From: Thermodesulfobacteriota bacterium
GTDB taxonomy: Bacteria > Desulfobacterota > Desulfobulbia > Desulfobulbales > Desulfurivibrionaceae
Reading direction: 5' to 3'
Length of the DNA: 64,000 nucleotides
Assembly: GCA_040757055.1 (NCBI GenBank)
Contig: JBFLXY010000011.1
Location: forward strand, 19,099-83,098
Shown here: positions 1 through 64,000 of the stretch, piece by piece
Layout of the letters: each line of letters begins with the position of its first letter
Numbering within the stretch: position 1 is the stretch's first letter
Program-made: the position numbers and the translations under genes
The notes under the pieces: generated by a model
The model's input: only the letters and a program-made list of their open reading frames with translations
What the model was told of the DNA's origin: nothing
Database searches by the model: none

Positions 1-52
1 GCCGGTCGTCGTAAGTGGGATCAATCTTGGTGGTGAGGATCGCCTTGGTCAT
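1..52 (-). CDS. 5' end (first 17 codons) of a gene that runs off the left edge. N-terminus is MTKAILTTKIDPTYDDR. From memory this N-terminus belongs to a widespread PUA/SRA-like HNH-endonuclease-type family.
   Basis: ATG at 52-50 on the minus strand. The reading frame stays open to the window edge. A near-identical paralogous fragment lies at 1684-1785. Confidence 0.4.
   Translation of the reverse strand, partial: MTKAILTTKIDPTYDDR
4..52. repeat. Left copy of a 49-bp imperfect direct repeat (46/49 identical to 1737-1785)
   Basis: Direct comparison: ggtcgtcgtaAgtgggAtcaaTcttggtggtgaggatcgccttggtcat versus the copy at 1737-1785. The three differences are capitalised. Confidence 0.9.
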
Positions 53-94
53 GAAAAAACCGGGACACTTCCCGAAAAAACCGGGACACTTCCC
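53..94. repeat. Perfect 21-bp tandem duplication (gaaaaaaccgggacacttccc x2) directly upstream of the ATG of the left-edge gene
   Basis: Units at 53-73 and 74-94 are identical base for base. Confidence 0.95.
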
Positions 95-197
95 AATTAA
101 AAGCTCGGCTCTCGAAAACCAAGCACCAGAATCGATTGCTCACCCAGCAGGGTTCCAGGTTGCCAATTCACTCCTAGTCCTAAATCGAATTCAGTGA

Positions 198-1040
198 TCA
201 TGGCAACTCCTTGTTTTTCGGCATTTCAGTCAATTCAGCCGCCCTGGAATAAGGAATAATCGCTCCAGTATTGCACTGCAGCCAAATCGGCTCGCGGTGC
301 GAGGCGTCATAAATCTGCTTGTTGCTGGGAAAGGTCCCGGCCACAGCGGCAACGATTGCGGCCTCATCCGGAGTGAGGGGCGGGACGCTGGATACATCGG
401 CCTTGAAAATCTCGTCCACCAAATCACGGTAATTATTGAGCTGCGGCCCCATGGGCAGGGCGGCATATGAGGCTCCGGTAATACTGTGGCCGAGGTCGCG
501 GAAAGCAACCATGTCGGCGTACCAGAGATACTTCGCCGCATAGAGCATGCGGTCATCCTTCTTTAGTAGCGGCCGTTGCAGTATCTCGCTGAAAGCGTCG
601 AGGACAAGACGAATTCGAGGAATGGAAAATTCACGGTTACCGGTGTGCTCGTTGCACGCATGATCCAGCAGAAACGTCCGCAACAGGGTATCCATGGACT
701 TGCTTTGAATAACCCCCGATTCCCAGCGCTTGATACTGGCTATTCCAACATCCAGGGCCTCGGCCAGGGCCTGTTGCGAGAGGCCCTTACCCTGGCGCAG
801 ACCACGTATTTCTTCGCTTCCGAGCAAACCGACAGCCTGCCGGTAAGAATCGGCAAGCCTCTCCTGCATTTCCGCTGCTTCTTCAATGTCGGCAAGTTCC
901 AAGCCGCATGCCGCACATAGCTGCAATCTGGCGGTATAGGTGACATCAACCCCTTTAAGCTCGGCCCGCTTTTCAATCTCTATCATCCTTAGCTGCCCCT
1001 GGCAGTTCGGACACGTTTTGTTTTTCATTTGCTTATCCAT
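198..1040 (-). CDS. Hybrid antitoxin: MqsA-type zinc ribbon plus XRE helix-turn-helix, fused to a C-terminal Panacea (DUF4065/SocA-like) domain
   Basis: The N-terminus has CPNC...CAAC, followed by an HTH segment (GLSQQALAEALDVGIASIKRWESG) laid out like E. coli MqsA. The C-terminal half has KYLWYADMVAFRDLGHSITGASYAALPMGPQ, typical of DUF4065. The ATG lies 3 nt after the upstream gene's stop. Confidence 0.75.
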   Translation of the reverse strand: MDKQMKNKTCPNCQGQLRMIEIEKRAELKGVDVTYTARLQLCAACGLELADIEEAAEMQERLADSYRQAVGLLGSEEIRGLRQGKGLSQQALAEALDVGIASIKRWESGVIQSKSMDTLLRTFLLDHACNEHTGNREFSIPRIRLVLDAFSEILQRPLLKKDDRMLYAAKYLWYADMVAFRDLGHSITGASYAALPMGPQLNNYRDLVDEIFKADVSSVPPLTPDEAAIVAAVAGTFPSNKQIYDASHREPIWLQCNTGAIIPYSRAAELTEMPKNKELP

Positions 1041-1043
1041 AAT

Positions 1044-1415
1044 CTATTCCTCCGCCACTACTCTGGTGCAGATGTGAAGCGATACCAGATACAACGTCCC
1101 TTGCTGAAGAGAGAACTTGTAATACACACGACATTCAAACCTTTCGCACGTAACCGAGAAGGCAAATAAATCGTGATTGAGAATCAGCTTTTCGTAAGAT
1201 TTTTCGGGAGGTCGGTGTCCGGCATAATGTTCCGGCCCGGTGCTGTTCAACAGGTCCAGCAATACCAACTGCAACTCATGCCGGATCGAGTAGCCGAGAG
1301 ACATGGCGTCGGCCACGATAACTGCCGGCTCAACGAGCATGATCTTATTCTCATGCACGGCCTCCAAAGCAGCTTGAAGCTTACCGTTTAGTTCCTTATA
1401 GGAGGGTCTTGCCAA
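1044..1415 (-). CDS. MqsR-like toxin candidate (about 123 aa)
   Basis: The gene order is toxin first, as in mqsRA. The C-terminus RVYYKFSLQQGTLYLVSLH parallels MqsR's VYLKITV...LIVSFKE. The mid region SLGYSIRHELQLVLLDLLNSTGPEHY parallels MqsR's LGLDFDGMCNVIIGLSESDFY. The track start (TTG at 1451) sits inside the promoter -10 region. I prefer TTG at 1415, which is preceded by GGAGAG. Confidence 0.55.
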   Translation of the reverse strand: MARPSYKELNGKLQAALEAVHENKIMLVEPAVIVADAMSLGYSIRHELQLVLLDLLNSTGPEHYAGHRPPEKSYEKLILNHDLFAFSVTCERFECRVYYKFSLQQGTLYLVSLHICTRVVAEE

Positions 1416-1454
1416 GAATTCTCTCCAACCGAAACAGGCCAGCCTCGGCAATTC

Positions 1455-1483
1455 ATTATGGTATCAATTGATACCAGAGTCAA
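1455..1483 (-). promoter_or_regulatory. Sigma70-type promoter of the toxin-antitoxin operon: TTGACT, 17-nt spacer, CATAAT
   Basis: The minus strand reads TTGACT ctggtatcaattgatac CATAAT. The -35 is at 1483-1478 and the -10 at 1460-1455. Confidence 0.55.
1459..1476. promoter_or_regulatory. Perfect 18-bp palindrome (tggtatcaattgatacca) filling the promoter spacer; likely operator for the HTH antitoxin
   Basis: The sequence is exactly self-complementary and lies between the -35 and -10 elements. Confidence 0.5.
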
Positions 1484-1683
1484 GATTTAAAACCTGAGGA
1501 GGATTCCGGGGACATAATACTCATTTCCCGTCAACCGCTGTTTTCCCCATCCGCCCCAGGAATTGAGCACCCTATCCCCAGGGACAGGATACATAATTCC
1601 CGCCAGCCGGGAAAACATGAAATTTCAAAGCTTCGTTTCCGCAGAAAGTCCAGGCACGGCGAAACGTGGATAACGGGCCAGAA

Positions 1684-1785
1684 CTATTTTCCCACCCCGC
1701 AGATAGATGCGGGGGAATGGTACCGCTCCTCCGGCAGGTCGTCGTAGGTGGGGTCAACCTTGGTGGTGAGGATCGCCTTGGTCAT
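1684..1785 (-). pseudogene. Truncated 5' fragment paralogous to the left-edge gene (MTKAILTTKVDPTYDDLPEERYH, then an out-of-family tail and a stop)
   Basis: It shares 46/49 nt with 4-52. A stop follows after 33 codons. A 1-nt frame shift after YH would read FPRIYLR, which resembles the family continuation as I remember it. Confidence 0.5.
1737..1785. repeat. Right copy of the 49-bp direct repeat
   Basis: See 4-52. Confidence 0.9.
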
Positions 1786-1791
1786 GATTCG

Positions 1792-2361
1792 TCAAAACAC
1801 CCCATGCTCGGCGAGGATTTTGACCCCGATGGCGATGAGCACCAGGCCGCCGGCGATCTCGGCCCGGGCCCCCAGTTTGGAGGCGGCGCCCAGGATGCAG
1901 CCCAGTCGCAGCCCCACCGCGGTGAGCACCGCCGCCACGATGCCGATGATCGCGGCCGGCAGCCAGACGCTGACCCCGAGCACGGCAAAACTGAGGCCCA
2001 CGGCCAGGGAGTCGATGCTGGTGGCCACCGAGAGGGTGACCAGCATGCGGCCGCGGGTGGGGTCTGTTCCTTCCCTGGCCTCGTGCCCCTCGCGGATCGC
2101 CTCGACGATCATCTTGCCGCCGACAAAGGCGAGGAGGGAAAAGGCGATCCAGTGGTCCAGGGCCTCGATGGAGGAGCGGACCGTGAGGCCGCCCACCCAG
2201 CCGAGGATGTTCATTCCCCCCTGGAAGAGGCCGAAATGCCAGGCCAGGCGGAAGACCTGGCGGGAGTTCACCCGGCAGAGGCTGACTCCGGCGGCCAGGG
2301 CCACGGCAAAGGCGTCCACCGCCAGGGCCAGGGCGATGAGGAGGATGGCGGTCAGCGGCAT
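1792..2361 (-). CDS. mntP: Manganese efflux pump MntP (DUF204 family)
   Basis: MPLTAILLIALALAVDAFAVALAAG... with a second repeat SVATSIDSLAVGLSFA, and six hydrophobic segments. The start was trimmed to the ATG at 2361. Confidence 0.85.
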   Translation of the reverse strand: MPLTAILLIALALAVDAFAVALAAGVSLCRVNSRQVFRLAWHFGLFQGGMNILGWVGGLTVRSSIEALDHWIAFSLLAFVGGKMIVEAIREGHEAREGTDPTRGRMLVTLSVATSIDSLAVGLSFAVLGVSVWLPAAIIGIVAAVLTAVGLRLGCILGAASKLGARAEIAGGLVLIAIGVKILAEHGVF

Positions 2362-2558
2362 CCGTCCGGCACCGGCAGCGGGGGTGGGTGGGCCGTTGGA
2401 ATCCTGTCGCGCCGGCAGGCGGCGCAGCGGTCGGGGCTGCACTGCTGGCAGGAAAAGCAGTCCGGGCAGGGGTGCTTGCCGCGGCACCCTTGAGGCTGCG
2501 GCGAATAAAGCTTGCCGCGGCCGTCGGGCAGATCGATGAAGAGGGGCTCGCGGTTCAC
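2352..2558 (-). CDS. Candidate small Cys-rich protein (68 aa) between the crp-family gene and mntP
   Basis: Its GTG overlaps the Crp stop codon (GTGA). Its stop overlaps the mntP ATG by 10 nt. Codon third positions are strongly G/C-biased. It carries a CRGKHPCPDCFSCQQCSPDRCAAC cysteine cluster. Confidence 0.4.
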   Translation of the reverse strand: MNREPLFIDLPDGRGKLYSPQPQGCRGKHPCPDCFSCQQCSPDRCAACRRDRIPTAHPPPLPVPDGCR

Positions 2559-3238
2559 AGCCGACGTTCTCCGGCCGCCAGGTCGTCCAGGGCGTCGCGG
2601 TCGAGGAGGGTGATGCGGGAGCCGTCCACGGCGATCCAGCCCTGTTTCGCCAGTTTGGTGAGCATCCGCGACAGGGTCTCGGGGATGGTGCCGAGCAGGC
2701 TGGCGAGCTGGCTCTTGCTCACCGGCAGGGCCACGGTGTCGGCGTCGCCCTGCTGCTCGCTCAGGAAGAGGAGATGGGCGGCGAGACGGCCCGGCACCTC
2801 CTTGAGGGAAAGGTCCTCGATGAGGTGGGCGAAGCGCTTGAGGCGCATGGAGAGCGCGGCCATCATGTTCATGGCCAGATCGGGGCTGCTCCGGAGCAGT
2901 TCGATGAAGGCCCGGCGGGGAAAGAAGAAGACCCGGCTCTCCTCCAGGGCCAGGGCATGGGCCGGGTAGGAGGAGCTGGTGAAGACCGCGGCCTCGGCAA
3001 AGGGTTCGCCCGGCCCGAAGAGGTGGAGGATCTGCTCCTTGCCGTCCATGGAGAGCTTGTAGATCTTGACGAGCCCGCTGCCCACCACGTAGAAGCCGGC
3101 GCCGGGGTCGCCCTCGGCAAAGATCGGCTGCCCCTTGCGGAAGGTCTGGCTGGTGGCGATCATGGCCAGTTCGTCGTACTGGGCCGGGGTGAGGCCGCTG
3201 AAAAGGGGGACGGTGGCGAGGAATCCGGTGATCTCCAT
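2555..3238 (-). CDS. Crp/Fnr-family transcriptional regulator
   Basis: It has a cyclic-nucleotide-binding fold (FRKGQPIFAEGDPGAGFYVVGSGLVKIYK) and a C-terminal HTH (SKSQLASLLGTIPETLSRMLTKL). The start was trimmed to MEITGF. Confidence 0.85.
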   Translation of the reverse strand: MEITGFLATVPLFSGLTPAQYDELAMIATSQTFRKGQPIFAEGDPGAGFYVVGSGLVKIYKLSMDGKEQILHLFGPGEPFAEAAVFTSSSYPAHALALEESRVFFFPRRAFIELLRSSPDLAMNMMAALSMRLKRFAHLIEDLSLKEVPGRLAAHLLFLSEQQGDADTVALPVSKSQLASLLGTIPETLSRMLTKLAKQGWIAVDGSRITLLDRDALDDLAAGERRL

Positions 3239-3240
3239 AG

Positions 3241-4017
3241 TCAATCCGTTGAGGGCAGGGCGCCGGCGGCCAGGGCGTAGTTGTCGAGAAGAGCGGCCGC
3301 CACCCGCAGGGGGCGGTGCGCATTGTGGCATATTTCCCCGGCCGAGAAAAGGAAAAGATGGCCCGCGCCCGCCGGTTGGGCCTCGATGAGTACGATGTCC
3401 CGGAAGCCGGGCAGCGGCGGGAGGGGCACCATCTTGCGGATGGCCTCCTTGGCGGCCCACAGCAGGGTGAGCCGCACCGTTTCCGGATGATGGCCGGCGG
3501 CCGCGGCCAGAATCGCTTCTTCGCCCGGCAGGGCGAAGCGTTGTTTCACTCGCCCCACCGTTGGGCCGACCGCCTGGAGGTCGATGCCGCAAGGCTGGAA
3601 GCAGGCCATCGCCGCGGCGCACCCGGCGCTGTGGGAAAGGGAGAGGTGTACCGGCCGGGGAAGGCCGGGCAGTTCGAGCCGGGGTTTTCCGGCCCCGTCG
3701 GCGCCAATGGTGAGGGCCGAGGGGGGCGGCACGGAGCCGAAAGTGGCGAGCAGCTCGCAAACCGCGGCCTTGGCGGCGAGGCGGCCGCCCAGCCATTCCT
3801 GGCGGCGTTTGGGGTACTGGAAGGCATGGTAGCGGGCCTCTTCCCCGGCGCTGAGCAGGGCGGCCAGCTGCGCCGGCCCCAGCGGGGCGGCCAGCGGGCT
3901 CAGGTCGAGGAGGACCATGGGCAGGGGGCCGTCCAGCCCCAGCGCCTCGGCCCAGGGGACAGATGGCGGGGAAAAGGAGGGAATGGCCAGGGGATAGCCG
4001 TCAGGGAGAGGGGTCAT
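3241..4017 (-). CDS. 4'-phosphopantetheinyl transferase (Sfp/EntD type)
   Basis: Contains GKPRL...SLSHSAG...WAAKEAIRK motifs. Confidence 0.8.
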   Translation of the reverse strand: MTPLPDGYPLAIPSFSPPSVPWAEALGLDGPLPMVLLDLSPLAAPLGPAQLAALLSAGEEARYHAFQYPKRRQEWLGGRLAAKAAVCELLATFGSVPPPSALTIGADGAGKPRLELPGLPRPVHLSLSHSAGCAAAMACFQPCGIDLQAVGPTVGRVKQRFALPGEEAILAAAAGHHPETVRLTLLWAAKEAIRKMVPLPPLPGFRDIVLIEAQPAGAGHLFLFSAGEICHNAHRPLRVAAALLDNYALAAGALPSTD

Positions 4018-4127
4018 GTCCTTTCGATGCCCGGTGGTCGTGACCGGTCGCCGGTTTCCGGCGGCGGCCGTCTGAAATCTCTTGCTATTTTAGGCGAAAA
4101 TCGCTTTTCTGATAAGAAGAAACCGTC

Positions 4128-4733
4128 ATGAACGCGCTCGACGCCGCAGTCCTCGCCATTCTTCTCGTCTTCCTTGCCCGTGGCATCTGGGTCGGCCTCG
4201 TGCGCCAGCTCGCCTCGCTTTTTGCCCTCGTCCTCGGCTTCGTCGCCGCCGGCCGCTACTACCGCCAGTTCGGCGCGGTGCTGGAAGCGTATCTGCCCTC
4301 CCGGCTCAGCTTCCTTCTCACCTACGCCCTGCTCTTCCTCCTCGTCTACCTGGCCATCGTCGCCCTCGGCTTCGGGCTCCGGAAGGTGGTGAGCGTTTCG
4401 CTTCTCGGCTGGTTCGACAGGCTCATGGGCGGGCTCTTCGGTTTCAGCAAGGCGGTGATTCTCGCCTCGCTGCTCTTTCTCCTCTTCACCGCCTCTGTCA
4501 CCGCCACCTCACCCCTGCTCCGCCACTCCCTGGCCGCGCCGTACCTCACCGCCACCTCCCGTCATTTTCTGGTGTTCATCCGGGATGAGAAGCTCCAGGG
4601 CCAGTTTCTGCCCAAGCCGCCGCCGGCCATTGCCGTGGGGGCGTCAGCGGCGGTAGAAGCGGGCAAGGCGCTCCGGATCGATCCCAAGGCCAAAACCCAG
4701 CAGCACCAAGGCGTTCCGCAGGGTCGTCCGTAG
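4128..4733 (+). CDS. cvpA: CvpA-family membrane protein
   Basis: The N-terminus NALDAAVLAILLVFLARGIWVGLVRQ is followed by four hydrophobic segments. The 3' end overlaps the convergent gene by about 90 nt, so the C-terminus is uncertain. Confidence 0.7.
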   Translation: MNALDAAVLAILLVFLARGIWVGLVRQLASLFALVLGFVAAGRYYRQFGAVLEAYLPSRLSFLLTYALLFLLVYLAIVALGFGLRKVVSVSLLGWFDRLMGGLFGFSKAVILASLLFLLFTASVTATSPLLRHSLAAPYLTATSRHFLVFIRDEKLQGQFLPKPPPAIAVGASAAVEAGKALRIDPKAKTQQHQGVPQGRP

Positions 4734-5333
4734 CACCCCCAGGCGCTGCCAGCGTCGGGCCGAGGTGCGCACCGCCGTCCCGGCGAGACGGATTTTTCCC
4801 CTGCGCCGCAGGCGCTTGACCAGTTCCACATCCTCCAGCAGCGGCAGGGGGGCGAAGCCGCCCAGGGCGCGGAAATCCGCGGCCCGCAGGAAGAGTCCCT
4901 GATCGCCATAGGGCAGGCCGAGGCGCGCCCGCAGGTTGGCGAAGACTTCGATCACCCGCAGGGCCGCGCCCTGCCCGGCGATGCCGAGCCGGAAGGCGCC
5001 GAGAATCACCGCCGGGTCGGCCAGCAGCCGTTGTATCTCGGTGCTGAAGCCGGACGGCGGCAGGGTGTCGGCATGGAGGAAGAGGAGCATTTCGCCGCCG
5101 GCCAGGGCCGCCCCCGCGTTCATCTGGCGGCCGCGGCCGGGCGGGCTCGATGCCACCCGGGCGCCGAGCCGGCACGCCGTTTCCGCGGTGCCATCGCTGC
5201 TGCCGCCGTCGGCGACGATGATCTCGCGCACCTTCTCCCGCGCCAGCGCGGCCAGGAGGGCCGGCAACACGGCGGCCTCATTGCGCGCCGGGATGATGAC
5301 CGAGATGGGTGAGGTCTTCGGGGCGGTCGACAT
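4644..5333 (-). CDS. Family-2 glycosyltransferase of the type I recall as TIGR04283 (transferase 2, rSAM/selenodomain-associated)
   Basis: ISVIIPARNE...IIVADGGSSDGT...GRGRQMNAGA...LLFLHADT...LPYGDQGLF...LLEDVELVKRL...TSARRW. The start was trimmed to MSTAPK. Confidence 0.8.
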   Translation of the reverse strand: MSTAPKTSPISVIIPARNEAAVLPALLAALAREKVREIIVADGGSSDGTAETACRLGARVASSPPGRGRQMNAGAALAGGEMLLFLHADTLPPSGFSTEIQRLLADPAVILGAFRLGIAGQGAALRVIEVFANLRARLGLPYGDQGLFLRAADFRALGGFAPLPLLEDVELVKRLRRRGKIRLAGTAVRTSARRWQRLGVLRTTLRNALVLLGFGLGIDPERLARFYRR

Positions 5334-5904
5334 CGGGCAGGGTTTCCAGCAGGTGATGGCGGAGGCCGAGGGCCTTGGCCCTGGCCAGGGTTTGGCGGAG
5401 CACGGCGGCGGTGCCCCAGGGAATCCCGAGGAAAAGACCGGGGTGCGGGGCCTGGAGGCCGATGAGGTAGTAGCCGCCATCGCGGGCCGGCCCCAGGACC
5501 AGATCGTGGTCGGCGAGAGCGGCCAGGGCGGCGGCGAGGTGATCCGCAGTCAGGGCCGGGCAGTCGGCCCCCACTGCCGCCACCGGCCGCGCCCTGCGGG
5601 CAAAGGCCGCGGCAAAAGCCCGGCCGAGCCTGGCGCCCAGGTCGCCCTCGCCCTGGGCCGCGTAGGAATCGGCGCCGGGCAGCCAGCGGCGCACCGCGTC
5701 CGCGTCGGCCCCGCAGCAGCGCACCTCCAGGCTGACACCCCGGCAGGCGCGGAGGGTGGCAAAGGCCGCCTCGCTCATGCGCCGCTGCAGCGCCGCGGCC
5801 CCTTCGGCGCCGAGGGCCGGAATGAGGCGGGTCTTGGTCTCACCGGCCTGCGGGAAGCGGGTGAAGAGCATGAGATGGCCGGCGGTCGTTTTCTGGCGTT
5901 GCAT
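5278..5904 (-). CDS. DUF2064-family nucleotidyl/glycosyl-transferase-like protein (recalled as TIGR04282, transferase 1, rSAM/selenodomain-associated)
   Basis: LFTRFPQAGETKTRLIPALGAEGAA...QGEGDLGARL...VGADCPALT...DLVLGPARDGGYYLIGL...IPWGT...LPDVDRPEDL. It overlaps the downstream GT2 gene by 56 nt. Confidence 0.8.
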   Translation of the reverse strand: MQRQKTTAGHLMLFTRFPQAGETKTRLIPALGAEGAAALQRRMSEAAFATLRACRGVSLEVRCCGADADAVRRWLPGADSYAAQGEGDLGARLGRAFAAAFARRARPVAAVGADCPALTADHLAAALAALADHDLVLGPARDGGYYLIGLQAPHPGLFLGIPWGTAAVLRQTLARAKALGLRHHLLETLPDVDRPEDLTHLGHHPGAQ

Positions 5905-5958
5905 CTGTCTGTCCGAGCAGGTACCCTGCGGTGGTCCTGAACCATACCAGAGCGAACC

Positions 5959-6735
5959 ATGGCCGCCAAAGCAAAAAAAACACCCAGGCCCGCCCCCCTT
6001 TCCTACCGGCGGAGGGACTACCGCCGGCAGGTCAGCGCCGGCAACCTTGCCGCCTTCAGCGTGCAGGTGCGGGAGACCGATCTGCAGATCCTGGCCTGTC
6101 GCGATCTGACCGCCGAGGCGTCGGCGGCGGTGCTCCGCTGCCGATGCCAGATCGAAGGCTACCTCGCCGGTCATCCCGCCTTTCTGCCGGCCCTGACCCC
6201 GCTGCCGGACGATCCGCTGGCGCCGCCCATCGTCAGGGAGATGCTGCGGGCAGCTCTCCTGGCCGGGGTCGGGCCCATGGCCGCGGTGGCCGGCGCGGTG
6301 GCCGAAGCCGTCGGCCGCGTGCTGCTTGCCTGCGACGGGGTCCGCGAGGCGAGCGTGGAAAACGGCGGCGACATCTTCCTGGCCCGGCGCGAGGAGTGCG
6401 TAGTGGCGATCTTTGCCGGCGCCTCGCCGCTCAGCAGCCGGGTGGGCCTCAGGATTTCCCCCGGGCGGATGCCGCTCGGCATCTGCACCTCCTCCGGCAC
6501 CGTGGGCCACTCCCTGAGTTTCGGCACCGCCGACGCGGTGACCGTGCTCGCCGCCTCCACCGCCCTTGCCGATGCCGCCGCCACCCGCATCGGCAACGAG
6601 GTGCGGAGCGTGCGCGACCTCGATCGGGCCCTGGCCGTCGGCCGGGGTATCGCAGGGGTGGAGGGGCTGGTGGTCATCAAGGACGATCAGCTTGGCGCCT
6701 GGGGCGAGGTGGAGCTGGTGCGGCTCGACCGCTGA
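5959..6735 (+). CDS. UPF0280-family protein (ApbE-like fold)
   Basis: The YRRRDYRR...VRETDLQI N-terminus and GTVGHSLSFGTADAV region resemble UPF0280 members as I recall them. Confidence 0.6.
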   Translation: MAAKAKKTPRPAPLSYRRRDYRRQVSAGNLAAFSVQVRETDLQILACRDLTAEASAAVLRCRCQIEGYLAGHPAFLPALTPLPDDPLAPPIVREMLRAALLAGVGPMAAVAGAVAEAVGRVLLACDGVREASVENGGDIFLARREECVVAIFAGASPLSSRVGLRISPGRMPLGICTSSGTVGHSLSFGTADAVTVLAASTALADAAATRIGNEVRSVRDLDRALAVGRGIAGVEGLVVIKDDQLGAWGEVELVRLDR

Positions 6736-6741
6736 GCCCGT

Positions 6742-8373
6742 TCAGATCGGGCAGATCAGCTCGCGCAATTCCTCGCTGAGCCGCAGGTTTTCCCGGTAAT
6801 CCACCGGGCAGTCGATCACCGTCACCACCGGCTGCGCCAGGGCCTCGCGCAGCATGGGCGCCAGTTCGTCCGGGTGGCTTACCCGGCAGCCCCTGGCGCC
6901 GAAGGATTCGGCCAGCAGCACGAAATCCGGGTTGGTGAAGCGCACCTGGCTGCTGCGGCCGAAGGCATTCTGCTGCTTCCACTCGATGAGGCCGTAGCCG
7001 CCGTCGTTCCAGATCAGGACCACAAAGGCCAGCCCCAGCCGCCGGGCGGTCTCCAGTTCCTGCACGTTCATCAGAAAGCCGCCGTCGCCGGTCACCGCTA
7101 CCACCGCCTGGCGCGGCCGTACCAGCCTGGCCGCCACCGCGCCGGGCAGGGCGATGCCCATGCTGGCGAAGCCGTTGGAAATGAGGCAGGTGTTGGGTTC
7201 CTCGCAGGGGAACATCCGCGCCATCCACAGCTTGTGGGCGCCGACATCGCAGATCACCAGAGCTTCCGGGGGCAATGCCTCCCGCAGGTCGTGGATGAGG
7301 CGCTGGGGCTTGACCGGAAAGCCGGGATCGGCGGCGTGGGCCGCCATGGCCGCGAGCAGCGCCTCGCGCAGGGGCCGCATGAACTCGCCGGGATGCGGCG
7401 CGGCCATGGCCGCGAGGCGGTCGAGACTCACGGCGATGTCGCCCACCAGCGCGGCGGATACGGGATAGTGGCTGTCGGTTTCCGGCGGGGTGGAGTCGAT
7501 GTCGATGATGACCCGGTCGGCGCCGGGATGCCAGAGGTGGGGGTGGTATTCCACCAGGTCGTAGCCGACGCAGAGGATGCAGTCTGCCTGGCCGAAGCCG
7601 CAGCCGACGTAGTCCCTGGCCTGGAGGCCGGCGCTGCCCAGGGCCAGCGGGTGGCTGAAGGGGATCACCCCCTTGGCCATGAAGGTGTTGGCCACCGGGA
7701 TGTTGCACTGCTCGGCGAAACGGCGCAGGGCCTGGCAGGCGTGGTCGCGGATGGCGCCGTTGCCGGCCAGGATCATGGGGCGGCGGGACCGGCGGATGAG
7801 GGCCGCCGCCTTTTCCAGCTGACCGGTCTGGGGCTCGGGCAGCACCGGGTTGTGGGCCGGGAGCGGCTCGCCGGCCGCCGGCAGCTGGGCAATGTCCTCC
7901 GGCAGTTCGATGAAGCAGGCCCCCATCTTTTCGGTCTGAGCGATGCGGAAGGCCTTGCGGATCACCTCGGCGATGACGGCCGGGCTGACGATGCGGGTGC
8001 TGTACCTGGTGACCGGGGCAAAGAGGCTGGCCAGGTCGAGCACCTGGTGCGATTCCTTGTGCAGCCGGGTGGTGGCGGCCTGGCCGGCAATGGCGATGAG
8101 CGGCGCATGGTCGAGGTTGGCGTCGGCCACTCCGGTCACCAGATTGGTGGCGCCGGGGCCCAGGGTGGCGAGGCAGACGCCGGGCCGGCCGGTGAGGCGG
8201 CCGTAGACGTCGGCCATGAAGGCGGCGCCCTGTTCGTGGCGGCAGGTGACGAAGGTGATGGGGGTGCCGTGCAGGGCCTCGACGAGGTGGAGGTTCTCCT
8301 CCCCCGGCAGGCCGAAGACGTATTCCACCCCTTCGTTGCACAGGCAGCGGATGAAAAGTTCGGCACCGTTCAT
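6742..8373 (-). CDS. Thiamine-diphosphate enzyme, acetolactate-synthase-like (large subunit/AlsS type)
   Basis: GAELFIRCLCNEGVEYVFGLPGEENLHL...GPGATNLVTGVADA...GDGGFLMNVQELETA. Confidence 0.8.
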   Translation of the reverse strand: MNGAELFIRCLCNEGVEYVFGLPGEENLHLVEALHGTPITFVTCRHEQGAAFMADVYGRLTGRPGVCLATLGPGATNLVTGVADANLDHAPLIAIAGQAATTRLHKESHQVLDLASLFAPVTRYSTRIVSPAVIAEVIRKAFRIAQTEKMGACFIELPEDIAQLPAAGEPLPAHNPVLPEPQTGQLEKAAALIRRSRRPMILAGNGAIRDHACQALRRFAEQCNIPVANTFMAKGVIPFSHPLALGSAGLQARDYVGCGFGQADCILCVGYDLVEYHPHLWHPGADRVIIDIDSTPPETDSHYPVSAALVGDIAVSLDRLAAMAAPHPGEFMRPLREALLAAMAAHAADPGFPVKPQRLIHDLREALPPEALVICDVGAHKLWMARMFPCEEPNTCLISNGFASMGIALPGAVAARLVRPRQAVVAVTGDGGFLMNVQELETARRLGLAFVVLIWNDGGYGLIEWKQQNAFGRSSQVRFTNPDFVLLAESFGARGCRVSHPDELAPMLREALAQPVVTVIDCPVDYRENLRLSEELRELICPI

Positions 8374-8404
8374 GGCATGCCTTTGCAGGCTGGCGGCGCT
8401 CCGC

Positions 8405-9556
8405 TCACCGGGCCCCGCCGCCGGCCGCTTCGTCCTGGTCCAGGGCGGCCGGCAGCCAGAAGGTGAAGGAGGAGCCGCTGCCCACCTCGGAGGTCACGGT
8501 GATCTCGCCGTTGTGGTTCTGGGCAATGGTCTGGCAGAGGCTCAACCCCAGGCCGACGCCGGGCAGCGCCGCCTGCGGCGAGCCGGTGGGCGCCTGGGCT
8601 CCCTTCGTGGTGTAGAAGGGGTCGAAGATCCGGGTCAGGTATTTTTTGGGAATGCCGCAGCCGTTGTCGCTCACCCGGACAAAGACGCGCTCCCCTTCCG
8701 CACCGGTTTCGATCCGCACCGCGCGCTCCGGCTTGCCGAGGGTGGCGTGGGCGGCGTTGGTGATGAAGTTGGCCACCAGCTGCTTGACGAGGCCGACGTT
8801 CACCTCCACCGGCGGGGTCGGCCGCAAGAGGCGCGCAAACCGCACCCCGTCGTCGGTCAGGGGCTTCTCGCAGAGGGCCAGCACCTCCTCGATCAGATGG
8901 GTGAGGTCGGTGCGGGCAAAGCCCCACATCTGGCTCTGGTCGCTGAAGGCGGAGAGCTCCTTGACGATCTGGGAGGCGCGTCTGGCGAAGAGCTGGATGT
9001 GGTTGAGGTGATCCCGGAGATCCGGCGCCAGTTCCGGGCTGGCCAGCGCCATCTGGGTGTAGCCCATGATGCCGACGTTGATGTTGTTGAACTGGTGGGC
9101 AATGCCGGTGACGAGATGGCCGAGGGCCGCGAGGCGTTCGGCCCGGGCCAGCTGTTCTTCGGCATGGTGCCTGGCCATGCGCGCCTCGTAGAGTTCGGTG
9201 GCGTTGTGCACCGCCACCACGAGTTCGCGGCTGTCCTGCCAGGGCTTGGCGATGTAGCGCCAGACCGCGTCTTCCGAAACCGCCTGCATGATGCAGTCGA
9301 GGTCCATGTAGGCGGTGAAGATCATGCCGACAAAATGGGGGTCGATCTGGCGCGCTTTCTGGAGCAGGGCGAGTCCGTCCATTCCTTCCATGCGCAGGTC
9401 GCTGACGATGACGTGGGGGTGCTCGCTCTGCACCAGGGCCAGCGCCGTCTCGCCGTCGGCGGCCGTCAGCAGCCGGTAAGGCTCCCTGGCGAAGGCCACC
9501 TCGATGGTCTTCAGAATCACCGGGTTGTCATCGACAAAGAGGATGGGATGGTCCAT
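8405..9556 (-). CDS. Hybrid response-regulator receiver plus histidine kinase
   Basis: REC domain (ILFVDDNP...VSDLRMEGMDG), H-box (GIAHQFNN) and HATPase region (DNGCGIP...GVGLGLS). Only the C-terminal 383 aa of the 739-aa track ORF look real. Confidence 0.8.
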   Translation of the reverse strand: MDHPILFVDDNPVILKTIEVAFAREPYRLLTAADGETALALVQSEHPHVIVSDLRMEGMDGLALLQKARQIDPHFVGMIFTAYMDLDCIMQAVSEDAVWRYIAKPWQDSRELVVAVHNATELYEARMARHHAEEQLARAERLAALGHLVTGIAHQFNNINVGIMGYTQMALASPELAPDLRDHLNHIQLFARRASQIVKELSAFSDQSQMWGFARTDLTHLIEEVLALCEKPLTDDGVRFARLLRPTPPVEVNVGLVKQLVANFITNAAHATLGKPERAVRIETGAEGERVFVRVSDNGCGIPKKYLTRIFDPFYTTKGAQAPTGSPQAALPGVGLGLSLCQTIAQNHNGEITVTSEVGSGSSFTFWLPAALDQDEAAGGGAR

Positions 9557-9796
9557 GGCGGCCGGGCATAAGGGGTTGGGAGAGAGGCGCTTCCTGATAC
9601 TGGGATACCGCGGGAGGTTCTTTTTTGTCAAGCGACTTCGCGCTGCCTTGTCCTGCCGGGGAAAGGGAAATGCGCCCTGTGCTTTCTTCTGGCTTGACTT
9701 GGGTTTTTGGCGGGGGTATCCAGTAATAACGCCGCCATATCGGGAAAAGGCTGTTGTGTGCCGTGGAAAAGTCAGGCAGCAGAAGGGAGGAACCGC

Positions 9797-10852
9797 ATGT
9801 TGCTGAACGATGGCGCGTCTGCCATGGAAATCGGGGAGTATTGCGGCAGGATTCTCCATGAAGACTGCAGTGATGCGCTTAAAAAGCAGGTGACAGCCTG
9901 GATCGGCGCTTTCCGGGCGATGGAGCGGACCGGGGTCCCGCTCATGGTCTACATCGCGGCCTGGCGTGAAGGCGAGAACGCGATCTGGTACGAGTATGCA
10001 GGCCCCCGGCTCTGCGACATGCTTGGCTGCCGGAGCGGCGAACTGGCGGAGGTTTTGCGCCAGTCGGTGATCGACCGCCGGGAATACCGCTATGCCGACC
10101 CCGGCGCCGAGGTGCTGGAAGAGGTCGTCACCCGCCAGGAACTGGAAGCCTTTCGCCAGGGGCTGCGCGAGGCCGTGCGTCGTCAGGGCGGGGTGGAGGC
10201 CGTGTACAAGGTGGTGGCCGGGGGCGGCAGAACCCTGTGGCTCAAGGACCGGGCCGAGACCAGGGCCTTTGCCGGCGACGGCATTTTCGTCTCGCTGGGC
10301 ACCCTCACCGAGGTGACCAAGGAGATGGAGCAGAAAGACCTGCTCCAGAAAATCGGCTACTTCGACGAACTGACCCGGCTGCCCAGGCGCAGCATCATGC
10401 AGACCCTGCTGGAGATGAGCTTCGGCCAGATGAAGAAGCAGCTCATCCACAATTTTTCCTTCCTGATGCTGGCCCTCGACGACTTTGCCGGCATCCGGGC
10501 GCGCTGCGGCGAGGCGGAGGCCGACCGGCTGCTGGCTCAGGTGGCGGAAGTGCTCGCCGCCAGCAAGCGGCGCGAGGACGAGGTGGGGCGCTTCGGGGGC
10601 GAGGAGTTCTATGCCCTCTCCCATGGCGGCATGGAGAGCGGCCGCGAACTTGCGGAACGGCTCCGGCGGCGGGTTGAGCAGACCGCCTTCGCCGCCGGGG
10701 ACGGCGCGCCCCTGACCCTCACCCTGTCGGTGGGGGTGGTCGAGGCGACGGAGCTGGCGAAGCCGGCCATCGATCCTCTGGTCATGCGGGCGGACCGGCG
10801 GCTGCGGGAGGCGCGCCAGCAGGGCGGCAACCGGGTGGTGGGCGGCGGCTGA
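9797..10852 (+). CDS. Diguanylate cyclase (PAS-like N-terminus plus GGDEF domain)
   Basis: GGEEF active site (RFGGEEFYAL). GGGAGG RBS 6 nt before the ATG at 9797. Confidence 0.8.
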   Translation: MLLNDGASAMEIGEYCGRILHEDCSDALKKQVTAWIGAFRAMERTGVPLMVYIAAWREGENAIWYEYAGPRLCDMLGCRSGELAEVLRQSVIDRREYRYADPGAEVLEEVVTRQELEAFRQGLREAVRRQGGVEAVYKVVAGGGRTLWLKDRAETRAFAGDGIFVSLGTLTEVTKEMEQKDLLQKIGYFDELTRLPRRSIMQTLLEMSFGQMKKQLIHNFSFLMLALDDFAGIRARCGEAEADRLLAQVAEVLAASKRREDEVGRFGGEEFYALSHGGMESGRELAERLRRRVEQTAFAAGDGAPLTLTLSVGVVEATELAKPAIDPLVMRADRRLREARQQGGNRVVGGG

Positions 10853-10858
10853 GCCGTC

Positions 10859-12958
10859 TCAGCTTTCCATGATGGCCCAGAGGGTCTGGATCAGGGCCAG
10901 AATGGGGGCGACGAGCAGGGTGATGAACTGGATCGCCTGCTTCTGGAACCATGGGTCCCGCAACAGGCCGGCCAGCCCCGAGGAGGGGTCGCCGAGCAGG
11001 ATGATGAGGCCGGGCAGCAGGATGAGGCCGCCGGCGATGAGGGCGAGTTCGGTGAGGAGGAGCTTGCGGCCGAAGAGCTTCAGGCTGTCCAGCAGGGTGG
11101 CGACCCAGGTCATCCGGGCGGTCAGCTGCTGGAGCTTCTCGAAGTGCAGGTCGCTCTGGTCCAGTTTTTCGATGATCTCCCGGTACAGCGTGCCGTGCAT
11201 CTTTTTTTCGGCGCTTGCCTGGGCCTCCACCAGGGTGGCCTTGATCGCCGTGAGAACGGTCAGGAATTCCCGGAAGAACGCCTGATAGGCGTAGGAGTTC
11301 CAGAAGTAGCGATACCCCTCCCACCGCTGCATGGTCTTTTCGTTCCGCTGCTTCAAGGCGTCGAGCTTCGCCTCCTGCACCCGGTAGCAGGCCCGCAGGA
11401 GCAGGCGCGCCTTGTCCGCCACGTCGATCAGGTCGTAATAGCTCCGCTGCTCGTACTGCTGCTCCACCATGGCGAAGTCGCCGAGCAGGTGCTTCATCTC
11501 CGGCTCCTCCTCGGTGAGCCAGCCCTGGAGTTCCTGCATCATGGCGCGGGCCTTGGCGAAGTGCTCTTCCGCCTCCTGCTGCTGGGTCTCCAGCCGGGAG
11601 GCGAGCATCTCCTCCAGCGGCCCCTCGATGGGAATGAGGTCCGGGTCCATCAGGGCCTGGACGAAAAGTTCCTTCTGGCCGACGATCAGGGAGCGGAGCT
11701 GGCCCAGGGCCCGGTCGCCCAAGCCGTTTCTGACCGAGAACTGAACCTGGGCGTAGAGAGCCTCCTGGCACTCGCGATCGATGGAAAAGACGTTGTCCAG
11801 GGCGTGTTCCGCCTTCCAGTTGTTGTCCAGCAGGGCGTAGTAGCGGGAAAGCAGCAGCGAGATGTAGATGCGGTCCTTGTCGGTGGCGGTCATCCGCAGG
11901 GCGCTTTCGAGATAGTGGCCCATGTCGTGCTCGCGTCCGAGCTCCAGGGAGACGAAGGCGCGTCCGACGGTGGCGTGGAACTGTTTGCCTTTGGGCCGCC
12001 GGGATTCGTCGACCAGCAGATCCTCGGCCTGGGCGTACTGGCCGACCCGCAGGCAGTCGAGGCCGAGATAGAGGCTGTGGCTGTCGACGCTGATCGTTTC
12101 GGGGCGGCCGAGATCCTGCCAGCGGGAGTGGGCGGAAAAGGCGATATGCCACAGGAAGCGGGGCTGATAGATCTTGCAGAGATCGAAGAAGGCGACGTAG
12201 GCCTGGAGCACGGGATCGCGGCGCAGCTGGCTGGTGGCCACTCCGGGGGAGAGGATGGTCTGCAGCCGGTCCTGGTGGGTGATCGCCTCGTGGAAGAGTT
12301 CGTTGAGGCGCGGCAGCGGATGGTAGCCCACCAGCGGCAGCCCTTGGGCCTGCATGGTCAGCAGCTTGCTGGGGCAGCTGGCCGGGGCGTGGCTGGTCAT
12401 GCCGCAGTAGAAGCAGTGCTTCTGGTCGGCGGTGCGGGTCAGGCGGCGGCTGGGAAAGATCGGCTCGCGAAGGCTCAGGGCGCGGCCGGGGAACTTGACC
12501 GGGAAGAGACCCAGTTCCTCGTCGCCGATGTGGTGGGCGGGAAGATTGCCGCCCTCGGCCAGGGTGGTCCATTGTTCGCGCAGCGGCCTGGTGAGGTAGA
12601 GGGCCTCGTGGTGCAGCAGGGCCCAGACCTTGGAAGCCGGATCCCGCAGCGGCTGGGGCAGGTTGTCCGCCCTGCCGCAATGGAGAATGATCTGGATCGG
12701 CGCCGGGCCCAGGGAATTGTCCCAATGGTATTCCTGTTTGCTCTGATCGAGGCGGTCGAAGAGGGAGCTGATCGCGCCGGCAAGCTGGTGGTGCTGGAAG
12801 ATGAGCAGTTCGTCGGTGCCTTCGAGTTCGGCCGCGGCATCCTGCTGGAGGGCGGTGCGGAGGGTGTAGAAGAAACCGAGCCAGCGGTCACCGATGAGCT
12901 GCTGCCCGGCCGGCGTATCGGAGTGGACGGTGACGAGAATGGAATCGGAATCGGCCAT
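10859..12958 (-). CDS. Hypothetical 699-aa protein: N-terminal globular domain, exact CCHC zinc knuckle, TPR-like and coiled-coil middle, C-terminal transmembrane segments
   Basis: CFYCGMTSHAPASC (residues 182-195) matches CX2CX4HX4C exactly. The tail LLLTELALIAGGLILLPGLIILL and ITLLVAPILALIQTLWAI is hydrophobic. Third-position GC bias is consistent with coding. Confidence 0.7.
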   Translation of the reverse strand: MADSDSILVTVHSDTPAGQQLIGDRWLGFFYTLRTALQQDAAAELEGTDELLIFQHHQLAGAISSLFDRLDQSKQEYHWDNSLGPAPIQIILHCGRADNLPQPLRDPASKVWALLHHEALYLTRPLREQWTTLAEGGNLPAHHIGDEELGLFPVKFPGRALSLREPIFPSRRLTRTADQKHCFYCGMTSHAPASCPSKLLTMQAQGLPLVGYHPLPRLNELFHEAITHQDRLQTILSPGVATSQLRRDPVLQAYVAFFDLCKIYQPRFLWHIAFSAHSRWQDLGRPETISVDSHSLYLGLDCLRVGQYAQAEDLLVDESRRPKGKQFHATVGRAFVSLELGREHDMGHYLESALRMTATDKDRIYISLLLSRYYALLDNNWKAEHALDNVFSIDRECQEALYAQVQFSVRNGLGDRALGQLRSLIVGQKELFVQALMDPDLIPIEGPLEEMLASRLETQQQEAEEHFAKARAMMQELQGWLTEEEPEMKHLLGDFAMVEQQYEQRSYYDLIDVADKARLLLRACYRVQEAKLDALKQRNEKTMQRWEGYRYFWNSYAYQAFFREFLTVLTAIKATLVEAQASAEKKMHGTLYREIIEKLDQSDLHFEKLQQLTARMTWVATLLDSLKLFGRKLLLTELALIAGGLILLPGLIILLGDPSSGLAGLLRDPWFQKQAIQFITLLVAPILALIQTLWAIMES

Positions 12959-12980
12959 GGTCTCGGTTTCTCACGGTCGG

Positions 12981-14144
12981 TCAGATGCAGTTGCGCGCAA
13001 TCTCCCGGGCCTCCTCATGCTTCGGATCGAGGCGGAGCAGCTTGCTGGCCCACCAGTCGGCCCGGGCCTTCATGCGCATGCCGAAATAGGTCTTGGCCAG
13101 GGTGAGCATCACATCGATGTCTTCAGGGAATTTTTCGGCAACCTTTTCGAGAATCTTGAGCGCCTCGTTCCTGTCCCCCGCCGCCAGCAGGGTCAGGCCG
13201 ATCTTTTTGCTCAGGTAGAAGCGCTCGGGATCGTCCTTGAGCACCTCCTGGTAGGTCTTCACCGCCAGGTCGAAGAGGCTGTGCTGGGCGCAGGCATCGG
13301 CCACTTCCTCCCGCAGGTCGATGTCGTTGGCCTTGCTCTTGATCACCATCTTGAAAATCTTCTCCGCCTCCGCCGCCCGGTTTTTCTTGAGCAGCAGCCT
13401 GGCGAAGTTCAATGCCCGGTCGGAGTGGCGGGGGCTGATCTCCATGGCCCGGGAGAAGAACTGCATGGCCTTTTCCACCTGATCGAGGCGGAAATAGATC
13501 TGGCCCAGGGCATGGTAGGAGGAGACGTCGAGCCGGTTGAGTTCAATCGCCTTTTCAAAGCAGAGCTGCCCCTTCTTGAGATCCCCCTTTTTGAGCAGCA
13601 GGCGGCCCAATTCCCGGTAAGGCCGGGAGGAGCGGCTGTTGATCGCGGTGGCCTTGGTCGCCTCGGCGATGGCGCCGCCCAGGTTGCCCTGCTCGTCGAG
13701 GTCCCGGGCCGCGAGCAGATGGCGGGTCATCTGGTCGGGGTTGTTCTGGTGATCGAGCAGTTCGTTGATTTTCTGCTCCAGCGTCGCGGTGACAAAGGGC
13801 TTGGTCATGTACGCATCGACATCGTGTTCCGCTGCCTCGGCGACGATGTCCATGTTGGCCTCGGCGGTGATCATCAGGAAAGGGATGTCGCGGGTTTTCC
13901 TGGTGGCCCGCACCACGTTGAGCAGTTCGGTGCCGGACATGTGCGGCATGTAGTAATCGGAGATGATGAAGTCGAAGACTATCTCTTTCTCCTGCAGGAG
14001 TTTCCAGGCGTCGCGGCCGTTGGCGGCCTCGTAGTATTCGCGGCCGTAGTTCAGGAGCTTCAGCATCGCCTTGATGGAACGGCGCATGTTGTCAACGTCG
14101 TCCACAATGAGAAAGGTCATATCCTTGGGCAGTTTGGCCGGCAT
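12981..14144 (-). CDS. Response-regulator receiver fused to TPR repeats
   Basis: REC domain (FLIVDDVDNMR...ISDYYMPHMSG...KPF) followed by several TPR-like repeats. The start was trimmed to MPAKLPKD. Confidence 0.8.
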   Translation of the reverse strand: MPAKLPKDMTFLIVDDVDNMRRSIKAMLKLLNYGREYYEAANGRDAWKLLQEKEIVFDFIISDYYMPHMSGTELLNVVRATRKTRDIPFLMITAEANMDIVAEAAEHDVDAYMTKPFVTATLEQKINELLDHQNNPDQMTRHLLAARDLDEQGNLGGAIAEATKATAINSRSSRPYRELGRLLLKKGDLKKGQLCFEKAIELNRLDVSSYHALGQIYFRLDQVEKAMQFFSRAMEISPRHSDRALNFARLLLKKNRAAEAEKIFKMVIKSKANDIDLREEVADACAQHSLFDLAVKTYQEVLKDDPERFYLSKKIGLTLLAAGDRNEALKILEKVAEKFPEDIDVMLTLAKTYFGMRMKARADWWASKLLRLDPKHEEAREIARNCI

Positions 14145-14166
14145 GGCGCTCCTCGTTGCGTCGTGG

Positions 14167-15438
14167 TTACAGCGGCAGGGTGAAGAAGAAACGGCTGCCC
14201 CCGGCGGGGGGCGTCTCGACGCCGATTCTGCCGCGGTGGAGTTCCACCGCCAGACGGCAGAAATAAAGGCCGAGGCCGGTGCCGACCAGGGCATCCTGCC
14301 TGTCCGAGATGCGGGCGTACTTCTCGAAAACGGCGGTGCGTTTTTCCGGAGGGATGCCGGTCCCCTGGTCCTGGACAAAAAATTCCAGCTTCCTGCCGCC
14401 GGGAAGGACCTGGCAGCCGAAGGTGATGGCGGTGCCGGGCGGGCTGTATCCCAGGGCGTTGGTCAGGAGGTTCTGCATGACCCGCAGGATCAGGATGCGG
14501 TCGAGTTCCACCCGGGGCAGCTCTTCGTCCGGGATGGCCAGGGTGATGCCGATGTTCTTGATCCGCGCCAGTCCCCGCATGCTGCTCAGGGATTCCTCCA
14601 GGATCACCTTGGGGTCCACGGTTTCGCGGATGAGGGAAAGCTTGCCGTCTTCGATCTTGTCGATGGTGCCGAGGTTGGCCACCATGCGCACCGCCCGGTT
14701 GCAGCCGATCTGCGCCGCCTCCAGAAATTCCCGCTGTTCGGCGCCGATGGAGTAGGAGAGGATGTCCAGGTTGGCCACCACCTCGGAGAGCGGCCCCTTG
14801 AGGTCGTGGATCAGCAGTTTCGACAGCTCGGCCCGCATCGCCTGCTGGCGCTGGAGTTCCTGGTTGCGCTGGCGCAGGGTGTCGCGCTGCTTCTTGAGCT
14901 CCTCCTGCAGGGACTGCTGCACCAGGAGCGAGAGGACGAGGCCGGTGAAATCGAGCAGCCGGGTGATGTCCTCCTTGAGGAGATTTTCCTCGCCGGCCTT
15001 GTCGGTGACGTTGATGATGCCGAGCAGCTTGTCGTTGCGGAGGATGGGCACCGAAAGCAGGGCATTCTTCTTGTAGTGCTGCCGGCACTGGCTCCGGAAG
15101 CGTTTGTCCCTGGCAATGTCCGGGATGAAGAGCGGTTCGCGGTGGCGGGCCACCCAGGCGGCGACCGAGCCGTTGTCCAGCCGCTGGGTGTGGCCGATCA
15201 GTTCGGTGCGGGTGGCGGCGCGGACCACCAGTTCCTTCTTCTTCCCCGCCACCACCATGATGGAGCCCTGCTCCACCCCGAGGTAATCGAGGATGCAGTT
15301 GAGGATGCGGGCGAGGCGCTGGTCGTAGTCGAGATGCGGGGTGCCGAGGATGGCGGCGATGCGGCCGAAGCTGTCCAGCAGGCGGTTGGCCAGGGCAAGG
15401 TCATGCACTTTTTCCGATGCGGCGCTCTTTTTGGGCAT
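14167..15438 (-). CDS. GAF-domain sensor histidine kinase
   Basis: GAF-like N-terminus, H-box (LIHDLKGPL) and HATPase region (DQGTGIP...GTGLGLYFC). The start was trimmed to MPKKSAAS. Confidence 0.8.
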   Translation of the reverse strand: MPKKSAASEKVHDLALANRLLDSFGRIAAILGTPHLDYDQRLARILNCILDYLGVEQGSIMVVAGKKKELVVRAATRTELIGHTQRLDNGSVAAWVARHREPLFIPDIARDKRFRSQCRQHYKKNALLSVPILRNDKLLGIINVTDKAGEENLLKEDITRLLDFTGLVLSLLVQQSLQEELKKQRDTLRQRNQELQRQQAMRAELSKLLIHDLKGPLSEVVANLDILSYSIGAEQREFLEAAQIGCNRAVRMVANLGTIDKIEDGKLSLIRETVDPKVILEESLSSMRGLARIKNIGITLAIPDEELPRVELDRILILRVMQNLLTNALGYSPPGTAITFGCQVLPGGRKLEFFVQDQGTGIPPEKRTAVFEKYARISDRQDALVGTGLGLYFCRLAVELHRGRIGVETPPAGGSRFFFTLPL

Positions 15439-15563
15439 TGCGTGTCCCCGGGGTGGGAGTGGCGTGCGGGCAACGAACTGCAATCTGATCAATCATAGCG
15501 GAAAAAAAAGCGGCTGACAAATGGTGAAGAGGGTCTGTGGCGGAGGCACGTGGCAGGCGCCGG

Positions 15564-17135
15564 TTATTCCCATTCGATGGTGCCCGGCGGCTTGCCGGTG
15601 ATGTCGTATACCACCCGCGAGATGCCGCGCACCTCGTTGCAGATCCGCCGGGTGACGTGATCGAGGAAGTCGTACGGGAGGTGGGCCCAGCGGGCGGTCA
15701 TGAAGTCCACCGTCTCCACCGCCCGCAGCGCCACCACGTGGGCGTACTGGCGGTTGTCGCCCACCACGCCCACCGAGCGCACCGGCAGGAAGACGGTGAA
15801 TGCCTGGGAGACCTTGTCGTAGAGGCCGTGCTTCCGGAGTTCCTCGATGAAGATGTCGTCGGCCAGGCGCAGGGTGTCGGCGTAGTCCTTCCGCACCTCG
15901 CCCAGGATGCGCACGCCAAGACCAGGGCCGGGGAAGGGGTGGCGAAAGACCATCTCGGAAGGCAGCCCCAGCTCGATGCCGATGGTGCGCACCTCGTCCT
16001 TGAAGAGTTCCCGCAGCGGCTCAACGAGGCCGAGCTTCATGTGCTCCGGCAGGCCGCCCACGTTGTGGTGGCTCTTGATGACCTTGGCCTTGCCGGTCTT
16101 GGCGCCGGCCGATTCGATGACATCCGGGTAGATGGTGCCCTGGGCCAGCCATTTGACGTTGGTCAGCCTGGCCGCCTCCTCCTCGAAGACCTCGATGAAG
16201 GTGGTGCCGATGATCTTTCTTTTCTGCTCCGGGTCTTCCACGCCCTTGAGCTTGGCCAGGAAGCGCTCCTCGGCATTGACCCGGATCACCTTGACCCCCA
16301 TGTGCCGCGCAAAGGTGGCCATGACCTGCTCGCCCTCGTTGAGGCGCAGGAGGCCGTTGTCGACAAAGACGCAGGTGAGCTGGTCGCCGACCGCCTTGTG
16401 GAGCAGCGCCGCCACCACCGAGGAGTCCACCCCGCCGGAAAGGCCCAGGAGCACCTCGTCGGAGCCCACCTTGGCGCGCACCTGCTCGATGGAGTCGGCG
16501 ATGATGTTGTCCGGGGTCCAGAGGCGTCCGCAGCCGCAGATCTCGTGGACAAAGCGTTCGATGATCCGTTTGCCCTGGCGGGTGTGGGTCACCTCGGGGT
16601 GGAACTGCAGGCCATAGAAGCGGCGGGTCTCATCGGCCATGCCGGCCAAGGGCGCGCTGTCGGTCTCGCAGATGGCGACAAAGCCATTGGGCAGCCTGGT
16701 GACCCGGTCGCCGTGGCTCATCCAGACATCGAGCAGGCCGTAGCCCTCGGGACTGGCGTGATCCTCGATGTCGGCCAGCAGCCTGGAGTGGTGGCGGGCC
16801 CGAACCTGGGCGTAGCCGTATTCGCGGTGGCTGGAGGGCTCCACCTCGCCGCCCAGCTGGGCGGCCATGGTCTGCTGGCCGTAGCAGATGCCCAGCACCG
16901 GCACGCCCAGGGTGAAGACCACGTCGTTGGCCCGCGGCGTTTCGGCCTCGTGCACCGACTGCGGGCCGCCGGAGAGGATGATGCCGTTGGGCTTGAAATC
17001 GCGGATGGCGGCACCGTCCATCTCCCAGGGGTGAATTTCGCAGTAGACCCCGGCTTCGCGCACCCGGCGGGCGATGAGCTGGGTGTACTGGGAGCCGAAA
17101 TCAAGGATGAGGATGCGTTCGCTGTGGATGTTCAT
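15564..17135 (-). CDS. guaA: GMP synthase (glutamine-hydrolysing)
   Basis: Full-length match to the GuaA pattern ([20 protein letters not shown]...LGICYG...SGGVDSSV...IEWE). Confidence 0.95.
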
Positions 17136-17241
17136 GAAGAGACCTTAAAGGGAATTCAGGATTCAGGAGTCAGAATCCAGGAGAAACCAGAAACCGACAG
17201 TTGCCATTCTGAATCCTGTCTTCTGGCGGCTGAATCCTTCG

Positions 17242-18705
17242 TTATTCGCCCAGCCGGTAGTTGGGTGCTTCCTTGGTGATGATCACGTCGTGAACATGGC
17301 TCTCCTTGAGGCCGGCCGCAGTGATGCGCACGAATTTCGCCTTCTGCCGCATCTCGGGGATGGTGCTGGCGCCGATGTAGCCCATGCCGGAACGCAGGCC
17401 GCCCATGAGCTGGTAGATCATGGTGGAGAGCGAGCCGCGGTAGGGCACCTTGCCTTCGATGCCCTCGGGCACCAGTTTGGCCTGGCTCTCGATGCCCTCC
17501 TGGAAGTAACGGTCGCGGCTGCCCTGCTGCATGGCGCCCAGCGATCCCATGCCCCGGTAGCCCTTGTAGGTGCGGCCCTGGTAGAGGAAGGTCTCGCCGG
17601 GGGATTCGTCGGTGCCGGCAAAGAGGCTGCCGATCATCACCACGCTGGCGCCGATGCCGATGGCCTTGGTGACGTCGCCGGAGAACTTGATGCCGCCGTC
17701 GGCGATCACCGGCACGTTGTATTTGTCCGCCATCCTGGTGCAGTTGTGGATGGCGGTCATCTGCGGCACGCCGACGCCGGCCACGATGCGGGTGGTGCAG
17801 ATGGAGCCGGGGCCCACGCCCACCTTGACGCAGTCGGCGCCCGCCTTGATGAGCGCCTCGGCGCCCTCGGCGGTGGCGATGTTGCCGGCAATGACTTGCA
17901 GGGCCGGGAAGGCGTTCTTCACCCGGCGCACCGCGTCGAGGATGTTCTTCGAGTGGCCGTGGGCCGAGTCGAGCACCACGATGTCCACCCCGACCTTGAC
18001 CAGTTTCTCCACGTGGTCAAGCGGGGTGTTGACGCCGATGGCGGCACCGGCCCGCAGGCGGCCGCGGTCGTCTTTCGCGGCATTGGGATATTTGCGGATC
18101 TTTTCGATGTCCTTGATGGTGATGAGCCCCTGGAGGTTGTAGTCGTCGTCCACCACCAGCAATTTTTCGATGCGGTGTTCATGGAGCAGGGCCTTGGACT
18201 GCTCCAGGGTGATGCCGGGCTTGGCGGTGACCAGATTCTTGCCGGTCATCACGTCCTTCACCTTGAGCCCCTCGTCGGTGACAAAGCGGAGATCGCGGTT
18301 GGTGACGATGCCCACCAGCTTTTTGCCCCGCAGCACCGGCACGCCGGAGATGCGGTAGTTTCCCATGATCTCGTTGACCTCGCGGACCGTCTGTTCCTCC
18401 ACCACGGTGATGGGATCGACGATCATGCCCGACTCGGATTTCTTCACCCGCTGCACCTCGCGCGCCTGCTCGTCGATGGTCATGTTCTTGTGGATGATGC
18501 CGATGCCGCCCTCCCGCGCCATGGTGATGGCGGTGCGGTGTTCGGTGACCGTGTCCATGGCCGCGCTCATCAGCGGCATGTGGAGGGTAATGGACTGGGT
18601 GAGGCGGGTGGTGAGATCCACCTCCGAGGGCAGCACCTCGGAGGCGCCGGGGATGAGGAGCAGGTCGTCAAAGGTAAAGGCCGGTTCGATATTCGCGAGG
18701 GTCAT
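17242..18705 (-). CDS. guaB: IMP dehydrogenase
   Basis: [11 protein letters not shown]...CBS pair...[11 protein letters not shown]... The start was trimmed to MTLANIEP, which has an upstream GGAGAG. Confidence 0.95.
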
Positions 18706-18838
18706 CGCACACTCTCCTTCGTCGGTTGCACCGGCCGGGGAGCGGGAAGGGGCTCCGAGGCGTCTCGGCCGTGATAAAACTGCCATGCTACCCCATTCCA
18801 GGGGCTGCGTAAAGAGTAAACGAGTTCGCTCTTTCCGG

Positions 18839-19762
18839 TCAATGGGGATTCTCTGCCAGGGTGCTCCAGAGGATGCCTTCCAGCAGGCCGGCATCGCTCA
18901 CGGTGAGCGTGGCGGCGCTGAGTTTGGTGAGCAGGTGTTCGTAGATGAGGGCGCCGGCCAGCAGGATCTCGCCGCGGCCCTGGTCAAGGCCGGGCAGCTG
19001 GTTGCGGCCCTGGGCGTCGAGCCGGGCCAGTTGCCCGGTCAGTTCCCGGAGGCGGGCCAGAGGCAGGCGATGGCCCTGGACCTTGCTTTCGTCGTAGGTA
19101 ATGAGTCCCAGGTCCAGGGCGGCCAGGGCGGTGGCGGTGCCGCCGCTGCCCACGAGCAGGGTGCCGGGGGGCAGGAAGGGCAGGATGGATTCGCTGACGG
19201 CCGCAGCGATGGCGGTGCGGACCGCGGCCAGCGACTCGGGAGTCGGCGGCGGGGTGGGCGTCAGGAAGCGCTCGGTGAGGCTGACCGTCCCGATGGCAAG
19301 GCTCGTTACTCCGCCCTCCCCAATGAGTTCGCTGCTGCCGCCGCCCACATCCGCCACCAGCAGATGGGCGTCCCCGCCCACGGCCTGACGGACGCCGGCT
19401 AGGGCCAGGGCCGCCTCGGTATGGCCGTCGATCACCTCGATGGGCTGGCCAAGAAGGCGGGCGGCCGGGGCGAGGAATTCGTCGCGGTTGGCGGCCGTCC
19501 GCAGGGCATGGGTGGCGCAGGCCCGGAGCCGTTGGGGGTGGTGTGCGTCGAGCAGGGCGGCAAAGCGGGCCAGGGCCTCAAGGCCGCGGGCCATGGCCTC
19601 CTGGTCCAGGCGTCCGGTGGTGTGCAGCCCTTGCCCGAGGCGGACGGTGATCAGCTTCTTAACCAGCGGCTGCATGGCACCGTTGGGCCGGAGAGTCGCG
19701 ATGAGCAGGCGGAAGCTGTTGGAACCCAGGTCGATGGCCGCATGCGGCGGGGGTTTTGTCAT
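18839..19762 (-). CDS. Ppx/GppA-family phosphatase (N-terminal actin-like domains only)
   Basis: [14 protein letters not shown]...DVGGGSSEL...[10 protein letters not shown]. Confidence 0.8.
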
Positions 19763-19842
19763 TGCCTCACCGGAATCGATGCGTTATGCTGGAAAAGTTT
19801 TGTTCATGTGGGGTTGCAAGCGCCGGAGAGCAAGGAACAGCC

Positions 19843-20460
19843 GTGATCGTCCCGATCAATCCGCAGAATCCGCAGATGCGGCTCATCAGTCAGGTGGTGG
19901 AGGCCCTGCGCCACGGCGCGGTGATCTGCTACCCCACCGATACCGTCTACGGCATCGGCTGCGACATCTTCAACCAGAAGGCGGTAAAAAGGATCTACCA
20001 GATCAAGCAGCGGCCCCTGTCCGGCCGGCCTTTCAGCTTCATGTGCCCCAGCCTCAAGGAACTGAGCACCTATGCCCATATCTCCAACGCCGGCTACCGC
20101 ATCATGAAGAAGGGGCTGCCCGGACCCTTTACCTTCGTGCTGCCGGCGGCAAAGATCGTGCCCAAGATCATGACCACCAGGCAGAAGAGCGTGGGCATCC
20201 GGGTGCCGGACCATGCGGTCTGCCTGGCCATGCTTTCGGCCTTGGGCAATCCCATGCTCACCACCAGCGCGGCCCTCGATCCGGAGGCGCCGCCGCTCAG
20301 GGAGGCGTATGAGGTGGAGGAGAAGTTTGGCCGCCAGGTCGATCTCATTATCGACAGCGGGCCGCTCCTTTACTCGGCGCCCTCCACCATCATCTCCCTG
20401 GTGGGAGACCAGCCGGAGATCCTGCGGCAGGGCAAGGGCGACGCCAGTCTCCTGCTCTGA
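19843..20460 (+). CDS. YciO/YrdC/Sua5-family (threonylcarbamoyl-AMP synthase-like) protein
   Basis: (M)IVPINPQNPQMRLISQVVEALRHGAVICYPTDTVYGIGC parallels E. coli YciO's [38 protein letters not shown]. I prefer the GTG at 19843, with AAGGA 6 nt upstream, over the track start. Confidence 0.8.
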   Translation: MIVPINPQNPQMRLISQVVEALRHGAVICYPTDTVYGIGCDIFNQKAVKRIYQIKQRPLSGRPFSFMCPSLKELSTYAHISNAGYRIMKKGLPGPFTFVLPAAKIVPKIMTTRQKSVGIRVPDHAVCLAMLSALGNPMLTTSAALDPEAPPLREAYEVEEKFGRQVDLIIDSGPLLYSAPSTIISLVGDQPEILRQGKGDASLLL

Positions 20461-20482
20461 TCGGCCGCGCCGGCCTTTTCCC

Positions 20483-20767
20483 TTACTTCCCGGCGATCAG
20501 GGCGTCCTTCAGGGATTTGCTCATGGTGAAGTGGATATTCTGGCGGGCAGGGATGTGCATCACCTTGCCGGTGCGGGGATTCTTGGTGGAGCGGGCCTTG
20601 CGGCGGCGCACGGCGAAGCTGCCGAAGCCGCGGATTTCCACCCGGCGGTTGTCCGCCAGGGCGCCCACAATGGCGTCGAGCATGATGTCGAGCGCCTGGT
20701 CGAGGTCTTTCTTGAGGAAGTCAGGCAGTTCCTGGGCAACGGCGTTCACGAGGTCGCGCTTCAGCAT
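20483..20767 (-). CDS. Integration host factor/HU-family DNA-binding protein
   Basis: EIRGFGSFAVRRRKARSTKNPRTGKVMHIPARQNIHF. The start was trimmed to MLKRDL. Confidence 0.85.
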   Translation of the reverse strand: MLKRDLVNAVAQELPDFLKKDLDQALDIMLDAIVGALADNRRVEIRGFGSFAVRRRKARSTKNPRTGKVMHIPARQNIHFTMSKSLKDALIAGK

Positions 20768-20778
20768 GGTTTCCTTCC

Positions 20779-21702
20779 TTACAGCGGCGACACGGTCCAC
20801 TCGTAGGCGAGGACCGGTGTCTGCAAACGGGTTTTGTCGAGCAGTGCCCGGCCGGGCGCACCGGCCAGCAGCGACCACAGGGAAAAATCATGTTGTTCCG
20901 GGTAGATCAGTTTGGGCATGGTGGTGGTGTCCATCCCCGCGAGTTCGGCGGCCAGCAGCACCGCATCGTTCAGGTTGCCGAACTGGTCGATGAGCTTCAG
21001 TTCCCGGGCCTGGGCGCCGGAGAAGATCCGGCCGTCGGCCACGGCGTGCACGGCTTCCTCCGGCAGCTTGCGGCTTTCCGCCACCGCCTTGACGAACTGG
21101 CCGTGGACGTCGTCGATCATGGTCTGGAGCATTTCCCGTTCCTCCTCGGTGAGGGGCCGGGAGGGCGAGCCGATGTCCTTGAGCCTGCCGCTCTTCACCA
21201 CCTCGCTCTTGTAGCCGATCTTGTGGAAGAGTTCTTCGAGGTTGGCGAATTTGAGGATCACCCCCATGCTGCCGGTAAGCGTGCCGGGATTGGCCACGAT
21301 CCTGCCGGCGCCCAAGGCGGCATAGAGGCCGCCCGAGGCCGCCACCGAACCCATGGAGGCCACCACCGGCTTGACCGCGTTGGTGCGCCTGACCTCTTCG
21401 TACAGTTCCTGGGAGGCGCCCACCGCCCCGCCGGGGCTGTCGATGCGGAGCACGATGGCCCTGATGTTTTTCTGCTCGCGGAACTCGGTGAGCTGGGCAA
21501 TGGTCTCGTCGGCCGCGATGATGACGCCGGTCAGTTCGACGACGCCGATGCCTTCCTTATGGGGCAATGCCCCCTTGCCGGGGCGGTGCAGGAGGGAGCC
21601 GACAAAAAAGGTTATCCCGCCCCAGAACACCACCATGAGCAGCCCCAGCAGCAGGCAGCCGGTCAGGACGGGGTGTTCTTGGCGGAATAACCTTTTCATC
21701 AT
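20779..21702 (-). CDS. sppA: Signal peptide peptidase SppA, 36K type
   Basis: N-terminal transmembrane segment; IVLRIDSPGGAVGAS...ASMGSVAASGGLY. Confidence 0.85.
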   Translation of the reverse strand: MMKRLFRQEHPVLTGCLLLGLLMVVFWGGITFFVGSLLHRPGKGALPHKEGIGVVELTGVIIAADETIAQLTEFREQKNIRAIVLRIDSPGGAVGASQELYEEVRRTNAVKPVVASMGSVAASGGLYAALGAGRIVANPGTLTGSMGVILKFANLEELFHKIGYKSEVVKSGRLKDIGSPSRPLTEEEREMLQTMIDDVHGQFVKAVAESRKLPEEAVHAVADGRIFSGAQARELKLIDQFGNLNDAVLLAAELAGMDTTTMPKLIYPEQHDFSLWSLLAGAPGRALLDKTRLQTPVLAYEWTVSPL

Positions 21703-21723
21703 TGGATAAAACCGCGGTCGGGA

Positions 21724-23436
21724 TTACTCGTCGGCATCCTTGTTCTTCATGCCCTCTTTCATCAGGTCGCCCAGGGTGGAGGGCCCGCTCTTGGTCTGCT
21801 TCTGCTTGTATTCGGCATAGGCAGCGCCCTCGGGCTCCTCGCTCAGGGCCTTGATGGAAAGGCCGATCTTGCGATCCTTGGCCGAGACGTTGATGACCCG
21901 CGCGGTGAGGGAGTCGCCCACGGTGTACATGCCCACCGGGGTTTCCACCTTCTCCTTGCTGATCTCGGAGACATGGACCAGACCCTCGATGCCCTCCTCC
22001 AGCTCGACAAAGACGCCGAATTCGGTCACGTTGGTGATCTTGCCGGTGACCTCGGTGCCGATGGCGTACTTCCTGACCGCCTCTTCCCAGGGATCCGGCT
22101 CGAGCTGCTTGACGCCCAGGGAGAAGCGCTCGTTCTCCTTGTCGATCTTGAGCACCACCGCCTGGATGGTCTCGCCCTTGTTGTACTTCTCGCCCGGGTG
22201 CTTGATGCGCTCGGTCCAGGAGAGGTCGGAGACGTGGATCAGGCCGTCGATGCCCTCCTCGATGCCGATGAAGATGCCGAAGTCGGTGATGTTCTTGATC
22301 TTGCCCTCGATGATGGAGCCTACGGGATAGTTCTCGGCCACCATGTCCCAGGGGTTGGGCTGGAGCTGCTTCATGCCCAGGGAAATGCGCTTGGCCTCGG
22401 CGTCGATGCTCAGGATCACCACCTCGACCTGCTCGCCGGGGGCGACCATCTTCGATGGATGGCGGGCCTTCTTGGACCAGGACATCTCGGAGACGTGGAC
22501 CAGGCCCTCAACGCCTTCCTCCAGCTCGACAAAGACGCCGTAGTCAGTGATGCTGACCACCTTGCCGGTGGCCTTGGAGCTGACCGGATAGCGCTCCTGG
22601 ATGGTGGCCCAGGGGTCGTCTTTCAACTGCTTGACGCCCAGGGAGACCTTGTCGGTCTCGCGGTCGTATTTGAGCACCTTGACCTGGATCTCCTCGCCCA
22701 CCCGGAACATCTTGGAGGGATGCGACACCCGGCCCCAGGAGAGGTCGGTGATGTGGCAGAGGCCGTCCATGCCGCCCAGGTCGATGAAGATGCCGTAGTC
22801 GGTGATGTTGGTGATGGTGCCGGTGAGCACCTGGCCTTCCGCCAGGCTCGAACGCATTTCCTCGCGCAGCTTCTGGCGGTCCGCCTCCAGGATGGCGCGG
22901 CGGGAAATGACCACGTTGTTGCGGCGGCGGTTGTATTTGAGGACCTTGAAGTCGAAGGTCTTGCCGATGAGGTTGTCGAGATCCTTGACCGGACGGAGAT
23001 CGATCTGGGAGTAAGGCAGGAAGGCGGGAACGCCGATGTCGACCGAGAGGCCGCCCTTGACGCGGCTGTCGATCCGGCCCTGGATGGTGCCGTCCGCTTC
23101 CTGGATGCGGGCGATTTCCTCCCACACCTTGATGCCGATGGCGCGCTCGCGGGAAAGCTTGAGGCCGCCCTCCGGCTCGCGCTTCTCGACGAACACCTCG
23201 AAGGCGTCGCCGACCTTGACGTCGATCTCGCCGGCTTCGTTCCTGAATTCGGCAACGGCAATCTCGCTTTCCGACTTGTCGCCGATGTCGATGAGGGCAT
23301 AGTCGTTGCGGATGGCCACGACCGTCCCCATGGTTACTTCGCCGACATCAATGACTTTGCTGCTCTGCTCGAACAGTTCGGCAAAGCTCTGGCCACTGCC
23401 AGCTGGTGTTGTGGTTGTGCTTTTACCCATGGACAT
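21724..23436 (-). CDS. rpsA: 30S ribosomal protein S1
   Basis: Six S1 repeats (for example GTITNITDYGIFIDLGGMDGLCHITDLSW). Confidence 0.95.
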   Translation of the reverse strand: MSMGKSTTTTPAGSGQSFAELFEQSSKVIDVGEVTMGTVVAIRNDYALIDIGDKSESEIAVAEFRNEAGEIDVKVGDAFEVFVEKREPEGGLKLSRERAIGIKVWEEIARIQEADGTIQGRIDSRVKGGLSVDIGVPAFLPYSQIDLRPVKDLDNLIGKTFDFKVLKYNRRRNNVVISRRAILEADRQKLREEMRSSLAEGQVLTGTITNITDYGIFIDLGGMDGLCHITDLSWGRVSHPSKMFRVGEEIQVKVLKYDRETDKVSLGVKQLKDDPWATIQERYPVSSKATGKVVSITDYGVFVELEEGVEGLVHVSEMSWSKKARHPSKMVAPGEQVEVVILSIDAEAKRISLGMKQLQPNPWDMVAENYPVGSIIEGKIKNITDFGIFIGIEEGIDGLIHVSDLSWTERIKHPGEKYNKGETIQAVVLKIDKENERFSLGVKQLEPDPWEEAVRKYAIGTEVTGKITNVTEFGVFVELEEGIEGLVHVSEISKEKVETPVGMYTVGDSLTARVINVSAKDRKIGLSIKALSEEPEGAAYAEYKQKQTKSGPSTLGDLMKEGMKNKDADE

Positions 23437-23583
23437 TCCTCCTGTTTTGAGAAAAAGAAAGGGCTTATATACCAGAGAGTATGCGCAAATACAACTCTTT
23501 CTTCGGGGCGGAAGGGAGGCCGGACAGACGGGCGATGGCGGCGGCAGGAGCCGGTTGGTTCGGACGTGGCGGCGGAAGTCGGG

Positions 23584-24504
23584 TCAACCGGCGGTGGGGA
23601 TCGACGAATCGCAGACCACGCGGTTGCCGCGCTCTTTTTTGCTCTGGTAGAGGGCCTGGTCGGCGCGGCGGATGAGGTCTTCGATGTCCTCATCCCAGGA
23701 GCGGCCGGGATGGCGGACGAACTGGGCGAGCCCGATGGAAAGCCCGGTTTCCGGCGGGTGGTGGTCGCGGTGGTGCTCGAGGATGCGCTCGGCGATGCGC
23801 ATCACCTGATCGATGGAAGCGTAGGGGATGATGATCGCGAACTCGTCGCCGCCGTAGCGGAAGGACCAGTCCACATTCTCGCGGGTGCAGCGGACCAGGC
23901 CGTGGCCGATGGCCTGAAGTGCCACGTCGCCGGCCTGGTGGCCGTATTTGTCATTGTAGGCCTTGAAGCCGTCGACGTCGAGCAGGGCGAGAAAAACCGG
24001 ATAGCCCTGACGGTGGGCGCGGGGCACTTCCTCCTGGAGCTTGATGTCGAAGCAGCGACGGTTGTAGAGGTCGGTGAGCACGTCGCACATGGAGAGGTGT
24101 TCCAGCTTGCGGATGAGCTTCTGTTCGCGGATCACCCGGCTGATCTTGGCCTCCAGTTCGTCGATGTTGAAGGGTTTCGAGATGAAGTCGCAGGCCCCTG
24201 CCCGGATCACCTCGGTGTAGCTGAAGGTCTCGGTGTAGCGGGTGACGACGATGACGTCGGTGCGGGGATAATGTTCCTTGACATGCTTGAGCAGGGCCAT
24301 GCCATCCATGCGCGGCATGGTCATGTCGGTGATCACCATGGAGAACTCGTTTCTGGCCAGCAGCTCCGTCGCCTCCTGGCCGTCCCGCGCCGTGGCGCAA
24401 CGGTAGCCGAAGGCCGTGACCGAGGTTTCGAGCAGGTTCAGGATCAGCGGATCGTCGTCAACGATCAGGATCGGGATGCGGAAGTCGGCGGGTTGTTCCG
24501 GCAT
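23584..24504 (-). CDS. Response regulator with GGDEF output (PleD-like diguanylate cyclase)
   Basis: REC domain (ILIVDDDP...[10 protein letters not shown]) and GGDEF motif ([10 protein letters not shown]). Confidence 0.85.
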
Positions 24505-24932
24505 GCGAGGTAGTCCTGGATGATGTGGTCGTGGTCAAAGGCCAACGGAGGCAGGCGGTCGGGAGGAAAGGCCCGGGCCTGCCGGGCGTCGTCTCCGGCC
24601 CGGGGCGTGCCGCTGGCGCTGGCGACGAAGACGGTGGAGATGGTGTGCTGCCGCGGATCGCGGTCCGGGGCGGAATAGGTGTGGAACTGCCGGAGCAGGG
24701 TGACGTCAAGTCCTGTTTCCTCGCGGGCCTCGCGCACGGCGGCATCCTCCAGGGACTCGCCGTAATCGACGAAGCCGCCGGGCAGTGCCCAGCCCGGCGG
24801 CGGGTTGGCGCGCTCGATGAGGACGAGGCCGCCGCCGGTTTCGATGATGAGATCCACGGTGGGCACCGGGTTGCGGTGGCGCGGTACCGGCAGGCCGCAG
24901 CATGGGCAGAAAGGAGGCGGGTGTCCGTTCAT
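24465..24932 (-). CDS. NUDIX hydrolase with an N-terminal CxxC pair
   Basis: Nudix box [23 protein letters not shown]. The start was trimmed to MNGHPPPF and overlaps the upstream gene's stop (ATGA). Confidence 0.75.
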
Positions 24933-25540
24933 GGCGTCTCGCCCTTCCCGGCGGGCAGGCAGAGGGAGCGGATGGCGAGCCAGTTCGTCACCTCGGGCAA
25001 TCGGTGGCGCCCCCGGTTCCAGGGCTGGCTGAAGACGATGGGATTGAGGCCGGCCTCCTCCAGCATCAGGCAGGTCTGGGCGCGGTCGTCGATGAAATGG
25101 CTGAGTCCCATGGAGCGGATGTGGCGGGCCTTGTCGTCGTGCTCGCCGGTGGCGACCAGGCGGGTCTCCCGGTACACCTCGTCGCCGAGCATGACCCGGA
25201 GCCAGTCGGCAATGGGAGCGGCCAGCGGCCGGGCAGTGATGAAGGTCAACGGTGCATGCCCGGCAAACTCCCTGAGCACCATGCCGGCGTAAGGCATGAG
25301 CCGGAGGCCGGCACCGAGAGGGTCTTCCATCAGATAGTGGAAGATTTCCCCCACCACCTCCGGGTCCATGTCGAGGCAATCCTCCACCTGGAAGGCGGTG
25401 ATCTCCTCGGAACGGACGGTCACCCCATGCTCGTCCCGGGCGATGCGGATGAATGCCTCCATGGTGTCGGCCACCACGCCGTCGATGTCGAAGCCGAGCC
25501 GGCCCGGATGGATGAGAGGAGAGGGCATGATGCGGGTCAT
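24929..25540 (-). CDS. HAD-superfamily hydrolase (5'(3')-deoxyribonucleotidase-like)
   Basis: [12 protein letters not shown] motif I. Size and layout are typical of this family. Confidence 0.6.
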
Positions 25541-25827
25541 GGTCCTGGCGTTCTGCCTCCGAAAGGGCTTCCTGGCGGGGTTGGCGGAGGGGCTGTCGAT
25601 TCCGCCTCCGCGGCCGGACGATGTTTTTTGTTGCCATTTTCGCCGTGATCGTCTATGGCAACCACGTCGCCGATGTCTTGGCCTTTAACATCAAATATAC
25701 CCGTTGCTCCACACAGTTCAAAGAAAGTTTTGGCTGTTCGCGACGGACAGCAGCCGTGCTTGACAAAAATGGGCAAACGCAGCATAGTGCGCTGTGCATT
25801 TTTCCGGACAGGAGCCTTATTGATACG

Positions 25828-26805
25828 ATGAAACTGCCGCCGCTTACCATTGGCCGCTTTACGGCCCCGGTTCCCCTGGTCCAGGGGGGAATGTCGATCC
25901 GCGTCTCCACCTCCGCCCTGGCGGCTCCGGTCGCCGAGTGCGGCGGCATCGGCACCATCGGCGGCTCCGCCATCCCGGTGGAGGAACTCAAGGCCGACAT
26001 CCGCAAGGCCAAGGCCGCCACCAACGGGGTCATCGCGGTGAACATCATGTTCGCCATGAAGAATTTCTACAACCTGGTGATGGGCGCCATCGACGCCGGG
26101 GTGGACATGATCGTCACCGGCGCCGGTTTTTCCCGCGATATCTTCAAGATCGGCGAGGAAACCAACACCCCCATCGTCTCCATCGTCTCCTCGCCGGCTT
26201 TTGCCAAGCTGGCGGAAAAGCTGGGCGCTGCCGCCATCATCGTCGAGGCCAAGGAGGCCGGCGGCCACCTCGGCACCGATGTCGCCCTGCGCGACCTCTT
26301 CCCCGAGGTGCGCAAGGTGGTGAAGAAGGTGCCGCTCATCGCGGCCGGCGGCATCACCAACGGCTTTGAAATGGCGGAACTGATGGACAAGTACGGCGCC
26401 GACGGCGTACAGATCGCCACCCGTTTCGTCCTCACCAGGGAATGCCCGGTGGCCGACGCCTTCAAGCAGGCCATGCTCGACGCCACCAAGGAAGACGTGG
26501 TGCTGGTCAAGTCGCCGGTGGGGTTGCCCGGCCGGGCTCTGCGCACGCCCTTTGTCGAAAAGATGGCCCAGCAGATCAGCGTCAAGGCCAAGGAGTGCAA
26601 GTACCAGTGCCTCAAGAAGTGCGACTATTTCTACTGCATCAGCGAGCGGCTGCGGGCGGCCTGCGATGGCAACATCGAGGAGGGTCTCTTCTTCACCGGC
26701 GAGAATGTCTGGAAGATGAAGGAGATTCTCACCGTGCGCGAGGTCTTTGACCAGTTCATCACCGAGGCCGAGTCGGTTTACAAGGAGCCTGCCGCTACCT
26801 ATTGA
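25828..26805 (+). CDS. NAD(P)H-dependent flavin oxidoreductase (nitronate monooxygenase/FabK-like)
   Basis: PLVQGGMS...ECGGIGTIG...EAGGHLG...IAAGGI. The start was trimmed to MKLPPL. Confidence 0.8.
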   Translation: MKLPPLTIGRFTAPVPLVQGGMSIRVSTSALAAPVAECGGIGTIGGSAIPVEELKADIRKAKAATNGVIAVNIMFAMKNFYNLVMGAIDAGVDMIVTGAGFSRDIFKIGEETNTPIVSIVSSPAFAKLAEKLGAAAIIVEAKEAGGHLGTDVALRDLFPEVRKVVKKVPLIAAGGITNGFEMAELMDKYGADGVQIATRFVLTRECPVADAFKQAMLDATKEDVVLVKSPVGLPGRALRTPFVEKMAQQISVKAKECKYQCLKKCDYFYCISERLRAACDGNIEEGLFFTGENVWKMKEILTVREVFDQFITEAESVYKEPAATY

Positions 26806-26858
26806 TTTTCCCCCTTCCCCTGCCGCTCGCCGGCGCGGCGCTATCCCGGCGCAGGAGC

Positions 26859-28199
26859 ATGACACCCCCGACACTGCCAGAGCCACGGATCATCCCCCGG
26901 TCCGAACACCCCATTTCCCGCGCGAACATCGACCGCGAGGCGCTCAAGGTCATGTACCGGCTGCGCGACGCAGGCCACCGTGCCTACCTGGTCGGCGGCG
27001 GCGTCCGCGACCTGATGCTGGGGCGGACGCCCAAGGATTTCGACATCAGTACCGATGCCCATCCCGGCGAACTGCGCAAGCTCTTCCGCAACAGCCGCAT
27101 CATCGGAAAAAGATTCCGGCTGGTGCAGGTCTTCTATCACGGCGGCAAGATCATCGAGGTCTCCACTTTCCGCTGCCGCAGCGAGTTCGAGGAAAACGGC
27201 GGCGACGCGGTGCTGGCCCAGAACAACACCTTCGGCACCCCGGCCGAGGATGCCTTCCGCCGCGATCTGACCATCAACGCCCTCTTCTACGAGATCGAAA
27301 ATTTCACGGTCATCGATTACACCGGCGGGGTGGCGGACCTGCACAACCGCATCGTCCGCATGGTGGGCGACCCGGAACGCCGCATCACCCGCGACCCGGT
27401 GCGGATGCTGCGAGCCATCCGCCATGCCGCCCGCCAGGGTTTTACGGTGGAGGGCGAGACCTGGGCCGCGATCCGCGCCAATGCGGACAAACTCGCCCTG
27501 TGTCCGGTCTCCCGCATCCGCGACGAGTTCATGAAGGACCTGAGGAGCGGGGCCATGCGGGAATGGGCGAAACTGGCGCTGGCCTCCACCCTCTTTTTTG
27601 CGATCCTGCCCTGCTATGCGCAGCGACTGCCGGGCGGCGAGGATCCTGGTTTTTATGGGCGGCCCGAGGCCCAGGGCAATGAGACGCTGGCCCTGCTCTT
27701 CCGCGTCCTGGATATGGTGGACCGCTTCTGCACGGAAGGGACAGCGGTGCCTGACGAGGTGCTTTTTGCCCTGCTTCTGCTGCCGTGGGCGATTGCGGAA
27801 TTCGATCTGCTCCGGCCCAGGGAGCAGAAGGGGGGCGAAGGCTACCGGTTCACCCGGCGTCTGCGCGAGGCCCTGGATGTCAACCTCGAACACCTCGGCA
27901 TCAAGCGGGCCAGCAAGGAGGAGATCACCCTGCTGCTCTCCAGCCTGCCGCTCTTTGTCCAGCATGAAAAAGATGGGGAATGGCCGCGCTGGCTGGCGCG
28001 GAAGAGCTACTTCCAGCAGGCGCTGACCTTTTACCGGCTCTACCAGGCGGCTGCCGCCGGGGCGGCCCTGCCGGAGATCGCGGCACCGGAACCCGCCCCG
28101 CCGAAAGCCAAGCGGCGGCGGGGGGGCGGACATCGGCGCGGTGCCCGCACAACGGCCTTTGCCACCACCAAGGGCGGCATCTTCGGTTTGAAGAAGTAG
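26859..28199 (+). CDS. pcnB: Poly(A) polymerase I
   Basis: HPISRANIDREALKVMYRLRDAGHRAYLVGGGVRDLMLGRTPKDFDISTDA...RFRLVQV...EVSTFR. AGGAG RBS before the ATG at 26859. Confidence 0.85.
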   Translation: MTPPTLPEPRIIPRSEHPISRANIDREALKVMYRLRDAGHRAYLVGGGVRDLMLGRTPKDFDISTDAHPGELRKLFRNSRIIGKRFRLVQVFYHGGKIIEVSTFRCRSEFEENGGDAVLAQNNTFGTPAEDAFRRDLTINALFYEIENFTVIDYTGGVADLHNRIVRMVGDPERRITRDPVRMLRAIRHAARQGFTVEGETWAAIRANADKLALCPVSRIRDEFMKDLRSGAMREWAKLALASTLFFAILPCYAQRLPGGEDPGFYGRPEAQGNETLALLFRVLDMVDRFCTEGTAVPDEVLFALLLLPWAIAEFDLLRPREQKGGEGYRFTRRLREALDVNLEHLGIKRASKEEITLLLSSLPLFVQHEKDGEWPRWLARKSYFQQALTFYRLYQAAAAGAALPEIAAPEPAPPKAKRRRGGGHRRGARTTAFATTKGGIFGLKK

Positions 28200-28205
28200 G
28201 AAGGG

Positions 28206-29132
28206 ATGACGACGTCCTGGCCCCAAGAGATCGCGGCCTGGCAGGCGCTGCCGCTTTCCGATCTGATGCGCCAAGCCTTGGCGGTCAAGCTCGACCGCCG
28301 CGGCTCCGCGGTCTCGCTCTGCAGCATCATCAACGCCAAGTCCGGCAGATGCAGCGAAGATTGCCGCTTTTGCGTGCAGTCCGCCCATTACCAGACCGAG
28401 GCGCCGGTCTATCCGCTGAAGGAGGTGGGTGAGGTCGTGGCGGCGGCCGCCGAGGCCAGGCGCATCGGCGCCAGCCATTTTTCCCTGGTCACCAGCGGCC
28501 GGGGGATGCCGGCCCGGGAGATGCCGCAGATTGCCGCCATGATCCGCGCCATCCGCCAGGAGGTCGGCATCAAGGTCTGCGCCTCGCTGGGCATTCTCGG
28601 CGCGCCGGAGTTTGCCGAGCTCAAGGCCGCCGGCCTCTCCCGCTACCACCATAATCTCGAATCCTCGCGGGAGTTCTTCCCGCGGGTCTGCACCACCCAC
28701 ACCTTCGAGGAGCGGCTCGCCACCATCGCCGCCGCCAGGGCAGCCGGGCTGGAGGTCTGCGCCGGCGGCATCTTCGGCCTGGGCGAGTCCGAGGATGACC
28801 GCATTTCCATGGCCTTGAGCCTCAAAGAATGCGGGGTGGATTCGGTGCCATTGAACCTTCTCATCCCCTTGCCCGGCACCCCCATGGCCGGCACCGCGCC
28901 CATCAGCGTGGCCGAGGTGCTGCGGGCCATTGCCCTTTACCGTCTGATCCTGCCCGCGGTGCCGATCCGGCTCGCTGCCGGCCGGGAGAGCCTGCTGCGC
29001 GACTTCCTTGCCGCCGCTTTCCTGGCGGGGGCCGACGGCATGATGATCGGCGGCTACCTGACCCAGGGCGGGCGGCGACCCGAGGAGGATCATCGCTTCC
29101 TCCGCGAACTGGCCGGGCTATGGTCGCGATAG
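28206..29132 (+). CDS. bioB: Biotin synthase
   Basis: Radical-SAM CSEDCRFC motif and BioB-like layout. Confidence 0.9.
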   Translation: MTTSWPQEIAAWQALPLSDLMRQALAVKLDRRGSAVSLCSIINAKSGRCSEDCRFCVQSAHYQTEAPVYPLKEVGEVVAAAAEARRIGASHFSLVTSGRGMPAREMPQIAAMIRAIRQEVGIKVCASLGILGAPEFAELKAAGLSRYHHNLESSREFFPRVCTTHTFEERLATIAAARAAGLEVCAGGIFGLGESEDDRISMALSLKECGVDSVPLNLLIPLPGTPMAGTAPISVAEVLRAIALYRLILPAVPIRLAAGRESLLRDFLAAAFLAGADGMMIGGYLTQGGRRPEEDHRFLRELAGLWSR

Positions 29133-30283
29133 GGGAGTGGCTGCGGGCCCGGGAGCAGGAGGGCACCCTGCGCGAGCTCACGGGGCTTGAGCACCTCGGC
29201 CGGGGCCGGGTGCGGCTGGCCGGCGGCGGCCCGGAACTGCTTGATTTTTCCTCCAACGATTATCTGGCTCTGGGTCAGCACCCGGCCCTTATCGCGGCCG
29301 CCACCGAAGCGCTGGCGCGTTACGGCACCGGCGCCGGGGCGGCTCGTCTCATGAGCGGCAATTTCCCGGTGCATCAGGAACTGGAACAGGCGGTGGCCAG
29401 CCTCAAGGGGCAGGAGGCCGCGCTGCTCTTCGGCAGCGGCTACGCAGCCAATCTCGGGATCATCGCGGCGCTCGCGGGCCGGGACGACACCATCTTCACC
29501 GACCGCCTCAACCACGCCAGCATCTACGACGGCTGCCGTCTGGCCGGGGCCAGGATCGCCCGCTTCCGCCACAACGACCTTGATCATCTGGAGCAGATGC
29601 TCCGGAAGCATGGGGCCGGAGACAGGAACAAGAAACTCATCGTGGTGGAATCGGTCTACAGCATGGACGGCGATTGCGCACCCCTTCGGGAGCTGGTACG
29701 GCTCAAGGAGCGTTACGGCTGCCTGCTCATGGTGGATGAGGCGCACGCCACCGGGGTGTTTGGCATGAACGGCGGCGGGATTATCGAGGAGGAGGGGGTG
29801 GCCGGTTGCGTCGATCTCGCCATGGGCACCTTCGGCAAGGCCCTGGGCAGCTACGGCGCCTATGTGGCTGCCTCGCAGGCCATGATCGCTTTTCTCGTCA
29901 ACCGGGCGCGGAGCTTCATCTTCTCCACCGCCCTGCCGCCTTCGGTGGCCGCGGCTTCGCTGGCGGCGGTGCAGCTCATCCAGCGCGAACCCGCGTTGCG
30001 CCGCGAACTGCACGAGCGGGTCGCCTTCTTCAAGGATGCGCTGCGCCGGGGCGGCATGGGCGCTGACCTCGGACCGTCCCAGATCATCCCCATCCAGTTC
30101 GGGGAGAGCGCCCGCGCAGTGGCGGCGGCAGAGCGGCTGCGGGCGCAGGGCCTCTTCGTGCCGGCGGTGCGGCCGCCCACGGTGCCGGAGGGCACGGCCC
30201 GCCTGCGTTTTTCCATCACCCGCCATCTGGACCAGGCCGAGCTTGCGGCCGCGGCCCAGGCCCTGCTCGACGTGCTGTCGTAA
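29120..30283 (+). CDS. bioF: 8-amino-7-oxononanoate synthase
   Basis: FSSNDYLAL...GSGYAAN...SMDGD...VDEAHATG. The start was trimmed to MVAIGEW and overlaps the bioB 3' end. Confidence 0.9.
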   Translation: MVAIGEWLRAREQEGTLRELTGLEHLGRGRVRLAGGGPELLDFSSNDYLALGQHPALIAAATEALARYGTGAGAARLMSGNFPVHQELEQAVASLKGQEAALLFGSGYAANLGIIAALAGRDDTIFTDRLNHASIYDGCRLAGARIARFRHNDLDHLEQMLRKHGAGDRNKKLIVVESVYSMDGDCAPLRELVRLKERYGCLLMVDEAHATGVFGMNGGGIIEEEGVAGCVDLAMGTFGKALGSYGAYVAASQAMIAFLVNRARSFIFSTALPPSVAAASLAAVQLIQREPALRRELHERVAFFKDALRRGGMGADLGPSQIIPIQFGESARAVAAAERLRAQGLFVPAVRPPTVPEGTARLRFSITRHLDQAELAAAAQALLDVLS

Positions 30284-30320
30284 GGGCGGCGCCTTTCCGT
30301 TTGCCTGATCCGGGTATCCC

Positions 30321-31601
30321 TCAGCCGCGCAGGGCGGCCCATTCGGCCAGAAAAATCCGGTGCTCCTCAAAGGATGCCTGCTGCGCCTCTTCGCGCAAAA
30401 AATCGACCTCTTCCAGGTGATCATGGACCAGGCCGTAGAGGTCGGCGTCCAGTTTTCCGCCTTTGCTCATGCTCTCCATGGCCCGCAGGGTGCCGCGCCC
30501 GCTCATTGCCGCCCGATAGGGCCGCATCTCGGTGAGGGCGGTGAAGGTGTCGGCCACCGCCATGAGCCGGGCGCCGGGGGGGAGGCGGTCGCCGGCAAGG
30601 CGGAAAGGATAGCCGGTGCCGTCCAGCCGTTCGTGGTGCAGGGCGGCCCACTGGCTGATTTCCTCAAAGCCCGGCACCTGGCTCAAAATCCGCTGTGAAA
30701 AATAGGGGTGTTTGCGGATGGCGTAAAAATCCTCCCGGGAAAGGGGGCGGGTCTTTTCGAGAATCTCCTGGGGCACCACGAATTTGCCGATGTCGTGGAG
30801 CAAACCGGCAATCTCCATGCGCTGGCAGACGGGCGGGGAAAAACCGGCCTTGCCCGCCAGCCAGTGGGCCACCGCCGCCACGCCGCTGGAGTGGGTGGCG
30901 GTGAAGCGGCTGCGGAAATCGATGAGCTGGCGGAACATGCGGGCCAGGTCGAGGAGGTTTTCCTGGCGGGCATCCGTTACGTCCGTCGGCAATCCGGTCA
31001 TGATCCCTTCACAGGGGCGGGATGAGACGAGATCGAACCAGAAGGCCTCGCTGGCAGCCACCTCCCTGAAGGCGGCCACCGCCTCCGGCAGGAAGGTGGT
31101 GCCGCTGCGCTCTTCGATTTGTGCCAGGATGCGCCCGGGCTGGCCGAGGATTTCCTCTTGCGGCCGGATCAGTATCGCCACGCGGTCAGCCAGGTGCAGC
31201 AGGTGGGCGGCGCGGGGCACCGGTTCCCCTGCGTGCCCGGCGCCGGCACCTTGGTCCCATGGCAGATGGTGGAAGCGGACCAGTCTGGCGAGAGGGGCAA
31301 GGGGCGGGAATTTTTTGAGCAGCAGGTAGCCTGGCAGGGTGTGCTCTTCGGGGGTGGCCATGTCGAACTGGAGCACATCGAGACGGCTTGCCAGCGACAG
31401 CCCGCCGATATCGTGGATGAGGCCGGCCAGGGTGAGATCGGTGAGTTCCTGGCGGCTCAGTCCGGCACTCCTGCCGAGCTGGAAGGCGATGCGGGCGACC
31501 TGCCTGTGATGATTGACCAGGGCCGGACTGATGAGGTCCAGGGCCTCGGAGATTGCGATCAGCAGGGGGGAGATGTCGAGGGGAATGGTCGCGGCGGGCA
31601 T
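30321..31601 (-). CDS. HD-GYP-domain phosphodiesterase with an additional degenerate N-terminal HD-like domain
   Basis: HDIGK...HHERLDGTGYP in the C-terminal domain; LIHDIGG in the N-terminal domain. The start was trimmed to MPAATIPL. Confidence 0.8.
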   Translation of the reverse strand: MPAATIPLDISPLLIAISEALDLISPALVNHHRQVARIAFQLGRSAGLSRQELTDLTLAGLIHDIGGLSLASRLDVLQFDMATPEEHTLPGYLLLKKFPPLAPLARLVRFHHLPWDQGAGAGHAGEPVPRAAHLLHLADRVAILIRPQEEILGQPGRILAQIEERSGTTFLPEAVAAFREVAASEAFWFDLVSSRPCEGIMTGLPTDVTDARQENLLDLARMFRQLIDFRSRFTATHSSGVAAVAHWLAGKAGFSPPVCQRMEIAGLLHDIGKFVVPQEILEKTRPLSREDFYAIRKHPYFSQRILSQVPGFEEISQWAALHHERLDGTGYPFRLAGDRLPPGARLMAVADTFTALTEMRPYRAAMSGRGTLRAMESMSKGGKLDADLYGLVHDHLEEVDFLREEAQQASFEEHRIFLAEWAALRG

Positions 31602-31896
31602 GGTGCTCCTTGATGGCGGGTGGCCTTTCCTGCCAGCATACCGGATTGCCGTTGGATTGCAAACCAGGATGCGGCCAGGCTGCATGGCTCCTCCATGCCT
31701 TCCATGGCGACCGGTCCGGCCGTGTGGCGTTTTGCGGATTTTTTTTGCGCCGTGGGCGCCAAATGATTTTGAGTCGGCCAGCGAAATTTGCTAGGCTGAT
31801 TGCATCGCGCGGCCGTTGCTGCAGAGGCCGGAGGTGCGGGCCTTTTTAAAGGGGAGGCCGCGTGCGGATTCCTGACAATCTAAAGGTGGTGACATT

Positions 31897-32490
31897 ATGA
31901 TGTTTCGTGCCGTTGGTCTTCTCATGGTCGTGCTGTGCTGCGGTTGCGCTGCGAATATTCCTCAGCCCATGGTGATCGAGCGGGATGGCATTGATGCCAT
32001 TGTGCTTACCGATGACCACAAGGTTTCCTACATCAAGCAGCAGGGGCATATCGACCGGATTTGCGCGGCGGTGGAGGCCGATGCGGTGGCCACGGACGAA
32101 TCGGGGTTTTCTTTGGGATTGTCTGCCCTGGGCAAGTCGGAACGGATCGGGGAGCATTCCGGAAGGGGGGAACTCTCTCTGGGGGGCAGGGATCCGCTGG
32201 TGCTCATTGCCCGCGAGTTTCTCTACCGGGCCTGCGAGATGACCAACAACCTCAACAGCAACGAGGAAAAAACCATCCAAGTCTACCAGATGTTCCTCGA
32301 TACCCTGGAGAAAATTGCCGAGACGCATCCTGCCTATGGAACAGCGCCGGCGGCAGCCGACGAACCGGAGCAGAAGCAGCGCAAGAAGGCAAAGAAGAAA
32401 AAGAACAAATGGGATGATGACGACAAAGACGATGACGACGACAACGATAACGACAAAGATGATGATGACGAAGACAAGGATGACAAGTGA
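31897..32490 (+). CDS. Probable lipoprotein of unknown function with a Lys-block/poly-Asp C-terminal tail
   Basis: Signal peptide MMFRAVGLLMVVLCCGC. Tail KQRKKAKKKKNKWDDDDKDDDDDNDNDKDDDDEDKDDK. AAGGTGG RBS. GC is lower than in neighbouring genes. Confidence 0.6.
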   Translation: MMFRAVGLLMVVLCCGCAANIPQPMVIERDGIDAIVLTDDHKVSYIKQQGHIDRICAAVEADAVATDESGFSLGLSALGKSERIGEHSGRGELSLGGRDPLVLIAREFLYRACEMTNNLNSNEEKTIQVYQMFLDTLEKIAETHPAYGTAPAAADEPEQKQRKKAKKKKNKWDDDDKDDDDDNDNDKDDDDEDKDDK

Positions 32491-32566
32491 TCTGCTGGTT
32501 GCCTGACGTGTGGCGCTTTTTGGAGAATACCATCACTCAATTAATATTGTCGGAGGAGGCTGAACA

Positions 32567-33748
32567 ATGAAAGTGCATTGGTCTGCAAGCGGAGTCGTGA
32601 TGCTGATGCTTCTGGCTGCGGGCAACGCCGAGGCGAAATGGCCAAAGGATTGCGGCAACGAAGGGCAGAAGACCTGCACCGGCCCTGCCCATTATGGCTG
32701 CAAGGACGACCTGGAGAAGTGCGATATGCCGGGGGCCAGGGATGTCTGCAGGAAGAAGGGGGAGTGCCCGTCTGAGTCGCGCAACAAGCACGACTGTCCG
32801 GATTGCGGCCATGATGGCCAGGAGCCCTGCCTCTTTAAAAAGTACTGCCACATGTGTGTTGATGGTCATCACGTCTCCCCGCAGACCGGGAAGTGCACGA
32901 AAACCGAAGGGCCGGTGGACACGATTGAATCCATGCTGCGAAAGGTGGACGGAGACCTGACCAAGGCGGAAAAGGACTGCCGCAAATTCGGAGAAAAGAT
33001 TGAAAATGGCTTGAACGACAAGGGGAAGGAAAAACTGCGGGATCTTCTTGATGCCGCCTCGGTGTCCAAGAAACTGGTGGACGACTCCCTGTACTATGGC
33101 GAACTCGCGGCCACCTGTTATGAAGAGCAGTTCAACGGCATTGTCTGCGGCGCGATCCCCTGGGTCAAGGGCTACAACAAGCTGGCGATCCGGCTCCTGA
33201 ACACGGATCATGACGACGATTTCAGGGACGTTACGAAGGAGGTGGGGAAAGACGCGGTCGAAATGGGGAAGAAATATGTCCAGTATTTCATTCACGGGGA
33301 TGCCTGTAAATACATGGTCGATCCGGTTGCCCGCGCCATGTGCGCCAGTGTCTATACCATGGTGGATGTTGCCAGGGATCCGGTGAACTGCGCAGTCAAC
33401 ACCGTCAAGGATTTGGCTGAAAAGAACAAGCAGGGTTCGGGGCAGAAGAAAAAGCCGGAGAAGGCTGATGTCAAAGATTTTGTCGCCAGCAATTGCTATA
33501 CGGTGGGGGTAATCTCGTTTACCCTGGCTGCCGACCAGGCATTGGCCGCGTTGACGGCGGAAACCGGGGAGGCAGTCGAGCTGCCGAAGGATGCCAAGGC
33601 GGTTCTCAAGGCGGTGAAGACGATTGCCAAGGCAAAGATCAAGTTGGAGCAGGGAGCCGAGGCCGCTGACAAGTTTGATGATTCCAAGGCAAAGCAGGTT
33701 ATGGAGCAGCACAAGAGTTGCGACGGCGTTCTGAAGTATCTCGATTGA
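32567..33748 (+). CDS. Secreted cysteine-rich protein of unknown function (393 aa)
   Basis: Signal peptide ending AGNAEA. There are 12 Cys in the first ~90 mature residues and 8 more in a helical-looking C-terminal part. Strong GGAGGAGG RBS. I recognise no family. Confidence 0.65.
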   Translation: MKVHWSASGVVMLMLLAAGNAEAKWPKDCGNEGQKTCTGPAHYGCKDDLEKCDMPGARDVCRKKGECPSESRNKHDCPDCGHDGQEPCLFKKYCHMCVDGHHVSPQTGKCTKTEGPVDTIESMLRKVDGDLTKAEKDCRKFGEKIENGLNDKGKEKLRDLLDAASVSKKLVDDSLYYGELAATCYEEQFNGIVCGAIPWVKGYNKLAIRLLNTDHDDDFRDVTKEVGKDAVEMGKKYVQYFIHGDACKYMVDPVARAMCASVYTMVDVARDPVNCAVNTVKDLAEKNKQGSGQKKKPEKADVKDFVASNCYTVGVISFTLAADQALAALTAETGEAVELPKDAKAVLKAVKTIAKAKIKLEQGAEAADKFDDSKAKQVMEQHKSCDGVLKYLD

Positions 33749-33807
33749 GTGTTTCCTGGCCAGGGGGAGGATGGCTTCCCCCTGGCTGGGGAAGGGGCGG
33801 AAGAAGG

Positions 33808-34239
33808 ATGACGGTCTTGCTGCGCCGTTGGCTGATGGTTTCTTGCGCTGTCCCGCTTCTGTGCGGATGCGTGGCGCCCGGACAGCCGCGGCCCGTTGGC
33901 GGCGACCGGGATTCCCACGGCTGCATCGGTTCGGCCGGGTATGTCTGGTGCGAGGCGAAGCAGAAATGCATCCGGGTCTGGGAGGAGCCGTGTGAGCCGG
34001 GAGACAAGATCACGGCCTGCTACGGCTGCGAAGGCCTTGGCCCCATTACCGTCCAGTATTTCCCTGGCGATGGCGCGTCCATCCTCGTGAATGGCAAGGC
34101 GTACCGGCTTGAACGGGCGATTTCCGCCTCCGGCGCTCGCTACGAAGGGGAAAATATCATGATCTGGGACAAGGGCGGCACGGCGCGTCTTGTTCTGGAT
34201 GGCGGGGAGTATTCCTGCCGGGTGAGCGCCTGTCCATAG
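33808..34239 (+). CDS. MliC-family (membrane-bound lysozyme inhibitor of C-type lysozyme) lipoprotein with an extra Cys-containing N-terminal module
   Basis: Lipobox LLCGC. [24 protein letters not shown] matches E. coli MliC's [24 protein letters not shown] almost exactly. The start was trimmed to MTVLLRR. Confidence 0.75.
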   Translation: [143 protein letters not shown]

Positions 34240-34260
34240 GCGTGTCCCAGCTGTTTTGCT

Positions 34261-35091
34261 TCAGGATTCCTTCTGGCAACGGGGGCAGAAAAAGGTGGCC
34301 CGCCCGCCGAGGACACGGCGTCGGATGGTCTGCCGGCAGCGGGGGCACGGCTTTCCGTCCCGGCCATAGACGGCCAGTTCCAGCTGGAAATAGCCGGGCT
34401 TGCCGCTGGCGTTCTCGTAGTCCGAGATGGTGGAGCCGCCCATGGCGATGGCCTTTGTGAGAATGGCGCGACTTGCCGTGACAATGCGTTGCCATTCCCT
34501 CTTCGGCACCCCCCTGGCCGGGGTTTGCGGATGGATGCCCGCGGCAAAGAGCGTTTCGTTGGCATAGATGTTTCCCAGCCCCACCACCACGGAGTTGTCC
34601 ATCAGGAAGCTCTTCACGGCTACGCTTCTTCGTCCGGCCTTTCCCTGCAGATAGTCTGCGGTAAATGCCGCGGAAAAGGGCTCCGGCCCGAGTTCGGCAA
34701 AGGGATCGACGGTGCGCAGCTCCTCCGGCGAAAAGAGTTCCACAAAGCCGAAGCGCCGTACATCGTGGAAGCGCATTTCCTTGCCGTTGTCGAGGAGGAA
34801 GTGGAGGTGGTCGTGCTTTCTGCGCGGGGTTGCCGCGGGAAAGAGTGCGATCTTGCCCGTCATTCCGAGGTGAAAGACCATGAGGGCCCTGCTGCTCAAA
34901 TGGACGAGGATGTACTTGGCCCGGCGCGTCACCCTGAGGATGGCGGCGCCTTTGGCAAATTCGTCCATCTTTGCGCGCGGGAAGGGCTTGCGCAGTTTCT
35001 TGTGGCTGGTGGCAATGGCAAGGACCGTCCGCCCCGTCACCAGGGGGGCAAGCCCCTGGCAGACCACCTCGACCTCGGGCAATTCCGGCAT
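34261..35091 (-). CDS. mutM: Formamidopyrimidine-DNA glycosylase
   Basis: MPELPEVE N-terminus and C-terminal zinc finger CPRCRQ...FFCPRCQ. Confidence 0.9.
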   Translation of the reverse strand: MPELPEVEVVCQGLAPLVTGRTVLAIATSHKKLRKPFPRAKMDEFAKGAAILRVTRRAKYILVHLSSRALMVFHLGMTGKIALFPAATPRRKHDHLHFLLDNGKEMRFHDVRRFGFVELFSPEELRTVDPFAELGPEPFSAAFTADYLQGKAGRRSVAVKSFLMDNSVVVGLGNIYANETLFAAGIHPQTPARGVPKREWQRIVTASRAILTKAIAMGGSTISDYENASGKPGYFQLELAVYGRDGKPCPRCRQTIRRRVLGGRATFFCPRCQKES

Positions 35092-35096
35092 GCCGG

Positions 35097-35792
35097 CTAC
35101 CTGGAGGCCAAGGCGTTCGGGCTGATCTTCCGCACCACCTTGGGGATGAAGAAGGAGGCGACAAAGAGGGCCAGCGACAGCAGGGTTTTCCAGCCCAGGA
35201 GTTGCGTCCAGTCCCCCGATTTCCACACCTCGGCCAGGGTGGCGAAGAAGAAGGTGAGGACAAAGCCGCCGGCGATGATGCCGAAGAAGGTGCCGAAGAA
35301 GTAGTCGCGGAAGGTGACCCGGGTGAGCCCCATGCCGAAGTTGAGCGGGGTGAAGGGGAAGAAGATCAGCCGCAGGTAAAGGGTGGTGGCAAAGCCGTTT
35401 GCCGCGATCTTGTCGTCGTAGGCCTTGAGCCGGTCGCCGATGAGGGAGGCGGCGAAATCACGGCCCAGGTAACGGCCGATGAAAAAGGCGGCCGAGGCGC
35501 CAATGAGCGCGCCGATTTCGTTGTAGAGAAAGCCGTAGAGGGTGCCGAAGAGAACGGCGCCGATGCCGGTGAAGAGGGTGGCGGGCAGAAAGAGGCAGAT
35601 GCCCACGGCATAGACGAGGACGAAGACCAGCGGGCCCCAGGGGCCGCTTTCCCGGACAAAGGCCTCGATCCGTTCCGGTGCGATCCATTCCCGGAGGTCG
35701 GTGGCGCGGAAGAGCCAGACCGCCGTCGCCAGGAAGAGGAGGAAGAGCACAGCCTTGATCGCGCCTTTGCGGGAATTCGCTGCCTGCTTCAT
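35097..35792 (-). CDS. TVP38/TMEM64 (DedA-superfamily) membrane protein
   Basis: GPWGPLVFVLVYAVGICLFLPATLFTGIGAVLFG...FFIGRYLGRDF. Its ATG overlaps the stop of the upstream 1070-aa gene (ATGA). Confidence 0.8.
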   Translation of the reverse strand: MKQAANSRKGAIKAVLFLLFLATAVWLFRATDLREWIAPERIEAFVRESGPWGPLVFVLVYAVGICLFLPATLFTGIGAVLFGTLYGFLYNEIGALIGASAAFFIGRYLGRDFAASLIGDRLKAYDDKIAANGFATTLYLRLIFFPFTPLNFGMGLTRVTFRDYFFGTFFGIIAGGFVLTFFFATLAEVWKSGDWTQLLGWKTLLSLALFVASFFIPKVVRKISPNALASR

Positions 35793-38700
35793 GCGCTGCT
35801 CCGCTGGTTCTGGTTGGCCGCCCACAGGGGGCAGAGATGCCGGAGGCACTCCCTGTTCTGCGCCTGCTGCCGGCAGCGGATCGGGAATTCGGCCAGGAGG
35901 GGGATGGGCAGGAGTTCCTGCGAAAGCCGCGCCGCTTCCTGCAGGGCGGTGACACTTTCCCGCTGACAGCAACGGGCGCCGGTGGTTTCCGCGATGCGGC
36001 CGAGCACCCGGGCGGCGGCCTGCTGCGCGAGCTGCCGGGCCTCGGGGGTGAGCGGGGTGGCATTGAGTAGGACGCTCATGCCGATGCCCACGCCGATGGC
36101 TGCCCCGCAAATGCCCCAGAAACCGCAGACCCCGCCCGGCACCTTGCTGCCCCGCTCGATGGCGGCGAGGATGGTTTCCCGGCCGATGTTGCCGCCCCGG
36201 TTGCGGTAGGTGGCGACCATGACGCCAGGCACCAGGGCATGGTGCTCCGGCCCATGGAGCGGAAAGGCCGGATGCTGCCGGATCTGCTGCAAAAGGGCGA
36301 GCATGTCGGTCTCCGTCGATTCGGTGCAGCGCAGCCGGATAATGGAGAGACCGTCGCGCTGGTGGCAATCGTCGCAGATGAAGTGGCCCTGGGCGCAGAC
36401 GCTGTGGGTGGTGCGGGTGCCGCCGCAGTAATGGCAGGACGCGGTGCCGGGCTGGGCCAGGTAGGTGAGTTCGTTGCCGCAGACCATGCAGCCGGCGGCA
36501 TGGCGTACTGGCGTGGTCGCCGGGAAGGGCAGGATTTTGGGGGCGACGGTTTCCGGCGGCGTGGCGCAGCAACCGGTCGCGGACTCAGTCGCCTCTCCTG
36601 GCGTGCTGCAGCAGGCGTTGGCCATGGCGATATTGGTCACCGCGCCTGTTTCGTCGAGCAGCAGCACCGAATCGTCGAGCTCTTTGGCATCGGCCAGCGG
36701 GATGGCGATGCGCTGTCCCTTGACCAGCGTGATGCCGCTCTCGCTGACCACGGCGGCAAAGGGGCCGCGATAGATTGCCTCAGCCGTGGCGGTTGTTGCC
36801 GGTTTCCAGGCGCAGTAGGTGAGGGAGTAAAACTGGACGCCGTCCACCAGCCGGTAGGGAAAGCGTTTGATGAGCCGGGCATTGCCAAAGCTCGCGGCCC
36901 GCAGCATGGCCATGAGTTCCTCCTGCTGCATGGCGCCGCCCAGACATTCGCCGCGGAACCGCGCGTTGTTCTTGATGGCCACCGGGATCGCCCCGTCGGT
37001 GACGATGTCGGAAATCACCAGCCGGCCGCCGGGGTTGAGCACCCGGAAGATCTCGTGAAAGGTGCGCCGCTTGTCCGGCGAGAGATTGATGACGCAGTTG
37101 GAGATCACCACGTCGGCACTGGCATCCGCCAGCGGCAGGGCCTCCAGAAAACCTTTCCTGAATTCGAGATTGTCGTAGCCGAGTCGCTGGCGCACCTCGG
37201 CCTGGGAGGCGCGGGCCAGCGAGAGCATCTCTTCGGTCATGTCGATGCCGCAGACCCGGCCCTGCGGGCCCACCTTTTCGGCGGCGAGGAAACACTCCAC
37301 TCCGCTGCCGCTGCCGAGATCGACCAGGGTCTCTCCGGCCTTGAGGCCGGCATCGCTCACCGGGCTGCCGCAGCCGTACGAGCGCTGGCGGGAGGCCAGG
37401 GGAATGAAGTGGGCCGCGGCCTGTTCCGGGGCAAAGGGATTGACGATGTTGGTGTTGGCCTGCACTGCGGCCTGGGCATAAAATTCCCGCACCGGGCGGT
37501 GTCCGTGGTCGCCGGCCAGGGATACCACGCAGTTGCAGTGGGTGAGGGCGACCTCCCGGCCGTCCGGGCAGTCGTGGCGCACGTCGCCCATGCGGAGCAG
37601 CAGTTCGCCGTCATCCGGGACCGGATACTGCCGTGCCTGCGCGGCGATGAGCCAGAGGGCCAGATCGGCATACATATCCACGTAGGGATCGTGGCCGGTG
37701 AAGGCCCCGCCGGCTAGGTAGCTGTGGTCGAGGTCGTGACCGCCGGTAAGGAAGCCGCAGGGGTTGGCCCGGAGCCCGGCGTTGTCGATGTGCGAGGCCC
37801 GGCGGATGCGGTCGAGCACCGGGCTGTGGCGCCAGGCTTGTTCGAGGCCCTCTGTCACCGGCCCGCAGGCGAGTTCCGCGACCCCCACCAGGGCGGGCGA
37901 GGGGTAGACCATGGAGTCCGGCCCGATGGCCAGGGATTCCCATCCGGCGTTGCTGCCGTCGTGACGGGTGCCGGGCGAGCTGAAGACCTGTCCCTTGAGG
38001 GCCTCGATGTTGTCGATGGCGACCCCCAGTTTCTCGGCCTCACCGTGGGCCGCCAGCAGCACCGGCAGAATCTCTGCCGGCGCAACAAACTGCGCCAGAG
38101 TGCCCTTGCCCCGCACGAAATGCCAGAGCAGGTGGATGTTCTTCACCCCGTGGTCCGCGGCCAGGCTGACCAGGGCCGGCAAATCGGGGAGATTGCCGCG
38201 GTTGACCGCCACCGAGAGGGTGGTCTGGATGCCCTCGGCGCGCAGAAGGCGCAGGCTGGCAAGCAGCCGCTGGAAGGTGCCGGGGCCGCGCAGATGGTCG
38301 TGGCTCTGCTCCAGGCCGTCGAGGCTCAACTGGAGGTGGAGCCGCTCGCTGGGAAGTTTTCTGAGGGTCGCCAGGTGCTCGCCCAGCAGCAGGCCGTTGG
38401 TGAGTACCACCGCATGAGCCCCGGGATTGGCGAGCACATCGGCGAGCAGGGCCGGGAAATCCGGATAGACAAAGGGTTCGCCGCCGGTGAAATAGAAGAG
38501 GGTGCAGCCCAGGTCCGTTGCCTCGGCCATGGACCGGCGCAGGATCTCCGGCGCCAGGGCCGTCTTTTCCGCCGGCGAGGCGGCAAAAAGGCAGTGGCGG
38601 CAGGCGAGGTTGCACTGGTTGGTGAGGTGGAACCAGCATTCCTTGAGGGTATTCAGGGTGAGGGCGTGGTGGCGGCCTGCATAGGGGGGGGGCGCGCCCC

Positions 38701-39001
38701 GGTCCAACTGGGCGTACAGCTGTTCCATGGCCAGCAGGGTCGCGGCCAGGGGCTGGTCATCCGGAGAACGGCGGGCGGCCTCGTCGAGGCTTTCGGCAGC
38801 CTGCATGGCCTGGAGCAGCCGGTCGGCCCCGGGGCCGGGCACGGCCCAATCCGGTTTTTCCGGGTGGAGGTAGATGGGGCAGCCTTGCCAGCTATGGCGC
38901 TGCCAGTGGGGAAGCAAGCCCATGGGAAACCCGCGCGAAGATTTTGTGGTTCCGCCCCGGTTGCGGGGCGCACTTGCTGCACCATAATGATCGCCGGCCA
39001 T
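35789..39001 (-). CDS. Multidomain protein: radical-SAM domain, ArsM/AS3MT-type SAM methyltransferase (with its C-terminal domain), and a Cys-rich C-terminal domain
   Basis: rSAM domain: [14 protein letters not shown]...FTGGEPF (residues ~120-300). Methyltransferase: [37 protein letters not shown], and CC pairs at 797-798 and 811-812 (residues ~505-815). C-terminal domain: CMVCG...CHYCG...HFICDDCH...CC...C (residues ~836-1060). The start is uncertain between M1 and M27. Confidence 0.8.
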
Positions 39002-39089
39002 CGGGTCAAGCCGTTCTTCTCCGGCAAGGTTCCGGCGAGAAAATGATGCCTTCCCCTGCGGGAGTCAGGTATACTGCTTGGAGGCATGG

Positions 39090-39674
39090 ATGATGACCAC
39101 GGAATCACGGGAAACATTGCGGCAGCGGATACTGGCGGCGCGGGATGCGTTGCCGGAGGCGGTTCGGCAGGAGCGGAGCGCGGCCATCTGCGCCCGGCTG
39201 TGGGAGATTCCGGCGGTGGCGGCGGGGGGCACCGTCATGGTCTATGTCAGCTTCCGCAGCGAGGTGGAGACCGGCCCCTTGATCGCCGAGGCCCTGCGCC
39301 GCGGGGTGACCGTGGCGGTGCCGCGCACCGAGGTGAAGGCCAAACGGCTGGCGGTCTATCGCCTGAGCGATCCGGGCCGGGAACTGCGCCCCGGCTATTG
39401 TGGCATCATGGAGCCCGACCCGGCCCGGGCCGCGCCCGTTGAGCCGGCGGCCATCGACGTCGTTATCCTGCCGGGCAGCGTCTTTGACCGGCACGGCGGC
39501 CGGCTGGGATATGGCGGCGGCTATTACGACCGTTTCCTCGCCCTGGAGGCCCCCCGGGCCCTGCGGGTGGCGGTGGCGTTCGATATGCAGGTGGTGGCGA
39601 GGGTGCCGGTGCTGGCGCACGACATGCGGCTGCACTGGCTTGTGACCGAAAGCGGGGCGAGGGCAACGGGATGA
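39090..39674 (+). CDS. 5-formyltetrahydrofolate cyclo-ligase
   Basis: RQRILAARDALP...ILPGSVFDRHGGRLGYGGGYYDRFL. The ATG at 39090 follows GGAGG. The track start at 39078 is a TTG. Confidence 0.85.
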   Translation: MMTTESRETLRQRILAARDALPEAVRQERSAAICARLWEIPAVAAGGTVMVYVSFRSEVETGPLIAEALRRGVTVAVPRTEVKAKRLAVYRLSDPGRELRPGYCGIMEPDPARAAPVEPAAIDVVILPGSVFDRHGGRLGYGGGYYDRFLALEAPRALRVAVAFDMQVVARVPVLAHDMRLHWLVTESGARATG

Positions 39675-40723
39675 CGAAGCGCACGGCGGTGTTCAGGCAC
39701 GAACTCTTTCTGGAACACGACCCGGGCTACGGCCATGTGGAGTCGCCCGACCGGCTGCGCGCCATCTATCAGGCCCTCGACGGCGCCGCCCTCCGAGCCC
39801 GTCTGCTCTTCCCGGATTTCGGCCCGGCCGGCGAGGAGGTGCTGTCTCTGAACCATACCCCGGGCCACATTGCCCGGGTGAAGGCCACCAGCGGCAAGCC
39901 CTTCGAGGTGCTCGACCCGGACACCCATACCTCGCCGCGCTCGTATGAAGCAGCCTGTCTGGCGGCCGGCGCGGTGGTGACGGCCGTGGGGATGGTGGTG
40001 AAGGGCGAGATCGACAATGCCTGCGCCCTGGTCCGTCCGCCGGGCCACCATGCCGAGGCGGACCACACCAGCGGCTTCTGCCTCTTCAACAACGTGGCGG
40101 TGGCGGCCCACTACGGCCTCAAGCACCTGGGGCTCCAGCGCATCCTCATCGTCGACTGGGACATCCACCATGGCAACGGCACCCAGCACTCCTTCTACGA
40201 CACCGACCAGGTGCTCTACTTCTCCACCCACCAGTACCCCTATTTCCCCGGCAGCGGCGCGGTGAGCGAGACCGGCCGCGGCAGGGGCGAAGGGTACACG
40301 GTCAACGTGCCGCTCCAGGGCGGCCAGGACGATTTCGCCTTTGCCCGCATCTTCAACGAGCTTTTGGTGCCCGTTGCCCGACAGTACCGGCCGGAATGCA
40401 TCATCATTTCGGCCGGGTACGACATCTATGCCGGCGATCCCCTGGGCACCATGGGCGTGACCCCGGCCGGCTTCGGCTATCTCACCAGGGTCATGGTGGA
40501 ACTGGCCGAGGAATTGTGCCAGGGTCGTCTGGTGCTGGCGCTGGAAGGGGGCTATTCGTTTGAAGGCTTGGCAGCCGGGGTGCTGGCGAGTGTGGCCGAG
40601 CTGACCGGAGAGGGGGGAATGGCCGGCGAGCGGCTCGATGCCTTCCGCCGCGCCGCCGCTCCGCTGCGCGCCCTGGAGCAGGCCAGGGCCGCGGCAAAAA
40701 AATACTGGACAACGCTTTCCTGA
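39671..40723 (+). CDS. Histone-deacetylase-family (class II-like) deacetylase
   Basis: PPGHHAEADHTSGFCLFNNVAVAA...DWDIHHGNGTQ...GGY. It overlaps the upstream gene by 4 nt. Confidence 0.85.
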   Translation: MTKRTAVFRHELFLEHDPGYGHVESPDRLRAIYQALDGAALRARLLFPDFGPAGEEVLSLNHTPGHIARVKATSGKPFEVLDPDTHTSPRSYEAACLAAGAVVTAVGMVVKGEIDNACALVRPPGHHAEADHTSGFCLFNNVAVAAHYGLKHLGLQRILIVDWDIHHGNGTQHSFYDTDQVLYFSTHQYPYFPGSGAVSETGRGRGEGYTVNVPLQGGQDDFAFARIFNELLVPVARQYRPECIIISAGYDIYAGDPLGTMGVTPAGFGYLTRVMVELAEELCQGRLVLALEGGYSFEGLAAGVLASVAELTGEGGMAGERLDAFRRAAAPLRALEQARAAAKKYWTTLS

Positions 40724-40788
40724 ATCATGGATGATGTACAAGAGATTGAACTTCCGAGGAAAGTGATAAAGAAACGCGGAACCAGGGG

Positions 40789-41874
40789 ATGGATGCAGGC
40801 GTTATGAGGGAAACAGCTCAGGCCAAGGTGCTCATCGCGGACGACGATACCCTGGTCCGCGAGGCGGTGCAGAAGATACTCAGAATGTTCGGCCACGAGG
40901 TGGTGGCGGTGCCCAGCGGCGAAGAGGTGCTGGAGCAACTGTCGCCCGAGTTCGACCTGATCATCCTCGACATCAACATGCCCGGCATGGACGGCTTTGA
41001 GACCCTGAAGCGGCTCAACCGCCAGGATCTCGGCATCCCGGTCATCTTCCTCACCGGCGTGGGCAGCATGGAGTACGCGGTCAAGGCGATCAATCTCGGT
41101 GCCTACGACTTCATCCCCAAGCCCATCGAGGACCTCGATATCTTCAACATCAAGATCCGGCGCGCGGTGGAGAAACGCCACTACGTGCTGCAGGAACGCG
41201 CCTACAAGGAGAATCTCGAACGCGAGGTCAAGGCCAAGACCGCGGAACTGGCCGACAAGAACCGTCTGCTCGAGGAATACAGCCGGAACCTCGAGGTCTC
41301 GGCCCTCGACACCATGCTCACCCTCCAGACCGCGCTGGAAGAGAAGGACATGTACACCGCGGGGCATACCGTCCGGGTGACCAATTACGCCCTGACCATC
41401 GCCCAGGCCATGCGCCTGACCGCCGAGGAGAGCGCCGTGCTGGAGCGGGCCTGCCAGGTGCACGACATCGGCAAACTGGTGATCGACGTCAACTATATCC
41501 GCAAACCCGGCGCGCTGACCGATGAGGAATGGACCTTGATGAAGAAGCATCCGGAGATCGGCGCCAACATCATCAAGCCGCTTTCCTTCATGAGGCAGGA
41601 ACTCTTCATCGTCCGCCACCACCACGAACGGATGGACGGCAAGGGCTATCCCGACGGCCTCGGCGGCAGCGATCTCGACATCCTCACCAAGGTCATCACC
41701 GTGGCAGACAGCTACGATGCCATGACCTCCAAGCGCAGCTACAAGGCCAACATGGACACCGCCGCGGCCATTGCCGAACTGCATCGCTGCGCCGGCAGCC
41801 AGTTCGACCCCGAGGTGGTGCGGGTTTTCGTCGAAGTCCTCCAGAAGAAAAACACCAGCAGCCGCGCCGCATAG
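40789..41874 (+). CDS. Response regulator with HD-GYP output (RpfG-like)
   Basis: REC domain (VLIADDDT...LDINMPGMDG) and HD-GYP motifs (HDIGK...HHERMDGKGYP). Confidence 0.85.
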   Translation: MDAGVMRETAQAKVLIADDDTLVREAVQKILRMFGHEVVAVPSGEEVLEQLSPEFDLIILDINMPGMDGFETLKRLNRQDLGIPVIFLTGVGSMEYAVKAINLGAYDFIPKPIEDLDIFNIKIRRAVEKRHYVLQERAYKENLEREVKAKTAELADKNRLLEEYSRNLEVSALDTMLTLQTALEEKDMYTAGHTVRVTNYALTIAQAMRLTAEESAVLERACQVHDIGKLVIDVNYIRKPGALTDEEWTLMKKHPEIGANIIKPLSFMRQELFIVRHHHERMDGKGYPDGLGGSDLDILTKVITVADSYDAMTSKRSYKANMDTAAAIAELHRCAGSQFDPEVVRVFVEVLQKKNTSSRAA

Positions 41875-41911
41875 TCGCAGGCGGCACAAGGCTTCATGCC
41901 CTGTGCTGCTG

Positions 41912-41943
41912 CTCTTTCCCGGCCACGGGCCGGGACGAAAGAG
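41912..41943 (+). terminator. Long GC-rich hairpin between the HD-GYP regulator and gatC (possible terminator or attenuator)
   Basis: ctctttcccggcc-acg-ggccggg(ac)gaaagag forms a 13-bp stem with a 2-nt bulge. Only a weak T tract follows. Confidence 0.35.
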
Positions 41944-41983
41944 TGTTTGACTTGCCCTGGGCGATGCGGTAAGAGATGGGGCT

Positions 41984-42268
41984 ATGAAAATTACCCCGGA
42001 ACAAGTGCTGTACGTTGCCAGGCTCGCCCGTCTGGACATCGCGCCGGAGGAGGTGGGGCCGACCACCGAGCAGTTGGGCCGCATCCTTGCCTATGTCGAG
42101 AAACTGGATGCGCTCAATACCGAAGGGGTGGCACCCACCACCCATGCCCTGGCGGTGACCAACGCCTTCCGTGACGACGTGGTCCGTCCTTCCCTGCCGC
42201 AGCAGGAGGCGCTGGCCAATGGCCCGCGGGTGAACGGCGAAGCCTTTGTGGTCCCCAAGGTCATTTAA
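41984..42268 (+). CDS. gatC: Asp/Glu-tRNA amidotransferase subunit C
   Basis: MKITPEQVLYVARLARLDI...VEKLDAL... Confidence 0.9.
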   Translation: MKITPEQVLYVARLARLDIAPEEVGPTTEQLGRILAYVEKLDALNTEGVAPTTHALAVTNAFRDDVVRPSLPQQEALANGPRVNGEAFVVPKVI

Positions 42269-42359
42269 TCCACTTGTTCGGCCCGATTGAGGTGCGCACG
42301 GCTAGGCATGATCCGCGGTTTGGATTCGTTGCCGCCGCGGGCCGGCTGTTGAGGATATC

Positions 42360-43820
42360 ATGGAACTTGCTCGCCTGACCATTCATGCCTTGCAGGGCAA
42401 GCTTGCCCGGCGGGAAATTTCCTCCCGCGAACTCACCGAAGCGGTGCTTGCCCGCATTGGTGCGGTGGAAGGGCGGGTGCATGCCTACATCACCCTCGAC
42501 CGCGAAGGGGCGTTAGCCCAGGCCGATGCGGCGGACCAACGCCTCGCTGCCGGCGAGAGCCATCCCTTGTGCGGCATTCCGCTGGCGATCAAGGATGTGC
42601 TCTGCACCAAGGGAGTGCGCACCACCTGCGGCTCGAAGATCCTCGAAAAATTCGTGCCGCCCTACGACGCGGCGGTAATCGAAAAACTCAAGGCGGCGGG
42701 CGCGGTGCTCTTGGGCAAGGCGAGCATGGACGAGTTCGCCATGGGCTCCTCCAACGAGAACTGCGCCTATGGCGCCCCGCACAACCCCTGGCAGCTCGAT
42801 GCGGTCTGCGGCGGTTCCAGCGGCGGGTCGGCCGCGGCAGTGGCGGCGGACGAATGCATCGCCTCGCTCGGTTCCGACACCGGCGGCTCCATCCGGCAGC
42901 CCGCCTCCCACTGCGGGGTGGTGGGGATCAAACCCACCTACGGCCGGGTCTCCCGCTACGGCCTCTTGGCCTACGCCTCCTCCCTCGACCAGATTGGCCC
43001 GCTCACCAAGGACGTGCGGGATGCGGCGATCATGCTCAATGCCATCTGCGGTTACGACCAGCGGGACTCCACCTCGGTGGATGTGCCGGTGCCGGACTAT
43101 ACCGCGGTCCTGGTTGATGGGCTTGGCGGCCTCAAGGTGGGGATTCCCAGGGAATATTTCGCGGCCGGCCTCGATTCCGAGGTGGAGAGCGCGGTGCGGG
43201 GCGCGATCCGGCAGCTTGAAGCAGCGGGCGCGGAGCTGGTTGAAGTCTCCCTGCCCCACACCGAATATGGGGTGGCGGCCTATTACATCATCGCCCCGGC
43301 CGAGGCGAGTTCGAATCTCGCCCGTTACGACGGCGTGCGCTTCGGCCACCGCGACATGGGCGCCGGGACCCTGCACGACATGTACCGCCAGAGCCGTTCC
43401 CAGGGCTTTGGTCCCGAGGTGAAGCGCCGCATCATCATCGGCACCTACGCCCTTTCCTCCGGCTACTACGATGCCTACTACAAGAAGGCCTCCCAGGCAC
43501 GCACCCTGATTATCGAGGACTTTACCAAGGCCCTGGCCCAGTGCGATGCCCTGATTTCGCCGGTGACTCCGGCGCCGGCCTGGCGGCTCGGCGAAAAGAC
43601 CGCCGACCCCTTGAGCATGTATCTTTCCGACGCCCTGACCATCCCGACCAACCTGGCGGGGCTGCCGGGGATCTCGGTGCCCTGCGGCCTGAGCGCGGTC
43701 GGCCTGCCCATCGGCGTCCAGTTGCAGGCCGCCCCCTTTGCCGAGGAAAAACTGTTGCGGCTTGCCTACAACCTCGAACAGCGGCTGGGCTTCGTCGGCC
43801 GCAAGCCGGCCCTGGCATGA
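42360..43820 (+). CDS. gatA: Asp/Glu-tRNA amidotransferase subunit A
   Basis: Amidase signature [13 protein letters not shown]...[12 protein letters not shown]. Confidence 0.95.
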
Positions 43821-44929
43821 CCATGAAACTGAACGTCGCCGACAACATCGCCACCCTGATTCCGTACCCGCCCGGCAAGCCTCTGGAGGAACTGGAGCGG
43901 GAATACGGCATCACCGGCTCCATCAAGCTCGCCTCCAACGAAAATCCGCTGGGCCCCTCGCCCAAGGCGGTGGCCGCGATCAGCGCGAGCCTTGGCAATC
44001 TGCACCGCTATCCCGACGGCAGCTGCTACTATCTGGCCCAGGCCCTGGCGAAAAAAATCGGGGTGGACCCGGCGGAACTGGTCTTCGGCAACGGCTCCAA
44101 CGAGATCATCGGCCTCCTCATCGCCGCCTTCCTGGCCCCGGGCCAGGAGGTGGTGACCAGCCACCCGACCTTCCTCGTCTATCAGAAGATGGTGCAGGCC
44201 CAGGGCGGGATCAACCGGGTGGTGCCGCTCCGCGACATGCGCCACGACCTCGATGCCATCCTGGCCGCGGTGACCGGCAAGACCCGCCTCATCTTTCTCG
44301 ACAACCCAAACAACCCGACGGGTACGGTCTTCACCGCCGCCGAGTTCGAGGCCTTCCTCGCCAGGGTGCCTGAGGGCGTGATCGTAGCCCTGGACGAGGC
44401 GTATGTCGATTTCGTCGAGCCGGCCCTCCAGTTCGACGCCCGCAAATACCTCCGGCACAAGACCCCGGTGGTGGCCCTGCGCACCTTTTCCAAGGCCTAT
44501 GGCCTGGCGGGCCTCCGGGTCGGCTACGGCATCATGCACCGGGAGATCGCCGATTATCTTCACCGGGTGCGCCAGCCCTTCAACGTGAACCAGCTGGCCC
44601 AGGTGGCGGCCCTGGCCGCTCTGGAGGATGACGACCACTATGAGAAGACCCTGCGGCTGACCCGCGAGGGCATGGCCTGGCTGGCTGCCGAGGTGGAAAA
44701 GTTCGGCTGCACCGCCTTTCCGAGTCAGACCAATTTTTTTCTCATCGACGTCAAGGGCGAGGGCAAGCAGCTTTACGAACGGATGCTCATGAAGGGGGTC
44801 ATTGTCCGGCCGATGCAGGCCTACGGCTATCCAACCTACATCCGCATCACCGTAGGGCTGCCCGAGGAAAACATCCGCTTCGTGAAAAGCCTTGGCGAAA
44901 CGCTGCAGGAGCTCGGCTATGGCCGTTAA
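43817..44929 (+). CDS. hisC: Histidinol-phosphate aminotransferase
   Basis: [13 protein letters not shown]...NPNNPTG...[14 protein letters not shown]. Its ATG overlaps the gatA stop. Confidence 0.9.
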
Positions 44930-45599
44930 GGAACCCATCGTCACCATCGACGGCCCTTCCGGGGCGGGCAAATCCACCATCAGCCGGATGCTGGCGGCGA
45001 GACTCCGCTTCGCCTACCTCGACACCGGCGCCATGTACCGGGCCGTGGGGCTGGCCGTGGAGCGGCAGGGCATCGACCTGGCCGACGGCACCGCGCTCAA
45101 AAAATGTCTCGCTGCCATCCGCATCGAACTGATGCCCAGCGAGCACGACGATGTGCGGGTGATTCTGAACGGCGAGGACATCTCCGCCGCCATCCGCACT
45201 CCGGCCATGGCCATGGTGGCCTCCAGGGTCTCGGCGGTACCCCTGGTGCGGGAGAAGCTCAGCGAACTCCAGCGGGCCATCGGCGCCCACGGCGGCATCG
45301 TCGCCGAGGGCCGCGACATGGGCACCGTGGTCTTTCCGGAGGCCCCCTACAAATTCTACCTCGATGCCTCGGCCGAGGAACGGGCCCGCCGCCGCCATGA
45401 GCAGCTCCGGCAAAAGGGGCAGGCTGCCGACTATCAGGAAATTCTGGACCAGATCGTCAAACGTGACTATGATGACAGCAGGCGTGCGCTCGCCCCTCTG
45501 AAACCGGCCGACGACGCGATCATCGTCGATTCGTCGGCCATGGATCCCGAGGCGGTGGTGGCATTCATGCTGGAACGCATGGGCAGGGCATCTGGCTGA
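44919..45599 (+). CDS. cmk: Cytidylate kinase
   Basis: IVTIDGPSGAGKSTISR...LDTGAMYR. Confidence 0.9.
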   Translation: MAVKEPIVTIDGPSGAGKSTISRMLAARLRFAYLDTGAMYRAVGLAVERQGIDLADGTALKKCLAAIRIELMPSEHDDVRVILNGEDISAAIRTPAMAMVASRVSAVPLVREKLSELQRAIGAHGGIVAEGRDMGTVVFPEAPYKFYLDASAEERARRRHEQLRQKGQAADYQEILDQIVKRDYDDSRRALAPLKPADDAIIVDSSAMDPEAVVAFMLERMGRASG

Positions 45600-45612
45600 C
45601 AGGGAGGATGGT

Positions 45613-45963
45613 ATGGCGGGAGAAGAGTCGCGGGCGCTGGAGCGGCGGCACCTCATCTATTACCTTGAGGTCCATGACGACACCACCGGCGGCCTGTTGG
45701 GGCATCTGGTGGACATCACCACCGAGGGCATCAAGCTGGTGAGCAAGGAGCCCATTGAAAAGGGCAGGCTCTTCCGGTTGCGCATGCGCCTGCCCGAGGA
45801 TTATTTCGACGAAAAGACCCTGCGCTTTGAGGCCAAGAGCCTCTGGAGCTCCAACGACGTGAATCCGGATTTTTACGATACCGGCTTCAGCGTCATCGGC
45901 ATGGACAAGCGCACCAAGGACATCGTCGCCGGTCTGGTGGGCCAGTTCGGCTTCAACGACTGA
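45613..45963 (+). CDS. PilZ-domain protein
   Basis: RALER (RxxxR) followed by DITTEG (a D-x-S/T-x-x-G-like motif). Size is about 116 aa. Confidence 0.6.
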   Translation: MAGEESRALERRHLIYYLEVHDDTTGGLLGHLVDITTEGIKLVSKEPIEKGRLFRLRMRLPEDYFDEKTLRFEAKSLWSSNDVNPDFYDTGFSVIGMDKRTKDIVAGLVGQFGFND

Positions 45964-46036
45964 GCAGCTCTTCGGAAGCCAGCAGCGGCGCGCCTTCATC
46001 GGGAAGGGGCGCCGTCTTTTTTTCGGGGGTATCGGA

Positions 46037-46654
46037 GTGGAAAAGATTGTGGATTGTCGGGGCATGCTCTGCCCCCAGCCGGTCATCGCGACCCGGGACG
46101 CCTTGGCGGCCATGGCGCATGGGGTGCTCACGGTGGCGGTGGACAACGAGGCGTCGCGCAGCAATGTGGAGCGCTTTGCCGTCAGTCAGGGATGCGCGGT
46201 GGCGGTGGCGGAAGAAGCCGGGGTGTTCCGGCTGACCATCACCAAGCCGGGTGGCGCCATGCCGGCGCCCGACGCCGCTGCGGCCGAGTCCTATACCTGC
46301 CCCATCCCGGCTGCCGCCGGCGTGATCTACGTGATTCCCTCCGACACCATGGGGCACGGCGACGACGACCTCGGCCGGCTGCTGCTGCGCGCCTTTGTTA
46401 AGACCATCCGGGAGATGCAACCGCGGCCGGCGGCCATCTTCTTTTACAATACCGGGGTGAGGGTCACGGCCGCCGATTCCGACCTCATCCCGCCGCTCAA
46501 GGAGCTGGAGGCGGAAAAAGTGGCCATCTTCTCCTGCGGCACCTGCCTTGATTTTTTCAACCTCAAGGAGCAGCTGCTGGTCGGCAAGGTCACCAACATG
46601 TACGAGATCATGGCGGCCATGAGCACCGCTGCCAGGGTCGTGAGCCCTTACTAG
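46037..46654 (+). CDS. yedF: Selenium-metabolism protein YedF (TusA/SirA-like N-terminus plus DsrE-like C-terminus)
   Basis: RGMLCPQP (CPxP motif), then SDTMGHGDDDLG...FFYNTGV...FSCGTCLDFF...VGKVTNMYEI. GTG start. Confidence 0.8.
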   Translation: MEKIVDCRGMLCPQPVIATRDALAAMAHGVLTVAVDNEASRSNVERFAVSQGCAVAVAEEAGVFRLTITKPGGAMPAPDAAAAESYTCPIPAAAGVIYVIPSDTMGHGDDDLGRLLLRAFVKTIREMQPRPAAIFFYNTGVRVTAADSDLIPPLKELEAEKVAIFSCGTCLDFFNLKEQLLVGKVTNMYEIMAAMSTAARVVSPY

Positions 46655-46670
46655 GTGCAGGTCTCCGCCG

Positions 46671-47825
46671 ATGTCTGCCCTCCGGTCGCCGGTCTATCTC
46701 GATAACGCCGCCACCTCGTTTCCCAAGCCGGCTAATGTGGCGGCAACCATGGACCGCCTGCTGCGCTCCACCGCCCTGAGCCCGGGCCGTTCCGCCCATG
46801 CCTTTTCCCTGGCCGCCGGCCGGGAGATCTTTGCGGCCCGCGAACTGCTCGCCGCCTTTTTCGGCTGCCCCGATTCGAGCCGGCTGATCTTCACCGCCAA
46901 CGTCACCGAGGCGCTCAACGTCGGGCTCTTCGGGCTGCTCAAGGATGGCGGCCATGTCATCGCCACCGGCATGGAACACAACTCGGTGATGCGCCCCCTG
47001 CGCCATCTCGAGCAGCTGGGCCGCATCGCGCTTTCGGTGCTGCCCGCCTCGCCGGCCGGCGAGACCGACCCGGCCGACTTGGCCAAGGCCTTGCGGCGCG
47101 ACACCCGGCTCATCGTGGTCAATCACGTTTCCAATGTTACCGGCACCGCGGCGCCGCTGGCGGAAATCGCCGCGCTGAAGGGCGGGGCGCTGCTGGTGGT
47201 GGATGCGGCCCAGTCCGCCGGAGTCTTTGAACTGGACGTGGCCAAGCTCGGCATCGATTTTTTCGCCTTCACCGGCCACAAGGCGCTGCTGGGGCCCACC
47301 GGCACCGGCGGCTTTGTCCTGGGGCCGGACATCGAGCTGCCGCCCTTCAAGATGGGCGGCACCGGCAGCGCTTCGGAGTTCGAGGTGCAGCCGGACTTCG
47401 CGCCGGACTGCTACGAAGCCGGCACCCCGAACACCCTGGGTATTGCCGGCCTGGCCGCCGGAGTGGGTTTTGTAAAGGAAACAGGTCTTGCGGCCATCCG
47501 CGAGCATGAACAGGCTCTCACCCGCCGTTTTCTCGACGGCCTGGCGCAGATCAGGGAGGTAACGGTTTACGGGCTGCCGGCCGGCGCCAACCGGGGGGCG
47601 GTGGTTTCCTTGCGTCTGGCCGGAAAGGGGATGGACGAGGTGGCGCACCGGCTGGACCGCGAGTTCCGGATACTGGTGCGGGCCGGGCTCCATTGCGCGC
47701 CGCTGGCCCATCGCACCATCGGCACCTTTCCCGAGGGCACGGTGCGGGTTTCCTTCGGCTTCTTCAATACCATGGCCGAGGTGGACTGCTGCCTCGACGC
47801 CCTGGCCCGCATCGCCGCCAGCTGA
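46671..47825 (+). CDS. Class-V aminotransferase, cysteine desulfurase/selenocysteine-lyase family
   Basis: YLDNAATSFPKP...VNHVSNVTG...DAAQSAG...FTGHKALLGPTGTG...RAGLHCAP. Confidence 0.8.
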   Translation: MSALRSPVYLDNAATSFPKPANVAATMDRLLRSTALSPGRSAHAFSLAAGREIFAARELLAAFFGCPDSSRLIFTANVTEALNVGLFGLLKDGGHVIATGMEHNSVMRPLRHLEQLGRIALSVLPASPAGETDPADLAKALRRDTRLIVVNHVSNVTGTAAPLAEIAALKGGALLVVDAAQSAGVFELDVAKLGIDFFAFTGHKALLGPTGTGGFVLGPDIELPPFKMGGTGSASEFEVQPDFAPDCYEAGTPNTLGIAGLAAGVGFVKETGLAAIREHEQALTRRFLDGLAQIREVTVYGLPAGANRGAVVSLRLAGKGMDEVAHRLDREFRILVRAGLHCAPLAHRTIGTFPEGTVRVSFGFFNTMAEVDCCLDALARIAAS

Positions 47826-47834
47826 GGGAAAACC

Positions 47835-48842
47835 ATGCAGCGCGCCGACGAGTCCGCGGGCAGTTCCGCCTTCCGCCGCCTTACCCCGGATGCGGTTCTC
47901 GGCGTGGTGGAGCAGGCCCTGGGCGTCCGCTGCACCAACCTCTGCCGGCCGCTGGCCAGTTACATCAATCGGGTCTACGAACTGGAGCAGGAGGACGGCA
48001 GCGGCCTGGTGGTGAAGTTTTACCGGCCGGGCCGCTGGAGTCTGGCAGCCCTGCAGGACGAGCATGATTTTCTGCTGGAACTGGCCGGCCGCGAGATTCC
48101 GGTGATCGCTCCCTTGCCGTTTGCCGGCAACGGGACGCTGGGCCAGCATCAGGGGGTCTTTTTTGCGGTCTTTCCCAAGTGCGGCGGCCGCAGCTTCGAC
48201 GAGTACAACGACGAACAGTGGCTGGAGATCGGCCGCCTGCTCGGCCGGGTGCATGCGGTGGGCGCTGCCCGGCCGCCGGCCGGGCGTATCGTCATGCGGC
48301 CGGATCGCTCCACCCGCGACCACCTGCGCTATCTGCTCGCGGGCAACTTTCTCCCGTCGGATCTGGCCCAATCCTTCAGCGCGCTGGTCGAGACCATCAT
48401 CGCCGAGATTACCCCCCTCTTTGCCGGGGTGGAGCTGATCCGCATCCATGGCGACTGCCATTTTTCCAATCTCATCTACCGTCCGGGCGAGTCGTTCTAT
48501 CTCATCGATTTTGATGACATGGCCTTCGGGCCGCCGGTGCAGGATTTCTGGATGCTGCTGCCTGGTTACCGGGACGAGACCCATGTCGAAATCGATCTCT
48601 TCCTCGAAGGGTATGAGACCTTCCGCGATTTCGACCGCCGCACCCTCCGGCTTATCGAGCCGCTCAGGGCCATGCGCTTCATCCACTACACGGCGTGGTG
48701 CGCCTGTCAGGTGGCAGAGGAAGGGTTGTCGCGGGTGGCGCCGGACTTCGGCAGCCGCGACTACTGGCAGCGGGAGATCGACGACCTGGCCGACCAGCTG
48801 GAGCGTATCCGGTCGGCCGTCCCGGCGGGAAATTCTCTCTAG
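47835..48842 (+). CDS. srkA: Stress-response Ser/Thr kinase SrkA (YihE/RdoA) homologue
   Basis: Collinear with E. coli YihE: SYINRVYELEQEDGSGLVVKFYRPGRWS...HGDCHFSNLI...IDFDD...PVQDFWMLL...IEPLRAMR. Confidence 0.75.
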   Translation: MQRADESAGSSAFRRLTPDAVLGVVEQALGVRCTNLCRPLASYINRVYELEQEDGSGLVVKFYRPGRWSLAALQDEHDFLLELAGREIPVIAPLPFAGNGTLGQHQGVFFAVFPKCGGRSFDEYNDEQWLEIGRLLGRVHAVGAARPPAGRIVMRPDRSTRDHLRYLLAGNFLPSDLAQSFSALVETIIAEITPLFAGVELIRIHGDCHFSNLIYRPGESFYLIDFDDMAFGPPVQDFWMLLPGYRDETHVEIDLFLEGYETFRDFDRRTLRLIEPLRAMRFIHYTAWCACQVAEEGLSRVAPDFGSRDYWQREIDDLADQLERIRSAVPAGNSL

Positions 48843-48883
48843 CAGGATGTTGAAAAACTCATCCATGACCTTTTTCAACCACG

Positions 48884-48912
48884 AACCCGCGGAAGTGAAT
48901 TCCGCGGGTTTT
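48884..48912 (+). terminator. Rho-independent terminator after srkA. A second hairpin at 48916-48946 may serve the convergent gene.
   Basis: aacccgcggaa-gtgaa-ttccgcgggtt forms an 11-bp perfect stem whose right arm runs into a tttt tract. aattccggcga...tcgccggaatt follows. Confidence 0.55.
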
Positions 48913-49071
48913 CACAATTCCGGCGAATCATAAACTCGCCGGAATTGGCGCCCTTCCCTGGGGCGCACGCAGGCTGCCGAAAAACAAGTTTTTCAACGGC
49001 CTGCTAAAAAAACACGGCCGGGCAGGTTGCCCTGTCCGGCCGGCGTGGTCCATGAATGTCGTCCCTTGTCG

Positions 49072-51717
49072 CTACCGCACGTTGCGAAAGTTGGTGAGCG
49101 AGTTGGGGTGGTGCATCTCCTCCTTCATTTCCCTGGTGTGGCAGAGGGCGCAATTCTTGTTGGCGCCCAGCGGATACGGATTGCCCTGATACTGGCGCGG
49201 GATGATGTTGTCGCGTTCCGCGTCGTAGGGGTTGGTAGCCGGGTAGACCGCATGGGCGCTGTTGTGGCAGGCCGCGCAGGGGATGCCCATGTTGTCGGTC
49301 CGCCGGCGGAAGAGGTCGGCCTCGCCCGCGGTCCACTGGTTGAAGGCGGTGGATGAGCCGGGCGGCTGGAAATCCACATGGCAGCCCAGGCAATCCGGCT
49401 GGCTGATCCATGCCTGGCGCGGCTTGATTTGTGCCGGTTGGTCCACGCCTACCGGCTTGAGCAGGGCGAGCCGTCTGGCTGCGGCCGTTTTGCCGGCCTG
49501 CTGTTCGGCCATGAGCAGGCTCAGGGCATGGTCCTCCATCACACCGTGGCAGGCGGTGCAGTCGAGACCCAGTTCGTTGTGGATGCCCCGATAAAAACGG
49601 GTGGCTCCGTGGGGAGCGCCGTCCTGATGGCAGAAGAAACAGGCGTCGGCGCCGCGGCCTTTGAGGATGGGGGCGTGGAAGCCGTGCATGGCGGCGGAAA
49701 GGCTCAGCCCCTTGGGGTTGCCCTTGCCGTCGCGCGGGTCCGGGTGGCAGAGCTGGCAGCGCAGGGGTTTGCCCTCTCCGGCCTGTCTGAGCAGGGTGGT
49801 TTTGGCGTAGCGGTCGTGCACGCCGAGGATGTTGTCGGCGGTTTCAGGGCTGAGTCCGCTTCCCGCCTTGCGCCACGGCCCGCCATGGCAGTTGCGGCAG
49901 CCCCATTCCGTAGAGACCGGAGCCACCATGGTGGCGGTGGCGAGCATGGCGCTGCTGGCCCGGTCCACCGCGGCGAACGTCACCAGCGGATAGGGCAGAT
50001 AGCCGCCGCCCTCCTGATACGGCGCCAGTGGTACCTCGGTGGCGCTGAAAGTGCGGCCGTCGGTTGCCGGCCGCATCAGGCCGCTGGTGCCGTTGCCGGT
50101 GGGGCCGGTGTTGGGCGGGATTTCCCGGTCGGTGAGGCTGGCCGCGTGGTTCCAGAACTCCACCTGGCCAGCGGGGTTGGTCGAACCCGCCTCCACTGTG
50201 TAATGGATGTCGATGCCCTCGCTGATCACCTGCGGCCTGGCACCGCGCTTGATGAGCATGGCGTGGATGGTGTTGCCCGGCGGACGCAGGCTGAAGCGGC
50301 TGTCGCTGTCGCTGATGGTGTGCATGCCGTATTCGTTCCAGGCCAGCAGCACATACTCCGCCGCGGCCGGGTCAAAGGGCGGCACCTCGTGCTGTTGCGG
50401 TGTGATCTCCGCCGCCGCGGCGGGTTTCTCCCGTTGTTGGAGCACCTCGAAAATATAGGCCGCCAGGGCTTGCTGCTCCGCGGCGTTGCCGGGGAAGGCG
50501 GGCATGGCGCTGTTCAGGTCGCAGAGGCCGCCGATGCGGGCGGCCAGGGCGTCGATGCTGTTGTAGCCCTTGGTGAGCCGGATGATGTCGCGGGTGGGGC
50601 CGCCAATGGAGTGGCAGGAGGCGCAGGTGAGGAAGAAGAGTTCCCGGCCGGCTGCCAGCCGGTTCTGCCCGGTGATCTCCCTGTGCTGCACCCAGCGGGC
50701 GTTTTTGAGCAGGCCCGCCTGGGCCACCTTGCCGATATCCTTCTTCAGGATGGAGTGGGAATAGATGTGGCCGTGGATGGTATAGGGCCGGCGGCTGCCC
50801 TCCCGGATGTACTCGAAGGCGCCGAGGTAGCAGAGGCCGACGGCCATGAGCAGCACGGCCAGCGAGCGGGTGGCGGACTGCGGCAGCCTGATGGTCATGA
50901 TGAGACCGCCGACGATGAGCAGCGGCGCGGTCCACAAGAAAATCTTGATGGCGAGGAGCAGTTCCGGCGGCTGCTGGGTCAGCATGGCGCGGATCGGTTC
51001 CGGCAGGGCCTGGACGTACCACCAGGTGGAGGCAACCAGCAGGGCAAAGGGGGCCAGCAGCCAGAGCGCGCAGTAGCGCACCATCCGCAGGCGGAAGGCC
51101 GGGTCCTTGAGGGCCGTGGCGGTGAGGAAACCGTAGAGGCCGGCGAGGATCAGGGCGACGAAGGTGCGGAAGAAGAGGGAGGGCCAGAACGAGGGGTTGA
51201 AGAAGCCGTCCCAGAAGTTGCCGGTGGCAAGCCACCGGCCGGGGGTAAGCATGAAGTCGATGATGCCGTTGATGACAAAGAGCGAGAGCCAGGCGAAGAG
51301 GAAGTAGAGCCAGCCAAGAATCAGGTGTTGGCGCCGGTTCATGCGGCCGAAGGTGTAGTAATAGATGAGGAGCGAGACGATCTCGGCCACGAAAAAGACC
51401 CACTCGATGGCCCAGCCGAAGACGAAGTTGTGGATGAGAATCGAGGTGGTTGCCGGATTGATCAGCGAGATGACGAACCAGATGCCCACCCCGGTCATGC
51501 CGCCCAGCACCATGGTGACGAGCAGGAAGAAACGGGTGTGGGTCTTGACGTAGTCGACGATGGCGGTGGAGTTCTGCCGGTAGCCGTACCATTCGGTCAG
51601 CACCAGGAAGAGGCCGCCGCCGATGGCGAAGTGGGAGATGAAGACGTGGAAGACCGCCATCAGGGCGATGGTGAGTCCGCCGCCGAACAGGGTAAGTTCC
51701 CAGATCGGGTAGTTCAT
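49072..51717 (-). CDS. Cytochrome bd subunit I (CydA)-like membrane domain fused to a c-type multihaem domain (8 CXXCH motifs)
   Basis: The N-terminal ~330 aa have about 8 hydrophobic helices and CydA-like motifs (AVFHVFISHF; GMTGVG; AIEWVFFVAE). CXXCH motifs lie at residues 365, 607, 654, 693, 720, 776, 814 and 856. Confidence 0.85.
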   Translation of the reverse strand: MNYPIWELTLFGGGLTIALMAVFHVFISHFAIGGGLFLVLTEWYGYRQNSTAIVDYVKTHTRFFLLVTMVLGGMTGVGIWFVISLINPATTSILIHNFVFGWAIEWVFFVAEIVSLLIYYYTFGRMNRRQHLILGWLYFLFAWLSLFVINGIIDFMLTPGRWLATGNFWDGFFNPSFWPSLFFRTFVALILAGLYGFLTATALKDPAFRLRMVRYCALWLLAPFALLVASTWWYVQALPEPIRAMLTQQPPELLLAIKIFLWTAPLLIVGGLIMTIRLPQSATRSLAVLLMAVGLCYLGAFEYIREGSRRPYTIHGHIYSHSILKKDIGKVAQAGLLKNARWVQHREITGQNRLAAGRELFFLTCASCHSIGGPTRDIIRLTKGYNSIDALAARIGGLCDLNSAMPAFPGNAAEQQALAAYIFEVLQQREKPAAAAEITPQQHEVPPFDPAAAEYVLLAWNEYGMHTISDSDSRFSLRPPGNTIHAMLIKRGARPQVISEGIDIHYTVEAGSTNPAGQVEFWNHAASLTDREIPPNTGPTGNGTSGLMRPATDGRTFSATEVPLAPYQEGGGYLPYPLVTFAAVDRASSAMLATATMVAPVSTEWGCRNCHGGPWRKAGSGLSPETADNILGVHDRYAKTTLLRQAGEGKPLRCQLCHPDPRDGKGNPKGLSLSAAMHGFHAPILKGRGADACFFCHQDGAPHGATRFYRGIHNELGLDCTACHGVMEDHALSLLMAEQQAGKTAAARRLALLKPVGVDQPAQIKPRQAWISQPDCLGCHVDFQPPGSSTAFNQWTAGEADLFRRRTDNMGIPCAACHNSAHAVYPATNPYDAERDNIIPRQYQGNPYPLGANKNCALCHTREMKEEMHHPNSLTNFRNVR

Positions 51718-52790
51718 TGCCGCACCTCCTTGGCGCTCTGCCAGGCGAGTCGGAGCATGTAGGCGACGATGCCGAGGCCGGCGGCGAGGATCAGGAAGAA
51801 GAGGAGCATGGGCGAGTACTGCGGCGCCACCGGCAGGTCAGCCGGATGAAAATAGGGGGCCAGATAGGCGTGGCGGGCCAGATCGCGCACCAGGATCATC
51901 AGCAGGATGGTGACGGTCATGGCGGCGGTGGCGTGCCAGAGACGCTCCCGCGCGCCGAATTTGATGCAGTAGAAGGAGCCGACGAGGGCCCCGGCAAAGA
52001 GCAGGGTGGCGAGCCAGTTGCCGCCCACAAAGATACGCAGGACAGGCTTGGGCAGCGAAAGGAGGAAAACGATGCCGATGGCGATCTCCACCATGGTGGC
52101 GTAAGTGAACCAGGCCAGGCCGTTTTTGATCCGGGCCCGTCGCTCCTCTTCGGCCAGCTCTTTCTGGAAGTGGGAGAGGAGCGCCAGAAAGAGGCCGCCG
52201 GTGGCGACGGCGGCGACCATGAAGTGGAGATAGCGGGCCACAAGGGTCGGTTCGGCGAGGTTGAGGAAGAGGCCGCCGGGATGGCGGAAGTAGGCGGGCC
52301 AGGCGGCCGGGGTCTGCATGAGGGTGAGATTGTTGGTGAAGAAGAAGCCGATCAGCAGCATGCAGGCCAGGCTTGATCCCAGCAGCCAGCGGCGGCGGCC
52401 GGGGCTCCAGGCGTCGAACTGGAATTTGTGGATATAGGCGAGGCCGTAGGCGGCGATGAGGAAGAAGATCACCGAGAGCCAGAAGGCGCCCATGATGATG
52501 GAACTGGTGTAGATGAACTGGCCGTAGAGCACCTGCAGGAAGAGGAAAGGCGCCACCCCGAAGTTGACGGTGAAGGCCACGGCATAGGTGATCTTGGTGC
52601 TGAGGTCGCGGCAGAGGGCGTGGCTTTTCGCCGGGCTGGCCAGTTGCTTGACCAGGGTGATGACGCCGCAGCCGATCATGATGTTCATCACCATGATGTG
52701 CAGGAAGAAGGTGAGCAGAAGCAGGAACTGGAACCAGCCCCAGGGAACCTGGAGCGGATCCGGCGAGGGGATGAGGGCGGCAGGGTCCAT
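51714..52790 (-). CDS. Polytopic membrane protein, partner of the CydA-like/cytochrome c fusion
   Basis: About 9 hydrophobic helices. Its stop overlaps the downstream ATG (ATGA). The start was trimmed to MDPAAL, which is preceded by AAGGAGG. Confidence 0.7.
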   Translation of the reverse strand: MDPAALIPSPDPLQVPWGWFQFLLLLTFFLHIMVMNIMIGCGVITLVKQLASPAKSHALCRDLSTKITYAVAFTVNFGVAPFLFLQVLYGQFIYTSSIIMGAFWLSVIFFLIAAYGLAYIHKFQFDAWSPGRRRWLLGSSLACMLLIGFFFTNNLTLMQTPAAWPAYFRHPGGLFLNLAEPTLVARYLHFMVAAVATGGLFLALLSHFQKELAEEERRARIKNGLAWFTYATMVEIAIGIVFLLSLPKPVLRIFVGGNWLATLLFAGALVGSFYCIKFGARERLWHATAAMTVTILLMILVRDLARHAYLAPYFHPADLPVAPQYSPMLLFFLILAAGLGIVAYMLRLAWQSAKEVRQ

Positions 52791-53099
52791 GACGGCCTCC
52801 TTCGTGTCGGGATGCGGGACAAGGGTGTGCTCCCATCTTGGCACAGCGAAGGCGGGGCGTCAAATGGAAAGCGGGGCGGGAGGATGCCTGTCTGACAGGC
52901 CTTTTTCTGAGCCTTGCCCGAGGGCGGAAGCGGGCGGCGGCCCCGGCCGGAAGGAATTTGCTGAAATCACCCCAAAGGGCCGGATTGGGCGATCCGGAGG
53001 GACGGCAGAAGGCGTTTTTGCGGTTTTGTGCCGAAATGCCGTTGTTTTTCTCTGCGCACGAAACGGCCTTGTCTGTCAAGGGAATAAAAAAAAGAAGGG

Positions 53100-53482
53100 C
53101 GTTTTTTTGATCCCTCCGGAAGCACGATGAAAAAAATTTTTGAGGGAGAAAATCGGAGTTTTTAAGAGATTGAATGAGATCGGGAGAGATACGGTGATAT
53201 TTTAGTGATTCATTAACATTCGGCCGGACAGAAGGGCGGGAGCTAATCCCCTGAAATTGAGCGGGAAAGGGGGCGGCGGAAAAAGCGGCACAAAATAGGG
53301 GCGTTAGTGGGGTGATGCTTTTATCTCCTTGAAAAAAAGCGGAACTTTCGCTGTTGAAAACTCCGCGGTGGCCTGAATGAAAATCTGCCAAAACCGCTTT
53401 TGACACCATAACGGCTTTCTAATAAAACCCCCCTATCGCAGTTCCGGGGGGTCTGTTTCTGGAGAGCCGAGCAGGGGGAAGA
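53100..53482 (+). promoter_or_regulatory. AT-richer dnaA upstream region (promoter/leader; possible origin-proximal DNA)
   Basis: GC drops locally, with tracts such as aaaaaaattttt, tttttaagag and tgatattttagtgattcattaacatt. A hairpin acccccc...ggggggt lies at 53427-53452. I found no perfect DnaA box. Confidence 0.25.
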
Positions 53483-54823
53483 ATGTACTGGCAGGATGTG
53501 AGAGAGGTATTGCGTCGTACCCTACCCGAAAGTGTCTTTGCCTTGTGGATCGAGCCGTTGCAGTGCCGTCAGGCGGATCGCCAGGCAGTGGAGCTGGCCG
53601 GGCCGGACCGCTTCTTCTGTTCCTGGGTAGCGGACAACTATCAGAAGGAGATTGAGGCCGCTCTGGTGGAGGCCGGATATGCCGGGGTGGCGGTGCGTTT
53701 TGCCGTAGGCTCCGGCGAGGCGGATCGGGGCGGGAATATGCCTGCCGCCCATGGCGAGCAGCTGCGGTTGCCGGCCATGCCCGAGGGACGCTCCCATGTG
53801 CGGACGCTCCATCCGCGCTACACCTTCGACGAGTTCATGGTGGGCGACTCCAACGCCCTGGCTTTCTCTGCCTGCGAGGCCATTGCCAACGGCGATACCG
53901 CCGTCGGCCCCTGTGTCTTCATTCACAGCGGCACCGGACTCGGCAAGAGTCACCTTACCCATGCGGTGGCGCATCATCTCCTCAACCACTCGCCGAACCT
54001 GCGGCTGCACTATCTCACCACCCAGCAGCTCACCGCCGAGGTGGTGCGGCACATCAAGAACAATACCATGGAGCACTTCAAGGAGAGGTATCACCGCCAG
54101 TGCGACGTGCTCCTCATGGAGGACGTGCATGCCCTGGCCGGCCGGAGCAAGACCCAGGCCGAGCTGGCCGAGGCGGTGGACGTGCTCATGGAGGCAGGCC
54201 GCCGGATCATCTTCACCGGGGCCATGGCGCCACGGGACATCCCCAATGTCGATGTCGGCGTGCGCTCGCGCCTTTCCGCCGGGCTGATCACCTCCATCAA
54301 CCCGCCGGACCAGCGGACGCGGCGGCTGATCATCCAGCGCAAGGCCCGTTATCACAACCTCGCCCTCACCGATGAACTGACCGACTACCTGGCCGAGCAC
54401 GTCAAGGGCGACATCCGCCGGGTTGAGAGCGCCATCATCGGCCTCAAGGCCAAGACCAACCTGCTCAAGACCACCGCCACCCTGGAGATGGTCAAGGAGG
54501 TGGTGGCCGCCATCGTCGGCCAGCACCTGCGCCTTTCCTCGGCGGTGATCCGCGATTTCGTCGCCCGCCAGTTCCAGGTGCCGCTGGCGGAGTTGCAGTC
54601 CAAGTCGCGGAAAAAGTCGGTGGCCTTTCCGCGCCAGGTCGCCATGTTCCTGGCGCGGAAGCTGACCGACGAGGCGCTCTCCGACATCGGCAAGGCCATG
54701 AACCGCGACCACTCCACGGTGGTGCATTCCATCCGGGTGATCACCGAGGCCATCGCCCGGGACGGCAGCATCCGCGGTCAGATCGATCATCTTTCCGAAC
54801 GGATCATCAAGAAGTATCAGTAA
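53483..54823 (+). CDS. dnaA: Chromosomal replication initiator DnaA
   Basis: TFDEFMVGDSNALA...SGTGLGKSHL...REIEGAL-type region IRRVESAI... and a C-terminal DNA-binding domain (RQVAMFLARKLT...IGKAMNRDHSTVVH). Confidence 0.95.
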   Translation: MYWQDVREVLRRTLPESVFALWIEPLQCRQADRQAVELAGPDRFFCSWVADNYQKEIEAALVEAGYAGVAVRFAVGSGEADRGGNMPAAHGEQLRLPAMPEGRSHVRTLHPRYTFDEFMVGDSNALAFSACEAIANGDTAVGPCVFIHSGTGLGKSHLTHAVAHHLLNHSPNLRLHYLTTQQLTAEVVRHIKNNTMEHFKERYHRQCDVLLMEDVHALAGRSKTQAELAEAVDVLMEAGRRIIFTGAMAPRDIPNVDVGVRSRLSAGLITSINPPDQRTRRLIIQRKARYHNLALTDELTDYLAEHVKGDIRRVESAIIGLKAKTNLLKTTATLEMVKEVVAAIVGQHLRLSSAVIRDFVARQFQVPLAELQSKSRKKSVAFPRQVAMFLARKLTDEALSDIGKAMNRDHSTVVHSIRVITEAIARDGSIRGQIDHLSERIIKKYQ

Positions 54824-54849
54824 GGGTTGTCGTCAGCGGAGGGGGGAAG

Positions 54850-55044
54850 ATGCGAACAGTCTGCTGCATCTGTCAGCGGGTAAAGGGGGAAGGCGGCTGG
54901 GTGCGGATTGCCGGGCTGATTGCCAGCCGGCTCTCCCACGGCTACTGTCCCGAGTGCTATGAAAAGGCCATGGAGGCATTGCAGGAGCATCGTGCCTTGC
55001 CCCGCTCCTCCTGTCCTGTCTGGTTCCGCGTGGCCCGGAAGTAG
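54850..55044 (+). CDS. Candidate small Cys-containing protein (64 aa)
   Basis: CCICQR...SHGYCPECY (a CxxC...CxxC arrangement). Strong G-rich RBS (GGAGGGGGGAAG) directly upstream. Confidence 0.45.
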   Translation: MRTVCCICQRVKGEGGWVRIAGLIASRLSHGYCPECYEKAMEALQEHRALPRSSCPVWFRVARK

Positions 55045-55045
55045 C

Positions 55046-56434
55046 TCAGAAGTATACCGGCCTGACCGCCGCCTCCTTTGCCGTTGCCTCTCCGCCGGCC
55101 GCCACGGCCGCGGCGGTTTCGCGCGCCGCCTGCATCATGTCATTCATGCCGATTCCCTTCCACCCGAAGCCGCAGAGATGGAGGCCCGGTTGCGCCGCCT
55201 GCACCTCTTCGCGCCACTGCAGAAGGCGCAGGTGGCCCGTCTCCAGTTGGGGGATGCCGCTGCCGGAGCGGAGCACCCGGCTGTAGACCGGCGGGTGGGG
55301 CAGGTGGAGCAGCTGCCGCAGGTCGGCATAAACTTTTTCCACCAGGGCATCGTCGTCGAGGGCCAGGCGCTCCGGATGGCGGCGGCCGCCCACCAGGGCC
55401 TCCAGCAGTACCTGCCCCTGCGGCGCCCGGCCTGGGAACATATGGGTGGAAAAGAGGGCCCCCAGGGCGAAGCGCTGCTCCCGTTCCGGGGCCAGATAGC
55501 CGAATCCGTAAGGAATCCTGGCGGTGGCCGCATCGAAGCCCAGAGCCACGGTGGCGATGCGGGCCTCGGGAATGGCGCTGAGCGGCGGGGCAAAGGCGGT
55601 GAGCAGGGCGAGGGCCGCATTGACGGGCAGCGCCACGATGAGGGTGCGGCAGTTGAGCGGTTCGCCGCCGCTGTTCTCCACCAGCCATCCCTGCTGGTGA
55701 CGCCGGAGGCCGGTGGCCGCGATGCCGAATCGGATCGGCAGGCCTGCGGCCAGGGTTTCGGTGAGCTGCTCCATGCCGCCGGGAAAGCTGGTCATGGCCG
55801 GCAGGATGCGCGGCGCGGCCGGGGCGTTTTTTTTCTTTTCCCGCATGGTGTGGATGAGTCCGCGCAGCACCGAGCCGTGTTCTTTTTCCAGCCGGCGCAG
55901 GCCGGGCATGACCGCGTCGATGCTCAGCCGCTCGTAGTCGCCGGCAAAGGTGCCGGTTACCGCCGCGTCCGCCAGGGGCAGGAGGGCGGGGCCGAAGCGA
56001 TGGGAGACCCAGGCGCCGATGGTCGGCTCGCCTGGGAGCGGCCTGCGGAAGAGGTCGCCCAGCACCCGCAGCTTGCCGGGAAGGCTCACCAGAGGGGTGG
56101 CCAGCAGCTTCTGCGGCTTCTGCGGCAGTACCACCAGACGGCCCTGGTGGCAGAGGTAGCGGACAAAGTTGCCGAGCGGTGCCTTCTGGGCGAGGCGGTC
56201 GAGGCCGAGGCCTGCCAGCAGCTCCCGGCTGGCCGGATTGTTGTCGAGAAAGCCGTGGGGGCCCCATTCCGCCAGATATCCCTGGTCGTGGCAGGAGCGT
56301 ACTGCCCCGCCCGCCCGCCGGCCCTGCTCCACGATCCGCAGGTCGAGGCCGGGCCTGGTTTTGGTGAGAAAATGGGCAACGGCCAGCCCGGAGAGGCCGG
56401 CGCCGATGATGACGACGTCGTGATCTCTTGTCAT
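55046..56434 (-). CDS. FAD-dependent protoporphyrinogen/coproporphyrinogen oxidase-like protein (HemY family)
   Basis: VVIIGAGLSGLAVA dinucleotide-binding motif. Length and C-terminus (GIGMNDMMQAA) are HemY-like. Confidence 0.7.
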   Translation of the reverse strand: MTRDHDVVIIGAGLSGLAVAHFLTKTRPGLDLRIVEQGRRAGGAVRSCHDQGYLAEWGPHGFLDNNPASRELLAGLGLDRLAQKAPLGNFVRYLCHQGRLVVLPQKPQKLLATPLVSLPGKLRVLGDLFRRPLPGEPTIGAWVSHRFGPALLPLADAAVTGTFAGDYERLSIDAVMPGLRRLEKEHGSVLRGLIHTMREKKKNAPAAPRILPAMTSFPGGMEQLTETLAAGLPIRFGIAATGLRRHQQGWLVENSGGEPLNCRTLIVALPVNAALALLTAFAPPLSAIPEARIATVALGFDAATARIPYGFGYLAPEREQRFALGALFSTHMFPGRAPQGQVLLEALVGGRRHPERLALDDDALVEKVYADLRQLLHLPHPPVYSRVLRSGSGIPQLETGHLRLLQWREEVQAAQPGLHLCGFGWKGIGMNDMMQAARETAAAVAAGGEATAKEAAVRPVYF

Positions 56435-57096
56435 GATGGTGTCTGGTGGATGGTTGCGAGGCGGGCGCGGAGTTGGCCGTTTTCAGCGGTGATCACGGCG
56501 TAGCCGCCATCCTTGAGCATGCCGGGGTTGATGATGGTGGTGCGGCCGAGGCGGTCCTCGGCGCGCGCTTCGTGGATATGGCCGCAGATCGCCGCCGCAG
56601 GCTGGTGCGTGGTGATGAAGTCGCGCACCGCGCTGCTGCCGGCATGGGTGCCGTTCCTGAGGCGATCCGTCAGGGTGCTGCGAGGCGGGGCATGGGTGAC
56701 GAGCAGCAGTTCGCCGCCCGCGACCTGCCGGTGGCCTGCCGCCAGCAAAGCCGCAAGTTCCGCCTCGGAAAATTCGTTGGGGGTGGCAAAGGGGGTGGGG
56801 TTGGAGCCGCCGGCGCCGCAGAGGCCGATCCCGCCGTAACGGCGGCCGATGCCGTGCAGGCTGATGCCGTGGGCGGCGAGCAGTTCGTTCACCTCGGGCT
56901 GGTCGAGGTTGCCGGCCAGGGCCAGGATGTTTGGGTTGACCCGCTGGATGGCCGTGAGCACCTCAGCGGCATCGGCGGCATTGCCGAAGTTGGTGAGATC
57001 TCCGGTGACGAGCAGCAGGTCGGCCGTATCGATGCCGGGAATCCGCGCCAGATTCGCCCACTCCTTATGGATGTCGCCCACCGCGATGAACCGCAT
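56431..57096 (-). CDS. Metallophosphoesterase
   Basis: AVGDIH...VTGDLTNFG...AGNLD...THAPP...CGHIH. Its stop overlaps the ATG of the downstream HemY-like gene. Confidence 0.8.
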   Translation of the reverse strand: MRFIAVGDIHKEWANLARIPGIDTADLLLVTGDLTNFGNAADAAEVLTAIQRVNPNILALAGNLDQPEVNELLAAHGISLHGIGRRYGGIGLCGAGGSNPTPFATPNEFSEAELAALLAAGHRQVAGGELLLVTHAPPRSTLTDRLRNGTHAGSSAVRDFITTHQPAAAICGHIHEARAEDRLGRTTIINPGMLKDGGYAVITAENGQLRARLATIHQTPS

Positions 57097-57241
57097 CGTC
57101 TTCTCCGTGAAAGCCCGGGAAAATCCGGGCAGGGTGTGCTATGATGGCACCACTGTAACCGATCCCGGCCGGGGGCGGAAAGAAAAAGTGGCGACAGCGG
57201 CGTCGGGGCTGACCCCGGTACGGCGACAAAGGCAGGCAGGG

Positions 57242-57898
57242 ATGACCGAGGCGAGCAGCGACCAGCCGCGGGTGGTGGTGGTCTATTTTTCGTACAGCGG
57301 CCAGACCGGCGGGCTGGTCCATCGCCTGGTGTCCGGCCTCAAGGAGGAAGGCGTTGCCGTGCATGTGGAGCGGCTGCAACCGCTGACACCCCTGCGTTTT
57401 CCCGTCGGTTCCCTGGCCGGAACCCTGCTGCTGATGCTCACCACCTTTCTGCGCTTCCGGGTGGCGATTGCGCCCGTGGACGCGGCATGCCGTCCGCCGG
57501 CGGACCTGATCGTCCTGGCCGGCCCCACCTGGTCGTACAATCCCAGCGGGCCGGTTCTGGCCTTCCTCGATCGCGACGGCCACCTCCTCGCCGGCCAGCG
57601 GGTGCTGCCGCTCATCTCCTGCCGCGGTTACTGGCGGCTGCACTGGTACGGGCTGCGCCATCTTCTGCGGCGGCTGGGCGCGGTGGTGGAGGCGCCTCTG
57701 GTCTTCGACCATCCGCAGCCGGAACCGTGGCGCACCATCGGCGTTTTCCTGAAGATCGCCGGCCTGGCCCCGGAGCGCGGGCGGTTCATCGGCCGCTATT
57801 ATCACCGCTTCGGCCACGCCAGGGAGCAGCTCGATTATGCCTGGCGGCAGGGCCGCCTGCTCGGCGCCCGCCTCCGGGGCGGCCCGACGCGCGATTGA
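57242..57898 (+). CDS. Flavodoxin-fold protein of unknown function
   Basis: VVVVYFSYSGQTGG N-terminus. The start was trimmed to MTEASSD. Confidence 0.5.
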   Translation: MTEASSDQPRVVVVYFSYSGQTGGLVHRLVSGLKEEGVAVHVERLQPLTPLRFPVGSLAGTLLLMLTTFLRFRVAIAPVDAACRPPADLIVLAGPTWSYNPSGPVLAFLDRDGHLLAGQRVLPLISCRGYWRLHWYGLRHLLRRLGAVVEAPLVFDHPQPEPWRTIGVFLKIAGLAPERGRFIGRYYHRFGHAREQLDYAWRQGRLLGARLRGGPTRD

Positions 57899-57911
57899 GA
57901 CACTCCTCTTT

Positions 57912-58457
57912 TTAAAATTCGATTCCCGCCTGGGCCGCAATCCCGCGGCGGAAGGGATGTTTGATCTCCCGCATCTCGGTAACCAGATCGGCCGCCCCGA
58001 TGAGGCCGGGGCTGGCCTGACGGCCGGTGATGACCAGATGGAGGGGGGCCGGCTTGCCGGCGATGGCGGCGAGCACCGCCTCCTCCGCCACCAGGCCGAA
58101 ATGGATGAGATAGGTGAGTTCGTCGAGGATGATGAGATCGTAGGCCCGGCTCGCGATCTTCTCTCTGGCCAGCCGCCAGCCTGCCTGGGCCACCTGCCGG
58201 AATGCCGCTTCGTCGCGCTGGGCCCAGGAAAAACCGGAGCCGGTCACGTGCAGCTCGATGCAGTCACCCAGGGCGGCCAGGGCCTTGGCCTCGCCGGTGT
58301 CGGTCCGCTCCTTGATGAACTGGATGATGGCGATTTTCTTGCCGTGACCGGCGGCGCGGAGGGCGAGGCCGAGGGCGGCGGTGGTCTTGCCCTTGCCGTT
58401 GCCGGTGAAGAGGATGGTCAGTCCGGTGGTCATGGCGGCTCCTGGTGCGGGGATCAT
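57912..58457 (-). CDS. cobO: Cob(I)yrinic acid a,c-diamide adenosyltransferase
   Basis: TGNGKGKTTAALG...IIQFIK...DELTY...LVITGR. Its ATG overlaps the upstream stop (ATGA). Confidence 0.85.
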   Translation of the reverse strand: MIPAPGAAMTTGLTILFTGNGKGKTTAALGLALRAAGHGKKIAIIQFIKERTDTGEAKALAALGDCIELHVTGSGFSWAQRDEAAFRQVAQAGWRLAREKIASRAYDLIILDELTYLIHFGLVAEEAVLAAIAGKPAPLHLVITGRQASPGLIGAADLVTEMREIKHPFRRGIAAQAGIEF

Positions 58458-60280
58458 TGCGGGATGGGCAGCGGCTCCGGAAAGGTGGCCGTGCGGAACC
58501 GCTGCAGTTGTTCCTGGTAATATGCCCGGTTTTCCCGGGCAAGGGCCAGGGCCCGCTGGCCCGCGGCAACGGCGCTGGCGCGGTCGCCGGTGGCCCAGTA
58601 AGCGGTGGCCAGGGTGTCGAGCACGTGGGGGGCGCCCGAGAGGCGGGCGGCTTTTTGCGCCAGGGCCAGGGCCCGGGTCGGGTCGAGCAGGGACTGGTCG
58701 TCGGCTGCCAGCAGCAGCCAGGCCAGGTTGTTCAGGGTTTCCGGATTGTCGGGAGCTAGGCGCAGGGCCTGTTCGTAGGCCGCCCGCGCTGCGGGAAAGT
58801 CGCGGAGGGTGAAGCGGAGGTCGCCGAGGATATGGTGCCAGAGGGCGTTGGCCGGTTCTTCCTTGATTTTTTCACGCAGCAAGGCCTCGGCGAATCTGGT
58901 TTTGGGCGCCCCTTCCAGAAGATCGGCCGGCAGCCGGGCCAGAAAGAAGGTGCCAGCCGTAAGCGCCGCGACAAAAAGACCGAGGGCGCAGGCGACCTTG
59001 CGGTGGTGCCGCCGGGCGCAGGCGGGATCGGCTTCGCTCCGCCGCAGAAAATCGATGCGCTCGCCGATGCCGAAGTGGTGCCAGCTCGGCAGGTCGCGGA
59101 TCTTGCCGCTCAGCCAGGCGATTTTTTCAAAGACCCGGACCAGCGGGGAGGCGTGGCCGATGGCGGTCAGGGCGTAGAGATCGGCCTGGCGCTCGAAGTT
59201 GCGCATGAAGAAGCCGAAGAGGTAACGGAAATAGAGGATCATCAGCAGCAGAAGCGAGGCACTGCTGGCCACGGTCAGCGCGGCGACCGGCGAGCGGCCG
59301 GACATCTGCACCGCCTGATAGAAGAGGCTCGAATTGAGCAGCAGCGCCAGGAACGGGTAGGCGGTGAACTGGGTGAGGAGGCCAAAGCCCAGAAAGAAGA
59401 GGAGGTAGAGCTGGAGGTGGTAGTGCTTCACGTGGCCGACCTCGTGGGCAATGACGGCCTCGACCTCCTCCGTGGTCATGGTTTCGAGCAGGGCGGGGGT
59501 GATGAGCAGGTAGCGGAAGCGGGCGGTGATGCCCATCACGCCGGCGGTGAGCAGCCGTCCCTCGAAGAGCGGCCAGAGCATGATGTCGGCGTAGCCGATC
59601 CGGTGGCGCCGGCAGAACTCATCGATTTGCCGGCGCAGTGGTCCGGCGGGCAGGGAGGTGCAGCCCCAGAGGCGGACAACCAGTCGCGGAAAGACGAGGA
59701 GCAGCAGCAGGAAGAAAAGGAGGATGAGCAGCGGCTCGCCCCATGGAGAGGCGAGCAGCCCTTTTACCGCCGGCAGGGGGGCGAGCCGGAGCAGGTCGAC
59801 GAGCAGGGAGAGCAGCAGCCAGGGCAGGACGATGGCCAGATTGATCTTGAGGTTGGCGGCCAGAAAGGAGCCCAGCCGGTGGCGGCGGCCGAAAACGGCG
59901 GCGTACGCAGTCCGGCCGGCACTCCACAGGAGAGAGAAATAGCCGAAGAAGAGGGCAAGGCCGCAGGCGCTGGCGATGGTCGGCAGGGCCGCGGCCAGCG
60001 GCATTCTGGCAAAGTAGTAAGGGGCGTCGAGCAGATAGATGTCGAGGCCGAAGGAGAAGATGGCGAGCAGGGAAAGCCTTTGTTCAGTGGCAAAGTAGTC
60101 CGTGGCGCGGGATTGGCTTTGGGTGCGGAAGAGGTGGCGGGCGAGGAGGAAATAGCCGGTGTTTTTGAGCAGAAAGAACAGCAGGGCCGCGCCCGCCGGC
60201 AGTTGCGGCGTCTCGGGAATGGTCCTGGTGGAGAGAATGAAGAGGGCAACCAGAATATAAATGAGATTGTTGTAAATCAT
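58454..60280 (-). CDS. M48-family membrane zinc metalloprotease with C-terminal TPR repeats
   Basis: HEVGHVKHYH (HExxH), multiple transmembrane segments and a TPR-like C-terminus. Confidence 0.8.
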   Translation of the reverse strand: MIYNNLIYILVALFILSTRTIPETPQLPAGAALLFFLLKNTGYFLLARHLFRTQSQSRATDYFATEQRLSLLAIFSFGLDIYLLDAPYYFARMPLAAALPTIASACGLALFFGYFSLLWSAGRTAYAAVFGRRHRLGSFLAANLKINLAIVLPWLLLSLLVDLLRLAPLPAVKGLLASPWGEPLLILLFFLLLLLVFPRLVVRLWGCTSLPAGPLRRQIDEFCRRHRIGYADIMLWPLFEGRLLTAGVMGITARFRYLLITPALLETMTTEEVEAVIAHEVGHVKHYHLQLYLLFFLGFGLLTQFTAYPFLALLLNSSLFYQAVQMSGRSPVAALTVASSASLLLLMILYFRYLFGFFMRNFERQADLYALTAIGHASPLVRVFEKIAWLSGKIRDLPSWHHFGIGERIDFLRRSEADPACARRHHRKVACALGLFVAALTAGTFFLARLPADLLEGAPKTRFAEALLREKIKEEPANALWHHILGDLRFTLRDFPAARAAYEQALRLAPDNPETLNNLAWLLLAADDQSLLDPTRALALAQKAARLSGAPHVLDTLATAYWATGDRASAVAAGQRALALARENRAYYQEQLQRFRTATFPEPLPIPQ

Positions 60281-60301
60281 GGCGCAGAGCCAGCCGCAAG
60301 G

Positions 60302-61177
60302 CTAGAAACGGAAGCGGAGCCGCAGTTCCTCGGCGAGGCGGGCATTGTGGTCGTGGTACTGGCGAAGCAGCCGGGCGAAGTGGTCGGGCTGCAGAATGCC
60401 GTTCTCCACGAAGTATTCGCCGAATTTCCGCTGCAGCCGCTTTTGGTGATGGATCAGCACCTGGAGCTGGGTCTCGGTGAGATAGCCCAGGGCGACGGCC
60501 GAGACGCCGAATGGCTCCAGCAGCGCCTTGCTGCGGAGGATCTGGCGAATTTCATCCTCCTGCAGCAGGCCGAAGCGCTGGCCGAGTTCGCCCAGTCGCG
60601 GGCGCTGCGTCCGTTGCCAGATCAGGGCCTGCACCACCATGCGCCAGGAGGCGACGCCGGAGTAGTAGAGAAAATGGCCGAGCAACAGCCGCCGGTTTGG
60701 CAACGGCCCGCGATACCGTTCCTCGGTGTTCCAGCTGGTGGTCTGCTGGCGGAAAGGGTTGTTGTTTTTCGGTCTGTCGTGGCCAGCGGCCTGGCTACGG
60801 AATCCGGCGCCGGCATGGGGCCGCGTGCCGTTATGGGTCTGGCGGTTTGCCGCGGCCGAGGCCGTGGCGGACCGCCATGCCGCCGGCCGCGGTGCGGCGC
60901 GGTGCGGCAGGCGGAAGCCCTGCTCCCGCGCCGTGAGAAACTGGAGCAGATGTTCGTAGGAGTGCTGCACCGCGTGGAAGAGGTCGGTGCTCTGCCGCTG
61001 GAGCATCAGGTCGGCGGCGAAGCGGTCCGGATGGGTTTCCATGGCCCGCTTGCGGTAGGCGCTCTTGACGCCGGAGGGCTGGAGATATTCGAGGAATTCG
61101 CGGGTCACCGCCAGTTCCGGGCCGAAGATGATCTCGCAGGCCCGGTGGAGTTCGTGCTCGGTGGTGGCGAAGGTCAT
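60302..61177 (-). CDS. J-domain-containing protein
   Basis: AYRKRAMETHPDR (HPD motif) near the N-terminus. The remainder is uncharacterised. Confidence 0.6.
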   Translation of the reverse strand: MTFATTEHELHRACEIIFGPELAVTREFLEYLQPSGVKSAYRKRAMETHPDRFAADLMLQRQSTDLFHAVQHSYEHLLQFLTAREQGFRLPHRAAPRPAAWRSATASAAANRQTHNGTRPHAGAGFRSQAAGHDRPKNNNPFRQQTTSWNTEERYRGPLPNRRLLLGHFLYYSGVASWRMVVQALIWQRTQRPRLGELGQRFGLLQEDEIRQILRSKALLEPFGVSAVALGYLTETQLQVLIHHQKRLQRKFGEYFVENGILQPDHFARLLRQYHDHNARLAEELRLRFRF

Positions 61178-61421
61178 GGCCCTCTTCCCTCAGCTATGGC
61201 GGCGCAGAAAATGGTTGGCTTTGCCGGCCGGCGTTGCGATATAATGCCGCAAGGCGCCTGGGCTGAGGGAACGGACGGTATGCTGCGCGAATTCTCTTCC
61301 GGAGTCCATGGTTGTTTAAAGACTAGCATATAACCGGCTTATTTCTAAGAATTTTTTTGCCGAATGACATTTTTCCACCGAAAAGCGCCTCGGGCCTCCG
61401 GGGCGCGGAGGAGGCGTGGGG

Positions 61422-63068
61422 ATGGGAATTACGGTGCCCGATGGGCTCTGCCGGGACTTTGACGCGCTGCCTGCCGTGACGGTTTTGCGGCGGCTGGCGG
61501 AGCAACCGCTCGATCTGACGGCGCCGTCGGCACTGACGCCGGAGCGGCTGATGCGCTACCGCTGCCATGCCGCCGGCTTTGACCTGCTCTATGCCACCCA
61601 GCGCCTCGACGAAGCGGCGCTCGACGCCCTCCAGGCCTTGGCCGGCGAGAGCCGGGCGGTGGAGCAGTTTCTCCTCATGCGGCGGGGCGCGGTGCTGAAC
61701 CGCATCGAAGGATTTGACAGCGAGAACCGGCAGGTACTTCACACCGCCTGCCGTGACCTCTTCGCCGAGGCGCCGCTGGCCCCCGAGGCCACGGCCCAGG
61801 CCCAGGCCGAACTCGCCAGGCTGCGGGAGTTTCTGGCCGCGCTCGACAGCGGCCGGCTTACCAGCGCGGCCGGCACACCCTTTACTGATCTGGTGCACAT
61901 CGGCATCGGCGGCTCCGATTTGGGGCCGCGGGCGCTTGCCCTGGCCCTGACGCCCTTTGCCAGGGCCGGCCGCCGGGTTCATTTTATCAGCAATGTCGAT
62001 CCCGATGATGCCGCCGCGGTGCTCAAGGGACTCGATCTCTCCCGCACCCTGGTCAACGTGGTGTCCAAAAGCGGCACCACGCTCGAGACCCTGACCAACG
62101 AGGAACTGGTGCGCCGGTCCTTTGCTGTCGCCGGGCTGGCGCCGGAACGCCACTTCGTGGCGGTGACCGGCCAGGGCAGCCCCATGGACGATCCGGCCCG
62201 CTATCTCCGTTCCTTTCACATGTTCGATTACATCGGCGGCCGCTACAGCGCCACCTCCATGGTGGGGGCCGTGATGCTCGGCTTTTTCCTGGGGTACGAT
62301 CAGGTGGAGGAGATCCTCGCCGGGGCGCATGCCATGGACCTGGCGGCCGCGGAACCGGACATCCGCAGGAATCCGGCCCTGCTTGCGGCCCTCATCGGCA
62401 TCTGGAACCGCAACTTCCTGGGCTGCGACACCGTGGCGGTTCTTCCTTACAGTCAGGCGCTGGTCCGCTTTGCCGCCCATCTGCAGCAGCTCGACATGGA
62501 GAGCAACGGCAAGTCGGTCAGCCGTTCCGGCCGGGTTCTCGCGTGGGAGAGCGGGCCGGTGGTGTGGGGCGAGCCCGGGACCAACGGTCAGCATGCCTTC
62601 TATCAGCTCATCCATCAGGGCACCACCATCATCCCCGTGGAGTTCATCGGCTTCCGCCGGAGCCAGCGCGGGGAGGATCTGCTGCTCCAAGGCACCACCT
62701 CCCAGGAAAAGCTGCTGGCCAACCTGCTGGCCCAGTCCCTGGCCCTGGCCACCGGCCAGCCCCACGACAACCCCAACCGGCGCTTTGCCGGCAACCGGCC
62801 CAGCTCGCTACTCATCGCCGACCGGCTGACTCCCTATGCCATGGGGGCACTGCTGGCCTTCTACGAGGCCAAGGTGGTTTTCCAGGGGTTTCTCTGGAAC
62901 ATCAATTCCTTTGACCAGGAAGGGGTGCAGCTCGGCAAGAAGCTGGCCAGCGGACTCCTTGCACATTTTTCTGCCCAACGCACGAATTTCCTCTATAATG
63001 GCTCCGGGTCCGATCCGCTGGGCTGGGCGCTGCTGCAGGCGGCCGGCCTGCCGGGCAAGGACCGGTGA
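61422..63068 (+). CDS. pgi: Glucose-6-phosphate isomerase
   Basis: IGIGGSDLGP...SKSGTTLET...DMESNGK...GTNGQHAFYQLIHQG. The ATG at 61422 follows GGAGGAGG. The track start at 61416 is a GTG too close to the RBS. Confidence 0.9.
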   Translation: MGITVPDGLCRDFDALPAVTVLRRLAEQPLDLTAPSALTPERLMRYRCHAAGFDLLYATQRLDEAALDALQALAGESRAVEQFLLMRRGAVLNRIEGFDSENRQVLHTACRDLFAEAPLAPEATAQAQAELARLREFLAALDSGRLTSAAGTPFTDLVHIGIGGSDLGPRALALALTPFARAGRRVHFISNVDPDDAAAVLKGLDLSRTLVNVVSKSGTTLETLTNEELVRRSFAVAGLAPERHFVAVTGQGSPMDDPARYLRSFHMFDYIGGRYSATSMVGAVMLGFFLGYDQVEEILAGAHAMDLAAAEPDIRRNPALLAALIGIWNRNFLGCDTVAVLPYSQALVRFAAHLQQLDMESNGKSVSRSGRVLAWESGPVVWGEPGTNGQHAFYQLIHQGTTIIPVEFIGFRRSQRGEDLLLQGTTSQEKLLANLLAQSLALATGQPHDNPNRRFAGNRPSSLLIADRLTPYAMGALLAFYEAKVVFQGFLWNINSFDQEGVQLGKKLASGLLAHFSAQRTNFLYNGSGSDPLGWALLQAAGLPGKDR

Positions 63069-63113
63069 GTCCCGGCAACACGCAGGGGCGATGGGGGGAA
63101 GGGTTTTTCGCTG

Positions 63114-64000
63114 ATGTCCGCAAGCACCAAATGGAAGGCCACACTCACGGTCCTGGCGACCATCCTGGCGATGGCCGCCACCTTTTTTGTCTGGGGCTTC
63201 CGCAACGAACGGGAAGAGCTGCGGCAACATCTGGCCGAGCACGCGGCGTACATCAAGAACCATCTTGATTTCGCCGCCCGCTCCACCTACGAACCCTATC
63301 GCCATCGCATCCAGAATCTTGCCGTAACGCAGCCGGCGGTGGCGGAGGCCTTTGCCCGCCGGGACCGGGAACGCCTGCTGCAGCTTGTCGCGCCCCTGTT
63401 CCAGCAGATCCTCCATCGGGAAAATCCCCACTTCGAAAAATTACATTTTCATACGCCGGACAACCGCTCCTTCCTCCGGGTGCACGCGCCGGCGCGATTC
63501 GGCGACGATCTTGCCGCAACGCGGCCCATGGTGGTGGAGGCCAACCGCACCCGGCAGCAGCAGGCCGGCTACGAACTGAGCAGCGAAGGCCTTTTCTACC
63601 GGGTGGTGCAGCCGTTGGCCCACAATGGCCAGCATGTCGGCACCGTGGAGTTCGGCATCAAAGTGCATGAACTGCTGAGCCTGATGGGAGAAGAGCAGGG
63701 AGTGGACATCGCCCTGCTCATCGATCCCGCCGCCGCGCCGGCCACCGGCGAAAAGGTCGGCGCCGACCAGCATTTTCTCTATTTCAGCGATGCCCTGCTG
63801 CTCAAATGCCGGGAAAATCTTTTCGACGAACTGCCGCCCGATTTCTCCTTCCTCGGCGGGCCGGAGCGCTTCCAGCACAAGGGCCGCTGGTATCAGATCG
63901 ATTCCCGCACCGTGCTTGCCGACTACCGCGGCAGGCCGGTGGCGCGGGTACTTTTTACCGCCGATATCACCGACTATATCCAGGGATTCCAGCGGGTTCT
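63114..64000 (+). CDS. Sensor protein, 5' part only: N-terminal transmembrane segment plus Cache-type periplasmic domain. It runs off the right edge.
   Basis: It is absent from the ORF track because there is no stop in the window. My translation is MSASTKWKATLTVLATILAMAATFFVWG...HFHTPDNRSFLRVHAPARFGDDL...GYELSSEGLFYRVVQPL...GTVEFG, which is typical of Cache_3-Cache_2-like sensors. Confidence 0.6.
   Translation, partial: MSASTKWKATLTVLATILAMAATFFVWGFRNEREELRQHLAEHAAYIKNHLDFAARSTYEPYRHRIQNLAVTQPAVAEAFARRDRERLLQLVAPLFQQILHRENPHFEKLHFHTPDNRSFLRVHAPARFGDDLAATRPMVVEANRTRQQQAGYELSSEGLFYRVVQPLAHNGQHVGTVEFGIKVHELLSLMGEEQGVDIALLIDPAAAPATGEKVGADQHFLYFSDALLLKCRENLFDELPPDFSFLGGPERFQHKGRWYQIDSRTVLADYRGRPVARVLFTADITDYIQGFQRV

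Follow-up and report, generated by a model that had tools for sequence, protein, structure and literature searches.

An OR-C-type relative of cytochrome bd with a fused eight-haem c region and a bd-fold partner subunit in a Thermodesulfobacteriota bacterium

Two overlapping genes in a 64,000-nucleotide stretch of a Thermodesulfobacteriota genome (the window; contig JBFLXY010000011.1) raise the question of how a relative of cytochrome bd that ends in a row of haem c motifs exchanges electrons, and with which acceptor. The genes, here called A (49072..51717; 881 aa, a bd subunit I-like membrane domain followed by an eight-haem c region) and B (51714..52790; 358 aa), are an OR-C1a/OR-C1b pair of the cytochrome bd superfamily, of which OR-C is one of three families defined by Murali, Gennis and Hemp in 2021 (bioRxiv 10.1101/2021.01.16.426971). 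All features given by coordinates lie on the minus strand of the window. The kind is not new, as the pair belongs to a known, biochemically uncharacterized family; new here are the bd fold of B, its apparent counterparts of CydA His19 and His186, a probable Glu445 motif in A, and the layout of the A haem region. The direction of electron flow through A and its acceptor are what we infer from these features.

The ORF of A is identical to protein P0001 of an NCBI MAG, whose product name at NCBI and JGI is "cytochrome ubiquinol oxidase subunit I." Its first 307 residues (50797..51717) make up a membrane domain of CydA fold, in which hydropathy and the AlphaFold model both show eight transmembrane (TM) helices. 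The Pfam model Cyt_bd_oxida_I (PF01654) matched residues 17-214 with 34.2 bits (cut-off, 26.2), spanning just positions 6-213 of the 418 in the profile, and was also matched by all 50 aligned homologues. CydA chains were the best sequence matches in a PDB profile search (5doq_A, E = 2e-7) and filled the Foldseek top 10. A is a homologue of CydA reduced to eight helices. This agrees with a preliminary description, made from the sequence by a model, which had proposed a CydA-like N-terminal domain of about eight helices and named failure to score as a bd subunit I as grounds for rejecting it; its three by-eye alignments (the His19 region, GVATGL, and AIEGLMAFFLE) were reproduced by HMMER and hhalign. 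Eight helices leave the C-terminus periplasmic and, together with positive-inside counts, give an N-out, C-out topology that places the haem domain in the periplasm.

By alignment, A retains residues that in CydA belong to the two high-spin haems and to the cytoplasmic proton channel, namely H24, E105, E112, H131, and S145 (H19, E99, E107, H126, and S140 in E. coli). Across 80 species loci (46-77% identity), H24, E105, E112, S145, E302, R305, E306, R309, and P311 were invariant or nearly so, and H131 was kept in 79. Six residues separate the two glutamates, as OR-C1a requires, and H24, E105, E112, H131, S145, and F183 bear the same numbers as in the OR-C1a reference of Murali et al. (Table S6). 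The loop between TM6 and TM7 has only 13 residues, so there is no Q-loop. F183/R184 stand at the position of H186 in 80/80 loci (Table S6 gives F183 and "-"), and neither the alignments nor conservation over the 80 loci revealed a counterpart of Met393. Judged by these comparisons, A is without a Q-loop and without both haem b558 ligands, as had been noted by eye.

The Glu445 motif, in turn, is probably kept, with E306-x-x-R309-R310-P311-Y312 of A corresponding to E445-x-G-R-Q-P-W of E. coli CydA. A sub-profile of A TM8 found its best placement in E. coli CydA at 442-454, FVAEYGRQPWAIG, where 64 of 1,000 shuffles scored as well, and HMMER set the same helix on this motif in Geobacillus CydA with an i-Evalue of 270, which is not significant by score alone. 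In such low-powered single-helix comparisons against E. coli CydA, A TM8 and B TM1 fell on the expected motifs, and B TM5 and A TM1 did not; an hhalign comparison with one E. coli sequence at a time cannot be relied on past helix 6, because the alignment enters the Q-loop there. Murali et al., in contrast, list no E445 counterpart for OR-C1a (entry "-" in Table S6).

Beyond the membrane domain, A carries exactly eight CxxCH motifs, at residues 365, 607, 654, 693, 720, 776, 814, and 856; these are the eight sequences, CASCH to CALCH, that had been read off from about residue 365 onward. Of the 17 cysteines after residue 340, 16 lie within the motifs, and 20,000 shuffles of that region gave at most two CxxCH (mean, 0.02). 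All 115 full-length homologues checked have eight, and the architecture of about 880 aa with exactly eight recurs in 79/80 species loci. AlphaFold models the junction between the membrane and haem parts confidently.

The haem region of A starts with a class I cytochrome c domain of probable His/Met type, continues with a beta-sandwich, and ends in seven haems, among them those of an MtrC-like five-haem module. The class I domain (50440..50661; aa 353-426) matches Cytochrome c6 and Cytochrome_CBB3; it contains haem 1 (C365xxCH369) and an invariant M405-P406, of which M405 is the probable distal ligand, giving a His/Met haem. The haem-free beta-sandwich (49918..50355; aa 455-600) consists of AlphaFold strands with a pLDDT of about 90 and no CxxCH. 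In the seven-haem region (49108..49908; aa 604-870, with the CxxCH motifs from 607 to 856), eight extra conserved histidines (634, 678, 681, 713, 730, 822, 869, and 870) could serve as distal ligands, enough for bis-His ligation of all seven. Residues 691-868 match the five-haem MtrC/MtrF domain II/IV-like module of PF22113 (34.3 bits, cut-off 30; 47/50 homologues match), and a PDB profile search with the haem region returned solved multihaem structures as weak sequence matches only. In MtrC and OmcA, too, a five-haem module comes after a beta-sandwich, so that A matches half an MtrC; they contain two repeats and ten haems, whereas A has a single PF22113 module and falls far below the cut-offs of the NCBIfam decahaem models. 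They are also outer-membrane lipoproteins, whereas in A the module is joined to an inner-membrane oxidase-like domain.

The partner B is a protein of bd-subunit fold with nine predicted TM helices (AlphaFold pLDDT, 82) and no CxxCH. Its kinship to cytochrome bd is visible by fold and profile-profile comparison only: the top 20 Foldseek hits were all bd CydA or CydB chains (TM-score, 0.56-0.74), and hhalign aligned B with A over 222 collinear columns (E = 1.2e-4). Pfam and NCBIfam searches gave no match, the NCBI label is "hypothetical," and searching the sequence against the PDB yielded chance matches to sulfotransferases only. Among 50 B-family members in the profile search, a single one matched weakly, to subunit I, and the CydB-type PF02322 was not encountered. 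B is a remote paralogue with the bd fold, and its translation is coupled to that of A. H31, H189, M298, R302, and R306 do not vary among 139 diverse representatives, and CxxCH is absent from that set and from a set of 118 family sequences. The proton-channel glutamates are missing, as I108 and G116 occupy the E99 and E107 positions, and the 13-residue TM6-TM7 loop leaves no Q-loop. The motif around H189, RYLHFVAS, resembles KFVHTVAS around His186, the quinol-facing haem b558 ligand. By these alignments B appears to hold invariant counterparts of CydA His19 and His186 and, since they are kept, B may bind haem. The preliminary description had recognized neither the bd fold of B nor its His186-type histidine, nor the probable Glu445 motif of A.

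B precedes A on the same strand, and the pair is joined by an ATGA stop/start overlap (51714..51717), in accordance with the overlapping upstream gene of 358 aa and about nine helices described before. The same adjacent arrangement occurs in 73/80 loci, a 4-nt overlap being the commonest spacing (37/73). A Shine-Dalgarno sequence, AAGGAGG, stands ahead of both ATG codons: for A within the 3' end of B (51725..51731), and for B as GAAGGAGG (52796..52803), 5 nt ahead of the ATG at 52790. A longer GTG start of B (52844) is without a Shine-Dalgarno sequence and falls inside a conserved promoter-like element. This candidate element (52835..52863) comprises TTGACG, a 17-nt spacer ending in TGC, and CAAGAT; it is kept in the window and in related loci L001 and L002, was found only by aligning relatives, and was not reported by a sigma-70 consensus scan of the region, which had no match. 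Clustering the flanks of the 80 loci kept only B and no third conserved gene, no small hydrophobic CydX-like ORF adjoins the pair, and neither the window nor the 80 flanks hold a linked outer-membrane conduit or other respiratory gene. The window neighbours are all housekeeping genes (among them hisC-like, cmk, a TusA-DsrE fusion, a class V aminotransferase, an APH-family kinase, dnaA, and an amine-oxidase-type flavoprotein); there is no DnaA-box cluster beside dnaA and no Rfam family in the window.

Membership in OR-C1a/OR-C1b is supported at several levels, and we found no difference that excludes it. The OR-C1a of Murali et al. is an 8-TM, CydA-like protein that lacks the quinol site, carries CxxCH motifs toward its C-terminus, and conserves H24, E105, E112, H131, and S145; Desulfovibrio-type members have up to eight CxxCH and, in these lineages, an adjacent paralogous subunit without haem c. 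Their eight-haem OR-C1a from Desulfobulbus mediterraneus, G494DRAFT_01863, is our locus L038 and shares 52% full-length identity with A. For B, the assignment to OR-C1b was made without placement in the Murali tree and draws on an OR-C1b sheet that includes zero-haem "hypothetical proteins" (bioRxiv 10.1101/2021.01.16.426971); OR-C1b is stated to have eight helices, versus nine predicted in B, and the H19- and H186-type histidines conserved in B were not tabulated. The eight-haem form is encoded in at least 590 species genomes, mostly of bacteria that respire sulfate, sulfur, or metals and are taken to be anaerobes; cultured carriers include Desulfogranum mediterraneum DSM 13871 and Pseudodesulfovibrio aespoeensis. 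The preliminary description rightly pointed to surveys reporting bd-like proteins fused to haem c, the survey being Murali et al.; it knew of no biochemistry, and we found no paper with OR-C activity, spectra, mutant, or expression data in the literature searchable up to 2026, where locus tags of cultured carriers gave no match either.

Compared with CydAB (qOR1-3; PDB 6rko, 5doq), the fold of both subunits is common to A and B, as are the di-haem ligand and proton-channel residues to A. CydAB has a Q-loop, haem b558 ligands, and nine subunit-I helices, whereas A is without the first two, has eight helices, and bears a covalent haem c region; B, unlike CydB, is CydA-like and keeps two haem-ligand histidines, and the pair has no counterpart of the small CydX ORF. 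Paired CydA paralogues, with proton-channel glutamates in "a" and not in "b," are also found in CydAA' (qOR4a/4b) and OR-N, and OR-N "b" subunits keep the H19 and H186 counterparts as B does. In contrast to A, qOR4a retains the quinol site; OR-N proteins are not fused to haem c, and their operons contain other donor modules. The multihaem inner-membrane complexes Qrc, Tmc, and Hmc of sulfate reducers, like cbb3 oxidase with its CcoP subunit, use periplasmic haem c to connect a redox core in the membrane with the pool of cytochrome c. Their likeness to A is conceptual (general knowledge and the supplementary text of Murali et al.), as their NrfD-like, haem b/FeS, or haem-copper cores show no homology to the membrane core of A.

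Taken together, we put at slightly over one half (about 55%) the probability that O2 is reduced at a bd-type di-haem site of A with electrons that reach it from periplasmic cytochromes by way of the haem c chain. In this scheme, a complex of A and B in the cytoplasmic membrane of the host, an uncultured bacterium close to Desulfurivibrionaceae, would have its seven-haem chain loaded by low-potential periplasmic cytochromes (a c3-type pool). Electrons would pass to the His/Met haem c, a substitute for haem b558, and on to the two haems that helices 1-4 and 8 of A would hold. There O2 would be reduced to water with cytoplasmic protons, which, as for cytochrome bd itself, would both detoxify O2 and raise the proton-motive force. 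A haem with His/Met ligation, b558 being one, has a high potential and a bis-His multihaem chain a low one, which favours flow from the chain toward the bd site. The conserved di-haem and proton-channel residues of A, and the rubrerythrin or ferritin-like neighbours of four loci without B, also speak for this scheme. The preliminary description had likewise envisaged a bd-derived module exchanging electrons through periplasmic haem c; Murali et al. proposed the same, with cytochrome c as donor in place of the Q-loop, and every sequence test here is consistent with it. Against O2 reduction stand the mostly strictly anaerobic hosts and window neighbours that give no functional context, and the role of B would go unexplained if B binds haem. 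On this last point we advance, with the odds against it, that B is not an inert CydB-like scaffold: H189 and M298 would ligate a six-coordinate haem b equivalent to b558, with possibly a second haem on H31, so that the b558 site would have moved to the paralogous subunit in a complex of up to about 12 haems, perhaps adding a second, quinol-side electron entry beside the periplasmic haem c chain.

With the same build and electron direction, the di-haem substrate might instead be NO, H2O2, or peroxynitrite, making the pair a periplasm-fed detoxifying reductase and not an oxidase. Canonical cytochrome bd also acts on these compounds according to reviews, the hosts are anaerobic, and rubrerythrin or ferritin-like neighbours at four loci without B broadly suggest a defence against peroxide or oxidative stress. 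The sequence does not tell this from O2 reduction, and the residues kept belong to the site that reduces O2 and to the proton channel of that site; we regard the alternative as unlikely. Slightly less likely still is a quinone-linked conduit without a terminal reductase, akin to CymA, CbcL, ImcH, or Qrc/Tmc, in which menaquinol would be oxidized at a haem b of B (H189/M298) and electrons would leave through the eight haems of A to periplasmic or extracellular acceptors, or run in reverse. The invariant H31, H189, and M298, the His186-type motif of B, the MtrC likeness of A, and the frequency of the family among metal and sulfur respirers fit such a role; the short TM6-TM7 loops of both subunits and the lack of linked conduit or respiratory genes do not. 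Plain electron transfer needs no proton channel, and the conduit leaves the strict conservation of the di-haem ligands and proton-channel residues of A unexplained.

The public annotation as an ordinary quinol-oxidizing cytochrome bd follows the product names and the PF01654 match and is very improbable: that profile is covered over about its first half only, Q-loop, H186, and M393 are missing from A, and B is not CydB by sequence, so canonical CydAB identity was rejected for want of a CydA-type quinol site in A. Nothing was found in favour of an artefact, be it the frameshift-joined ORFs named beforehand as a possible refutation or chance CxxCH in a GC-rich frame (high-GC windows do hold many long spurious ORFs), and the constant eight motifs in all 115 homologues, the shuffles, and the confident model of the junction dispose of it.

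The locus represents no new kind of system but yields residue-level predictions for A and B in a family for which the evidence of function is sequence only. The "ubiquinol oxidase" labels in public databases mislead metabolic reconstructions of its carriers. If O2 is indeed reduced with electrons taken straight from the periplasmic cytochrome pool, OR-C would be an overlooked route by which these organisms survive or exploit traces of O2.

The gene pair consists of an 881-aa ORF (A; 49072-51717, minus strand), a cytochrome bd subunit I-like membrane domain joined to an eight-haem c region, and a 358-aa ORF directly upstream (B; 51714-52790, minus strand), encoding its polytopic partner. Both are present where the preliminary description placed them, with the ATGA overlap it reported, and AAGGAGG precedes both ATG codons. 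An alternative, longer GTG start of B at 52844 has no ribosome-binding site and lies inside a promoter-like element (TTGACG and CAAGAT separated by 17 nt, with TGC at the end of the spacer; 52835-52863, minus strand). This element, ~45 nt upstream of the B ATG, is conserved in the related loci L001 and L002; a consensus promoter scan did not pick it up. The eight CxxCH motifs of A have exactly the positions and sequences originally listed for them. Of the 17 cysteines that follow the membrane domain, 16 lie in these motifs, and shuffling that region yielded at most two of them. A has eight transmembrane (TM) helices by hydropathy as well as in its AlphaFold model (pLDDT 83), and B has nine (pLDDT 82), matching the initial estimates of about eight and nine.

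A protein identical to A has been deposited from a Thermodesulfobacteriota MAG, and more than 100 full-length homologues of ~880 aa, sharing 51-84% identity, come from Desulfurivibrionaceae, Desulfobulbaceae, Thiovibrio, Desulfonema, and others. Exactly eight CxxCH motifs occurred in all 115 full-length homologues examined, and eight were again found in the A protein of 79 of the 80 loci fetched; conservation of this architecture excludes a frameshift or assembly artefact. A scan using one genome per species placed relatives of A in at least 590 genomes, mostly from Desulfobulbia, Desulfobacterales, Desulfovibrionales, and Desulfuromonadales, with a few from other phyla. Cultured carriers include Desulfogranum mediterraneum DSM 13871, Desulfonema magnum, Thiovibrio frasassiensis, and Pseudodesulfovibrio aespoeensis (Daes_0497).

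The A/B system belongs to a family described in 2021, in which OR-C1a is an eight-helix CydA without a quinol site that carries a C-terminal haem c extension, bearing as many as eight CxxCH motifs in members of the Desulfovibrio type, and OR-C1b is its adjacent paralogue (Murali, Gennis and Hemp 2021, bioRxiv 10.1101/2021.01.16.426971). The key residues of A carry numbers identical to those of the OR-C1a reference in Table S6 of that study (H24, E105, E112, S145, H131, and F183). In Table S7, Desulfobulbus mediterraneus G494DRAFT_01863 appears as an OR-C1a with eight haems; this protein, from our locus L038, is 52% identical to A over its full length. The OR-C1b sheet of the same study contains haem-free "hypothetical proteins" from Desulfovibrio and Desulforhopalus. 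Later papers mention OR-C only as a class or apply its HMM, and we found no activity, spectral, mutant, or expression data for any OR-C member in the literature. The preliminary observation of a CydA-haem c fusion, and its interpretation as a bd-derived redox module wired through periplasmic haem c, both hold, though for a system that had already been described as a family. The present analysis adds the fold assignment of B, the invariant His19- and His186-type histidines and Met298 of B, a probable Glu445 motif in the catalytic subunit, and a domain map of the haem region.

The CydA-like character proposed for the N-terminal region of A is supported by sequence and structure alike. Pfam Cyt_bd_oxida_I matches residues 17-214 above its curated cut-off, as it does in all 50 aligned homologues; among solved structures, Geobacillus CydA (5doq_A) is the closest in sequence, at E = 6e-6 for a single-sequence query and 2e-7 for the family profile, and CydA chains fill the first ten places when the model is compared by fold. 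An alignment with E. coli CydA (from NC_000913.3) pairs H24 with His19, E105 with Glu99, E112 with Glu107, H131 with His126, and S145 with Ser140. Across the 80 species loci (46-77% identity) H24, E105, E112, and S145 are invariant, and H131 is found in 79. As noted from the sequence at the outset, the Q-loop and both haem b558 ligands are missing: the TM6-TM7 loop, which forms the quinol-site Q-loop in CydA, has only 13 residues, the His186 position is occupied by F183/R184, and the alignment contains no counterpart of Met393. The database label "ubiquinol oxidase" is contradicted by this absence of a quinol site. Further membrane-domain histidines, H29 (79/80), H60 (80/80), and H96 (77/80), are fully or almost fully conserved (window codons 51631-51633, 51538-51540, and 51430-51432, respectively) and do not appear in the tabulated residue sets of CydA or OR-C1a.

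A carries an invariant motif at the periplasmic end of helix 8, F301-E302-x-x-R305-E306-x-x-R309-R310-P311-Y312. HMMER aligns it with Geobacillus AEVGRQPW, and a helix 8 sub-profile fits E. coli CydA best at residues 442-454 (FVAEYGRQPWAIG); because neither score is significant alone, E306 is graded only as the probable counterpart of Glu445.

Short loops of A contain six K+R inside and two outside under the CydA topology, with the N-terminus outside. Together with the eight helices, this topology places the C-terminal region in the periplasm, the site of haem c attachment. The region begins with a class I cytochrome c domain (residues 353-426) that is similar to cytochrome c6 and to the CcoP-type domain, with M405-P406 invariant; methionine is the usual distal ligand in class I cytochromes c. 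A haem-free beta-sandwich spans residues 455-600. The distal part has seven CxxCH motifs and eight conserved extra histidines, which would be enough for bis-His ligation of all seven haems. Over the final five motifs, the MtrC/MtrF domain II/IV model scores above its cut-off in A and in 47 of 50 homologues. A showed neither a CxxCK motif nor any other hallmark of a catalytic haem c.

Partner B, publicly annotated as hypothetical, has no Pfam or NCBIfam match, and its sequence profile gave only chance matches against the PDB. When its model is compared by fold, the first 20 hits are without exception cytochrome bd chains, either subunit I or subunit II (TM-score 0.56-0.74). Profile-profile alignment with A covers helices 1-6 in 222 collinear columns (E = 1.2e-4), and the B profile aligns with E. 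coli CydA residues 12-212. These results show that B adopts the fold of a bd subunit and derives from an ancestor resembling CydA. H31 of B aligns on CydA His19, and R186-Y-L-H189-F-V-A-S on K-F-V-H186-T-V-A-S; hydrophobic residues or glycine occupy the positions of Glu99 and Glu107. The B family comprises 2168 clusters at 50% identity (E <= 1e-3). Across 139 diverse full-length representatives that share 31-50% identity with B, H31, H189, and Y115 occur without exception and M298, R302, and R306 occur in 136-138; the Glu445-like D303 is not conserved, and no CxxCH occurs in any family member examined, these representatives included. In canonical E. coli CydB, neither the His19 nor the His186 position is a histidine. 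This conservation and alignment indicate that B retains two histidines of haem-ligand type, including the b558-type one absent from A.

In 73 of the 80 loci, B immediately precedes A on the same strand, most often overlapping it by 4 nt. Clustering of all flanking ORFs revealed no other conserved neighbour, and no CydX-like small ORF flanks the pair. Six loci away from contig edges lack B within 6 kb of A, and four of these have rubrerythrin or ferritin-like genes beside A; loci noted for missing B are L015 (Desulfonema magnum), L021, L040, and L069. The A proteins of B-less loci retain all key residues and eight CxxCH motifs.

Housekeeping genes surround the pair in the window, with dnaA (53483-54823, plus strand) divergently upstream, an arrangement repeated in eight related loci. 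Cumulative GC skew keeps its sign there, so the replication origin may lie elsewhere. The 640-bp, lower-GC spacer between B and dnaA (52845-53482) contains blocks conserved in Desulfurivibrionaceae loci L004-L008, L011, and L056, and has no DnaA-box cluster or Rfam match. One conserved 12-mer, AGTTTTCAACAG, sits in a T-tailed hairpin with an 11-bp stem (53339-53366, minus strand) that has no gene upstream on that strand. Elsewhere, a three-gene run (46037-48842, plus strand) encoding a TusA-DsrE fusion, a cysteine desulfurase-like class V aminotransferase, and an APH-family kinase may form a relay cluster for sulfur or selenium, and window positions 1-2000 and 32001-34000 have lower GC (0.54 and 0.57, respectively) than the usual 0.62-0.71.

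From the observed anatomy we infer that, most likely, periplasmic low-potential cytochromes would load the seven-haem chain of A, which would pass electrons to the His/Met class I haem c, replacing the His/Met haem b558, and on to a high-spin di-haem site whose ligands would be H24 and E306. There O2 would be reduced, with cytoplasmic protons arriving via E112, S145, H131, and E105. Flow towards the membrane site is favoured because ligand type changes along the haem chain, the direction resting on the known dependence of haem potential on ligand type. A rival reading keeps this di-haem site and has another oxidant, for example NO or peroxide, reduced there. Another holds that the complex is a quinone-linked conduit using haem in B, for which the retained histidines could serve; strict conservation of the proton channel favours proton-consuming chemistry over plain electron transfer.

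NCBI names the proteins identical to A and B (P0001 and P0121) "cytochrome ubiquinol oxidase subunit I" and "hypothetical protein". The OR-C family is widespread and mislabelled in databases, and metabolic reconstructions relying on these names would wrongly infer a quinol oxidase.
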